Origin: Mizuhopecten yessoensis
Taxonomy: Eukaryota
Direction of reading: 5' to 3'
Assembly (NCBI RefSeq): GCF_002113885.1
Contig: NW_018408907.1
Span: forward strand, 647,907-711,906
DNA length: 64,000 bases
Each line of letters begins with the position of its first letter. Position 1 is the first letter of the stretch. The translations under genes and the position numbers were made by a program. Shown in pieces: positions 1-64,000 of this stretch. The notes below the pieces were generated by a model. That model was given only the letters and a program-made list of their open reading frames with translations. It did not search any database and was not told the DNA's origin.

Positions 1-248
1 GTTGGAGAGTAGTCTGTACCTGAGACTGTCTGGAGGAGCTAACAAAGAAGAGATCCCTGGTTGTTGGAGAGTAGTCTGTACCTGAGACTGTCTGGAGGAG
101 CTAACAAAGAAGAGACACTGGTAGTTGGAGAGTAGTCTGTACCTGAGACTGTCTGAAGGAGCTAACAAAGAAGAGATCCCTGGTTGTTGGAGAGTAGTCT
201 GTACCTGAGACTGTCTGGAGGAGCTAACAAAGAAGAGATCACTGGTTG
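1..248. repeat. Tandem repeat, ~62-bp unit, 4 copies (may continue left of the window)
   Basis: Unit GTTGGAGAGTAGTCTGTACCTGAGACTGTCTGGAGGAGCTAACAAAGAAGAGATCCCTGGTT starts at 1, 63, 124 and 186. Confidence 0.95.
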
Positions 249-704
249 CCCTTAATTCCATGGAATACCATTACATTAATTTTTATTTTACCTGTGGTAA
301 ATATTTTTAAGGTGACCTGGGGTTGTGGCATATAAACTTTGTGAAATGTACATAGAACTAGTATATCTTGTTGATCATGAATTAAAGAAAAAATGTGTAC
401 CAAAACAAAATCAGGTTTTATAAAAAATAAAAAAAATTGTTAAACTCATACCTTTTTCATAAACTTTGTGGATAATTAACAGTACTTTCTTGAATATGAA
501 CATTACATTTCTTTATGCATACTATAGTCTATCTAACAAAGATGATATACCACATGATCTAGTATGGTTGATAACTGTTATTACACACTATATTTGCACT
601 TTGTATTTTCATTAATATATACATCATATATTTATATATTGAACGTGTTTGTTTATACATCCTCACAACACACACAGCTAATGTCATACAAAGACGATGT
701 CCAC

Positions 705-1023
705 ACAGTTGATGTAATAGTGGGGTCATATTATGTCCAATTTATAGTGCCATCTCACTGAACTATCTTCACCTGGGCACAGAATTATCACCACAACCAT
801 GATACCCTTACAGTTGATGTATTAGTGGGGTCATATTATGTCCAATTTATAGTGCTATCTCACTGAATTATCTTCACCTGGGCACAGTAGCATCGATCGC
901 CACAACCATGATACCCTTACAGTTGATGTAATAGTGGGGTCATATTATGTCCAATTTATAGTGCCATCTCACTGAATTATCTTCACCTGGGCACAGAATT
1001 ATCACCACAACCATGATACCCTT
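705..1023. repeat. Tandem repeat, 105-109 bp unit, 3 copies
   Basis: ACAGTTGATGTAATAGTGGGGTCATATTATGTCC... starts at 705, 810 and 919. Confidence 0.95.
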
Positions 1024-2934
1024 CGTAGGCAATTTGTTTGACAGTGGGCATGTTGATCATAATAGAAGCACCTATGAGGCACCACGGCCATCAAGCAGAA
1101 TGAGTAGGTAGGACAGAAATGAGCTCCCAGGTGTTGCAAATTGGGCAAAAGAATTTTGGTTTTTCATTAAGTCCCCAAGTTTAAAGCAGAAGACACAGCA
1201 GAAGGTTAACCCCACAATTGTACAAGGGGCACCTGATTATGATTGCCTACCCAAACTTGCACACCAGGTACTAGGTACATCAGTGTTTTTTCTACCTCAA
1301 TTTCATAACAGCCCATTTAGTTTTCCTAAATGAATTGGGAAAATATTGATTTTTTTTTGAATTAGGAGGATATTCTTCATATTTTCTTCATTTCAGAAAA
1401 AAATACTAGTGGAAACAGCAGCCTGTTCCTCACTGTAAATCACTCAATTATACACATACGACATTTGATTTGGTACGTGATTGAAAAGAAATAGTATCAC
1501 ATGCTCATATATATGAATAGTACACTGTGACTACCATTTCATGGCATCTATAATATTTTTTCAGATTTTTAAAAATTTAACTAACCATCTATTTTACCGT
1601 CATACAAAATATAAAATAGTGTTTCATTGATTTTGATTATGACTTTCACAAAGGGACAATGGGATTGCTGTATAATAGCAATATACCATACAGGTACGTG
1701 TAGAGCAAGATTCGTTCACATATGTTCAATGGCCGTCTGTAGTCACACAGGTATCTAGTGTTTATTCAGGAAGTAGACCTTAAACGACACAGGCAGTGTA
1801 AACTTAAATTGGATGTTTGCTCAAGATGTTGGCAGATTGTCATTATTTTTGTTTAGGCGGGGGTCCCAGCGGTCTGTCGTATCTCCAACAAAGTGTCAAT
1901 CAGTGTTCAGGATATTCCTGACTTGGGAGTTGCTTACTTATTTTTAAATATAGCACAATTTTATAAAAAAAAAAATAGATTTTCGTGTATGTTAGGTGAA
2001 AAAATCCTGACTTCTTGATTGTAAACCAAGGAGAGCCTACTTGTGCGGCCCTAACAGGTTATGATATTTGTGCTGTGATACATGAATAATGCAATTAAAT
2101 ATTTTTCCAAATTTTCGGCTTCAAGTGGATAGATAATGGATCTTGATCACACAACCTTTTACAATTGATTGATGAAAAGATTTTGCATTTGCTATTTAAT
2201 TGAGTTGATTCAACATGCCTTTATTCTGTTTTTCATCCGTTAATCTCCAATGGTGTTGTTATCAATCACCTGCTTTTCTTTATTTTGCAACTTTTATGAG
2301 GATTAATTCCACTTTTAACTAAACTTTCTTTAAATAATAGTTAATACATCAAGTTGTCCTTTGACTCATTAGACATGTTTTATTCCTAATTATATTAAAC
2401 AAACTTGAAAAGGCATTAAAACCAGGAATTATGTCACCTGTTCAAGTACACTTGTCCAAATCAGAACCCTGCCTATTTGGATACCTGTCCAATTGAACCT
2501 TCTAAACTGGTTCATGTGAACCTGTTTTATCGGCCCCAAAAGTTTTATGAATTCAACAAACTATATTCAAAGAGTTACTGTAGTGCAAATAGTAACCGAA
2601 CATAATATATTCTTTGTGATTGTATTATGATGATGCCAAAACCACATCGAAAGTTACGACAGGTAGAAGTTGAGCTTTTTATCTGTGTTTCCATAAGCTA
2701 ATCAAGCATAACGTGTGCCGCTAAAAGTTGCGCAAAAGATTATATCAATTATTGTCATTTTACTTTACAATAAAGATATCGTAGTCAATTCAATTCAAGT
2801 TTTCAAGTTTTCCGATTTCAATCATCCAAGAGCACTAAAGTATTCCAGGTATCAATCCTATATAATATCAAAACATCTATATTTTAAAACAGAAAATTTA
2901 AGTTGATTTCATTTCTGCTTGCTGATAAATACCA

Positions 2935-3631
2935 GGCCCATATTCACTAAACCATTCTCATGCTAAACCTGGAATCAATCTAGACTTGATTCACTATTGT
3001 TTATGGGTAGTTTAATTTCCATTATATTAGAAAATTCCCCTGTGCTTTGAAATTTTCCCGATGTGCTTCAAAATTTCACCAAGAAATGAGTGTTTTTTCT
3101 TCAAAATTTCACCTATATGTTTTCTTTAAAGTTCAACATATACAGCTAAAATTCATAATACTGCATATATACATTTTCTTCACATAATGTAAATAAAAAT
3201 TCTACAATTTTTAGCTCAAAACTGTTTATAAATCGAAATAAACTGCACACATGCATGACGGACAAAACATTTATCTTTTACCTTCATGACGCTAGAGCCA
3301 GAGACTATCAAAATGTTAATTTCCCCAAAATATGAGAAAGGGTAGATTCTCCTAAAGCCTGATATTGATCCCTGTGAATGAAAAACCATGTTTTGTACTG
3401 TGCTCAAGGTAAATATATTTTCTGGTGATTTTTTTTAAATAAAACAAAATCACATTTTTTCAATGATTTGGAAGAATTTAACAGAGACTTACAGCTGAAG
3501 AGTGAATAATGCACAAGAAGTTTACACCTGAAATTTTGATTTGTCACCAGTGATTTAAGTGGGTTTCTGAAAGGCTGGCTTGAACACAGAATCCATGCTT
3601 GAGCATGAGAACGGTTTCATGAATACGGGCC
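2935..3631. mobile_element. MITE, probably PIF/Harbinger-like
   Basis: Imperfect ~30-bp TIRs GGCCCATATTCACTAAACCATTCTCATGCT / AGCATGAGAACGGTTTCATGAATACGGGCC; possible CAG target duplication; no coding capacity. Confidence 0.75.
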
Positions 3632-3750
3632 CAGATGTGAAGTTAGGAATTAATTATCAGGATGTGATATGCATCGTTCCAGGCAGTTGATCTAGACATA
3701 CATATATAATGCATACTACATATGTAAATATATGTTAAATTACTTATTAC

Positions 3751-3762
3751 CTAGGGAATTCA
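3751..3762 (-). CDS. Candidate 12-nt microexon of the minus-strand gene starting at 11819
   Basis: Minus strand reads ttgctgttgatttggtttgcag|TGAATTCCCTAG|gtaata; frame-preserving and compatible with phase 1 (adds VNSL). Confidence 0.25.
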
Positions 3763-4111
3763 CTGCAAACCAAATCAACAGCAATTTGATACACAATATA
3801 TATATTAATACATCATGGAATAATGTGTTAACAAACTGTTGAGTGTTGTGTGTATTCGGCCTAGAAATAATCCTGTCACAGAGTTCCGAATGTGAATCAT
3901 ACGATCTCTACTGTACCACATATGTCCCATTGGGTCAAACTACATCATAATACTAGAAAATTGAAACACACATGTAGATCACATTACAAAAGTAAAAGTC
4001 AGATTTAGTAAACTTTTATAAAATTATCAATTTGTAAGTTGTCTTCATCAAACAAAATTGTCAAAATGGTAGATCCAATATACCAACACCAAGAACTAGC
4101 TGCGAGATGTA

Positions 4112-6262
4112 CATCCTACAGCAGTTATTATATAAGCTCCCATTGGCAGTACAAATACTACAGCAGTGAGCTCTCATTGACGATACATTCTACAGCAATG
4201 AGCTCCCATTAACAGTAAAAATAATACACCTAAGCTCCAATTGACAGTTCAAAAACAGCAGTGAGCTCTCAGTGACAGTATAAATCTTTCAGTAGTGAGC
4301 TCTCGTTGACAGTACAAATACTATAGCAGTGAGCTCTCATTGACAATACATGTACATTCTACAGCAGTGAGCTCCCATTAACAGTAAAAATAATACAGCT
4401 AAGCTCCCATTGACAGTTCAAAAAAAGCAGTGAGCTCTCAGTGATAGTACACATCCTACAGCAGTAAGCTTTCATTGACAGTACAAATCCTACAGCAGTA
4501 AGCTCTCATTGACAGTACCAATCCTACAGCATTGAGCGCTCACTGACAGTACACATACAAATCAAACAGCAGTGAGCTCTCATTGCTGTAGGATTTGTAT
4601 ATATACTGTCAGTGAGCTTTCAATGCTGTAGGATTTTTATGTATACTGTCAGTGAGCTCTCTATGCTTTAGGATTTGTATGTATCCTGTCAGTGAGCTCT
4701 CATTGCTGTATGATTTTTATGTGTACTGTCAGTGAAAGCTCACTGCTGTAGGATTTATATGTGTACTGTAATTGAAAGCTCAATGCTGTAGGATTAGTAT
4801 GTATACTGTCAGTGAGCTCTCTATGCTTTAGGATTTGTATGTACACTGTCAGTGAGCTTTCAATGCTGTAGGATTTATATGCGTACTGTAAGTGAAAGCT
4901 CACTGCTGTAGTATTTGTACTGCCAATGGGAGCTTAGCTGTAGGATTTGTACTGTCAATGAGATCTCACTGCTGTATGATTTATATGTGTACTGTAATTG
5001 AAAGCTCAATGCTGTAGGATTTTTATGTATACTGTCAGAGAGCTCTCAATGCTGTAAGATTTGTATGTGTACTGTCAGTGAGATCTCAATGCTGTAGGAT
5101 TGGTATGTATACTGTCAGTGAGCTCTCCATGCTGTAGGATTTGTACTGTCAATGAATGAGAGCTTATAGTCACTATTGTAATATTTGCACTGTCAAAGAG
5201 AGCATATATTATATATATATATATGTACTGCTGATCAAGTATCATAAAGGATTTGTACTGTCAATGAGACCTCTCTGCTGTACGATTTGTACTGTCAATG
5301 AGAGTTCATTGCTGTAGGATTTGTACTGTCAATGAGATCTCACTGCTGTATGATTTGTACTGTCAATGAGAGGTCACTGCTGTATGATTTGTAATGTCAA
5401 TGAGAGCTTACTGCTGTAGGATTTGTATGTGTTCTGTCAGTGAGCTCTCTATGCTTTAGGATTTGTATGTACACTGTCAGTGAGCTTTCAATGCTGTAGG
5501 ATTTATACTGTCAATGGGAGCTCTGTAGGATTTGTATGTACACTGTCAGTGAGCTTTCAATGCTGTAGGATTGGTACTGTCAATGAGACCTCTCTGCTGT
5601 ACGATTTGTACTGTCAATGAGAGATCACTGCTGTATGATTTATATGTGTACTGTAATTGAAAGCTCAATGCTGTAGGATTGGTACTGTCAATGAGATCTC
5701 ACTGCTGTATGATTTTTATGTGTACTGTCAGTGAGATCTCAATGCTGTAGGATTTTTATGTATACTGTCAGTGAGCTTGCAATGCTGTAGGATTAGTATG
5801 TATACTGTCAATGAGCTCTCATTGCTGTATGATTTGTATGTATACTGTAAGTGAGCTCTCACTGTTGTATGATTTGTATGTATACTGTAAGTGAGCTCTC
5901 ACTGTTGTATGATTTGTATGTATACTGTAAGTGAGCTCTCACTGCTGTATGATTTTTATGTGTACTGTCAGTGAAATCTCACTGCTGTATGATTTGTAAT
6001 GTCAATGAGAGCTCGCTGCTGTAGGATATGTGCTGTAAATGGGAGCTCACTGCTGTAGGATTTGTACAAATCCTACAGCATTGAGAGCTCACTGACAGTA
6101 CACATAAAAATCATACAGCAGTGAGAGCTCACTGACAGTATACATACAAATCCTACAGCATTGAGAGCTCATGCACTGACAGAACACATACAAATCCTAC
6201 AGCATTGAGAGCTCACTGACAGTACACATACAAATCATACAGCAGTGAGCTTTCCCTGACAT
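4112..6262. repeat. 34/40-bp minisatellite array with inverted central block
   Basis: Monomer CCTACAGCAGTGAGCTCTCATTGACAGTAC(ATAC)AAAT runs forward at ~4112-4577 and 6066-6262, and reverse-complement at ~4578-6065. Confidence 0.95.
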
Positions 6263-7107
6263 TGAAAATACTTAAGAATTGAGCTCTTGTTGACGGTATG
6301 AAATACTAAATACCACAGCAGTTATCAAAAACTACAGGGAATGATATAATGTAATTTCTTATGATCTAAGGGCAATGATTGGTTTCCCAAATTGTATGAA
6401 TATATACTTCTTTCCCTGAGGGCGTATGGGATTATACGGTATTTGTTGGTCCTTTCCACTTGATCAGGTATGCACTGTGTATCTATTGTTATATAGAAAC
6501 TCAAACCCATGTTTTCTATCATGTGACATTTGAACATTATCAGATGTTTATGTCAACAACCTGTTAATTTCCCCTCAATTTTTTTAAATATTTATCTCTT
6601 CATCATTTATAGACCTAGATTTATTTCTACAAAGTATAGAATGTTTTGGTCATTTACTTAAGCCCAACAACCAGCTACTGAAATATTTTAGGGATATTGT
6701 ATTAAGTCTGCAGTTGCTCAAAACTGCAGCCTGCAGGCAGCGCTACTCAAAATGATCCTCTTAAGATGAAAATAAAAAAATAAAAACCATTGTAATCATT
6801 CACGATTTTTCAAAAAAAAATATCTATATACAATCTCATGGTTTATTTCTCTTTTTCCCTGAAAACATTCCTTCTATTAATTTTTAACCAATTTTTAAAT
6901 GCTACACTTATTTAAGTTAACTGTACCAAACAATTCCGCTAAATCCACTTTTGCATCTGTGAGTGTATTATACAAGAATGCTTTTCAGATGCTAATTAAC
7001 TCAATCATAGATACACAGATGTTAATAAAAATTGCATCGACATATTAAAGATGGCCATCACATATTTGTACAAGTTGACAATTAAACCGATACTAAAAGC
7101 TTTTTCT

Positions 7108-7162
7108 GGCCCTAAATGACCATAGTTGTTGATAGACCGTTAAACTCAAATAAACAAACAAA
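7108..7162 (+). mobile_element. SINE 3' tail fragment
   Basis: CCTAAATGACCATAGTTGTTGATAGACCGTTAAAC followed by (AAAC)n; same tail as the SINEs ending near 13925 and 40863. Confidence 0.7.
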
Positions 7163-7535
7163 TTCATGATTAGATTTCCAGTCAAACCAAAATTCAACAA
7201 CCCTATTCTTTGTAAGCTATTTATATATAAATGTATGTGTTCATGGTCATTCTCATGTCAGCCATCTTAAATTTTAGACTTATCCGAAAAAATAACACCT
7301 AATTAGCCTGAAGCATCTTAAAGGATCATAATAAACCTCACACTTTTTGAGAAAAAGTTTGAAAATACAGTTGTTGATACAAAACAAAATACCCACAAAT
7401 GATGTTCAATTTCCAAATAACCCATAAATAACAACTATAGCACTTTATCAATAGGTAAAGATGACCAGGACAATGTCGTCTTGCTGGGTTTATCGGCTTT
7501 AATCAAAATGACAGTGATTAGTTTCAACCCATTAA

Positions 7536-8167
7536 AGGGGCTAGTCGGGGAAAAAATTACAAAATAAATGGGTCTAAATGCGTTCTCTGGCCTTCCAAAA
7601 GTTATACCATGGCAATATGATGGTCGAGTTCTGCTTGCAATGTCCAGTTTTGACCACTGAAATCTTGGGGAAGCCCCGCGTAAATTTAGCACAGATCTAT
7701 TTATATATGTCACATGGTTGTTTCAAAAGTGAGGCAGTGAAGATAACAACAATAACATGCCGTCATGTGCCATGTAAGACAAGACAGCAATACTATATGT
7801 AAATAATTGTTTTCAAAGGTCAGGTATAATGCAAAGGTAGTATTCCTACCTATATGTTGTTGTTATATATAACGGTATTGATACCTCGTGCCTGTCATGA
7901 CTTTCGCATGCATCTTTTTCTTTCGACGCGATGTTTACATTTGGCCTTGTTGATGACGCGCGTGCGGTAATATTACATCACTGATCTGGGTCAATTGAGA
8001 GTTTTAGACTGTAGCGTGACATTTAGGATTTCTTTAATATAATTATATTTTTTACTCTTAGGGAGTGAATTTCAGCAAAATTTGAATCGGTATATTTCAT
8101 AAGAAGGTATTTTAAACATGTGTATGCCATTTTAGCAAATATGACATTTTTTCCCCGACCAGTCCCT
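7536..8167. mobile_element. Kolobok-like MITE
   Basis: TTAA on both flanks (7532-7535, 8168-8171); TIRs AGGGGCTAGTCGGGGAAAAAA / TTTTTTCCCCGACCAGTCCCT with RR...YY termini. Confidence 0.85.
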
Positions 8168-8547
8168 TTAAATGTGTCGTCATAAGGACATTGGATCTCC
8201 CGCTCCCAGTATTAACTACAACACTTGGTAAACTCATTGCCCCTCAACTTTTTTCAATATAATTCCTTTCATTTTTTCGGCTAAGTCAATCTGGCACACA
8301 CTGAGAGGTTCAATTTTTTTGTATTTTCAAGATGGACTAGCTATACCGCCATCCCAGATTGAGGGCCAATTAATTTGCATCAACCCAATCCTTCCAAGTT
8401 TTGCTAACACTAACGGAACTTGAGAAGTGGATTAAAATGTGATTTTAAGGACGGCAACTTTTGTCAACTATATAAGATTTTGGAGGAAAATAGCTACATG
8501 ATGTAGCTATAGAGTTATCGGTATGTTAGATTTTAATTGCACGTCAT

Positions 8548-8651
8548 CTGTAGGATTACGGTTCCCACTAGAGGGAATTTCCCTTTAGCTCAGTGGTTGA
8601 GTGTCCGACTAGGAAGTCATGCAGGAATTCACTCAACTCTCTCCTGTTACA
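8548..8651 (+). mobile_element. tRNA-containing solo-LTR-like element (degenerate)
   Basis: TGTAGG...A-box-like TAGCTCAGTGG...CTCTCCTGTTACA; the 3' end matches the element at 14170-14307. Confidence 0.5.
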
Positions 8652-8719
8652 CCTGTACTTCAGCTAGGTGCAAACAGACAGGAAAAGAGCTTTAATTTAT
8701 TCTTATTTGGCCTTATTAA

Positions 8720-8802
8720 CCCTTTCACCCCTGTAGACCATAATGGACTCATCCAGATCAAAGCATGTTATTGTCTACTAAAGGTACATGGGGGAGAAAG
8801 GG
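8720..8802 (+). mobile_element. 83-bp piggyBac-like micro-MITE
   Basis: TTAA|CCCTTTC...GAAAGGG|TTAA; homologous copy in reverse orientation at 33844-33926. Confidence 0.85.
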
Positions 8803-8863
8803 TTAAACTGGCCTCATTAGTACACAGCTACTCCATCTGAGTTTATTAGCATGTTATATACTA

Positions 8864-9454
8864 CTGTGACGGTACCCAAATCGAGACACTTGACGGAAAA
8901 AGTCACAAGAAATTTGCATGCTGTGCAAAGAAGTATTTTCAAATTGAAAATATTGATTTAAAGATGCTAATATACCAATAAAACATTATATGAACATTAT
9001 TTACTGCCACTTATGGTTACAATCACAGTTTTAGTTTGTAAATAATGACGAAAATTAAATTTTTGCATGTGATTTTTCACAATCCTACTATTTCACAACT
9101 AATGGTAGTTCGGAAAAGAAATTCATTCAGAATGACCATTAATTGACTCTTAAAAATTCCAAAGATATGCCATGTTCTGCTAAATACTTTTTTTTAAATA
9201 TTCAAATATAAGCCAAAACTGGTAAGGGTGTCCCGATTTGGGTACAGCTACACCTGTTTCTTGATTACGTAACTATGACTATATTTTCGGGTTTATTTAT
9301 AGAACCATGCACCGGATATATCAACTTGTTATCAAAATGAAAAGATAATGATATCTATTTAGGAAGTGAAAAAAATTTACTGGGGATCGGTAGTCTACTA
9401 TGGTATGAAATACATCAAATTCAATATTTCACTAAAAAAAATCCCAATTTGGGT
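8864..9454. mobile_element. TIR element (MITE), right end truncated
   Basis: Left end TA|CTGTGACGGTACCCAAATCGAGAC; inverted copies GTCCCGATTTGGGTAC (~9229) and ATCCCAATTTGGGTA (~9441), the latter running into the next element. Confidence 0.6.
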
Positions 9455-10933
9455 AGAGCAATGGAGGCAGTTATCGACAGTCTAAGCTTCAAATTTGTTT
9501 TTCCAGTTCACCGTTTTGCGTAAGTTATTTTATGATGGCATTTCGAAGAAGTCGGGAAACGTTCTCTATTTCATCATCTGCAATAAACGTACATGTGACG
9601 AATCGCGGGAGAAATCATTGTTTTGTTGGCGTTAATGACAGGGGTAGTTATCGACAGGTGGAGGCAGTTATCGACAGCTAAGTTAAAATGTTAATTATTT
9701 CTATTATTAATCTCTAATAATACATTCATTTGTTCTGACGTGTGTCCAATTGCTTAAAAAAGGTATAAACATGTCAAGTGATATGTTAAGTCATAAATGT
9801 AAACAAACACGCTCCCTTTTCTGCACGCATGCACAAACAGTCACCGTCACAGCATTTTGATCAAACACATTTTCTGGTTCCCTTTCAATATGGTGTCCCA
9901 CCCCAATTTCATATTATTTTGATCCCCAGTGATGCATTCCAACAGCCCAAAAGTTTTGAATTATGATGCATTTATCCTACAATGATAGAGATCAGAAATT
10001 TAATTCAAGAAAACATAATTGAATCTTCTTGAAATAATCATTGTGGAAATGTTTTTAGGTTCTTAATGTTCACAAGATAATTAGTTATATACCTCCTGCC
10101 TAACAGAACAATTTTCATCAACATTTTATCTATGTAATTGATTACTTTTCAATATATATTATATTCTGGATATATATGACTGCAGTGTCTTCAAATATTG
10201 ATATTTTTCATAATTTGTAATTGCAGTTTATATTGAGCATATTTACAAGACTTATCTACATGGATTTTATTGAGAAATTTGGATTTTTTAGTATTTTAGT
10301 ATGCTTGTAAAGTTATGTCTGTTTACTGGATAGACTTTAGCATACTATTGTTGTCGGGTACATGTTCTCACCTTTCACAATTCACGATATATATATATAT
10401 TGAAATCATACAGGCAACTTTGAAGTACAAGTCATTCATAAAAATATGCTTTTAATGGATAAAACAAAAATTAATTGGTATTTTTTTACATACTGTCGAT
10501 AACTACCTCCGATCCTCAAATTGCGGCAGTTATCGACAACCCTATTTCCGACCTTAACAATACCCTGGATGTAGATAATACGCTGACAAACGTTGCAGAC
10601 GCTTCATGAGTGAAGTTGGATTACACCATTATGTGACAAATATTTCAGAAAAAAATGTCATCAAAATTCGATGTGCCAAACATATCTTATCGGGGCCCGT
10701 AAGGGAGGTTTAAAAACAGGATCGATTCTTCTCTTTGGAAAAAAAAAGTTCAAAAAATTTGTTTAACCGGTGTTGTCTGAATGGAACGGTTCCGAGGGAT
10801 TCCGAAAAAGGTAAGTGTACCTATCAAAAACACTGAGTGTCTGAAAAACGGTTCGTAATCGATCCAAACGAGATGAATAGAACCGGGGGCCGATAATACC
10901 CCACTGTCGATAACACCCTCCGTTGCTCTACTG
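9453..10933. mobile_element. Non-autonomous DNA transposon, Tc1/mariner-like termini
   Basis: TIRs GTAGAGCAATGGAGGCAGTTATCGACAG / CTGTCGATAACACCCTCCGTTGCTCTACTG|TA; subterminal GTTATCGACA motifs at ~9470, 9647, 9668, 10529 and inverted at ~10493, 10904. Confidence 0.85.
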
Positions 10934-11803
10934 TAATGTTAACCTCTCTGTTTTGTAACCTAACAGGCGATTAATTAACTGGGAATGAAATATACATTTA
11001 ATTGCCAAATTCTAGTTAGAAATATGCACTCGGTGCATGGTGAAACAGTGATGCTACACACAGTAAAACCTTAACATTTGTACACAAATGTGTTGTATTG
11101 ATATTTTATAGTGTAGGCAATAACTACCTAGCCACTCTCATATAAATTATACATACACATATAAACACATGTCCCATGTAGCGTGTGTCGAATGAGGTCA
11201 CGCTCACTAGCCTACTACTGTGGACAATTGACCGTGGGCTACTGTTGGCTACTGTGATAAGGTTCTCAAAAGTACATTTACACGTCAAAGATAATGATAG
11301 GCTAACTAGGTCCAATTCATAACAATCTTGAAGATCGAATATTATTTGATTATAATGTGTGACGCTAAATAGGTCATATATATATAACAAACATGTAACT
11401 GTTAGGCCTGATTTAGACGAGCGAAATCTTTACACACAACGACACGTGAAAAGTATAGGATGAATGGATCGAGATGATTTCGAAATAATGTTCCGGCTCG
11501 AACAGGATAGGTAATAATATTCACAAAGTAACCTCACACGGATCCAAGGGATACCTGCATGAGTGTTGATTAGGCTACACGTACGTTTGTTTACAAAACA
11601 CCGGCACACACCTAGCGAACTTCTTCACGCTTGACCTGCCAGGGCTTTGCCGTGTACATTCTCAATTAAAATGTTCATCCAAAGATTCGAGAGTATTACA
11701 GATAGAAAAAAGTGGTGACTAAGCAAAAGAAGAAACTCTAATAACGTGACGTAGACATTAACGACAGACACTACTTCTCAGCCATTTGAGCACGCGTTCT
11801 TAC

Positions 11804-11819
11804 CTTTCGCTTTCTCCAT
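11804..11819 (-). CDS. Probable first coding exon (MEKAK..., phase 1) of an unidentified minus-strand gene
   Basis: Minus strand CAAC-ATGGAGAAAGCGAAAG|GTAAGA: good start context and strong donor, within a CpG-rich region. An alternative upstream ATG at 11826 would give MTTWRKRK, phase 0. Confidence 0.5.
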
Positions 11820-12050
11820 GTTGTCATTCTGCTGTCGTTACTGCGCATGCCGCTCCAACCGTAAACAATCACCCACCCGTGGCCATGTATTGAACAGGTT
11901 CGCGGGGCCTGTACATTGGAATCCCAACTCACACACGAGTTTGAGCTTCATTTTATCACCAAAGTGACGAAAGAATAATAAAAAATAGTTATAAAAAATA
12001 CACGTCACTCTGTCAACACTCGACAACTTTGTGACGGGGCCGCGGTTTGT
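11820..12050 (-). promoter_or_regulatory. Probable housekeeping-type promoter / 5'UTR
   Basis: Locally CpG-rich; NRF1-like TGCGCATGC at ~11842 just upstream of the ATG/donor; CRE-like CACGTCA at 12001. Confidence 0.45.
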
Positions 12051-12255
12051 TTGTTTTGGAATTTGCGTGTAAGAGATAGGGAGAATAAAATAAAAGTTAG
12101 ATTAAGTACAAATATACAGAAACAGATATAAGATAAATCGCGTTTCTATCTTTAGTCTTTACTGTACCAATCAGGTGTAACTTTGAAAATTGAATTATAT
12201 AACTATGGTTTATTACTGAAGTGTCCCAATTCGGTTGAGTGATCTTATGTCGTAC

Positions 12256-12279
12256 CGCGGAATTAGATTAGAATCCGTG
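12256..12279. mobile_element. P-element-like excision footprint (24 bp)
   Basis: GTCGTAC|CGCGGAATTAGATTAGAATCCGTG|GTCGTAC; 7-bp direct repeat on both flanks. Confidence 0.7.
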
Positions 12280-12515
12280 GTCGTACTTTGACGTCAATCA
12301 TCCAACTTGATCAGGTCATTGTGACCTATTTTTCAATGTTTGACGTAAACTATTAGAAGGTAGGCTGGTCATGGGATTTAGAAATACAGTGCTGTTTTAC
12401 GTTATTTGGTCACTGTGACCGAACTTCAAAAATTTCGGCCTACAGAATTAAAAATTGTCATCGGGTTCAGAACAGAACTTAAAACTGTAAGTTTGCCTTA
12501 CAAGTTCACTGTAAC

Positions 12516-12550
12516 CACGGACTTAAATAACACGGACTTATAATTCCGTG
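12516..12550. mobile_element. P-element-like excision footprint (35 bp)
   Basis: CTGTAAC|CACGGACTTAAATAACACGGACTTATAATTCCGTG|CTGTAAC; 7-bp direct repeat on both flanks. Confidence 0.75.
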
Positions 12551-13565
12551 CTGTAACCTACTTTAGACATTTTACATACATTACTTAAAAAAATGTGATC
12601 GGTGATTTATATTCTACAATATATTTTATGTTGCGCTTCTTAGATTCAGCTTCGAGAAATCACTCTTGAAGGAGAAATCGTCACTGGCAGCCATTACATT
12701 ATAATACAGAGAAAAAAGGCAAGGTTTTCGTTTAAACTCCGTTTTTTCTAGATGGTTAATTTTTAATCGGTTCAGTGACTTAAATTCTACAATATTTTTC
12801 TTCTGAGATATCGTCTTCATAAAATATTTTGAATACTAATTGACATACCGTAATAAAGTTTTAAGAGAATAGGACGTTTTCACGATAAAGTCTTAACAGC
12901 ATCGAAATGAGCATTTTATTCACTTTACACCTATTTGTTAGTTGTGTAACTTAAAGCTTATACTTTGACACTCGTACCTGACCCAAGTTACCCCTGAGGG
13001 AAGGTCACTACAGGTGTGAAGGTGACTTACCAGTGAGGAGATCTTACGGGAGCCGAACTAAGGGAGGCAGGTGCGGGTAGGGGTAAAAGCCTCAGGGGAT
13101 CGCGCGGTACTACTAATTGTAATCTTACCCCCCTGGCTAATTATAATTCTCGATGAAGGTTCACGACATATTGACATACCCTGCCAAATTCACACCTGAA
13201 CTCGTCACAGGGGAACAATTATAATGTGTATGTATACTCACTAATTAGTCGCCCTATGATTAATCGCTGTTTACTAATCGTTAAAAAAATGGATGTTAAA
13301 CGTGAACGAGTCAAAACACAACGTCTCATTATATATACAGATTTAATACATGTAATTCGTGACCAAGTCGGATTATCCACTGCATGATCGTAGGAAGCGG
13401 CTTATGTGGGAACCACCCTGCGGAATTAGGAATTTGCGTTTATGCCCTCTACATGGGGACACAAACGCGACCAAAATAAATCTGAGGCACCCTTGTAATA
13501 TTTCGGATCTTTAACTTTCTCTCTACTTCTGTTATTTCCTAGAGCCTTGCTTGGCAGTGCCACAC

Positions 13566-13925
13566 TTCTGGCTTTAGTGTTGAGCGTTCGCCAAGGTGGG
13601 AAGGCAATGGTTTCTGTCCTCAGGCTGAGACACCAAAGTCCTTAAAATGGTAGTTGCTATTCCATGCTTAACGTTCAGCATTTAGGGTAATGGCAACGAC
13701 TGGTTCACCCGTTGTCAGTATGATGTGATCGGGTGGATTGTAATACTTGGTGCTTTCAGCATGGTATTTCAGTGAGATGGCACTTTAAAATCGGCATCAG
13801 ATCCGCGCTATCACAAGGAAACAATTACATTCTGTACGCCAGCATACCCTGCCTCCGACACACATAAACAACACATGAAAGGCACATCCTAAAATGACCT
13901 TAGCGCTTCAAAGGACGTTAAATCC
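13566..13925 (+). mobile_element. tRNA-derived SINE with Meta-type central domain
   Basis: Degenerate tRNA head; AAAATGGTAGTTGCT...GACTGGTTCACCCGTTGTCAGTATGATGTGATCGGGTGG core; tail AAATGACCTTAGC...GGACGTTAAA. Confidence 0.75.
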
Positions 13926-14169
13926 TTTACTACTATCGTGACTGACAATCGGGCCAGGCTCTCGCTTGGTCATTTTTGTGAAGGTCAATCGGAACACGCT
14001 TGGCCATTTTCGTGCACTTTTGGGCAAGCGACGAAAAAGGCGAAGCTATCCGATTGTCGAGTCGCGTGATTCTGCCCTGACGGATGTAAATCAAACTGAA
14101 CACGCATTTGAACGTTTGCGTTTAATTAAATTGAAGTCGATTTTACATAAGTTCCTTTGTATTAACTCG

Positions 14170-14335
14170 TAACAGGAGTTGGGAAAAATGCACGTCTAGA
14201 TCGGGGTTCGAAGCTGGGACCCTCCTAACTCTAGACGGACGCTCTACCAATTGAGCTACCTGGTCACCGACGATCGACCCAGTCTACACAAATGTAGTTC
14301 CGCTACATTTCTCCTTCCTTAAATTAAGTCTTCGA
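14170..14335 (-). mobile_element. 3' LTR with embedded tRNA-like module plus polypurine tract (TRIM/Ajax-like non-autonomous LTR element)
   Basis: Minus strand: AAGGAAGGAGAAA|TGTAGCGG...GTAGCTCAATTGGTAGAGCG (A box)...CTTCGAACCCC (B box)...CTCCTGTTAC. Confidence 0.65.
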
Positions 14336-14759
14336 CCCCGATACTAAATCACTGTACATGTCGCAGGGATCTGAGAATTTGCTACTGTATGTTCGTTTGC
14401 TATTCTGATGGTTTGGGCTTGTTAAAGGTTTAGACCAACACTTGGTAGAATGCCACCCTAATGAAACACTAGTATATACATATGTATATATATGGGTCAA
14501 AGAAATAATATAGACGGTAAAATCCCATATAACACTGGATCCTAATGGAGGTATGTCCGTAGGATACGAATTACTTAAAATATTATATGGGGCAAAGAAG
14601 TAAATCCAACAGTGTGGACAAGTTTAGTTTGTCAAATTTTCGGAGCGACCGCTCACATATATAGAGCAGATCTAATTAAACCCCTTAAAACGTCTTATAT
14701 CACATCAATACATCAGTAAAGGGTCCAAACATAGCAGCCGTAACACATTCTCAAGTGCC

Positions 14760-17000
14760 TGTGGTACATTTCGACATATTCCGACTGTCATAGCAGATAT
14801 AAAAATCCGTGTCCTTGTATACGTATTGAAACAGAGACGTATATCAAACACTAGCAAGGAAAGTTTTAAAATGCATGCTAAAAAGTTTAATGCAAAGAAA
14901 CTGCCCGACAATTTCCTGGTAAATAGTGATGACCAACCATTAATCATGAATACAATTAATCGTATAGAGAATAAATTGTTTAATGTTAATGATGTAGATG
15001 GTTCATATGCAGATATTCAAGATTTTCTTCTACGTGAGATGGAGAAGTCTGGTACACGATATGCTGATAAGAAAAGCACTAGAAACATAAATAGAAAATC
15101 CCTATATAAGACACACTTGGATGATGTGCTACAACAAGCATGGGATAAGGTCAAGGTCAATGAAAGGTCATGGCTTGGATGTAATGTTTCAACAGCAGAG
15201 ATATATTGCATTGCTAGAAAGTCCTTTGACACTATTCATAGGCGGTATAAACGCCAATATCAGCAAAAGAAACAATCAGATCTGAATGAAAAAATATTTA
15301 ATAAAACTAATGGAAGGGATTTCTTGAAAGAAATTGGTAAACTAGGTATCACTGAGGACAGTAAACCTACGATTCCCTTTGAGGTTAAGGATGACCAAAG
15401 CATAGTACATCGAGATATCCCGTCAGTTATTGAACGTTGGAAAACGGACTACGAAAAGTTATTCTCCACTGATCACGGATCTGAGGCGTATAATCAAGCA
15501 CATTTTATGTCCATATGCAATGACTTGAAAACTGGTAATATATCTCCCGATACGAGTACGGATGTAGCCATGTTTAAAGCAAAAATAAATATTCAAGAGT
15601 TAATAGATGCAGTTGAATCGGCTAAAAATCATAAAGCCTCTGGCATTGACTGTATACCGGCGGAAGCTCTGAATACTCAATAATAAGTAAATGTTTCGAT
15701 AGCGGAGTCGTACCAGGTAAGTGGCAAGAAGGGATAATTAATCCCATAATCAAATCAAACAGTACTGACCCTCAGGTACCGTTAACTTACAGAGCAATAA
15801 CTCTTCAGTCTATCCCATGTAAAATTTATTGTAGTATTTTAAAAAATCGTTTAACAAAGTGGCTCGAAATGAATGGGAAATTGGCTGATGAACAAAATGG
15901 ATTCCGCAAAGGTCGCAGTTGTCGGTTGGGTTGTTTTATGGGTTGGATGTCTTGTGTATCCGAACAACGAATTGAAGTTTTAAGGTTGTGTTGTAAGTTA
16001 AAATCGGTGGATAATGACCGTATTCTGTACAAAGTTTATTCATGGTCCGCCAGGAAAGGTAAATCATGGGATGTAAAAGCTAAAAAAATTAGCAAGTAAG
16101 TTTGATATCGCCAATATTATTAATGACGCTGTAAATTCAACTAAATCCGTTATGTCAAAAATCAAACAGAAAATGTTCATCAAGGATGAAGAGACGTGGT
16201 TCTCCAGTCTTTGGTGTGATAAAGGTAACATTAACGGCAATACATTACGAACATACCGTTTATTCAAAAAAGATTTACAGCCGGAACATTACGTCACCAC
16301 TTTAATGAAAATCCACTTTTTATGTGAATGTAACCTATATGTCGACCTTTGAGTCCCTCTGTTTGAAAGAGCAAGTAGTTTAGATCAATCATTCATTTCT
16401 ATGGACCATAACGAACAATTTCTTTTTTCTTATGAATGAAGAATCGCTTCAACCTATCTTAGCGAAGTCAGTTTTCCTTTTTATGAAAAGGAGACGTGGT
16501 AGTATTTAAAACTTGATATGCATTTTAGTTTTTTTATGACTATATACCTCGTAATATATGGTTCATATTATTGCTTTTAGTAGGCAGCATTACGACACTT
16601 TCACCATTTACTATAATTCAGTTTTAATGATTTTAGTAAATCTAATGTATGTATTTTATATGTATTTGATGTGCTAGTAATTGCCAATCCTCGAGGTCCC
16701 GATGGTGGGGGAGGGGCGACTTGTCGGTAGGGATTGGTCAAACCACTGTCGCTCTTCTCCCACCATCGGATCCTAAGCATTCATTCATTTTTTATGTTAT
16801 GTACAGTGTAATATATGATTCTTTTTATTGAGAATCATTAATAGATTCTATGTTTTAATATATATAAATTTTAAGTAGTGTCTCGTAAAGCAGTATGGCT
16901 GGGCATATTTTGCATATGGGTATTTTTATCATGTAAGTGATGTGTTATGTAAAATATGTGTGACACTTAAATAAAATATTTTATTATTATTATTATTATG
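14760..17000 (+). mobile_element. Decayed non-LTR retrotransposon (RTE-X/CR1-like), internally deleted
   Basis: KASGIDCIPAEAL, YRAITLQSIPCKIY and DEQNGFRKGRSC (RT N-terminal motifs); C-terminal LRTYRLFK...HFLCEC; stops and frameshifts; AATAAA plus (TTA)n tail near 16970-17000. Confidence 0.9.
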
Positions 17001-18585
17001 TATTTACTATATCTTCCCCGTTTTCGGGCCAGATACTATCGTCAAATCAAATGACATGTGAGATAAGGCAGAGTAATGAGAATATATATATGTGTATTTT
17101 TATTATGTAAGTGATGTGTTATGTAAAATATGTGTGACACTTAAATAAAATATGTTATTATTATTCATATATATTACAAACATTTGCAACTTGCTCTTTA
17201 CCTTACCATTGGCAGGGATGTGTAGTGTTACCGGATGTCATATCGCGAGTTACGCTTCACCTGCGCCATATTGGATATACGGTTCACTACGTTCAAAAAT
17301 CCTGTCCTGTTCAGAACATAATATTAATTATGCAATGAGGAAACATCGAAGATCAACGCAATATTAAACCCGTAGCTAGCTGAGATTTCCATGCGGTTTG
17401 GGAGTGCTACATTGAATGTAAACACCAAGCATCGAAAGATTGCACGTCGTGGCTGTGTTTACGTATCGGGATTGATTCTGGCTTCAGGAGAACACAANAC
17501 GAACAATTTCTTTTTTCTTATGAATGAAGAATCGCTTCAACCTATCTTAGCGAAGTCAGTTTTCCTTTTTATGAAAAGGAGACGTGGTAGTATTTAAAAC
17601 TTGATATGCATTTTAGTTTTTTTATGACTATATACCTCGTAATATATGGTTCATATTATTGCTTTTAGTAGGCAGCATTACGACACTTTCACCATTTACT
17701 ATAATTCAGTTTTAATGATTTTAGTAAATCTAATGTATGTATTTTATATGTATTTGATGTGCTAGTAATTGCCAATCCTCGAGGTCCCGATGGTGGGGGA
17801 GGGGCGACTTGTCGGTAGGGATTGGTCAAACCACTGTCGCTCTTCTCCCACCATCGGATCCTAAGCATTCATTCATTTTTTATGTTATGTACAGTGTAAT
17901 ATATGATTCTTTTTATTGAGAATCATTAATAGATTCTATGTTTTAATATATATAAATTTTAAGTAGTGTCTCGTAAAGCAGTATGGCTGGGCATATTTTG
18001 CATATGGGTATTTTTATCATGTAAGTGATGTGTTATGTAAAATATGTGTGACACTTAAATAAAATATTTTATTATTATTATTATTATGTATTTACTATAT
18101 CTTCCCCGTTTTCGGGCCAGATACTATCGTCAAATCAAATGACATGTGAGATAAGGCAGAGTAATGAGAATATATATATGTGTATTTTTATTATGTAAGT
18201 GATGTGTTATGTAAAATATGTGTGACACTTAAATAAAATATGTTATTATTATTCATATATATTACAAACATTTGCAACTTGCTCTTTACCTTACCATTGG
18301 CAGGGATGTGTAGTGTTACCGGATGTCATATCGCGAGTTACGCTTCACCTGCGCCATATTGGATATACGGTTCACTACGTTCAAAAATCCTGTCCTGTTC
18401 AGAACATAATATAAATTATGCAATGAGGAAACATCGAAGATCAACGCAATATTAAACCCGTAGCTAGCTGAGATTTCCATGCGGTTTGGGAGTGCTACAT
18501 TGAATGTAAACACCAAGCATCGAAAGATTGCACATCGTGGCTGTGTTTACGTATCGGGATTGATTCTGGCTTCAGGAGAACACAA
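16411..18585. repeat. 1087-bp near-identical tandem duplication split by a single N (likely assembly artefact)
   Basis: 16411-17497 matches 17499-18585 with two substitutions seen; N at 17498. Confidence 0.9.
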
Positions 18586-19133
18586 CTCCGGTTTTGTTCT
18601 TTAAACAATTTCAAAAATATCTTCAGATATGAATTATTTGATAATATTTTTAACAAGGTTCCTAAAAATATTGTTGTAACAATATTTACAAAGTTCAAAA
18701 AACTAAGCTCTGAAAATACAGTTTTGTTTAAGGATAATAAACAAGTTAAAATGGCGGCTGTGATGTGTGAGGGTTATTTTTCATGACACATTAGAACACG
18801 AACTCCTTTTTAATTCACTATTCAATTTCAAAAATATCTTCAGATATTGATTATTTGATAATATTTCTAACCATGTTCTTAAAATCTTAAAATGAGGTTG
18901 TTACAATACTTGCAATATTCAATAATTTAGCTCTGAAAATACTTTTTTTAAGGATAATAAACAAGTTAAAAGGGTCTGATGTGCGAGGGTGTTTTTTAAG
19001 ACAAATTAAAACACGAACTCCTTTTTAATTCATTATCTAATTTCAAAAACATCCTCAGATAGTTATTCAAACATAGTATTTCTAGCCAGGTTTTTCAAAT
19101 AAGTTTGATCATTGAGCTCCGAAAATACACTTT
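18579..19133. repeat. Degenerate ~215-bp tandem repeat, ~2.6 copies
   Basis: AACAC(G)AACTCC...TTTCAAAAATATCTTCAGAT...AAGGATAATAAACAAGTTAAAA starts at 18579, 18795 and 19010. Confidence 0.85.
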
Positions 19134-19674
19134 AAAATATAAAAGTTAAATTGGGGCTGTGATAAGTATCACAACGAAAATTTCTGTTCGTTGTAATGTG
19201 TACTTTGAAAGTAGATTTCCAAGATGTTGAATTGTAGTCCAAATATAAAATGTATTTAATAACTGTATCTAGGTCGGTGGGCGATTTCTGGGGTATCCTA
19301 AAATCTACCCGTACGGTCCGAGTCCTAGCTCCTAACTGATTACAAAACATGTAGAACAGTGATACATTGACAATTAACAAAATAAAGTTTATTTGATTGA
19401 CAGCTGTCACTTATCTCTCTATTCTGACTGGTGAGTACCCGAACAGGTAAGGCAATTAGCCTGTCCTTAAGTGTCATAATTGGTAAGTCCAGCTAATCTC
19501 ATTACGTAACATAATTGACTTGAAAGGTATAATGTAGAAGATGGACACCAATATTGCATGAGATAATCTTACGACAATGAATCAAAGAAGTTACATATAA
19601 CTACATCGAAAGTAACATATATTTACACATAGATGTTTTCTTAAATGGTACAAATGTTATTAAATAGCTTTTAG

Positions 19675-19708
19675 CACGGAATTAGATTTATTGTTATCTA
19701 AGTCCGTG
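19675..19708. mobile_element. P-element-like excision footprint (34 bp = 17+17)
   Basis: CTTTTAG|CACGGAATTAGATTTATTGTTATCTAAGTCCGTG|CTTTTAG; 7-bp direct repeat on both flanks. Confidence 0.8.
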
Positions 19709-20478
19709 CTTTTAGGTATGAAATTGTTACTGAACGAAATTAAATGGCGAAAGTTTGTAGGAGGAAATCCAAAACAATGAATGAGATGAAATGTTAAATT
19801 AATGTGCGAGGGTTAATTCCTTTCATGACACCGGCACTCCTTGACGTATTCAGATATAAATATATATATATGAGCCATACATCTTGGATAGGTAACATGT
19901 TGACACGAACTAACGAATACACGATCGAATTATCACAGGTAACACACTGACCAGACTATCGTCACAGGATCGATATCATTCGGCTTCGACATGTGCTTTT
20001 ATAATTAGCTGTCAAAATGATCACCTAGACCTTCCGCGTGATTGCGCAGCCGCAACCCAAGTCTCGCGGCGTTTCTTATTCCACTGCTTGCACATATATG
20101 ATCATCATGCGGGTTTTTGCGTAAGTTGCTAATCTCTGTAATATGTATGTCTCTGATTGAAAGACGCATATTGAATTATTCCAATTCTTGATCAAAATCT
20201 TCTTACACAAATAATTTGAAACCGTTCAGTATTTCAATGGACGTATAGTTCACGCCCCACCGATTTTAATCTTATGGACAATTGGGGATATTTATTCATA
20301 ATAAGGAACACATGTTTACATACTTAGAGAAATACCTGTGTATGTTATGTTAACAATGGATGGGCAATACACATTTAGGAATTTATTGTAGGGTGACCTG
20401 TGTAAGGTTAAATCCTAACAATATAGTGAATACGTTGTAGAGGTCTAAATGCTGTATAATCCATTCCTCACTAGTTCG

Positions 20479-20617
20479 GTTTATTTGTGTTTTACTTCCT
20501 ATTAAAAGCGATGATCATTTAGGGACGTGCTAGGTGGTGGTGCATGGTGGTGGTGGAGGAAAGTCGGAGTTCCCGGAGAAAAACCTACGGCTAGTACGTG
20601 GCGACTGCCCCACGTCA
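20479..20617 (-). mobile_element. V-SINE fragment
   Basis: Reverse complement has the V-domain GGTTTTTCTCCGGGAACTCCGACTTTCCTCCACC and the shared tail; homologous to 40685-40863. Confidence 0.8.
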
Positions 20618-21993
20618 AGTAGTTAGCCTCATTTCTTGACCGGGTTGTTTATCAGTTTTCTGAAGAATACTGGTTCACAGGCACTTGAGTTTAGAATAAC
20701 ACTTTTAGCTATGTTTCATTTTTTATTTATTTGTGTATTAGCTCCCTAAAGTGCATGTGATTGGTCTCCGTAAATGAGACACAATTTAAGTTGCACAGTA
20801 AAACGGGCTTGGCCTCAACGGAAGTGTGATTTTATGAAGGGCCAATTGTAAAATAGGTTATGACTGTGATAAAACATAGAGAAGTGTCCTTGAAGTTTGA
20901 CCTTCCTGGTTTCTATCCTATTTTTTGTGGCGAGATAACAATGACAGTGCAAATCGTCCGATAACAGGGGATCATAAAATGTAATGTCATAAACGGCTGT
21001 TAAATGATCTTACTATAACTAACATCATCCACGACACAGATTTCTGTGACGTCTGATATTCTAAAATTAAAAACGATTCAAAATCGTTTATGCAACAAAT
21101 GACACAAACCAATCAAAAATACATGTAAGGAAACGTATTGCTCGTGCTTTCGAATGTATTTATATAAATGACGGGAGAATGTCATATATAACATTTGTTA
21201 ATTTTAAACATAGTTTATTTCTTTAAATTGCAAAGATTACAAAACTTATAAAGGCACCTTGCAGTATATAAGATCGCATGAAAACACCAGAAAAACGACA
21301 ATGAAGATTTACGGAATGATAGAAAAGGACGATGAGAGGGGAAAAGGTCGACCTAGAAGAAACGGGTTGATTCCATCACAAACTGTTGAACGGATGTAAA
21401 TAAAAACGTGTTTTCCTCATCGAGAGCGATTCATATCCCAACAATATCGGCCAAAGAGTTACAGTCCGGTATACCACCAACTTAATCACGAATGTATTTC
21501 TGATTATTTCATAATACCTGCATACAAAGAAAAAAATATTCATGTGAAATAGCGAATCATTGTCCTACCCTGAGGGTGTGACAGAGAAATCTCCAATTCA
21601 AAATTATTTCAACTTGTTTCCGGATCCCATTCCTCTGTACTTTGTATGTTATGTGGTGTCAAGTAACTTAATGTGGAATGAGATAACGTTTATATTAAAG
21701 GGTGATTGATCGAATTTTATTTTTTTATTTTGTTCTCTAGCACGTTTGACATATTTGATATTACACAGCAGTAAAATTCCCAGCAAATAAGAATGTTACA
21801 TATTTTTGTGATATACCGCTTATATACTTTTCCAGTTGTGTTAAGTAGCGATATTGGCCTACAAGAGTCAAGTTTCTAACTTTTTTTTATACTCACACTA
21901 CAAGAGTGTTTTTCGGTTAAAGAACAAGGACAATGACCTCGATCAAGTGATTTACGGAAAATGAAAAAAAAATGAAGGGTTAATACACAACGA

Positions 21994-22136
21994 GTGGTTG
22001 TTGAATATGGTATTTATTTCACTCGAGTAAGTTAATTTTCAAAAGTTACAAAAGACACGAGCTTTAGCGAGTGTCTTTCTGTAACTTTTGATAATTAACT
22101 AACGAGGGTGAAATAAATACCATACTCAACAACCAC
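21994..22136. mobile_element. Foldback (hairpin) element
   Basis: ~65-bp arms GTGGTTGTTGAATATGGTATTTATTTCAC...AAAGACAC / GTGTCTTT...GTGAAATAAATACCATACTCAACAACCAC around a GAGCTTTAGCGA centre. Confidence 0.85.
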
Positions 22137-22195
22137 GAGTCGTAATACTAATAAAACTAAAGCAGTGATTTTTCAATCTAGACGCTGTGTCCAAA

Positions 22196-23428
22196 CAACT
22201 AGCAAGAAAGTAAAACCGTTTTTTATTTAATAAAAAGGAAATTGAACATGTTGCCGAATATAAATACTTAGGCACAACGCTTTGTAACAACGGTAAATTC
22301 ACGTTAGCAGTTAAAGAACTTTGTGCAAAAAGTAAAAAAGTTCTATTTGCAATTAGGCAATATCTAAATAAAATAGCTGATATGCCAATTTGGTTATGGA
22401 AGAAGTTATATAACTCCTTAATATGACCAATATTAACATACAACTCTGAAATATGGTATGCAGACCACTATCAAAAGATTGTAAATGCAAGCAAAAGAGC
22501 AGATTTAAATCATACACCTTTAGACATATTTTCTCTACTTGATAAAACACCTATTGAACAAATCAAGCTCAAATTCTGCAAAATGGCATTGGGAGTTGGA
22601 AAATACGCTGTAAATTTTGCATCGAGGGAAGAACTGGGTCAGTATACCATGGACTGTTTTGTGAATACTCAAGCATTGTGCTATTTGGCAAGGATTACAC
22701 AAAAGGATATAAATGTACTTGTAAAGGAGTCGTTAAAAGTAAATATACATGGTTTACATATGTTTCCCAAATAAAAAAGAATAATAATATTAACTATGAC
22801 TCTCATCACGACCCATTCTTTGCAAAAAAGAAAAGGAAAATTAAACTATTGTTTAAAAAGTCGATACATGCTAAATTTGAATCTTACTTTTTTGAAAAAA
22901 TGCATAGTTGGGACGAAAATAGTAAGTTATTTCTATACAGTAAAATTTAAAAAAAGTATGCAGAGGAACACTACCTATCGTTACCCAAATTTGAATATAG
23001 AAAATTGATGGCAAAGCTGAGACTAAGCAACCACAATTTAGAAATTGAGGCTGGTAGATCTAAAAAGATTCCTCGACAATACCGACTATGTAAATTCTGC
23101 AATACTGTAGAAGATGAAGTACATTTTATATTTAAATGCAAAACAAATATAAATATCAGGACTACGTTTCTCAAAACAAATAAAATTAACCCATCATTGC
23201 CTCATCTACAAAATTTAATATTATTATTGTCATCTAATGACCCACAGCTTTTGCAGGAAATAAGCCTCTTTATTAAAAAGTCATTTGAACTGAGGAAGGC
23301 AGGCTTGCAGAAGTATGTAGTTTTTTTTGCTGTCCATAATATAGTATCAATGTTTGTTTGCTGTTTGCAGCTCGATCCTTGTAAATTGGATGTAAAATGC
23401 AATAAAGTTGATTGATTGATTGATTGAT
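22196..23428 (+). mobile_element. 5'-truncated decayed non-LTR retrotransposon (RTE-X/CR1-like C-terminus)
   Basis: EIEHVAEYKYLG, PILTYNSEIW and KLRLSNHNLEIEAGR...RLCKFC...EDEVHFIFKC motifs; AATAAA plus (TTGA)n tail at 23401-23428. Confidence 0.9.
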
Positions 23429-24702
23429 ATGACCCATATGTAAAAAGTCACTCATTAATATTCAAAAATGACTCTTTTTTACAAATTTAATAATTGTAAT
23501 TGTCAAAATTAATGTTTCGGCAACAACTTCATGAAAAAATATAATAGATAATCGACTTTAAATATCGAGAGTAGCAGTATTGCATTTATTTATATAAATT
23601 AACCACGGACTATATGCGCGTAAGCATATCGTACGAAGTCTGCCTCCCACCAAGTAATGAAGACGAACTTATGGTTCATGGTTCATGGTGGTCGACGTCT
23701 TCGTAAGCATATTATTGCTTCTGTTGACGCTTCTTCATAGTTGTTCACATATTTACAGGTTGTGCAGAGGATACGTATATATTATCGCTGTCAATGTCCA
23801 AAACCATAGGCCTACGTTTCTTCGTGACGATTTTATGATCTTTTATGGTTGACGTTTATAGTGAAAGTTCAGCCATAGTCAGACGAATAGCAATAACTGG
23901 ATGTTGGGAGAACGAAATATTTTCCGGCACTGTGACAGATCTTATTTTTTTTTATTTTCACGACCGTCCTGAACACGCGACGGTGTGACGTTGAAACGAT
24001 ATCGAGGGTCTATAGCAACTTTGCCTGAAACTAGCGATCAAATCTTTAAGTATCATCTTCTTTTAATATTGCCGTAATAACCCCCTTTTCCGCATAACCT
24101 CACAAAGTCACCAACATTTGACGGATGTTGACAGCAGACGACGTAAACAAAACAGCATGTGGCAAGAATGGGTACCCTTCATCTAAGATGTAGATCTGCC
24201 GAGGTGTGCCGAATGAGTATGCGTGTTTACACAATGATCTGAGAGTGGAATAACACAGCGTATTGTGGTAGAAATTTAATAAGCGTATACATGTATTGGC
24301 TTAGGTTATCATAACCATTAGTTATACGGCAGTTTCCCCAATATGCAGCGATTTCAAAATGTCATCAATTTATGAATGAATCAATTTCACGCCTTCTAGT
24401 ATAGAATCTGTTGAATCTAATCTGTGATATGTTATGTCAACATTATCATCACCGACAATGCAAATTGATACAACTAGTCATTTCAAACCTGAAATTTCTA
24501 GATACTGGATATGAAGGGGAGGGGTACCACAGGGACCTGAGAAATTGTTACAGCTATATTTGGACCTTCGCTGAAGTTTTCAAAGTAATTTTACACGTTT
24601 ATTCATCATTGGGGATGACATTTTCACCGTAATTTAATCAAAACCCATAAAGCGTGTACAATTACTCTGAACACCTTAGTTTAGGTCCAAATATAGCTGT
24701 AA

Positions 24703-26612
24703 CAAGTGTGTATGTGCCTGTGGGGGGTACCAGCAGAATCATCCGAACAATGTGTGTATGTGCCTGTGGGGGATACCAGCAGAATCATCCGAACAATGTG
24801 TGTTTGTGCCTGTGGGGGATACCAGCAGAATCATCCGAACAATGTGTGTAGGTGCCTGTGGGGGCATATACCAGCAGAATCATCCGAAAAATGTGTGTAT
24901 GTGCCTGTGGGGTATACCAGCAGAATCATCCGAACAATGTGTCTTTGTGCATGTGGGGGATACCAGCAGAATCATCCGAACAATGTGTGTAGGTGCCTGT
25001 GGGGGCATATACCAGCAGAATCATCTGAACAATGTGTGTATGTGCCTGTGGGGGGATACCAGCAGAATCATCCGAACAATGTGTCTATGTGCCTGTGGGG
25101 TATACCAGCAGAATCATCCGAACAATGTGTTTATGTGCCTGTGGGGGATACCAGCAGAATTATCCGAACAATGTGTCTATGTGCCTGTGGGGGATACCAG
25201 CAGAATAATCCGAACAATGTGTCTATGTGCCTGTGGGGGATACCAGCAGAATAATCCGAATAATGTGTCTATGTGCATGTTGGGTATACCAGCAGAATCA
25301 TCCGAATAATGTGTCTATGTGCATGTTGGGTATACCAGCAGAATCATCCGAATAATGTATCTATGTGCATGTGGGGGCACATACCAGCAGAATCATTCGA
25401 ACAATGTGTCTATGTGCCTGTGGGGGATACCAGCAGAATAATCCGAACAATGTGTCTATGTGCCTGTGGGGGATAACAGCAGAATCATCTGAACAATGTG
25501 TCTATGTGCCTGTGGGGGATACCAGCAGAATTATCCGAACAATGTGTGTATGTCCCTGTGGGGGATACCAGCAGAATCATCTGAACAATGTGTCTATGTG
25601 CATGTGGGGGATACCAGCAGAATCATCCGCACAATGTGTGTTTGTGCCTGTGGGGGATACCAGCAGAATCATCCGCACAATGTGTGTTTGTGCCTGTGGG
25701 GGATACCAGCAGAATCATCCGCACAATGTGTGTTTGTGCCTGTGGGGGATACCAGCAGAATCATCCGCACAATGTGTGTTTGTGCCTGTGGGGGATACCA
25801 GCAGAATCATCCGAACAATGTGGCTATGTGCCTGTGGGGGATACCAGCAGAATCATCTGAACAATGGGTCTATGTGCCTGTGGGGGCACATACCAGCAGA
25901 ATCGTGCGAACAATGTGTCTATGTGCCTGTGGGGGATACCAGCAGAATTATCCGAACAATGTGTCTATGTGCCTGTGGGGGATAACAGCAGAATCATCTG
26001 AACAATGTGTCTATGTGCCTGTGGGGGATCCCAGCAGAATCATCCGAACAATGTGTCTATGTGCCTAGGGGGGCATATACCAGCAGAATCATCCGAAAAA
26101 TGTGTGTATGTGCCTGTGGGGTATACCAGCAGAATCATCCGAACAATCTGTCTATGTGCCTGTGGGGGATACCAGCAGAATTATCCGAACAATGTGTGTA
26201 TGTCCCTGTGGGGGATACCAGCAGAATAATCCGAACAATGTGTCTATGTGCCTGTGGGGGATACCAGCAGAATTATCCGAACAATGTGTCTATGTGCCTG
26301 TGGGGGCACATACCAGCAGAATCATCCGAACAGTGTGTCTATGTGCATGTGGGGGATACCAGCAGAATTATCCGAAAAATGTGTGTATGTGCCTGTGGGG
26401 GCACATACCAGCAGAATCATGCGAACAATGTGTCTATGTGCCTGTGGGGGATACCAGCAGAATCATTCGAACAATGTGTCTATGTGCCTGTGGGGTATAC
26501 CAGCAGAATCATCCGAACAATGTGTCTATGTGCATGTGGGGGATACCAGCAGAATCATCCGAACAATGTGTCTAGGTGCCTGTGGGGGATACCAGCAGAA
26601 TCATCCGAACAA
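24703..26612. repeat. 46-bp minisatellite (~41 copies, with 49-bp variants)
   Basis: Unit AATGTGTCTATGTGCCTGTGGGGGATACCAGCAGAATCATCCGAAC; explains the overlapping ORFs from 24654 to 26760. Confidence 0.97.
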
Positions 26613-26873
26613 CATAAGTCAAAGCATTACTGTTGTTGGACGAATTTCTGTCTGTAACAGATCTTTTCATGTCACACATTCAAGCCGACATAGCAACAAA
26701 ATGAAAGTAAAATGCTGTTTTAGAATTGAGAAAATGCAAAGCACAAACGCAAATGATTAATAATCTATCAAATATGAATATTTTATATTCAATAATCGTT
26801 TTAAAGAACGCCATTTTCGTAACAGTCATAATTGTCTTAACGTTAGTCCAATACAAATAGGACCGATGTTTAA

Positions 26874-26948
26874 CCCTTTCAAGTCATGTTTGAACTTATC
26901 AAATCAAAGACTGGGCATGTCCATTTCAATTATTTAGGGGTGAATGAG
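26874..26948. mobile_element. 75-bp piggyBac-like micro-MITE (divergent)
   Basis: TTAA|CCCTTTCA...GGGGTGAATGAG|TTAA. Confidence 0.6.
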
Positions 26949-27412
26949 TTAAGTGTGTTCCATATAGAATTTGTTGGGTTTTATATAAAACACGGGATTT
27001 TATTGGCCGACTTTCACTAGCGATCCAGTCTCACAATTTATAACAAAACATTGCCATCAATGTACGCGTTTCTGAAGTTTTGAGTCTTACACAGAACTTG
27101 TATACTCTCGTCTGGTAACAAACCCCTTCCCCCTTCCCCGAACTCGACGTTTGTGTCCTTTTAAATTGTAGTGATCGACTATTAAGAGAAATTTATCTCC
27201 ACCAGAAGTGTCAATGTAGTAGTCCTATGTTTCTACTGTATTTATTGTAGGTGCAGGTCATGTAGATATTAGGCAATGATCTACATGTTAAACTGAATAA
27301 CGAAATTCAAGGGAAATTGAGTAACAGCTACATACACACTGTACAAGTCCAAATGTTTCACGAATAAAAACATTTTTCCCCTTCATAACAATTTTGTAAT
27401 ATTATACCGTTC

Positions 27413-27502
27413 AATATGTGGTTACACGTACCAGAAAAGTTATATTGAATTCCACTTCGCCTCGGTTAATATCCTCCTGTCAGGTTCGTAAAACCACACA
27501 TT
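27413..27502. mobile_element. Degenerate foldback element
   Basis: Imperfect arms AATATGTGGTTACACGTACC / GGTTCGTAAAACCACACATT around a CTTCGCCTCGG centre. Confidence 0.5.
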
Positions 27503-28439
27503 AACTTTATCAAAAGTCAATATTAGATATTGAACGAAAATTTACGTACAATATTTGAATATATCAACATAACGCATTTTTTCTGCTCGCGTTTAATTCC
27601 TTAGCTAATATGATATATGTACCGTATGTACGTAAATTATAGGCATTAGAACAAGATGGATTTTTTAAACAGAATATTCAATTATTTGATTTTTAATCCG
27701 ACGTTCATTTATTTCTTTTTTAAACAGTAAAATCTTGTTTCATTTTTTTGTGTGTAGCTCCATGTAACTCGAAATTTCGAGGACCTGTCTCAAGATAGTC
27801 CATCAAAATGTGATTGTCACGTGTTTATCTGGCTTGTATAGATTATATTTGCTCGCAGATTTGTTTTTATTACTTTTTGATATCAATGACTAAATGTTAT
27901 TAATTTGACAGACAAGAGTTATCTCTCTTAGTACAGCAAGGGGCTTTACAAGACCACATAGTGTGCCGTGTAGGCATTTCCTCTACATGTATTTATTTAT
28001 TTATTTGTGTGATAACGGCCGATCAAATAGTGAAAGGGCACGCACCACAGGCGCCTGAGGTTCTGGAAATAGCTAAATAATTGTGACTTCATCATAACAG
28101 AGAAGAAAACCAAAGGTTAGGGTTCCGAGTATTCAAACAGCGCAGCTCACTTAAAGTTGGTATATCTTATGTCCCATAAGCAATATTCAAGGAAAACAAT
28201 TGTTTCCCCAATACCACGCTAGTCGGCTTAAAAACATATCTAATGAGACTCCCCTTTCCCTCCTTAAATATACAAGAGATTAAGGGAAAAAAGGTTTCAA
28301 TACAACATTAGTCGCCTCAAAAAAGCTACAATTACCCCAGAGCATGTAATAGAATGAGTATTGCAGAAAAGGTTTCTATATTTTTTTAAGCAGAATCATC
28401 AATACGGATGTATTATTCCCTTATTCAGGGTCTTAATTA

Positions 28440-28672
28440 AACCATTACAACCAGCCAATATCTCAACTCCCTGGGGAGCATACAGCCGGTACTGCCATTT
28501 CGGTACTCACAGCTAGCATTCAACAATTTTTGCACTGCCCAACCACGTACTCATTTACAGCTGAGTAGACTGGAACAAGCGAAGTAAAGTATCCCTTTTC
28601 AAGGATACAACACAGTGCCTCGACGTGATTCGAATCCGCAACCCTTCGGCCACGAGCCCGACGCCCTACTGC
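28440..28672 (-). mobile_element. tRNA-derived SINE with CORE/Deu-like body
   Basis: Minus strand: tRNA-like head with GATTCGAATC B box, then TGTGTTGTATCCTTGAAAAGGGATACTTTAC, CAGTCTACTCAGCTGTAAATGAGTAC and TATGCTCCCCAGGGAGTTGAG. Confidence 0.7.
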
Positions 28673-29173
28673 TATTTGATATTAGATATGGATTTTTAAC
28701 TCAATTGCCTTAAATGTTTTATTGGTGGATTGTTCTAGCAATCTATATCGACACGAATAATAAGAAGACTTAGTTGGGACCTTATGGTGAAACCTAAGTA
28801 CAGCGATTGGAGCCAAAGATAATTATGTGCATCATAATTAGATGCACATAATTATCTAAATTTTTACTCTAACCACAGTAAACACACTAAAGTTAATATT
28901 CCTTTTAATCTTGCCTCACGGATTGTCACTATCGTCAGTGACCAACAAGCTCAAATTGCTAGACTCAGTCAACTAAAGCAATACCTTAAAGCTCAATGTT
29001 ATCCTACTGAGATAATAGAACATGGTATACAGAAAGCTATTGAAAAGGGACCCTTTACTTCCCGTCTACACAAACTAAAGGATGAATCAAAGTTAGTTCC
29101 TTTTGTTTCTACCTTCAATTCACGGAATTGTAATATGTTTCCTGTGATAAAGAACAAATATGAAGAGTTAAAG

Positions 29174-29538
29174 TGTAAATTTATTAGTAAATTGTATTTT
29201 GGTGTACGCAACTTTAGCCTTTGCCAAGGCAGTTAGAGTTAGCTCCCTTAGCTCCCCATGCTAGTTCCGGTCTTTTAACAGCATTAGCAGAGCAAGATGG
29301 CAGCAGCCTCACAGTGTTTTATATAAATATAAAATCCAGCGACATCTCGATGAACGCTTACAATCTCAGAGAGCGATCAAGCTCACTAATGACATTCCTC
29401 CAAAATGGTGACAGCGAGGAGACCGATGATAATGTACATCGGAAAGAAAATGCTTCTCAATCTAGTGACGAACATCAGGGTGATGATGGCCGGCATGGTG
29501 CCTGTGGAGGCCCACCACCATCAGCGATGAGTGACAAA
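29174..29538 (+). mobile_element. 5' end of an unidentified element inserted into the PLE, with ORF start at 29350 (MNAYNLRERS...)
   Basis: PLE similarity is lost at TGTAAATT; promoter-like TTCCGG and CAAGATGGC motifs follow; the ORF stays open into the N gap. Confidence 0.5.
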
Positions 29539-30301
29539 NNNNNNNNNNNNNNNNNNNNNNNNNNNNNNNNNNNNNNNNNNNNNNNNNNNNNNNNNNNNNN
29601 NNNNNNNNNNNNNNNNNNNNNNNNNNNNNNNNNNNNNNNNNNNNNNNNNNNNNNNNNNNNNNNNNNNNNNNNNNNNNNNNNNNNNNNNNNNNNNNNNNNN
29701 NNNNNNNNNNNNNNNNNNNNNNNNNNNNNNNNNNNNNNNNNNNNNNNNNNNNNNNNNNNNNNNNNNNNNNNNNNNNNNNNNNNNNNNNNNNNNNNNNNNN
29801 NNNNNNNNNNNNNNNNNNNNNNNNNNNNNNNNNNNNNNNNNNNNNNNNNNNNNNNNNNNNNNNNNNNNNNNNNNNNNNNNNNNNNNNNNNNNNNNNNNNN
29901 NNNNNNNNNNNNNNNNNNNNNNNNNNNNNNNNNNNNNNNNNNNNNNNNNNNNNNNNNNNNNNNNNNNNNNNNNNNNNNNNNNNNNNNNNNNNNNNNNNNN
30001 NNNNNNNNNNNNNNNNNNNNNNNNNNNNNNNNNNNNNNNNNNNNNNNNNNNNNNNNNNNNNNNNNNNNNNNNNNNNNNNNNNNNNNNNNNNNNNNNNNNN
30101 NNNNNNNNNNNNNNNNNNNNNNNNNNNNNNNNNNNNNNNNNNNNNNNNNNNNNNNNNNNNNNNNNNNNNNNNNNNNNNNNNNNNNNNNNNNNNNNNNNNN
30201 NNNNNNNNNNNNNNNNNNNNNNNNNNNNNNNNNNNNNNNNNNNNNNNNNNNNNNNNNNNNNNNNNNNNNNNNNNNNNNNNNNNNNNNNNNNNNNNNNNNN
30301 N
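29539..30301. other. Assembly gap (N run)
   Basis: 763 consecutive N. Confidence 1.
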
Positions 30302-30303
30302 TA

Positions 30304-30708
30304 ACACCAAAAGTATCCAAATGTAAGACACCAAGATGTGCTACATGTCCTATGATTATCGAGTGTAATACTTTTATTTTCAAGAATGGTTTGAAATTTA
30401 CTGTGAAGGTAAATATGAATTGTAAATCAAAAAATGTAATTTATGCAATCGTTTGTTCTAAATGTGGTGATTTTTACATCGGTCAAACCGGTAATGAACT
30501 CAGAACACGTATGACTGTACATAGACAACAAACTAGAACTGATTCTTTACGAAATCTTCATGTTAACAAACATATTCATGAATGTGCTGGAGATAAATTT
30601 AATGTATTACCTTTGTATCAACTATTTTCATCAGACACTATTTTAAGAGAAACGAAAGAAGACCAACTAATCAAAATATTAAAACCAAGTCTCAACAGGC
30701 CACAGTAA
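30304..30708 (+). CDS. GIY-YIG endonuclease domain (C-terminal part of PLE polyprotein)
   Basis: CKTPRCATC linker; NVIYAIVCSKCGDFYIGQTGNELRTRMTVHR; terminal E...I...L.PSLN motif; frame is intact. Confidence 0.92.
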   Translation, partial: TPKVSKCKTPRCATCPMIIECNTFIFKNGLKFTVKVNMNCKSKNVIYAIVCSKCGDFYIGQTGNELRTRMTVHRQQTRTDSLRNLHVNKHIHECAGDKFNVLPLYQLFSSDTILRETKEDQLIKILKPSLNRPQ

Positions 30709-30814
30709 AATTTTACGCCAAATTGTCCACCAATCTTGTGTACTTCGTGACGTCACGTTACTATTGTAGTGTGATGACATGTAATTGTGACGTCACGACG
30801 TTGTTTTTTTTAAT

Positions 30815-30854
30815 AAACCTGAAGAGCCCTGTGAAGGGTGAAAGCAGCTAGTTT
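30815..30854 (+). ncRNA. Minimal type I hammerhead ribozyme of the PLE
   Basis: AAAC-CUGAAGA-GCCCU(GUGA)AGGGU-GAAA-GC(A)GC-UA^GUUU; catalytic core nucleotides and stems I-III are all present. Confidence 0.85.
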
Positions 30855-32076
30855 TTTAGTCGGTCGTTAATCTTATTTTTTCTATATATATGTGGTAGCT
30901 TATATAGCTATGCACTATATGGGATGCAAGTATCGACCATACATACCCCTGTGATAGCTAAACACTTATAAGACAGGAAAAGATCGTGCTACAGTCTCGT
31001 GTTCACATCGTACAAATTTTATTACATATTACACATAGTACAAATTTTACGACAGTTCATACCGTCCTTATACAACATTCCTCATCCCAGTAATGCCTCA
31101 GAGTGGTCTAGAAGAGTAGGCTTTTTAATATTTATCACCTAGCTTCCCCTTTTTGGCATATCACCTCAGTCGCCAGGGGAGCTAGATCTACGCTTTTTAA
31201 CCAAATGATTCCAAGGTCACAATCGGTATTTATGCCTCTCTTTTCATTATTCAGCAGTGTAGGGTTAAATTCTTGACATCGCAACTGTTTCCAAGACACG
31301 GTGGATAGATTGAACCCCAACGCAAATCTTGGTGCTGTTGAAATGAAAAGGGGTGGGGGCACAAATTCCATTTACACATAGACTATGCAGTCTATAAAGC
31401 GTTTTTCATCAATAAAATAATGCATTTTAGGAGATAGTCGGTAAACCGTTGGTCTGAGTAGTAATCAATACTGGTAGCGATAATTACAGGGATTAGTAGC
31501 GGTAGTCGAGAGGGATTAACTAAAATTGGTCTACCTGATAAAGAATTAAACAATAAAGAGTTACCTACCATCCTACTCAACTTGGAGTTAGCCAAAATAT
31601 ATCATATTTTAATGTTTTATTCCCCATTTTAATAATAATTTATATGCAATTGTTCAGAACGCGCTCAAATGTCTCCCTTTAAAATGACCGAGAGTTTGAA
31701 TGTTCTTGTAGTATTATATTTAACGTTATGAAAACTGCACACCTGCGTATAGAGATTGTATTCGATATAAAAAAAAAAACCTGTACGATTTCCTAACGTT
31801 GCTGTTGTTGCTTCAAACACGGAAGTGCAAAACTGTACGCTGATGTGTAATCAAAGCTCCCCTAAACCCTTGTTGGCCTTTTAGCTTAGTTTATGTCGTG
31901 AAGCGAGTGTAAATTGTTAAGTGCACTTTCATCTACACGAACAATTTCACGGTCAGCTCTGATTGAAGATCGCTACTTCGGCAGTTGTATTCTGATATTG
32001 GAGATACCTACTGTGAAAGGTTCTGATTGGATGCTCAAGGTGGTCGTTTACTAATTGGAAGTGTGGAAATACATTG

Positions 32077-32870
32077 TTAGAGAGAGTGAGGGGGGTGGGA
32101 GCGTGTGTGGGAGAGAGAGAGTGAGGGGTGGGGGAGCGTGTGTGGGAGAGAGTGAGTGAGGGGTGTGGGAGCGTGTGTGGGAGAGAGAGTGAGGGGTGTG
32201 GGAGCGTGTGTGGGAGAGAGATAGTGAGGGGTGTGGGAGCGTGTGTGGGAGAGAGAGTGAGGGGTGTGGGAGCGTGTGTGGGAGAGATAGTGAGGGGGGT
32301 GGGAGAGTGTGTGGGGGGTGGGAGCGTGTGTGGGAGAGGGATAGAGGGGGGTGTGGGAGCGTGTGTGGGGTGTGGGAGCGTGTGTGGCAGAGAGAGTGAG
32401 GGTTGTGGGAGCGTGTGTGGGAGAGAGGGAGAGAGGGGTGTGGGAGCGTGTGTGGGAGAGATAGTGAGGGGGGTGGGAGAGTGTGTGGGAGAGAGAGTGA
32501 GGGTTGTGGGAGTGTGTGTGGGAGAGGGAGTGAGGGGTGTGGGAGCCTGTGTGGGAGAGGGAGTGAGGGTTGTGGGAGCGTGTGTGGGGTGTGGGAGCGT
32601 GTGATGGAGAGATAGTGAGGGGTGTGGGAGCGTGTGTAGGAGAGAAAGAGTGAGGGTTGTGGGAGCGTGTGTGAGAGAGAGAGAGTGAGGGTTGTGGGAG
32701 AGACTGGGAGCGTGTATGGGAGAAGGAGTGAGTGGATGTGGGAGAGAAAGGTTGGGTAGGTATGGTGGAGAGTGTAGGAGTGGGAGTATGGGAGGGAGAG
32801 AAAGAGGGCGTGGTAGTGGGGAAGAGTGAGTGTGGGAGAGAGGGAGAGTGTGGGTCAGATTGAGTGAGTG
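32077..32870. repeat. G-rich ~30-bp minisatellite
   Basis: Unit approximately GAGAGAGTGAGGGGTGTGGGAGCGTGTGTGG; generates the spurious ORFs at 32077-32898. Confidence 0.95.
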
Positions 32871-33843
32871 TATATGTACAATCAGCGCATATACACATTG
32901 GGACTAGTTACAACAATTGATAAAAAATGAAATGGGTTAAATTAAACGATTAGAACAGATACTTTCCTTGAAGCTAGAAGACTTAAAGTTACCAGCAAAT
33001 CAATCTTCATATATCAAACTTTTACCTTTGCTTTTGCAAACACTTTTATTGAACTGTATTTGATTCATTCAGGTAAACATTGATATAAACAAGAAAACTG
33101 ACAAGTCTAAACTTAGGTTATTAAATTCACTAAGAAATTCACTGGTCTTGGTGATTTGTTCCGGAGAGTAGTTTAGAATTTCTGGTCTTGGTGATTTGTT
33201 TGAGGTCCAATTTGTTGATGGCTTTGATAATGACATCGTCGGTAATATGAAGGTAAATATTGTTTCAGTCTATTGATTTAATTTTCCCCGCCCATTCCCT
33301 GTTTATACTAGTGTAGGCACTGTCAAGGTTCATTTCAGACTACATGGGCAGACGACCAGATGTGCTCCCCAAATAATTCATTGTTTCATTGCCTTGTTGC
33401 CTACGTGTAGACGGTTTTCATTCGATGAAAAACATTGCTTCTAGCTCTTCTTTATTATTTCTATGTTCGGTCTGTTTTACAATGTTGACATTTTTTTTTT
33501 TTTTTTTTACTTCCTCCGCCTTTGTGGTACTGGCTTTTTAGCTTCCGTATCAATAATGGGTTCCAGCGTAGTTTGTTACAATTTAATTGTTACACTTTAT
33601 TTTCCCCTTACGAATTTCTGTTGTATCTGGTAAGGTATCAACAAAAGGCGTTCCGCGACTGTGTAGCTGTCATGTTGTTGAGGGTTAGTTGCTAATGACT
33701 CGAGCCCAGTCTCTTCTCCCTTATTTTCACTGGGATACCGGCGTTGATTTGTTCTTCACTATATTGAAATTACGTGTTTTAAACTCCGGTGCTACAATGT
33801 ACTTCGTGTTCAAAGGTTGCAATATTCATAATTACATATTTAG

Positions 33844-33926
33844 CCCTTTCATCCAAATGTAACTTTAGTAGACTCTACCATGCATTGATCTGGATGTGTC
33901 CCTTATGGGCTACAGTGGTGAAAGGG
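33844..33926 (-). mobile_element. 83-bp piggyBac-like micro-MITE
   Basis: TTAG|CCCTTTC...GAAAGGG|TTAA; reverse-complement homolog of 8720-8802. Confidence 0.8.
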
Positions 33927-33954
33927 TTAAAAAAAAGTTTTACAAAAATCAGAA

Positions 33955-34127
33955 TGCTGTCCTTCGGCATGGTATTTCAGTGAGATACCACCATAAAGTC
34001 GGCATCGGATCCGCGCCATCACAATCACACCAGCATGCCCAGCCTCCAGAATATATAAACTCACCTGTACGCATACACAGCACACAGTGAGACACGTCCT
34101 TAAAACCTTATACAACCAAAACCAAAC
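33955..34127 (+). mobile_element. 3' fragment of the Meta-type SINE
   Basis: CTTCGGCATGGTATTTCAGTGAGAT...TCGGCATCGGATCCGCGCCATCACAA matches ~13753-13815. Confidence 0.75.
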
Positions 34128-36860
34128 GATAGTTTTCATTGGCTGCTAAATATAGAGACTGACTGACGCATTTGTAGCGGCGGGTTAGTTGAAACGACAT
34201 GAATGGTCTTTTTTTTATTCATCACCAGACTAACTCTTAACCATGAAATATACAGTACATATCCAGAGACACTATTTTTGTATCCAATGGAAACGTTTTG
34301 AACAAACAGGATTTTTCGAATCATTTGAATTTTTATGTTTTTTTTTATCCAAATTCAAAATAAAAGTCTAGACTTAGATTTATATATTAGAACTAAAATA
34401 TAAAGATATGTTGTACTCACATGTATATAAATATATATATTTTAACTCTGTGGCATTCTTTTCAACTCAGTTATAAACAAATTGTATGAATACTGCATTG
34501 TTTGATATGAACATGTTTTAAGCATGGATAAGGTAGGTTGGTGCAGGTTTCGTCGGCACCTTAAATTGAACTAAAGCCTCGGAAAGAGGCAGGGTTGATT
34601 ATCCGGATTCCAAATTACGGAGAGTGAAGCAAAATTGTTATTTTTGTTGTGCATCTGGTAACTTAATCACTGCATGGATTTTGCATGCATGAAGCCATCG
34701 TATCTGTCATTTATTTTGCTGATATGAAAGGCTGTCAACCTTTTTAAGAATAATGGCATTGATTTACATTCAAGGTTTCAGTGGTAAATGTGATAAAATT
34801 TTCATTCGTCTCCTAACCAATCGTGAGTTTGGCCTGGTGCGTTCATAGGTGGAAGACTGTCTACTTTGTTCAAATAAGGTACCTTGACCTACATTCAAGG
34901 TCGAGTGTGTTTGAAATTTCAAACAACTATATCTGATGAACAATGAATCCAAGAAAATCTAAATTTTTATTTAGCATGGTGCCGTTATTATTACAACAGG
35001 GTTGTCTTGACGACAAGAAACATGGAAATACTTGTACGACTTCAGTTCATTACACAATAACATATACATTATGTACATCGTATTTTGGAATTCTACATTG
35101 TTTAGCTTAGACTACTTCAAACAGCTGGTCCCATCCCTTAATGATAGGTTTCTCATCATATTATGCTACAAGTCACTATTCGTAGGAGTGATGTTATGAC
35201 TAAGAGATACATAAAACCACAGAATTGAAGGATCTATATTCGGGTCTATAATTAGATCAAAAGAGAGCGGACAATATACCAAGGCGTTCAGTAGCTCCCA
35301 ACTGAAAAGCCCACCGACGTTTGTCATTGAGATTGCCTGTGAGGACTCGTCCGGGTGTCAACATAGCAGATTACTCGAGGCAGAGAGATCAGCGATAACT
35401 GTTAAAGTCAATTAGGATTACAAATGTGGTAAAAAGCGCTAACTCAGCCAGCAACAGCTGAATCGAAAGGGCAGGAGTGATTTATGGCGAGAAAGGCAGG
35501 ACCAAGTTGGTTAGGTAAGGTCAAAATGGAAATTACAGACATTGTTTCTTGAACAAGTACAAGTACAAATCCTTTTCTCTGGTAATCGCTTTTTCAGTCT
35601 TTGCAACCAAATTGACCTCCATTGTTTTCATTAGAGCGTATAACACGCCAAACTGAGAAACATTCGTTGGATGCTGTTCGACGGTAGCCAGTCAACGCTC
35701 GACTACATGGAAACTGATCCGTTATAATTAGTTCCATGTGTTATACTGCCGAACACATAAACTCCGAAGGTCATGTTCGTTACATTTGACTTTAAAGAAA
35801 TTAGGGTAAGTTAAAACATTTCGAGATGTAAAAGGTGTTAATGTAAGACTTTTCGATTTGCCATCCCTCTACTTATTCAACTCTTTAAGATATTTTTTTT
35901 TATATATTTACAGATATACGTACCTCTTAACCTATCTATAATGTATAGCACTGCGCTCTTTCACTTTGTTACCATTTTTTGTTTTGTGTTGATTAGGTAG
36001 TAATGCACAAGCTACTATGAAGCTCAGATATATCAACCCGCTAAGGCTCTGTCTAGAACATATGGTCTGACGTCAGAGAAATACTTCTGTGCTCAACGAA
36101 GACGATTTTATAGGGAGGGCCGTCACAGACAGTGTTCATTGTCACGACACTCACCACAGCACAAATCCTACAGATAATCATCATGTCCTTATTGTGACCC
36201 CGTGGTACGCTGCCGATGACCCCAAATATCTCACCGGAAGTAAAGATATGCAGAATGTCGCATGCACGTGTTTGTCATTGTTGGCAAGCCTACTAGGATA
36301 CTAAGGTTCAAGGATAATTAGCTGTGGAAGATTGTTGGAATACAAATGATTCATTACCGTCTTAAGAATCTGTTGTAATTGTTAAAAGATTGATTACGAA
36401 CATGTCTGATGATTGGCCGTACACATACCGTTTGAAGTTTCTGTCCATTTGTTGATCGATGCGGTACTAACTAAACCATTGCATGCATACATACTGGATA
36501 AATATATTATTGAAATACATTGGATGTAATATATACTACTATTGTTTTGCCTGATTGAATGACATACTGTTGACACTAACAAGAGTAGAAGAAAAACGTC
36601 TCTAAGCATAGATTATCACACAATGCTAGCCCCTAATATATGATGTACTGCTGTATTACTTAATATAAAATGTTTAAAACAGATACAGTATGCCAGAATG
36701 AAATACACCATAGAAAAATACTGGTTAGTTTCAAATTAAACAGAAATGAGCGTTTATAAACTTATGAACCGTGCCACTTCTCAAAAGCGATTACTCTAGC
36801 CGTCAAGGTTACAGCAAACCTCGGGGACAATAAAACCTCGGACATTGTCACTTTTAAGAG

Positions 36861-37750
36861 ATGCCACCATTGTCACTGTATGAAAATACCACCATTGTTC
36901 ACTATATGAAAATACCGCCATTGTCGCTGTATGAAAATGCCACCATTGTCACTGTATGAAAATAACGCCATTGTCACTGTATGAAAATTCCACCATTGTC
37001 ACTGTATGAAAAGACCACCATTGTCACTGTACGAAAATACCACCATTGTCACTGCATGAAAATAACACCATTGTCACTGTATGAAAAGACCACCATTGTC
37101 ACTGTACGAAAATACCACCATTGTCACTGGATGAAAATACCACCATTGTCACCGCATGAAAATACCACCATTGTGACTGTATGAAAATACCACCATGGCA
37201 CTGTATGAAAATACCACCAATGTCACTGTATGAAAATACCAGCATTGTCAATGTATGAGAATATCACCATGTCACTGTATGAAAATACCACAATTGTTCA
37301 CTATATGAAAATACCGCCATTGTCGCTGCATGAAAATACCGCCATTGTCACTGCATGGAAATACCACCATTGTCGCTGCATGAAAATACCGCCATTGTCA
37401 CTGTATGAAAATACTACCATTATCACTGCATGAAAATACCTCCATTGTCACTGTATGAAAATACAACCATTGTCACTGCATGAAAATAACACCATTGTCA
37501 CTGCATGAAAATAACACCATTGTCACTGCATGAAAATACCGCCATTGTCACTGCATGGAAATACCACCATTGTCGCTGCATGAAAATTCCTCCATTGTCA
37601 CTGCATGGATATACCACCATTGTCACTGTATGAAAAGACCACCATTGTCACTGTACGAAAATACCACCATTGTCACTGTATGAAAATACCACCATTGTCA
37701 CTGCATGAAAATACCTCCATTGTCACTGTATGAAAATACCACCATTGTCA
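36861..37750. repeat. 25-bp minisatellite (~35 copies)
   Basis: Unit TGAAAATACCACCATTGTCACTGTA. Confidence 0.97.
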
Positions 37751-38371
37751 TTTCAAGAAAAGGCAACATTATCTCTCTTAGGAAATAATGGACAATCATT
37801 GTCAGTGTGAGTAAATTCAACCCGGGTATTCCCCGAACACCAACTCTGCTTCAAATCACATGTTTACATAGGTGACCAGTTGTGATGATAGTGAGTTATA
37901 GTCTATTGCAGAAATGGTGTACAGGTAAATTGCACAGGTAAATCAACTTCTGATAAGTAATCAGATAATCAATAACTGCTAATAATTGCAAAATAATCAT
38001 TAATATTTAGAACAGTTTTCAGAATCAGATTTGTGTGAATTCTCTTATAATTATTGTCATATATTAGTTAAACTTGTACTTATTTTCAGATTTCTATGAA
38101 TTGTGTTTAACTTAATTTTGTGACTTCTGTTTGATATTATTATCTGTTATGTTTTAATACAAATACTTCCTCGGCTATCATACGGAATGTTTTTTAACCC
38201 AACTTTGTAGACACAAAAAGGGTCTGAAGACAAGGGGATCCAGTATCATCTTACTTATTTCTTTTGGTAGTTGAAATATTAGCTATCATGGTTTAAAACG
38301 ATAAAAACTTTAGGACATAAACATAAATAACAAAGAACACGGGCTCTGGACAATGGAAGTAAATGCACCTT

Positions 38372-38812
38372 TATCACTGTAAGGAAATACAACCATTGTC
38401 AATATTAGGAAATACGACCATTGTCAATATTAGGAAAATGCAACCATTGTCAATATTAGGAAATACGACCATTGTCAATATAAGGAAATACGACCATTGT
38501 CAATATTAGGAAATACGACCATTGTCAATATTAGGAAATATAACCATTGTTAATGGAAAGAACAACCATCACTGTCACTGTATTGAAACACACTCATTGT
38601 CATTGTGAGCAAACACAATAATTTTCAGTGGGAGTGAATTCAATCATCATTGTCACTGTGAGGAAATACAACCACTGTCTGGGTGTGAATTCAAATATCA
38701 TTATCACTGTGAGGAAATACAACCATTGTCAATGAGTGTGAACTAAACCGTCTCGTTACCATAAGGAAATTCAAGCATTGTCACTGTGAGGAAATACACC
38801 CACTGTAATTGT
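38372..38812. repeat. Related degenerate 25-bp minisatellite
   Basis: Unit AGGAAATACGACCATTGTCAATATT, sharing the AAATAC..CCATTGTCA core. Confidence 0.85.
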
Positions 38813-40684
38813 GAGAAGATATACAGTAACTACCATTATGCTTTAGTTCTGCATTCTGTTTTTAACAAACGGATTCCATCGGCATCCCATGTGATCAGAC
38901 TGAGGCTTAAACACTTATAATCGATAACCTTTGTAAATGTTGATTTCTAAATCCCGATCAGGTTCACACCTGCCTATGGGAATCGTTTTTTTTAATTTTT
39001 TAATTTATATATTTTAAAGCCTTTCGTTATCGAATGCCTTGTGATTAATCTGAATGAGGGCCATAAACTAGCTGCTTGAAATCCTTTTTAACGATTAGTG
39101 CAGCTAACCTTTAATTACCACCACGACACCTCAAGCACTGATCTGGCTCACACTCCTGGAATAATGGTGACGAACAGAGTAATTCTCTCGATTGAATGTT
39201 TACGGAATAGCAATCTCAAACACATGCTCGTATCTAAATGTCTCTTCATATATCCTACAGGGTCGTTATTGGTGCAAACTTTTCCCAAAAAACAAATGTG
39301 ATCAACACCTCTGACGATACAGCTGAGGATCGTTGTGTTAAGTCTTATTGTGTATCGCTGCGGGTTAATAGTTGTCGTTGGTTGTTGAAGTATTAGCAGT
39401 GCTTTTTTATGTCACCGCCTGCTAGAGAATATTCGTTGTCCGACGGAAGTGCTTAGCTGATTTCCGGTTTGTTTTCAAGGATTTTGCATCATCGCAATAG
39501 CTAAGGTGGTATCAAAGAGGTATCCACACGCAAATATTGTTGCCACTCAGGAGCCATTTTAATGTCGTAACCTAGACATAGTGGCGTTACATTTCACAGG
39601 TCACATTTGTTTGACAATGTGCTGTTCAGAGAAGCACAGGTACACATCGCCGAAGAGAAAGAATGAGTAGGAAAGACAAGAATACTCCAAGAAAGCGAAT
39701 TTTCGTGTTGGGATTCTTTATACTGTTTGCAGTGTGGACAGTTTTACGCTGAGGTCCTTTAAATTGATAGTAATGTGTTAATCATTGCGTAATGACCCTT
39801 TAACTGATCGTGGTGTGGACATGTTTGCGCTGTGACCCTTTAAACTATTCGGAATGTGGAAAATGAATTCTTTATATTTTCTTAAATCTTCAATAAATAA
39901 AAACTCGCGTGAGGATATGTTAGTGCCAATTTATCCAGCGCGGAAAACACAGACAGTTTTTTCACCGCAAATTTCCCCTTTTACATCACAAACAGGTCCC
40001 AAATATTGCAATAACAAGTACAGCTTACTTCTTATTCGACCGCTAAAGTTATTTTGATTCTGAATTCTATAGCTCCTCTTACTATCAGAGCTTATTTGTT
40101 GCTTGACGTTTCTAACACATATTGTTGCCAGGTTCCTGGCACCCTTTTCCCGATATCAACAATAGCAAACAGATAGCCGCCAATGTTGGTTCCAATTCAC
40201 AAGATACAAGGTAGGATTTAGGATTCAGTACAGTGAAGGAGAAACAAATACAACAGTAAGCGTGTTTTTTTTTTATTAACGATTGCAGTAAATCCTAGCT
40301 GCTAATGAAATCAAGAAATGTGATTTGTGCGACATCAAACGATGATTTATCTTTGCGTGTTCGTTTTCTCGCTCTTTTAATGTACATGTATTCATCACAG
40401 TGCAACTTCATAGAAACATACATCATCATTATATCCATCGATCATTGCTGCGTTTCCCGCAAAACATCATTTTGCCACTAGCCTTTGCTAAGAAAATTAA
40501 CTATTTCCTAGCAGGGGTTATGTATGTAACGCTTGGACTTAAAAATGTATTATGGTTCTTGTAAAACATGGTACCTTTACGATCTTCAGTGTTCTTGTGA
40601 TGTAAATCAATATGAATGTTGAAATAAAACCAACCAACGTTATATTTATATCTATACTAAAACCGGTGTCTCTCTATGAAGCCA

Positions 40685-40863
40685 GAGGCCGCGTTGGCCA
40701 AGTGGTTAAGGAGTCTGACATTCTGCTACCACTAGCCGTTCATCACTATGTGGGGCAGTCGCAAGGTGCTGGCCGTAGGAAGGTGGTTTCTCCGGGAACT
40801 CCGGCTTTCCTTCACCACCAAAACGACCATAGCTGTTAACAGGACGTAAAACACAAACAAACA
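40685..40863 (+). mobile_element. tRNA-derived V-SINE (internally deleted)
   Basis: Head TGGCCAAGTGGTTAAGG; V-domain GGTTTCTCCGGGAACTCCGGCTTTCC; tail GACCATAGCTGTTAACAGGACGTAAAA followed by (CAAA)n. Confidence 0.85.
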
Positions 40864-41744
40864 TCTACAAGGTCAAAAGATTAATAGCTTTAATAAAATA
40901 CACTGTTCTTATATATTAACAATTAACAAAAAAAAATGTACTTAACCTGGTTTATATGCATAGTTTCATCATGTTTTTAAAACGAAAAAAAACCCCCCTT
41001 AATGTGCATGTATTGTATTCCCAGTTCGAGTCTCCTTTAGTTTTAAGACTTTTGGGTCTAGAACCCAACTGCCTAGAAAATCCGGATTTTTTCCCCTCCA
41101 ATCCTGTTTAGATTTGCCTATTTACCATTTTCAACTACATACTAACCTAAACAGACGACACGTTTCATACATGGAAAGTTAAATAGCTGGCAACAATGTC
41201 AGCCATCTGTAGACATATTGTTTTTCCTGGTAGCATTAAGGTTTTTGCCAATGCATTTTATAAGAACCCAACTAGAAATTAGTGATGAACACACTTTTGT
41301 CTTTAAGGGACAGACTTATGCTATTTCATTCTGATTTTGTTCTTATTCCCCCTTTTCGTGGTTTACATTTTATGCTTGAAATTTTGTCATTGACTTTTGA
41401 GTAGTATTATATGGAACGTGTATATAATGACAGTGTGGCGTGCCCTACACATCAATACTGGTTTGATGTACAAAGAAGAGCAATTCGCGATTCAAAAAGT
41501 AGCTTCGTAGCGATGTAAATGCTGTACATGAGTAGCAATATCTACGTATTGAGATCAGCTTTGCTGTATTATTTTTCCTTTATGTTTTGAACTAATTGTT
41601 AAGAGTTGTTTCTAAGACAATATACAAAAATAAACTCTATCTATATATTGAAACGTAAAGTGATGCATTTACATAGTTATGTTGAGTTCCTGAGGAAACA
41701 TAACCTCATTTTGTTTAAGACGACCGTCAATTATCTCTTCTCTG

Positions 41745-42290
41745 AAACCGTTTCTGTGTATGTAGCCAAGTCCTTAAACTTCAAATTCAGTCATATCGAC
41801 GATGTGTTGTCGTTAAATAACAAGAAATTTATTGACCACATCGATCGTATATATACCTTTCAAGGCTTGGTATCAAGGACACCCTTCTGCCTCAGTCGCA
41901 TTCCTTGATCTATACTTACAACATGACCAAATCTATCATAAAACATTCCTTAGCTTGAAATGAAGGACACCACAAACGACCCTTCCGCTACAGCCGTTGC
42001 CTCGATCTTAACTTACAACTTGACCATAACGGACAGCGTCCTACTAAGACGCGAAGCTAATCATTCGTGGTCTTTCTGTTTGTTGATAGTAACATCCCTG
42101 CTCCCGAAGGTGTTGATATGTTTCGCAGTTGAAATATTATTCAAAACCTTGCTCCGAATATCACGATTACTGTGCTAGATGTCGACCGCTTACAAAGTTA
42201 CTACACACATTTCCCATAGATTTAAGATGATGAAAACAATGGTCGCGATAATGATCTCATTTGAATATATTCTGTTTCCTGGTCTGATTT
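41745..42290 (+). mobile_element. Highly degenerate Penelope-like RT remnant
   Basis: KSLNFKFSHIDDVLSLNNKKFIDHIDRIY, LEMKDTT and DSNIPAP resemble the FRYIDDVLSLNN...LEIKDTT...SNIP signature of invertebrate PLE RTs. Confidence 0.75.
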
Positions 42291-42601
42291 GAATGTCGTC
42301 TTTTGTTATGCTCAATAGTTTCCTGTAGCTACACTATATCGTTTCCCGCCGCTTAAACTACGTTGTAACAATAGAATATAGGTAATTTAACGACTTACAG
42401 CAGACAAATAGTTTCCCCAATTATTGTCGATGCAGTGTGTAGGTTTGCTAGTCACAGGGTAGTTTTAATGTCTTTAGTAATATCATTAGTTATCTACTGA
42501 ACCGAACTCAAAACAAATAGTAACATCGTAATGCAACAGGAAGCGTACAGGACCCCTCTATACAATGTGACGGTAGACCAAGGATGGCTATATATGCTTC
42601 T

Positions 42602-44320
42602 ATAATAATAATAACAGTCTTTATTTAAACTTGATTACATATTGAGTCAAAGTCTCGTCTCCCATATGGTCAAGCATATTAAAAAATGTACATTATATAC
42701 AACAATGATAATATAGTACTATGAATAGTTAACTGGTAAGATAATTTTACATGTACATTTTAAATCCACTATTATCACAGAAACAGCTCTAAATGAAACG
42801 ATGACCCGAGCTTTCAAGCGGTGGAGAAAGCCCTACCAGCATGGTCAGCCCAGGTTTCATTTTAACTATACAACAGTTACATAAATTATATGCTAAATTA
42901 CAAATACGTTTTGGCACATTTCTTAAAAGATAATAGACTTTTGCAATTCTGTACATATGATGGTAAACTATTCCATATATATGGACCTTGATATGTAAAA
43001 GACCTTTTAAAAACATTTGTTTTAAAAGAAGGAATATGAAATACATTCTGTGTTGATGATCTGGTAGTTTTTGAATGGATATCGGATGTCAAAGTAAAAT
43101 TGTTCAAGAAATCAGGAGCCAAGTTGTTTAAGACTTTTTACATTAAAATACAGTGGTTGTAGGAAATTCGTTTTTTAAAAGGCAACCATTTAAGTTTGCT
43201 AAACATTTCATTTGAAGGTGTACAAAAATCACAATTCAAAATAACTCTGGCAGCTCGTTTTTGCAGTTTTTCAATCTTTGCAATGTGGTTCTGTGTGGCA
43301 TTTCCCCAGATATTAGAGCAATAGTCAAAATGGGTATTAATGAAGCAACTGTAATATGTGAGACAAGATGATTGGGTCAGGAAAGGTCTTTTTTGCAGTA
43401 TCTGCAATTTGTTTATCCCAAAATAAGCAATCGTCAATAGTAACCCCAAGAAGTTTTTCTTGTTTCACATTTTCTAATTGTCTGTCATTTATAAAAACAG
43501 ATACATTTTCAAATTGTCTACATTTTCTTTGTGATGTTCCAATTAACATAACTTTAATTTTTTCTGTGTTAACACACATTTTGTTTTCATCACACCATTT
43601 CTGAATTAATTTGGCATCATAATTTAAACTGGAATTGATGTTTTCAATTGATTTGCCATGTGTGTAAGCAGCTGTGTCATCAGCATACATGTTTATTGTT
43701 GAGTTTTTTTGTGAACAAGGGTAGATCATTCCCATACAAGATGATCATTAAGGGCCCGAGGAGAACAACCACACAAGCTTAATTTGGCAAGTAATCTGTT
43801 GTGGTCTACAAGGTCAAAGGCCTTTCTAAAGTCTAAAAATAAAACCCCTGACAAGTGTCCCTTATCAATGGAATCATACCACGTGTTTGTAATTTTTGTC
43901 AGTGCAGTCTGACAGGAATGTTGTATTCTAAAGCCTGACTGGCTTTCTAAAATTAGATCCTGTCTGCATAAACAATTGTAAAAATGTTGATGAATATGTT
44001 TTTCGAGACATTTGAATAGAATTGGTAGTACTGATATTGGTCTATACTAACTAATTTGTTCTTTATTCCCTTCTTAAAGAGAGGACTAACTTTAGCATTT
44101 TCCCAAAAACTTGGAAAGGTATTAGTTTCAATACTGAAATTCAATAATTTACAAACTAGAGATGCAATTGCTTTGGTACAACATTTCAAAAATGTAGATC
44201 CAATATTGTCAAGTCCAGTTGCTTTGAAAATCTTTTCAACAAACTTTTCTTCAACTTTTGGTATATCAAAGGAAGCACCCTTGAGTTTTTGTTCAGTGAA
44301 TGTTGAAGTATACACAAAGT
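42602..44320 (-). mobile_element. Decayed L2/Crack-like LINE
   Basis: Minus-strand motifs QSGFR..HSCQTAL, FLDFRKAFDLVDH, MYADDT, EKLLGVTID, DYCSNIWGN...LQKRAARVIL and GPYIWNSLP; AATAAA plus (TTA)n tail near 42602-42625. Confidence 0.92.
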
Positions 44321-47300
44321 TTCAGAAGGACTACCTCCCTCTGTATTCTGTACCTACTGTTTCTATAAGGAAACGAACGTCCTCGAACCTGATAGGTTAT
44401 GATATTACTGCATAACTACATATTATATCTATTACAATTAAGATCGTTTTTGCATAGGCTTTGAACAACTCTTTACACCTTTTCACATAATGAGGTGACT
44501 GTCAGCCATAAATAGCAATGAGAGATCTGTTATTCTCGAAGGTAACATCAATACACACCGGATGTTGACGACAAACCACCTTGCATTACACGTATCGTAT
44601 GTATCGATTTGAAATAACGTTCAGTATTGTCAATGCTATTTAGCCACCGACCGAGGAAAACAGACCTTAATGGGTAAACACACCTTACTGTGACAAAACA
44701 GTCCTTCGGCACTATCTTAACAGACAAGATGAAACTCCTTACACTTTTTCTCTACATATATTTTATGTGTTTTTTGTATACCGGCTCGCATCGCAATTTA
44801 ATCTGATGGTTTATGTTTTAAGATGTAGTGGGCCCCTCGGAGTTTCACTAATACATAGCAACCATAAACGCACATCATGAAGACAAAGAAAATGTCTGAC
44901 ACTTGCCAGGACAAGGATTCCAAAGACGGTTGTCTTTGGTTACGAAAAGAAAAAACAGACACTGTTGAGATTATTGGAAAATATTGATATGTCAGAGGCA
45001 AGACAAATCAAGATGACTGTCATGATAGTCTTTTCTGACAATAAATCTTAAAATCTTACGATGCACGATGCATCAATGGACATTGCCAAAATGTTAAAAT
45101 GTGTTCTGAAAACTGTTGCACACGGCACGTGAGTCACGTGGTACAAAATGTACTTACTGCTATCATCTTGAACTGGTCAGAAGCTGATTTGATGTCTAAT
45201 CACGTGCTCTTTTCGTGTTGTTTTTTAATTGTAGTATGTAGTTGCTACTGTGCTACCTCTAATTTGTGGTGTCCTCTTGATCATCCTTTTAAAGTTTTAA
45301 TGATGAATTGTTGATACATGCTGTTTTTCATTTTGCTTTGACGTATACTAAATTCATGTTATGTTTTCAAAGACCAATGCATTTTGAAAACAAAAACGAA
45401 CTCATATTGAAATAAATCATTAATTGCACGTTCAAGTGAAATCTAAATCACAAAATTTACCTAATTTGTCATTAAAATAATTTTTGAATGTGGTACAATT
45501 CATGACTTTCGTGCTTTTTGTACCTATTTATAGATTCTGTTAACATAACAATATGCTGTTAATAATTATGGCATCATTTTAAAGGCGTAGTGTTAAATGC
45601 AAATACGTAATTACAGATCTATATATATGTTAGCTATATATACCCCTACCGGGAACACAGCCAGAACAGGATGGCTTGTTTTTACGCGATTAGTGCCATC
45701 GTGTAGCCGCGTTATTTTTCGATTTATTGGTTATTGTGATAATAGGCAACTGACTAACACCTCTCCCAGAGTTGTCTTGGCCGTATATCTATCTTAACAT
45801 GACCATACTGGGCTAATTCGATAGCTATGGCAGAAGGTACGCCACATACACATTGTGACACTTAGGCTTCCTGCACGATTAGGCTTACCGCTAGGCAGAA
45901 TTGATGGCATTCAAAATGAACACTTACCTGTAGGGGGCCGAGAAGGGCCGTAATCCAGTGACACACTACGAACATGGGGTCCGTGTTTGGGTCTAGGAGC
46001 TGTCATTGTCACCGTAAGGACAAATTACAGCCGCGGGTTGTCACACACTTTCTACACACGATTCACCATCAATACACTTAATCCAAAGAGATATTGAAAT
46101 GCTTCGTTAGAATTTGGTATTTCCAAATGGAATAAATATGTACTCCCAACCACTGTTATCTCCTGGGAAGACGACTCTGGTGCTGGACCTGAATTATTTA
46201 CGTTGGCGAGCGGCTAGCTGCATTTTACAAGGTCTGTATCATTCCTGGTTCCCTTTAATGGTCCGTATACCATGAGATTATTAGCTCAGCAATGTACACA
46301 ACACACATGCGTGTCTCACGGGTATGTTGCGCGATAAATGTCACCTAATTGTATTAATATCAGCCAGCAGTCCTCGATGTTTATGCAAATTGTGATGAGT
46401 GCTTTATGTACTCAGCTGATCCATTTCATTACCTTGAACAGCAACGCGGAAATATGATCGTGGCGACCGTTAGAGATTCCACAGATTAATGCACCATTCC
46501 AAAAGAACAAAGGGATTTCTACAATCGACCAGCTACAGAAACATGGAGTAACTGTCACCACGACTGCAGGTACACACGGTGTGGCAGAGTTGACATGGCC
46601 ATTCTCTAACGGTTCCAACACGGGATGACCTTACCATAACGCTAACAAGATTCGACTACCCAATGGTCAGATTTCACGTAATTTATCCAGTAAATCACTA
46701 CCTCATATATCCTGGTACGATTTTTTCGTAATAACATCACCAGGTTGTCTTGTCCCCAACTCGCAATCTACCACCGTAAACCACCAATGTTGTGTGATCC
46801 GTCCCTCGCAGTGACCACCTATATACTGAACCACGACTTGTAATTTACCACCTTAACACGACCGTGGGTGTGTGGTCCGTTCTTCGCAGTGACCACCTAC
46901 ATACTAAAGCACGTTATGTGTCCCCTCCCTTGTAATATATACCACTTAAAAACTTAAACTCCTTATAACGTCACCTAACCATCAACTCTGATTGTGTATT
47001 TTTACCTTGTAATTTACCACATAACATTTCCTTTTATAGATTGCTGATTATTACATAAACATAGTATTGCTAGTCGTGTCTTTCTTATTCATCACATAAA
47101 CTCTTCCTTAAGTTTGCTGTTTTCTAACTACCTTACGACGCCACTAAAACACAATTTCATGTTTCCGGTTCCAGTTCCCAGTAAACTATACAACATACAC
47201 ACTTCCTTCAGTTTCATTAACTCCTTGTTATTAGCACGTGACCAACATGTCAACAGTTCATCAGTATCTCTTCCCGTCACGGGGAAGATGACAGCCGAGC

Positions 47301-48039
47301 AGGACATTGTATATGTAATATACTACTTCAGGTCACGCCAAACCAGCCCATCACATAATTACCACATCAAGCATTCAAGAATACAACTTAAATGGTACGG
47401 CACTCTGAAGAGAACAAGGTCATTAATCAATGTTACGTCGCAACATTTTCCTCTACATTTTCTACAGGAGAAGTAGGTAATTGTGATCGAGCGGTCACTT
47501 TTTTCGGTCATTGCTACTGTTGTTTTCATTTGTGTTCAATATTCTCAGTCAAAGACTTCATGGTAAGACACACGACGTTTGGCATGGCTTTTAACTTGAC
47601 AAAGTGTCCGTTTGACTATTAATGTCATTGACATGCATACCACTCCAATATATACAGAAGCGGTGTACAGTCGTTACATTGATTTCCCTACAGGGCAAAC
47701 GGTACTTACTTACAGACGTATGCATTTTATGTGATAGTGGTCAGCGACTGGTCAGTTAATGGCAGATTGGTTGATTTCTACTACAGACTTATCCGTCTGT
47801 GTGGTTGTATGACTAGCACGACCCATTCCTGGCAAACGACAAGCTAACAGACAAATGCTGATTCGTATGCCGTGCAGATTTGGTAAATAATACAAAAAGT
47901 TTTCGAATAATGCATCTCTTGAACATCGCTTGATACCACCTATTGAGCTGATTTTAGTGTGCAAAAACTTCAAAAAAAATATTATACTTTTATCTTTACA
48001 AATGTAAAGAGAATGAAACATGGGCGAGAAGACACCGAC

Positions 48040-48310
48040 AAGAAAAATCGAATAGAAAGATTAAATGTCAACAGTTCAGGAAACGATAACAATGTCACAA
48101 GAGTAACTTCATAGAACAATAATGTCAACAGGGTAATGTTGCATAGAACGGAGAACAATCCCAACATGAGAAATCTGAAGTTAAAGTAGAACGATAACAA
48201 TGTCAGCAAGAACAACTATTGCAGAACAACAACTGTTGTTGTTAACAAGACAAAGGTATGTATAATGGTAACACAAGAGAACTTTATATAGAACGACAAC
48301 AATAGGTGAC
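48040..48310. repeat. Degenerate ~30-35 bp tandem repeat
   Basis: Recurrent AGAACGATAACAATGTCA(A)CA motif. Confidence 0.6.
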
Positions 48311-48574
48311 ATGAAATTATAACAACGCTAGATACAGGGCACAACATTGGACAACGTAAATTTGTACTGAAAGATAACACCGCGAAACAATGACGTTATA
48401 TTATGGAGTTCCGTCCCCCTGCCCAAAATTGTACCAACTCACTGGAACCGGTAATTCCGTCTTGACTTTAGTTTCGACAAAGCACTTCTGAAAAGAAACC
48501 ATATCTTGCAGGACTTTTAAGAAACATATTGAAGAAGATATCAACAAAGTATAATCAATAGCAGTGTTCTGAGT

Positions 48575-48660
48575 GTAAACATAAAATGTGCGGCTGGACC
48601 GGGGTTCGAACCATGCTCTTCAGATGGTTATACAATTGCTCTAATCAATTGGAATACATG
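48575..48660 (-). mobile_element. Degenerate copy of the tRNA-containing element
   Basis: AAATGTGCGGCTGGACCGGGGTTCGAACC...GCTCTAATCAATTG aligns by eye with ~14186-14255. Confidence 0.5.
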
Positions 48661-49754
48661 TCAACGAAAGTGTCCTGGCCTTCCTGTGTTACAGCTATAT
48701 TCAAAGGGACATTAAAGGGATTTTACTGTACATAAGACAAAAACGCAGTTCGGTGGGACAGGGATCCTTAAGTCATTATACAAGGATAAGGAAGAACAAA
48801 ATATCAACAGTGCTTATGCAGTGAGAATTGTTTAAACACCACATTATATCAACGGAGTGAAATGTTTGCTATCAAAGGTATGACTGTTGATTGACATCCC
48901 TAGGTAAATATGTACTGATGAATCCGATTTACACCGCCCTCTCTGTGTGTTCTTACACTTCAGTATCGAGGCTATAGAAATAACGACTGCCTATATCAAA
49001 AGCCAAACAAAATAATCAATAAATAAAAAAAAAAATCAAACATAAAATAAATAAATCATTAAACCATGGGTTTGAAATTACTGTACCCATAACTTGCTGA
49101 CGCCTTTGACCCCCTGTGTGACTAGCTGTCATTGCAGGTGACATTATTGATGTAAGTTTTTCGTATACCGTTACACAAACAGACTCCATTGAAAATCTGT
49201 CATTGGTATTCCTGTCAAACTGGGGAAACCTTGGTAACCATTTAAACCAGCTCCTAAGCAAACATAAAACTTTTATTCTTGAAGAGCTGTAAATAACAAA
49301 TACGTACACGATACCTACACGGTCGATGTCTTTTCAGGATTCAGCGCGTACACTGCCTCTCGACATGATACATAAAACCAAATGATAGAATCAATTTATA
49401 AAGTACTATATATTTTATATCTTCTCGTGTCGTATGTCTGTAATTAGATTGTATTGGAAAATGTTCAAACAATCAGGATTTATATGGTTTCGTTGGTATT
49501 AGGAATGGGTTTTATGTTGCAATACATGTTTTCAACGAGTATACATTTCCATGTAACTGTTCGTTCCTTAACTCTCGTATTATTTACTTATAATTCTCAT
49601 ATGTTAGTGAGTAACGTGAATTGTAATTTCTCGCCGTGACAGTGAAGAACCATTGATACAAACATCTTTTTTCAGCTAAGCTCTGATGATTACTGAGACG
49701 TTTTTGAATAAAAGAAGGGGAATTGTGTCTTATTGGCTTGATAGTTAAACAACC

Positions 49755-50405
49755 GGATAACTGGTGTCTGACAAATGGGACACACGGATTACTGGTAGCT
49801 AGATAGCCGGACAATCTCAAAAGTGGTAACTGGATAGTGGGACACACGGATTACTGGTAGCTAGATAGTCGGACAAGCTGAAAAGTGGTAACTGGATAGT
49901 GGGACACACGGATAACTGGCAGCTAGATAGTCGGACAAGCTGAAAAGTGGTAACTGGATAGTTGGATACACGGATTGCTGGTGGCTAGATATTGGGACAA
50001 ACGGATCACTGGTGACTAGGTGGTGGGGAAAATAGATCACTGGCAACTGGATAGGAGATAATCGGATAAGTGTTGACTGTCTAAAGGCTAAAACGGATTA
50101 TTGCTGATTTAATAGTGGTATAGACGAATATGTTTAAGTTGATTTGTGGTACAGAGAGATAATTTGTTGTTGAGCTGTGGCACAGATGGATTAATGGATG
50201 CAGTGGTATAGACGAATCATTTATAGATCGTGACAACAACAGATAATCGCTGGCTAGATAGTGTCACATATTGACAGTTGGTGGCTGGATTGTAGCACAG
50301 TCAGATTATTGGCGTCTCGGAGTGGCACATGAGATTTGTGGTAACCGGAGAGTGACACAGGATAAGTGATTGGTGGAGATTGGCATAATAGGATCAGTGG
50401 TAACT
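49755..50405. repeat. ~31-bp minisatellite with a 62-bp higher-order segment
   Basis: CACACGG recurs at 49781, 49843 and 49905 (period 62); decayed ~31-bp monomers lie downstream. Confidence 0.8.
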
Positions 50406-51294
50406 GAAGTAACATGGTTTAACTGTTATAAAACTGATTCAATGGAAACAAAGCATTTGTTTGTTTTGCATATTTAGAATATTAGAAAGTTATTTCTCGT
50501 CCATGATGTAATACTCTATCGTAAGATGCATTCAATTCAAATATGCGCACAAGCAAAATCTAAATCTTAATCATTTAACATTAGGGATGGTAAGTTTTTG
50601 AAATGTCAAGACACTTATAATGTCACAGTGTATTGCTAAAATCTTTCAAAGACACACAACAGAGTTATGTAAAATGGTATTGATTTTAAGATTGCTATCG
50701 TGTCACTTTATAGATTTTTATAACGGGTAAGTATGAAAGGCTTGTAATCTAGATCATACTACTTTATTTCGAAAACATATATGCTGTCATAGAAAAAGCT
50801 AATTGAAATTGATCATTTAGTCTGTCTTTTATCTCTGCTTCGTGACATGAATGTAGTACTTGCATCTTGTCATTTTCAAATCAATGATATATTTTAGAAT
50901 AATTAAGTGAAGTTCCCACAGGCCTATTACTAAATTTCTCTCCATCTGTATTTTGCTATTTGTCAGAAACATAATAATTTGTCGTTATGCTCTATACGTG
51001 TATATCATCATCAATGATACCTGTCTGGAGCATCATCAGTGAATCAACATTATGTCATGAAATAAAAATTACATTCCTCGTAATAATAAAAGCCTTCCAC
51101 AGCAACACTCCAACAGTTCCTTGGCAGACCATCTTTCGTTCATGCCGAGTGGATAGCTGGTTTTGCAGCATTGCTAGTGTTCCGATGTTTTAGCGAATTC
51201 TGTTTATTTTTAAACTCAAATTATTGAAGAACTTGTAAGGCAAATAGCATTATTTTTAAATAGAAAGAAATTGACTGCGTAAATAGTTGATACT

Positions 51295-51375
51295 CTCATC
51301 ATTATCAAGGATACCACAGACTCTTTCACATCAAGGTGACGATTTTGATTTGCAGATCGTAACATTTCTCAATTT
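51295..51375 (+). mobile_element. Tiny PLE RT remnant
   Basis: IKDTTDS and GDDFDLQIVTF resemble IKDTTD and KRDDFNFPIVNF. Confidence 0.45.
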
Positions 51376-52571
51376 TAAAACAATCTTTTCTTGACAAACA
51401 AACTTACAAAACAGGGATTCAAGAGATGCAGGCTGATGAGGAAGTTTTCATGATCATGATCTCGTTGGAAAAATATTATATTACTTGTATGATTTCAAGG
51501 TCGATTTTTTTATCAGGCTTAGTAGAGTGCCTTGTTTCGTTTTCACTATCCTGGTACATTTGAGGACATGAGTCCGAATCATGTGTTTTGTTGACACTGA
51601 GGTATTCTCTTGAATTGTTTTGACAAGGGTTAATAGGAACGAATGTATTATTCGACATGTTTAACTTTTCCGATGAACTAGAACAACGGTGACAAATTTA
51701 CGGATGTCTTACAACGTTTACCACTTTAAGATGTTACAGTCAGCGTTGTGATTGCATTGGCGGTTTTAGAAAGGTGTTTCTAAGTTTAGCAGACGACATT
51801 AATAATGTATATTTACTGAAATTCCAGGGCATTGCTGATTGTGGGACTATGGATGGAGGGAATACTCACAAAATGCGCGATCACGTTGTTTTGGTCTCAG
51901 TTTGGTCTGAAACTGAATCTAGTCTAGCCTTTTCCAATTTCCTTAGTTTGTCGATTTCGTTATCGATCAATGTAACTATATATATCCTGTAGTTTAGATG
52001 GGGCTTCGGCATCCGTATCAATGCATCTGGGAATGTGTATAGAGTGTGAAAAATGGAATAACGGAGTTATTGAAGACCGTCATCCATTTTATAGTACAGA
52101 TTTGTAGTTACAATATTTCCCAATTGGAGATTGTGGAACAGGTATTCATAAAGAGGTCTTCTCGTTTTAGATTTCTGCAGTTTATTTGATTAACATGCTG
52201 ACCTTATTCACAGAATCTTTTTACTTGCCAATTTAAACAAAATAAGACAAATACTAAATACAGCAGTCGACACGATAACATATAAAAATACATCAGGTAA
52301 AACACAAACAAATGACTTTTATCGTGATATAGTCGTGTCACCCGAAACGGTGTTAACTTGATTGATTTGGTTACATTACAACGTAAATATAAATACGTAC
52401 AAAATTAGTCACGAGACAAAGAAGCATTGTCATAATTGTTCATCTACCGTTAATGAAAATCTGAATTTGCATATAAGCGAAACTTAAACATATGATTGAC
52501 TGTTTATTAATGCAACGAACATGTTTAATGACGTTTTTCTTCGTAGGAGGATTTCATTGTTTTATAATAAG

Positions 52572-55500
52572 AACAAAACCCCATCTCCACGTATCTAATG
52601 TGATATTGTGTTTGTAGTTCTTGTGCTGGAAACATCTGTCTGGACTGGTAAAATAGATATCCAATCGCTACAATTTATTTTTTTACTCCAACATGGCCGA
52701 TCAATCATGGGTAGCCCCATTGGTTTCATCGGAGTATTTCATTTGTTTAAAACAAAAACAAAACACCGTCTCCACGTATAGATCATGGCAATCTTAATGC
52801 CGCATACAAAGGGACAATTTTGGGACTTTCTTGATATATCTTTTTGATCATAACGTAATGTAACCAGGGTTTCCGACAAGAGAGACATCAAACTACAGAA
52901 ATCGGCAGCGTTATCATGAGCTATATCATCATTGTTCTTTGGTTGATACTATAGTTTATCCTCCTATTATACCCTGTTTTCGCTAAATGCCATTGTGATG
53001 ACATACTATCATATAAAACGGTTCCCTTTAGCTTCATTTTTGTCAATAATTGAAACATAACATGATACTTTAACTGCCTTTTATATCCTATTAAAACAGT
53101 CGATACATAAATAACACAATTTTAATAGTGGCGTGCTGACCTTGTGTCTCCTTTCTTTATTCTCGTCAAGGTCGTTTGTTATACGTATTGCTTTCAATGA
53201 TGGTAACATAAAAGATCAGATAACTGTTTCTTACTGTGTAGATTGACTATGAACAAACATTTGCCAAACATAGCACTATTCTGACGGGGTTTCGTTGACC
53301 TTTAAGAGTTGGAAGAAATTTCCATTTAATACGAGTCGTCTTTCATCACGCAATTTACACTACCATTGGCACACACCATTGTGGAAATGTCATTGCAGGG
53401 AATATAAGGATTGCGACACCATCAAAGATGAGACTGTTGAATCAACAAAGGAGGGGGATCTTTGTACATACACGGGACATATAAATTATTCTCTTTGTTG
53501 TAAGAATAATGTTAGTACACTAGCATAAACATGGTATTTTTTTTACTCCTGCAGTTATTACAATAGTTGATCCAAACCTGGATATTAGAAGGCTGTACAG
53601 ATCACCGTAACGCACTCATGGAGGATTGCACCTTTAACATTTTGTAATAGATACAGTATGTCAAAATATAAATTACACTGCATCAAAGAGATGTTTCGTT
53701 CTACTGTAGGACCCATAGGCGATGGTAAGGAACAAATGGAAGGACATCCAAACAGGTGTAGACTACAGTTGAAACAAAAAGGGAAGTACATAAATTATGT
53801 GGAAGACATTTTCAACTTCTTTGTGGCGTTTTTTGTTAACCCCACATCGGCTTTTTTTTGTACTAAAGAATTACAAGTTTCATGTACATCATATCTATGC
53901 ATTTTTTTATGCTATATTTCTAATTAGGAAAATTTCTTCAAATTTCTTCAAATTTCATAAAAAGATATTTTGTCACCCTTTTTGAGGGTGGCCATTTTCA
54001 TTCATATTCCGTGTTGTGTCGTTTCTTGTTATAAAGAGTAGATGCATAATTCCCTTTACTTTTATGCTTTGGAAAAGGGAAGGCTAACAAAACCCATTTA
54101 TTTTAAGATTTTCAAACAATGAGGGGGTACTGGGAAATTGTATGAACATTGTCACTACTCAAAGAGATAACTGTGGCCATCAAGATAATGGCAATCCTGC
54201 AGACAGAAAACAATCTAACAGCAGAGTCTACCAACTTGTATCTCGAATGGTAAATAAGACAACTACAGTTTTCAAACTGCACTTAGCATAGTACAGACTT
54301 ACAAAGTATATCTAGTATACCAATACAATGCATTTTTGTAGAGGATACGGTACACATCCTTGTCGGCAGGTCGTGTTATGCTAACGTATTTGTTTTATCC
54401 CGACAGATGGTAAGTATTGTTTGCGATTCACTAATTCTTGTGTACTATCTAGACGGAATAGATCAATTTCTGTACTGTGAGAAATAGTCATGTGTTCTGA
54501 AAAGAGAAAAAAAAATAGGAAAATGTTTAAGATTTAACAAAAGATCCTCTCAGTTCTTCAAAATCCATATTTAGCGACATTACTTCGATTCCACTGTTGG
54601 AGTATAAGTGTTGCACTACGACTGCAACCCTGATTTAATGGCATTAAGAATAGTGGTAAAATGTTCGGATAATGGCTTGGTCGAGCTTGGTTGCGATAAA
54701 GACGTTGTTTACATGGATTACTGTGAAGTATCCGAGGCAGATCCGTAATTTTATCATAAACCGGTAATCGGAAAGATTGCAATACAAAAAGCGTGATTAC
54801 AAATGTACCTAGTATTTCGTCTTTCGGTAAAATGTGTAATGCATGTGAATGTTGGTTATCAAACACGCGACCTTTTACGGGGGTCGTTGAGAGTACATGT
54901 GGAGGGATTACAGGGGTAGAAAAATGTAGCTGTTTTCTTCTCATCTAGGACTTTTAAGATGCTAATTCTTAAGTATGATGAACTGAGGTAGGTCTAACTT
55001 TCATCTAAAATGTTTAAAATATTAAAAATCACGTTCCAGTTAATACTAGCAGTATCGCGATACTTTTGACCTTTCACACAAAGCTTTCGTAATTTTATGT
55101 AACATTGTATGGAAAGCATTTAGACCGCCAATTACTTCATGTATATGCAAAGCTGGATCATAGAAGTATGGAGTTGCAGGGAAATAACATGTAAAATAGC
55201 AAGTAATTTTCACTCTCTGTAATAGTTTTATAAACGTTTAAAGACTCGGACGCAATTACATTTGTTCGTCTACAATAAAGAAATATTTTTTGCACACTAA
55301 CAAAACATAAACAAATGATCTACTGTTTGTGAATGATACAAACATGTTAATTAACAATGCTTGTATTTCAAACGCGCATACGTTTCTTTCCGAAGGAAAT
55401 CTCGTTTGATTCGAAACAAAGACAAAACCCAATCAACACGTATGAGGTTCGATATTTTGTTAGCACTGTTTTGCCCGAAATATCTGCCTAAGACTGTTAA

Positions 55501-55735
55501 GCTGGAGATCTTCTCTCTAACATCCAATCACTATTTTTTTTAAAAACTTTTTACATCAGCGTAGCCTTCTTAGTTGATGGTGGGTAGCACCTTCAATAAT
55601 TGTTTCCCCGTAAGATGATTGCATTTGTTTTAAACAAAAACAAAACAGCGACTCCACGTATGAGGTGTGATATTATGTTAGCATTACATGTGTTCAGATT
55701 GTCTGTCTTGACCGTGAAACTTGAGTTCTAATCAG
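52572..55735 (+). repeat. Two clusters (~52572-52785 and ~55415-55735) of an old ~180-220 bp repeat unit
   Basis: AACAAAA...CTCCACGTAT...TGTGATATT.TGTT-like motif at ~52572, 52751, 55415 and 55633. Confidence 0.55.
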
Positions 55736-58700
55736 TACAACGTAATAGTATCCGTCTTTGACATTAACGCGGCCTACTTGATGTAGTAAGGGAGTTTTGT
55801 TGTTGTCGTCGTTCGGGATTCCTCTTTCAAAGACGTTTTTTTTTATTATTGAAATGCTTTGGAAATGCATTCGGAATACTCTTTACCATACTGTCGGCTG
55901 CTTATGATATATTATTCCCATTTCTTTCCAGGCATATTCTCACAGAGAGCATTTAAACGAATGAGTAATGTTTGAAAGAATTATATTCTCAATACTGGGA
56001 CTCTTTCGCTCAATCAAATATTTACCTTTCACTCCTAAAATCCAAAATAAAAAACTTTTTAATAAAGGTGTCGGTATTCCCTACGATGTCGGTCTAAATA
56101 CGCCATGAATACTTGAAAACAACGTTTTGTTCAGCATTTAGTTACCACTGTTGCAACGGAAACATCTTCATGTGGCGTTATACCTATACTTTGGGAAAAC
56201 GGATATCGTTTGTTATAAACGTTATAAATACTTATACAATATTTTAATACAATCCACATCAATACTTGGCATCTATGGTATACACTATTTTTATAAGTTT
56301 TCCTGTTGATATGTATTTCCTGACACAACATAAACCATGGTATTGGTAACAATAAACTTGATTTAGAAAAAGTTCATGTCTTCTTTGTAAGTAGTCTTAT
56401 AGTCCTATGGAATGTATTGATATTGTTGACAACTTAGTAAAGCTTTATAAGTTCATTACGTCATCTTCTATTTAATCATACATTCGTTATATTCATATTT
56501 AAGCAGCTATGTCCTATTGATTTAATTCACTCTCCTATCATCATTTCGTGAAGTTCTTGCACCAGCGAAGTCAATGTTGACAGATCGGCGACGTCACAAT
56601 ACTTTTCCCCTGATCGAAAGATATTTCAAGCTCACTACAGGTATGTTGTGGTATGCATTGTAATGCATACCAAATGCAAATATATATATCTTGTTTTTAC
56701 TTAACTGCAAGGTACCAGTGCGATTTAAAGATTATACTTACGAGTCAGTTATCTGCTGATGCTGAAGTTCAATAAAATAATATCAACTCATATGATATCT
56801 AAAACTAATGACCTTGGGCGAAACAGAAAGTCATTTATGAAGATGGTAGGGAAACATTTCACACTATCAACTGGTTAATAGTTGATACTGTCAACCTGTT
56901 ACTAGGAACAACCACACAATTGACGTTGTCAATTTGAGTGAGTGCATCAGGGTGAACTATTCCAATTAGAAAATAGACGTTTCACGTTGATGCTAAAACA
57001 AAAAGATTCTTGACACGAGAAAAGGGTATCTAACATGATACCAGAGTTGGCTCAAATTATTTAAATTGACACAAACAAGCCTTTACTTTGAGATGAGCAG
57101 TACGCTTTTAGCTGAAGTTTACGGAACATTAAATGTCAAGAGGAAGCCTTAGAGAGTAGAATGTCAGGAAGGTTATAAAACTGGGATGTATCAAATTAGG
57201 CGAACACCGAGAGGTTGACTTCTAATTATGTTCTAAAAATAAGCTCCAACGATTTTACTAATAATTATGGTGGAGAAAACTGATGGGGAATAAAGGCGAT
57301 TATACAGCAAAGAGGCATCCCACCTCCGAGTGTCTACAAGCACACAGAAGAGGCAACATTTGGTAAGTGAGTTGCATCCCCTTGGGGAGACGTAATCTTA
57401 CGAAGTAATCACGGTGACGATATGCGATTGTTGGGGGTAATTCTAAAACACGAAACCCAGAAGGCGACGGTAATGACGGTACCGGTGTATTCAGCTGTCG
57501 ATTTTACTACAAGATACTCCCATATATTGGAACTTGGAAATTCTTTGAGTTCTTTACTGAATGTATATTTCACCAGAATCTCAGCACTCTTAGTTTCGAT
57601 GGACCATTTCATTACTTCTTAAAAATATTCACTTATTTGCATTTAAAGAAAACAAAACAGCCATAGAGAGTATGTGAAACGACGAACGTTTATGGGTACA
57701 ACCATGAATCAACTATGAAGTAAAACAGCTATTACTTAAAGAAAAAAATCGTACTGATGTCTTATAAAATTATGACTAGCTCTAGCCCCGGAAAGAATGA
57801 CACGTGAAGAACAAACAGACTCTCAGTTCCACGCCACTCTTGGATAGGCTTGTTACATTATCACGTGTTCTATATTACAAGTTAATTTATCGATTTTCAT
57901 CCGGAATGTTTATTGACTCAACGGAGACTCATTTATGTCCAACTTTGCAATGCATTGCAGCTATAATTTTCTTCAGATCCATTAGCAGAAAATAAAGAAA
58001 TTAACGACAACAATAAAAATGTATCATTCACGGAAGCTATCAATAAGTGTGAGACAGATTTATGAAAAGGGATATAAAAGGTTTTTCAAAGACTTTAAAC
58101 ATGAAAGTGTTGAATATTAATTGTATAATACAACGAAGCGTTTCGCACATGTGTAGATTATTCCATGTAAATCATATTTCATTTTCATAAATTAATACCA
58201 TTTTTTGTGGTTAAATAATCTTGGCAAACATTTGATAAATAATGTAAAGATTTCGCACGTTTTTGAGATCCTATGTATTTTGGGCGTATTGTTATAAATC
58301 GTTCAGAATTCATAAAAGCTTAAAACAACTGTCATGTATGTCAATATATGGGTTAATGGGCAAATTTAGTGTCGCCATCATGATCTCATTAGGAAATATC
58401 CTATTTCTATTTGCGTAAGATGGTCTGTCACGACTGTCCCGGTTCTACATTTGGAGACATGTCATTATTCGGATTTGACCTAGATTGACATGATCGTCCC
58501 CCGGGACACCTAGTCTTATTATCCTTTTACTTTTTCAAAAATCTTTAAATACATTTTCCATATATTCTTACTTTTTTTGCGTGGTTGTATTGATATTGAT
58601 TCGAATTATGGTTTTGTTGAAACTTTGGTATTTTATTTGTATTTCGTATTACAAGGTAGGAGACAAACCAACCACAATTCTACCTAATCACCCATGAAAC

Positions 58701-61700
58701 TTTAGTTAGATATCAAGTACAAATAGTGCACAAAAAACAGCATGACACACAGGTAAAAAATCGGAACTCAAGAATGCAAATGAAACCGAGGAGATAACTA
58801 TATCAAACGAAAAACTTGGGCGTAAACTCCAAACAAATATTGACACAAAACCAGCAGATCCGAATTACTATTTCTGGCACCAAACGTGGTAATCTCCTTG
58901 TTGTTTCTTGTTTAATCCAGGAAATCATGCCGGTCACTAAAGACAATGAATTTTATTTGTTGGAAAAAGTCATTGAGATCACCGTTACGCTTTTGCCAGA
59001 ATTTATTAAATATCCTTCTTTGGTTGAGAGAGAATTCAGACCATCTTGGTACCCAGTCAGATATAGAGAATCTTGTGTTACTACTAAGGAAATGAAAGTA
59101 AGCAATCGTAAAATAAAAATCCCCAAGTGTATCATAAAGAGTGACAGTCTATAATAAACAATAATTCACACAAACACACATACGGTGTCTACATGTATCA
59201 ATATATACTGGCTGAATGGCGGGCCAAGTAAATAAATTCTACGGGTATATGAACCTGACAGAAAAGTATTTCCGGCTGGGTTTTTTTAACTTTAAAAAAT
59301 GATGACGTTGACTTGATGTTAATATTAAGATATTTTGGAAATATTTGACCTCGTTTGATAATTGGTCCACCATTTATAACAACATATCGTGGATTTGCTT
59401 TAGTGTGAAAGCATAGAAATGCCTATCTACTGTGCCTGCATTCCCTTTGGAGTTTGATGGATAATCCAAGAAGAAGGCGTTTGTATGAAACGGAAAGCTG
59501 CACGTCAAACTCAACTCTTTCGGAGTATCGAATTAGTATGATGATAGTAAAATGTACAAATAGTGGGAGATAATTCAATGTATAATTGTAATTTATCAAA
59601 TTTGCAAAAAATATTAAACAATAAAGTGAAAAGAAAAACATTCTGTCACCATAAATTTAAGCGGGAACACGTCTTCTCTGTGACCTGTGAACTGTCATAC
59701 AATAGGATACTGAATATGGACCTTCCACGAAATGAAATGAAATTAAATACCGTGCAATCGTTGCCGCGTAAACATAGGTGTAGCACACCAGTAGTGTAGC
59801 TGTCAAATTTCCCGTCAGTGGCATATTTGCTAAGCTGTATTGCTATCAAAAGCTATCAATACAATTATATCTCTAGAGAAGTGATTGACATACTTCAGCT
59901 CAATTCATCTGTCTGTTTCAACATTATTGCTATCTTACTGCAGGTTATGTCCATGATAAAACCATTCGGCAAGTGTTAAAATAATCCATTGAATAAACCA
60001 TTATGCCCTCAATGTGTTTTGTTCTGTTATTGAACTACTGAAGGACCTTACACATGCTAATTCAGATATTCTCATACCATGGACGATTATATTTTAATCT
60101 CCCTTTTACGGATACAGATAACAAAATTGTTGATCCAAATCCAAATATTCGTGAATCAAATATACAGGCATTGTACGCAAATAAAGGTGCGCGCGAAATT
60201 AATTTAATTTACAGTAGGCATTCACGGAAATTACGTGATATTCAGTATATAGTCAAACGAATGTATAATTTTCCCAATATATTATGATATAAGTGATGGT
60301 CATTACGTACATATCAATACCCTCTGGTTATCCCAATAGTAAAATCAATGCAAAAACACCTATCGCGAAAGAAAGAAAACATGTTATCACAAACACCGTT
60401 GATTTATATATAACATTACCGTGATCCCCACAAGTGACTTTTTACTCCCCATGACCCCCAACACTATTGAATTACCAGAACCATATTTCTACATCATGTA
60501 TAAAACAAATCAATACTAATAGGTATCAAATATTTTCCAAGAGCAGATCCAGACGATAATGGTCCCCAGAAGACAAAGCTAATTAGTACCAGCGGCGAAC
60601 GCGGGATTTCCAAACCTTCATTCGTCGAGGCTACGACATGATGCATGTCCATTTATCTGGTTGAAAATTACCACGTGACATGCTCACCACATTCATGGTC
60701 AATGCGTTACAAGGTCAGGACAATGATTTAAATATGTTTTTTATATAGCTTAAGAGGTATTCATGGTCATATGAATGCATGGTGGTAAATTTGAGAGTGT
60801 ACTGCCCAATGCTCCACCGATTGAGCTAAACGTGAATTCTCCCAATCCAAATTTGTAACATGCGACCACCAGGCTCACCTCTGTGACACTTGTGATCCAT
60901 AAACACACACCATTTTCTAGAGCTGTACTCGTGAAATCTGATCCGACTAATGGGGATGCCATTGACAGCAATGACATTTATTCTTAAATACGCCCACTGA
61001 TAGAAAAGATAATCTTCGTTTTTTGCCCTCGATATTAACTTGCTGTCATTATATGGTGTTGTTATGGAAATCTTGGTAAACTGATCCTGATAAAATATAT
61101 CTCAGTGCTTTGGTTGCTCGACCTACAGATAGAACTGTTATTAATTTGATTTATTTTCCCCCATTACAATTGAACGGAAGAATAACTCAGAATAATTGAC
61201 GTGATCTGTCGGCAGAAAACCCTAATCCAAGTGCAACATCAGCTAATGAGTTGATTGAATGTATTATCATTTTGTCTTTGTGATTTAGTTACGTTGGTTA
61301 TCAGGATTACGTTATTACATCAGTCATAAATCTATTTTTAATTCCCACTTACGACGAAGATATAACTATGTGATCTGAAAGGAGAAACAATATTTCCATC
61401 ATCACACAAGGCACCCGTTTAAAAAATAAAAAATAAAAAATAAATAAAAAATCCCGTGTATTTGATTTTGTTTGAAATTTGTCCATATCTGTTTATTACA
61501 AGCCAAATAATTTTTTCTTAATAACTCATATAGTTTGTTGTGTAGTTTTCATATAAAGTAATGTAAACAGCATTCTGACATAGGAGCCAGTACGTTAGGC
61601 TTAAACGCATTAAATTGCAATTAAGCGATATAGCAGATAGCAAGAGGATATTTTTTTTTATTGCAAAGACCTTCACGAAACTAAGGCTAATCTCTCTTTT

Positions 61701-61974
61701 GTGTTGTGTAGTATATTAGACTACGAGTAAACGTCTCGGGAGGCTACAGTCCATTGGTGCTCATAAGATTTAATTGTCAGAATAGAGTTGATTAATGTTT
61801 AAGAGAGCCTAAAAGTCGTGACAGCCTGTATGTCTGAAGATTTACACCAAATACCCCTAATAAAGAGAAATGGTCCTGCAGGAGAGATTTTTTTTATATC
61901 GGACGCCAGGCTAGTTGTGATCTTGTCTGGATAACAGTAATATGGGTGGTATGTACCTTGATATTATTGATTAT

Positions 61975-62480
61975 TTGGTGAACATGCTGCTTTCCCTGAT
62001 TATCTGGTAAGCATCCTGCGGCACCAATGTATGTTGTTAGCATCCTGCTGTCCCTGCACATATAGTAAGCAGTTCACTGTCCCTGATTATATGGGAGACA
62101 TCCCACTGCCCCTGATCATGTTGCAAACCGCACACAGTTCCTGCTTATGTTGTAAACATCCTACTACCTTTGATTAAGTGGTAAGCATATCCCGTCCCTG
62201 ATTATGTGGTAAGGATTCCGTTGTCCCTAATTATGTGGTTAGCATCTTGCTATCTCTGATCAATGATTATGTAGTAACCATCTTGATGTCCCTGATAATG
62301 TGGAAATAATCCTACTGTCATTATTTGGTGAACACCCTGTTAGCACTTATTGTGTAAAGCATCCTTCTATAAATACCAGTTATTAATTGTTATGTTGTTT
62401 GCATGCCAGCATAACTGAATATGTTACTGGCCCGTTGCTAACACTGATTATGTTGTGAGCACCGTACTAGCACCGATATG
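61975..62480. repeat. Degenerate ~29-bp minisatellite
   Basis: Recurrent CCCTGATTATGTGGTAAGCATCC motif. Confidence 0.75.
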
Positions 62481-63050
62481 ATATCATCTCTAAGAGAGGG
62501 GAATGGGCACTGATGGAAAAGTGAAGATTTTATTAGATCATTTCTTAACAAGAAAATGCAGCAAAGCTGCTGGACACAAGATCTTTTGATGAAAATCACT
62601 CACTGACAGCCCAAAAAACCACAAGGAACAGATCCTGTACAATTTATTCTTTAGATACTAATGGCATTAATTTAACGTTTAGAATATTCTGTTCACTCTC
62701 AATATCCTCACATGTTGCACTATTGTCACTCAGTAATTGTCCCAAGGCAAGAAACTGTACATTTTTAACTGCATGCTTCATGTCAATAATTTGGTAATAA
62801 CGGCATCTACTGGGAGAGGGAATACAGTTCATGATTTTCATGGAATATCATTTAGACATGTCGCGAAAATATTTTATTTGATAATACACTTTTTAAACTG
62901 TCCATCGTAGCCCCTCTTTCGTCGCATAAAATATAAACTGTTAATATCTGGTTGAGAATTCGTTTCAAAGAAGTTATAGCCTCTCGACTCTGCTACGAAG
63001 ACCCATTTTGTCACAACGCTGGGTTTTTTGGTTGTTATTACATAATCATT

Positions 63051-63849
63051 TTATACGAGTGAAATATAATATGTATCGTATATAAAGGAAAAAACATTCA
63101 ATTTTCTATTTATTACATTTCTTCACGACGTGTGACGCAAACATTCCTACACCGAAAAAGCCGGGTTTGACAACAGTACAGAGCGCCCTTTTGAAAGGGT
63201 TTTTCACTGCAATTCTGCCTTTTGCTGCTATGTAATGATAATATTTTCAAACAGAAATGATATATGATGTGTTTTCATGTAAATACCATAGCGTATGTTG
63301 CAAAGAAGAAACCACACAATCCTTTATTCTGCCGTCGCTTCATCTAAGCTTGAAACTGAAAATCTCCGCAACGAATATAATGTACCGTTTTGAATGGACA
63401 ATATTAAGGATGATATCATCCTCGATATCCAGGGATTACGCCCACTTTCGCTCTCTGCACCCTTGGAATATGTCATAGCAAAATTGAAGGCTCGGTGTGT
63501 GCCACCTTGTTGATGAGACAAGACGACTAGTTCGATCCTTTGATATACATCAAAAGAATATCGCGGTCATGTAACGGTAAAGTCCCTCCTTTGTAATTTG
63601 TAAAGGACAGTTATCAGCCTAGCGATTGGTCAGTTTATTTTACCTTAGACCAATCAAACAGCTATCTTCGTGCTTTCAATTTTGCCATGACATATTCCAG
63701 GGGTGCAGAGAGCGAAAGTGAGAATAACCCCTGGATTTCGAGGATGGGATGATATCTTCACATGTGAAGATAGAATATTTCGTATATCTTCACTGCACTG
63801 ATGATGTGATTTTGTCAAATGGAGAACTCATAATATTTCACTAGTATAA
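63051..63849. mobile_element. TIR element (MITE) hosting a nested insertion
   Basis: TTATACGAGTGAAATAT / ATATTTCACTAGTATAA, a 16/17 inverted match. Confidence 0.65.
63417..63746. mobile_element. MULE-like MITE, 330 bp
   Basis: ~75-bp TIRs CATCCTCGATATCCAGGG... / ...CCCTGGATTTCGAGGATG; 9-bp target duplication GGATGATAT at 63408-63416 and 63747-63755. Confidence 0.85.
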
Positions 63850-63852
63850 TAT

Positions 63853-64000
63853 AACAAGAGGCCTAATGGGCCTGCATCGCTCACCTGGTATTAATCTCAC
63901 ACTTAATCTTAAAAGTGGACTCAAATACAGATACAGTTAGAATATCAGTGTTTGATTCATAAGAACATATTAAAATATTTAAAGATATGACGCCTGTGAC
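63853..64000. mobile_element. Terminus of a non-autonomous Helentron/HINE-type element
   Basis: AACAAGAGGCCTAATGGGCCTGCATCGCTCACCTG, with a short AGGCC/GGCCT hairpin, resembles the end of bivalve Helentron-derived repeats. Confidence 0.65.

Follow-up and report, generated by a model that had tools for sequence, protein, structure and literature searches.

We conclude that three short inserts in a 64,000-nt stretch of the genome of the bivalve Mizuhopecten yessoensis (contig NW_018408907.1, positions 647,907 to 711,906; hereafter the window) are most probably excision footprints of one P-superfamily cut-and-paste family, which would cut with a stagger of about 17 nt and leave tails that are then end-joined. 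We assign this reading a probability of about 0.85. A preliminary description of the window had already proposed a P-type transposon as the source, and in its favour we found long parental elements, variable junctions, a step in end retention at 17 nt and a link to P-type transposases. We regard the source as a new family of the P superfamily that has left a large natural store of footprints.

Three inserts in the window

All three mini-inserts reported in the preliminary description are present, each enclosed by two copies of a perfect 7-bp target site duplication (TSD). Positions are those of the window, and a strand is given for the inserts only:

12249-12255: left TSD of site 1, GTCGTAC, the same 7 bp as at 12280-12286
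12256-12279, plus strand: footprint 1, 24 nt; 17 nt of end A (position 2 A>G) and, from the other end, about 6-7 nt (ATCCGTG)
12280-12286: right TSD of site 1, GTCGTAC
12509-12515: left TSD of site 2, CTGTAAC (GTTACAG when read from A to B)
12516-12550, A to B on the minus strand: footprint 2, 35 nt; 17 nt of end B, an 8-nt filler (CGGACTTA) and about 10 nt of end A
12551-12557: right TSD of site 2, CTGTAAC
19668-19674: left TSD of site 3, CTTTTAG
19675-19708, plus strand: footprint 3, 34 nt; 14 nt of end A, a 3-nt filler (TAT) and 17 nt of end B
19709-19715: right TSD of site 3, CTTTTAG

Their make-up departs in two respects from what had been reported. End A is 17 nt long (CACGGAATTAGATTAGA) and not 14, and site 1 retains the full length, with a single A>G change; its junction was scored as 17 nt of A and 8 nt of B with an overlap of 1 nt. 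Likewise, the copy at 19675, previously taken for two 17-nt ends, consists of 14 nt of A, the 3-nt filler and 17 nt of B. On the other hand, the reverse orientation and the templated filler of the copy at 12516 stand, the filler being a copy of positions 3-10 of end B.

Footprint 1 is free of indels in contigs from other individuals, and so is footprint 2 in the spanning contigs of runs X12, X16 and X9; in run X14 site 2 is covered by a shorter contig (12266-12628). Judging from the contigs, three other individuals carry both footprints; at sites 1 and 2, the reads and contigs of four other runs showed neither an empty allele nor a full one. Position 12526, which is A in the window, is G in all four of the other runs aligned there, and the B consensus is thereby restored.

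The position of two inserts upstream of a putative promoter had been regarded as a sign of the promoter preference of P elements. We dropped this idea because the neighbouring DNA, from about 12,590 onward, is a high-copy repeat and no Pfam-recognisable ORF lies close by; no gene or promoter could be demonstrated there.

A genome-wide archive of probable footprints

The abundance of these ends is far beyond chance. In the 988-Mb genome, the 14-nt end A gave 2,474 matches, against 5 for the reversed control, whereas the 17-nt ends A and B gave 681 and 301 matches, respectively (for B with the A/T filter only), against 0 for their controls. Nearly all sampled copies of end A sit in A-plus-B inserts of 13-40 nt, which vary in their centres and have 7-bp target duplications. 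When unselected matches to the 14-nt end were inspected, 14 of 15 proved to be such inserts, 19-35 nt long; their centres varied, and their 7-bp TSDs were mostly perfect. The TSD was perfect in 11 of the 18 footprints scanned, with NTnnnAN as the target motif. Insert lengths span 13 to about 48 nt, and the junctions, which include fillers and microhomologies, fall into dozens of types. The genome holds several thousand similar scars, short copies outnumbering long ones by roughly 100 to 1.

Long parental elements

Longer elements carrying these termini, on whose existence the preliminary description had made its reading depend, are present. About 70 copies of each end (74 of A and 69 of B, against 0 in the control) extend into a 29-bp imperfect terminal inverted repeat (TIR; CACGGAMTTAGATWASAGGGAWWGGCAAC) that begins with CA, end A starting with CACGGAATTAGATTAGA-GGGAAAGGCAAC and end B with CACGGACTTAGATAACA-GGGATTGGCAAC. 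At least 27 inverted A/B pairs bound elements of 0.8 to 14 kb, which form a graded series of internal deletions. A perfect 7-bp TSD flanks 12 of the approximately 18 long elements checked, and 4 more match at 6 of 7 positions. Furthermore, these TSDs share the NTnnnAN target motif with those of the footprints.

Junction classes and the 17-nt step

Junction classes were tallied by eye in listings of the first 100 matches. In about 168 footprints anchored by a complete 17-nt end A, end B measures exactly 17 nt in about 33% and 18-20 nt in about 4%, the extra bases always matching the next bases of the TIR; among the matches listed, none of these footprints retains more than 20 nt of B, though the TIR extends to 29 nt. 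Rare footprints outside this set keep up to about 23 nt. The limit at 17 nt is therefore not absolute.

The main shortened classes are A17+B12, B17+A13 and B17+A12, together with the +8 and +7 classes. Pairing between the A at the 3' end of an intact 17-nt tail and T13, T14, T9 or T8 of the partner tail would be expected to yield these classes. Fillers often copy tail sequence, as at site 2 of the window. The commonest full-length class is A17+T+B17, with an extra T that is explained by neither end. Overall, the junction classes, microhomologies and templated fillers agree with published excision junctions of the Drosophila P element, which comprise blunt 17+17 joins, microhomologies of 1-3 nt and templated insertions (PMC2895639).

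The step in retention and the shortened classes indicate indirectly that the 5' strand is cleaved about 17 nt inside the TIR, which would leave 17-nt 3' tails at the donor site. The staggered cut and the repair pathway that we infer would proceed as follows. On the 3' strand the transposase would cut at the boundary of the element, and on the 5' strand about 17 nt into each repeat, so that 17 nt of element sequence would stay on each donor flank as a single-stranded 3' tail. End joining of these two tails, which are not complementary, would place a microhomology or filler between at most 17 nt of A and at most 17 nt of B, with a copy of the TSD on either side.

The retained bases could also have been acquired through abortive gap repair, in which a flush or short-stagger excision is followed by repair synthesis that copies a short part of both ends off the sister chromatid, and then by joining. 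The footprints with 18-20 (rarely about 23) templated nt are in line with such a process, since bases beyond 17 nt must stem either from gap-repair synthesis or from an alternative cut, and so is the graded series of internally deleted long elements. However, abortive gap repair predicts smoothly distributed retention lengths, whereas we observed a pile-up at exactly 17 nt and an eight-fold drop beyond it. Moreover, among the matches listed, not one of the approximately 168 footprints retains 21-29 nt, and beyond this gap the next copies are elements of 795 bp or more. We consider this origin very unlikely.

Alternatively, the short copies might be self-propagating micro-MITEs, that is, units of 27-36 bp made of two half-TIRs with nothing in between, mobilised in trans and each generating its own 7-bp TSD. 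A few exact forms (29, 30, 27 and 35 nt) do recur at many unrelated sites, a TSD is found at every copy, and the large excess of short over long copies would fit as well. Yet no single form dominates: the termini are intact and the variation is concentrated in the centres, where we found the microhomologies, fillers of 1-14 nt and templated duplications that are typical of end joining. The recurrent classes are, in addition, exactly those predicted if the terminal A of a 17-nt tail pairs with a T of the partner tail. A duplex of 27-36 bp cannot be released by a 17-nt staggered cut, and P-type transposases require internal binding sites, which units of this size do not contain. In place of the homogeneous copies and uniform internal sequence that characterise MITEs, or of the single internal junction that the preliminary description had named as grounds for giving up its reading, the short copies display a spectrum of end-joining products. 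Mobile units of this kind are, in our opinion, improbable. If they did exist, they would be much smaller than any other mobile DNA known from eukaryotes, and the 29-, 30- and 35-nt forms would represent amplified lineages and not recurrent repair products.

P-type transposase genes near the termini

Excision by a P-type enzyme is further suggested by three neighbourhoods of gene and terminus, all in the expected orientation and one of them in another species. On contig C2226, P-type ORFs (locus L040) match the Pfam families PF21787 and PF21788, the latter a GTP-binding insertion, and a perfect long A end at position 8506 is followed 2.9 kb downstream by a P-type ORF in the same orientation. 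The nearest relative of this ORF is the gene on contig C660 (81% at the amino acid level), and a long B end lies 11.5 kb downstream of that gene and faces it. In Ylistrum balloti, a B-type end lies 4.9 kb downstream of an intact 927-aa homologue, which matches PF21787, PF21788 and PF21789. In the M. yessoensis genome, at least 35 long elements have termini that match the terminal 100 nt or so of this end, and an inner piece of it matches C660 only. By our estimate, chance would place about 0.01 long ends less than 12 kb from the three loci belonging to this clade; 2 were observed.

The homologues carry the name THAP9 in their source records, and the RNase H-like domain is split by a GTP-binding insertion domain (PF21787/PF21788/PF21789), as in P-type transposases. 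The genes on C2226 and C660 are damaged. Of the P/THAP9-type transposase that had been proposed, the P-type link is upheld by the neighbourhoods of gene and terminus, but the THAP domain was not detected: Pfam gave no match up to E 1 in the 927-aa protein, in its residues 1-200 or in the N-terminal part of L040. Divergence or a lost upstream exon could account for this.

A transposon of another or unknown superfamily, with a long stagger and only coincidentally close to P-like genes, would agree with the missing THAP domain. It would also agree with the facts that we recovered no complete autonomous copy, with both ends, a TSD and an intact transposase, and that no P-like match was found on the contig of any paired long element. 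Against such a coincidence stand the three correctly oriented neighbourhoods, the homology of the terminus between two species and the low number of long ends expected by chance. Moreover, a 7-bp TSD and a TIR of about 30 bp both suit the P superfamily. We judge this possibility extremely unlikely and retain the assignment to the P superfamily.

Other searches were less informative. A scan of all P-like loci recovered found no termini within about 1.5 kb of the genes, and loci L022, L024, L025 and L029 yielded no convincing TIRs. The homology between L033 and L035 stops where L035 enters (TAACCC)n, and no element boundary could be read there. A profile search of the genome with PF12017 (Tnp_P_element) returned 0 matches, its controls being equally silent. 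The search with L040 DNA was dominated by a nested high-copy foldback-like element, and the Ylistrum DNA that precedes the gene, like that separating it from the end, matched only other repeats. Homologues from Pecten maximus and Argopecten irradians (48-53% identical) are devoid of such termini within 10 kb and therefore belong to other P families.

Comparison with known P-superfamily elements

The 7-bp TSD lies within the 7-8 bp of the P superfamily, and the 29-bp TIRs conform to its repeats of tens of bp starting with CA. The 17-nt cut has been described for the Drosophila P transposase (PMC7776569), for which it is documented as a staggered cut and called atypical among cut-and-paste transposases. 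The P element of Drosophila and the family described here have in common a TIR of about 30 bp (29 bp here, 31 bp in D. melanogaster), termini that begin with CA and a transposase whose RNase H fold is split by a GTP-binding insertion domain. Their donor products are also alike, with up to 17 nt on each side of the junction between the TSDs and with blunt 17+17, 1-3-nt microhomology and templated-insert classes. On the other hand, the TSD is 7 bp here and 8 bp in Drosophila P. Unlike in Drosophila P, the two TIRs are not perfect copies of each other (three of their first 17 nt are mismatched), the THAP domain is undetected, and an extra T recurs at the 17|17 junction. Finally, the host is a bivalve and not a fruit fly, and the footprints are genomic fossils fixed in thousands, whereas those of Drosophila P are experimental products.

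Within the P superfamily, 7-bp TSDs like those found here are known from 1360 (Hoppel/ProtoP) and Galileo of Drosophila (PMC3698922). The literature searched contained no genome-wide footprint archive for either of them. The TIRs of Galileo and 1360 differ in length and sequence from those of the present family. Zebrafish Pdre2/THAP9 is, likewise, a non-insect P-like element with few coding and many internally deleted copies; it has 13-bp TIRs, distant sub-terminal repeats and 8-bp TSDs (PMC10983969), compared with 29-bp TIRs and 7-bp TSDs here, and 17-nt cleavage is cited in the passages searched for the Drosophila enzyme only.

We take the step at 17 nt as an indication that this stagger chemistry also operates in a mollusc, as the preliminary description had suggested, and in a distant P-like family with 7-bp TSDs and no detected THAP domain. 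Several thousand donor-site junctions are preserved in the bivalve genome, and they make up an extensive natural record of germline end joining between non-complementary 3' tails, covering microhomology choice, templated fillers and the recurrent additional T. They also show that cut-and-paste transposons of one family can leave about a hundred scars for each element that survives, and such scars add to the small-indel variation overlooked by repeat annotation. Moreover, direct biochemical tests could start from a defined pair, the intact 927-aa transposase of Ylistrum and the 29-bp ends.

The footprints are also clustered: among the 100 matches to the 14-nt end A listed, about 12 neighbour pairs lie less than 10 kb apart, compared with about 2.5 expected. 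Such clustering agrees with the local hopping known from P elements, and in Drosophila P insertions and scars likewise cluster locally.

Footprints in the window and across the genome

The preliminary description reported three short inserts in the window, each combining two distinct transposon termini (end A and end B) between target-site duplications (TSDs), and read them as excision scars, or footprints. Their coordinates and perfect 7-bp direct repeats proved exact on re-reading, and no longer element with footprint-type ends was found within the window. The site 2 filler, CGGACTTA, is a copy of nearby tail sequence.

Inserts in the window
Site 1: 12256-12279, 24 nt, perfect 7-bp direct repeat GTCGTAC on both sides
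Site 2: 12516-12550, 35 nt, perfect 7-bp direct repeat CTGTAAC on both sides
Site 3: 19675-19708, 34 nt, perfect 7-bp direct repeat CTTTTAG on both sides

The window corresponds to C5580:647907-711906 of the assembly (988 Mb, 82,659 contigs). We searched this assembly with 14 nt of end A (A14), which gave 2,474 matches genome-wide, compared with 5 for the reversed control. Close reading of 20 regions cut out around the first A14 matches showed that 14 of the 15 visible ones were 19-35-nt inserts of end A and the reverse complement of end B, with variable centres and mostly perfect 7-bp TSDs. A blind scan of 264 kb found 20 CACGG...CCGTG units of at most 45 nt, against 5 in the reversed sequence; the TSD had at most two mismatches in 18 of these units and was perfect in 11. 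Since about one third of footprints keep at least 14 nt of end A, we roughly estimate a genome total of 5,000-10,000. Some footprints, however, lie inside other repeats and were multiplied together with them (regions L003/L004; the 'CCCATA' and 'AATA' flank families), so that raw counts exceed independent events by roughly 15%.

The local clustering described for the window is real. Among the first 100 of the 2,474 A14 matches, about 12 neighbour pairs lay less than 10 kb apart, compared with about 2.5 expected, and 4 of the 20 regions held a second footprint less than 4 kb away. The proposed preference for promoters lacks support: neither a gene nor an ORF recognised by Pfam was found near the footprints, and the adjoining DNA from ~12,590 on is a high-copy repeat whose depth in contigs of other individuals exceeds that of the flanks 10-50-fold.

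Three other individuals, from different studies, have contigs that cover 11700-12628 with no indel. Footprints 1 and 2 are thus common to these individuals, and this comparison, with no empty or full allele, is neutral on excision. Position 12526 is A in the assembly and G in the contigs of all four other runs, which restores the end B consensus (TTAGAT); the assembly is either wrong here or carries a private allele. The repeat at 12590-13100, which immediately follows footprint 2, has many joints and loose ends in other individuals' contigs.

Long parent elements

Longer elements with the footprint termini, as the excision reading anticipated, do exist. About 9% of the listed matches to 17 nt of end B (B17) run on as GGGATTGGCAAC and not into end A, and targeted pattern searches of the genome returned 69 long B ends and 74 long A ends (controls 0). 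The terminal inverted repeat (TIR) so defined is imperfect and 29 bp long. By matching coordinates and strands of the long ends, we obtained at least 27 A/B pairs in inverted orientation, spaced 0.8-14 kb apart and mostly 3.4-5.7 kb.

Examples of long elements (A/B pairs)
C370:914955-919345
C3117:28796-32356
C5434:176856-180253
C4099:1044269-1049896
C2466:117507-131376

The 7 nt outside each end formed perfect 7-bp TSDs in 12 of about 18 pairs and matched at 6/7 in four more. Long elements and footprints also have in common the target motif NTnnnAN (T at position 2, A at position 6). Together, TSDs and motif show long elements and short inserts to be products of one insertion machinery. None of the contigs with paired long elements had a match homologous to P-superfamily transposase (P-like), and the pairs therefore appear non-autonomous.

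Long elements of different lengths on C4099, C5442, C5461 (at 282470) and C2268 have the common flank GTTATAT / ATATAAC; this group seems to be one insertion duplicated with its flanks, followed by internal deletions of differing extent. A tandem array at C5311:378259-378753, with about eleven 46-bp units each starting with a long-B-end variant (CACCGACTTAGATGGCAGGGGTTGGCAAC...), has the look of a satellite that arose from the terminal repeat of the transposon. At C1021:228665-233813, five copies of 17 nt of end A (A17) within 5 kb all run into one non-transposon sequence (CACCACCTTTATTCCACT); a local tandem duplication seems to have picked up a half-footprint or an element end.

Retention step and junctions

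We searched with all 17 nt of A plus any 18 nt, in two runs (final base A/T or G/C) against filter bias; of 681 matches together, the first 100 of each run were tallied by eye, so that retention and class counts are approximate. Among the matches listed, about 55 of ~168 A17-anchored footprints (33%) kept exactly 17 nt of B, 7 (4%) kept 18-20 nt, and none kept more than 20, though the TIR is 29 nt and the shortest long element 795 bp. In the 18-20-nt class, the additional bases always continued the TIR sequence (C, CC or CCC on the A-to-B strand). Retention of A had the same shape in the B17-anchored mirror (A/T filter only; A13 ~33, A12 12, A15 11, A17 ~13 and A19 one among the matches listed).

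An A17+GGG search found about 25 footprints with at least 20 nt of A, ~4% of those with at least 17; they often have 18-20 nt of B too, and C4752 maybe up to ~23. Limited repair synthesis off an intact copy before joining would give this pattern. As a source of the footprints in general, abortive gap repair without a long stagger is very unlikely, since it predicts a smooth length distribution and not a step.

Commonest junction classes
A17+T+B17, 35 nt: commonest full-length form, ~23 independent loci per 100 listed (G/C-ending search)
Blunt 17+17, 34 nt: among the commonest
A17+B12, 29 nt: among the commonest
A13+B17, 30 nt: among the commonest
27-nt form, joined via the 3-nt microhomology TTA: among the commonest

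The truncated classes are as expected if an intact 17-nt tail pairs, through the A at its 3' end, with a T in the other tail. Such pairing would produce B12 from T13, A13 and A12 from T14 and T13, and 8- and 7-nt classes from T9 and T8; all these classes were observed in the A17- and B17-anchored lists. Fillers, 1-14 nt long, are common, and many duplicate sequence from the tails close by (TTAGAT duplications; C657 with a 14-nt filler). The extra T in A17+T+B17 (for example C101:471853-471887) is supplied by neither end, and TT also recurs; our guess is that the base may be added without a template as the ends are joined, a possible repair-polymerase signature.

With variable centres, several junction classes, fillers and microhomology, the short copies have no uniform internal junction. 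That they are instead a self-mobilising micro-MITE is improbable, if slightly less so than abortive gap repair: their variation is confined to the centre, obeys end-joining rules and has no dominant form, and a 27-36-bp duplex is not releasable by a 17-nt stagger.

A transposase clade at the footprint ends

A few dozen P/THAP9-type transposase fragments were found in the genome. On C2226, a 595-aa ORF, a frameshift and a 243-aa ORF carry PF21787 and the P-specific GTP-binding insertion PF21788, and a perfect 35/35 long A end lies at C2226:8506, 2.9 kb upstream of this gene in the same orientation. Its nearest relative, C660:198927-202431 (81% aa, 91% nt identity), is faced by a long B end at C660:213502. 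With ~143 long ends in 988 Mb, we estimate that ~0.01 would be expected less than 12 kb from the clade's three loci; two were seen, each in the right orientation.

Among public sequences, the nearest full-length homologue comes from the scallop Ylistrum balloti: a 927-aa protein (PF21787, PF21788 and PF21789) encoded by an intact, intronless gene, with a B-type terminus 4.9 kb downstream, facing the gene. The terminal 93-104 nt of this end are 74-80% identical, starting exactly at the terminus, to at least 35 long B ends of M. yessoensis, while an inner piece matches C660 only (E 3e-36). These neighbourhoods tie one P/THAP9-type clade to the footprint ends; one end was seen at each gene locus, and at none of them a whole autonomous element flanked by a TSD. 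A THAP domain was undetectable with Pfam in the N-terminal 470 residues. That a non-P transposase made the footprints is the least likely of the alternatives: at three loci a P-type gene neighbours such a terminus, and the terminus is homologous between species, both of which contradict it.

Considering the long parents, the 17-nt step, the junction spectrum and the transposase neighbourhoods, the interpretation as P-type excision footprints is supported. Judged from sequence, this is a new P-superfamily family in scallops, with 7-bp TSDs, as in 1360 and Galileo (PMC3698922), and 29-bp TIRs. The 17-nt cut of P transposase has been reviewed (PMC7776569). Drosophila P{wa} excision yields the same product types as the scallop footprints: in the tabulation of Chan et al. 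(PMC2895639), ends meet bluntly as 17+17, join recurrently through 2-nt microhomologies or enclose templated insertions, in every case within '17-nucleotide non-complementary 3' overhangs'. The family's thousands of fossil footprints, with their retention step at 17 nt, are indirect but strong evidence that 17-nt staggered cleavage is conserved outside insects, in a mollusc.

Pecten maximus (L046:15086-15883) and Argopecten irradians (L047:14834-16874) both have an opposite-strand gene with a THAP9_C match 2 kb downstream of a full-length P-like gene (945-950 aa). CACGG termini are absent from this conserved gene pair in both species; it may represent another P family or a domesticated one. 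On C1987 (~99,900; L035:2440-2500), a copy of the C5342 P-like element with an internal deletion (91% identity) stops abruptly within a contig, at telomere-type (TAACCC)n repeats. The C2226 gene is itself interrupted by a nested high-copy element (L040:2820-3186 = C2226:13908-14274), followed by a tandem repeat; the element has at least 40 copies of 92-99% identity, and ~370 bp from each lies an inverted partner of 72-79% identity, an arrangement that resembles a foldback-like element with arms of ~366 bp.
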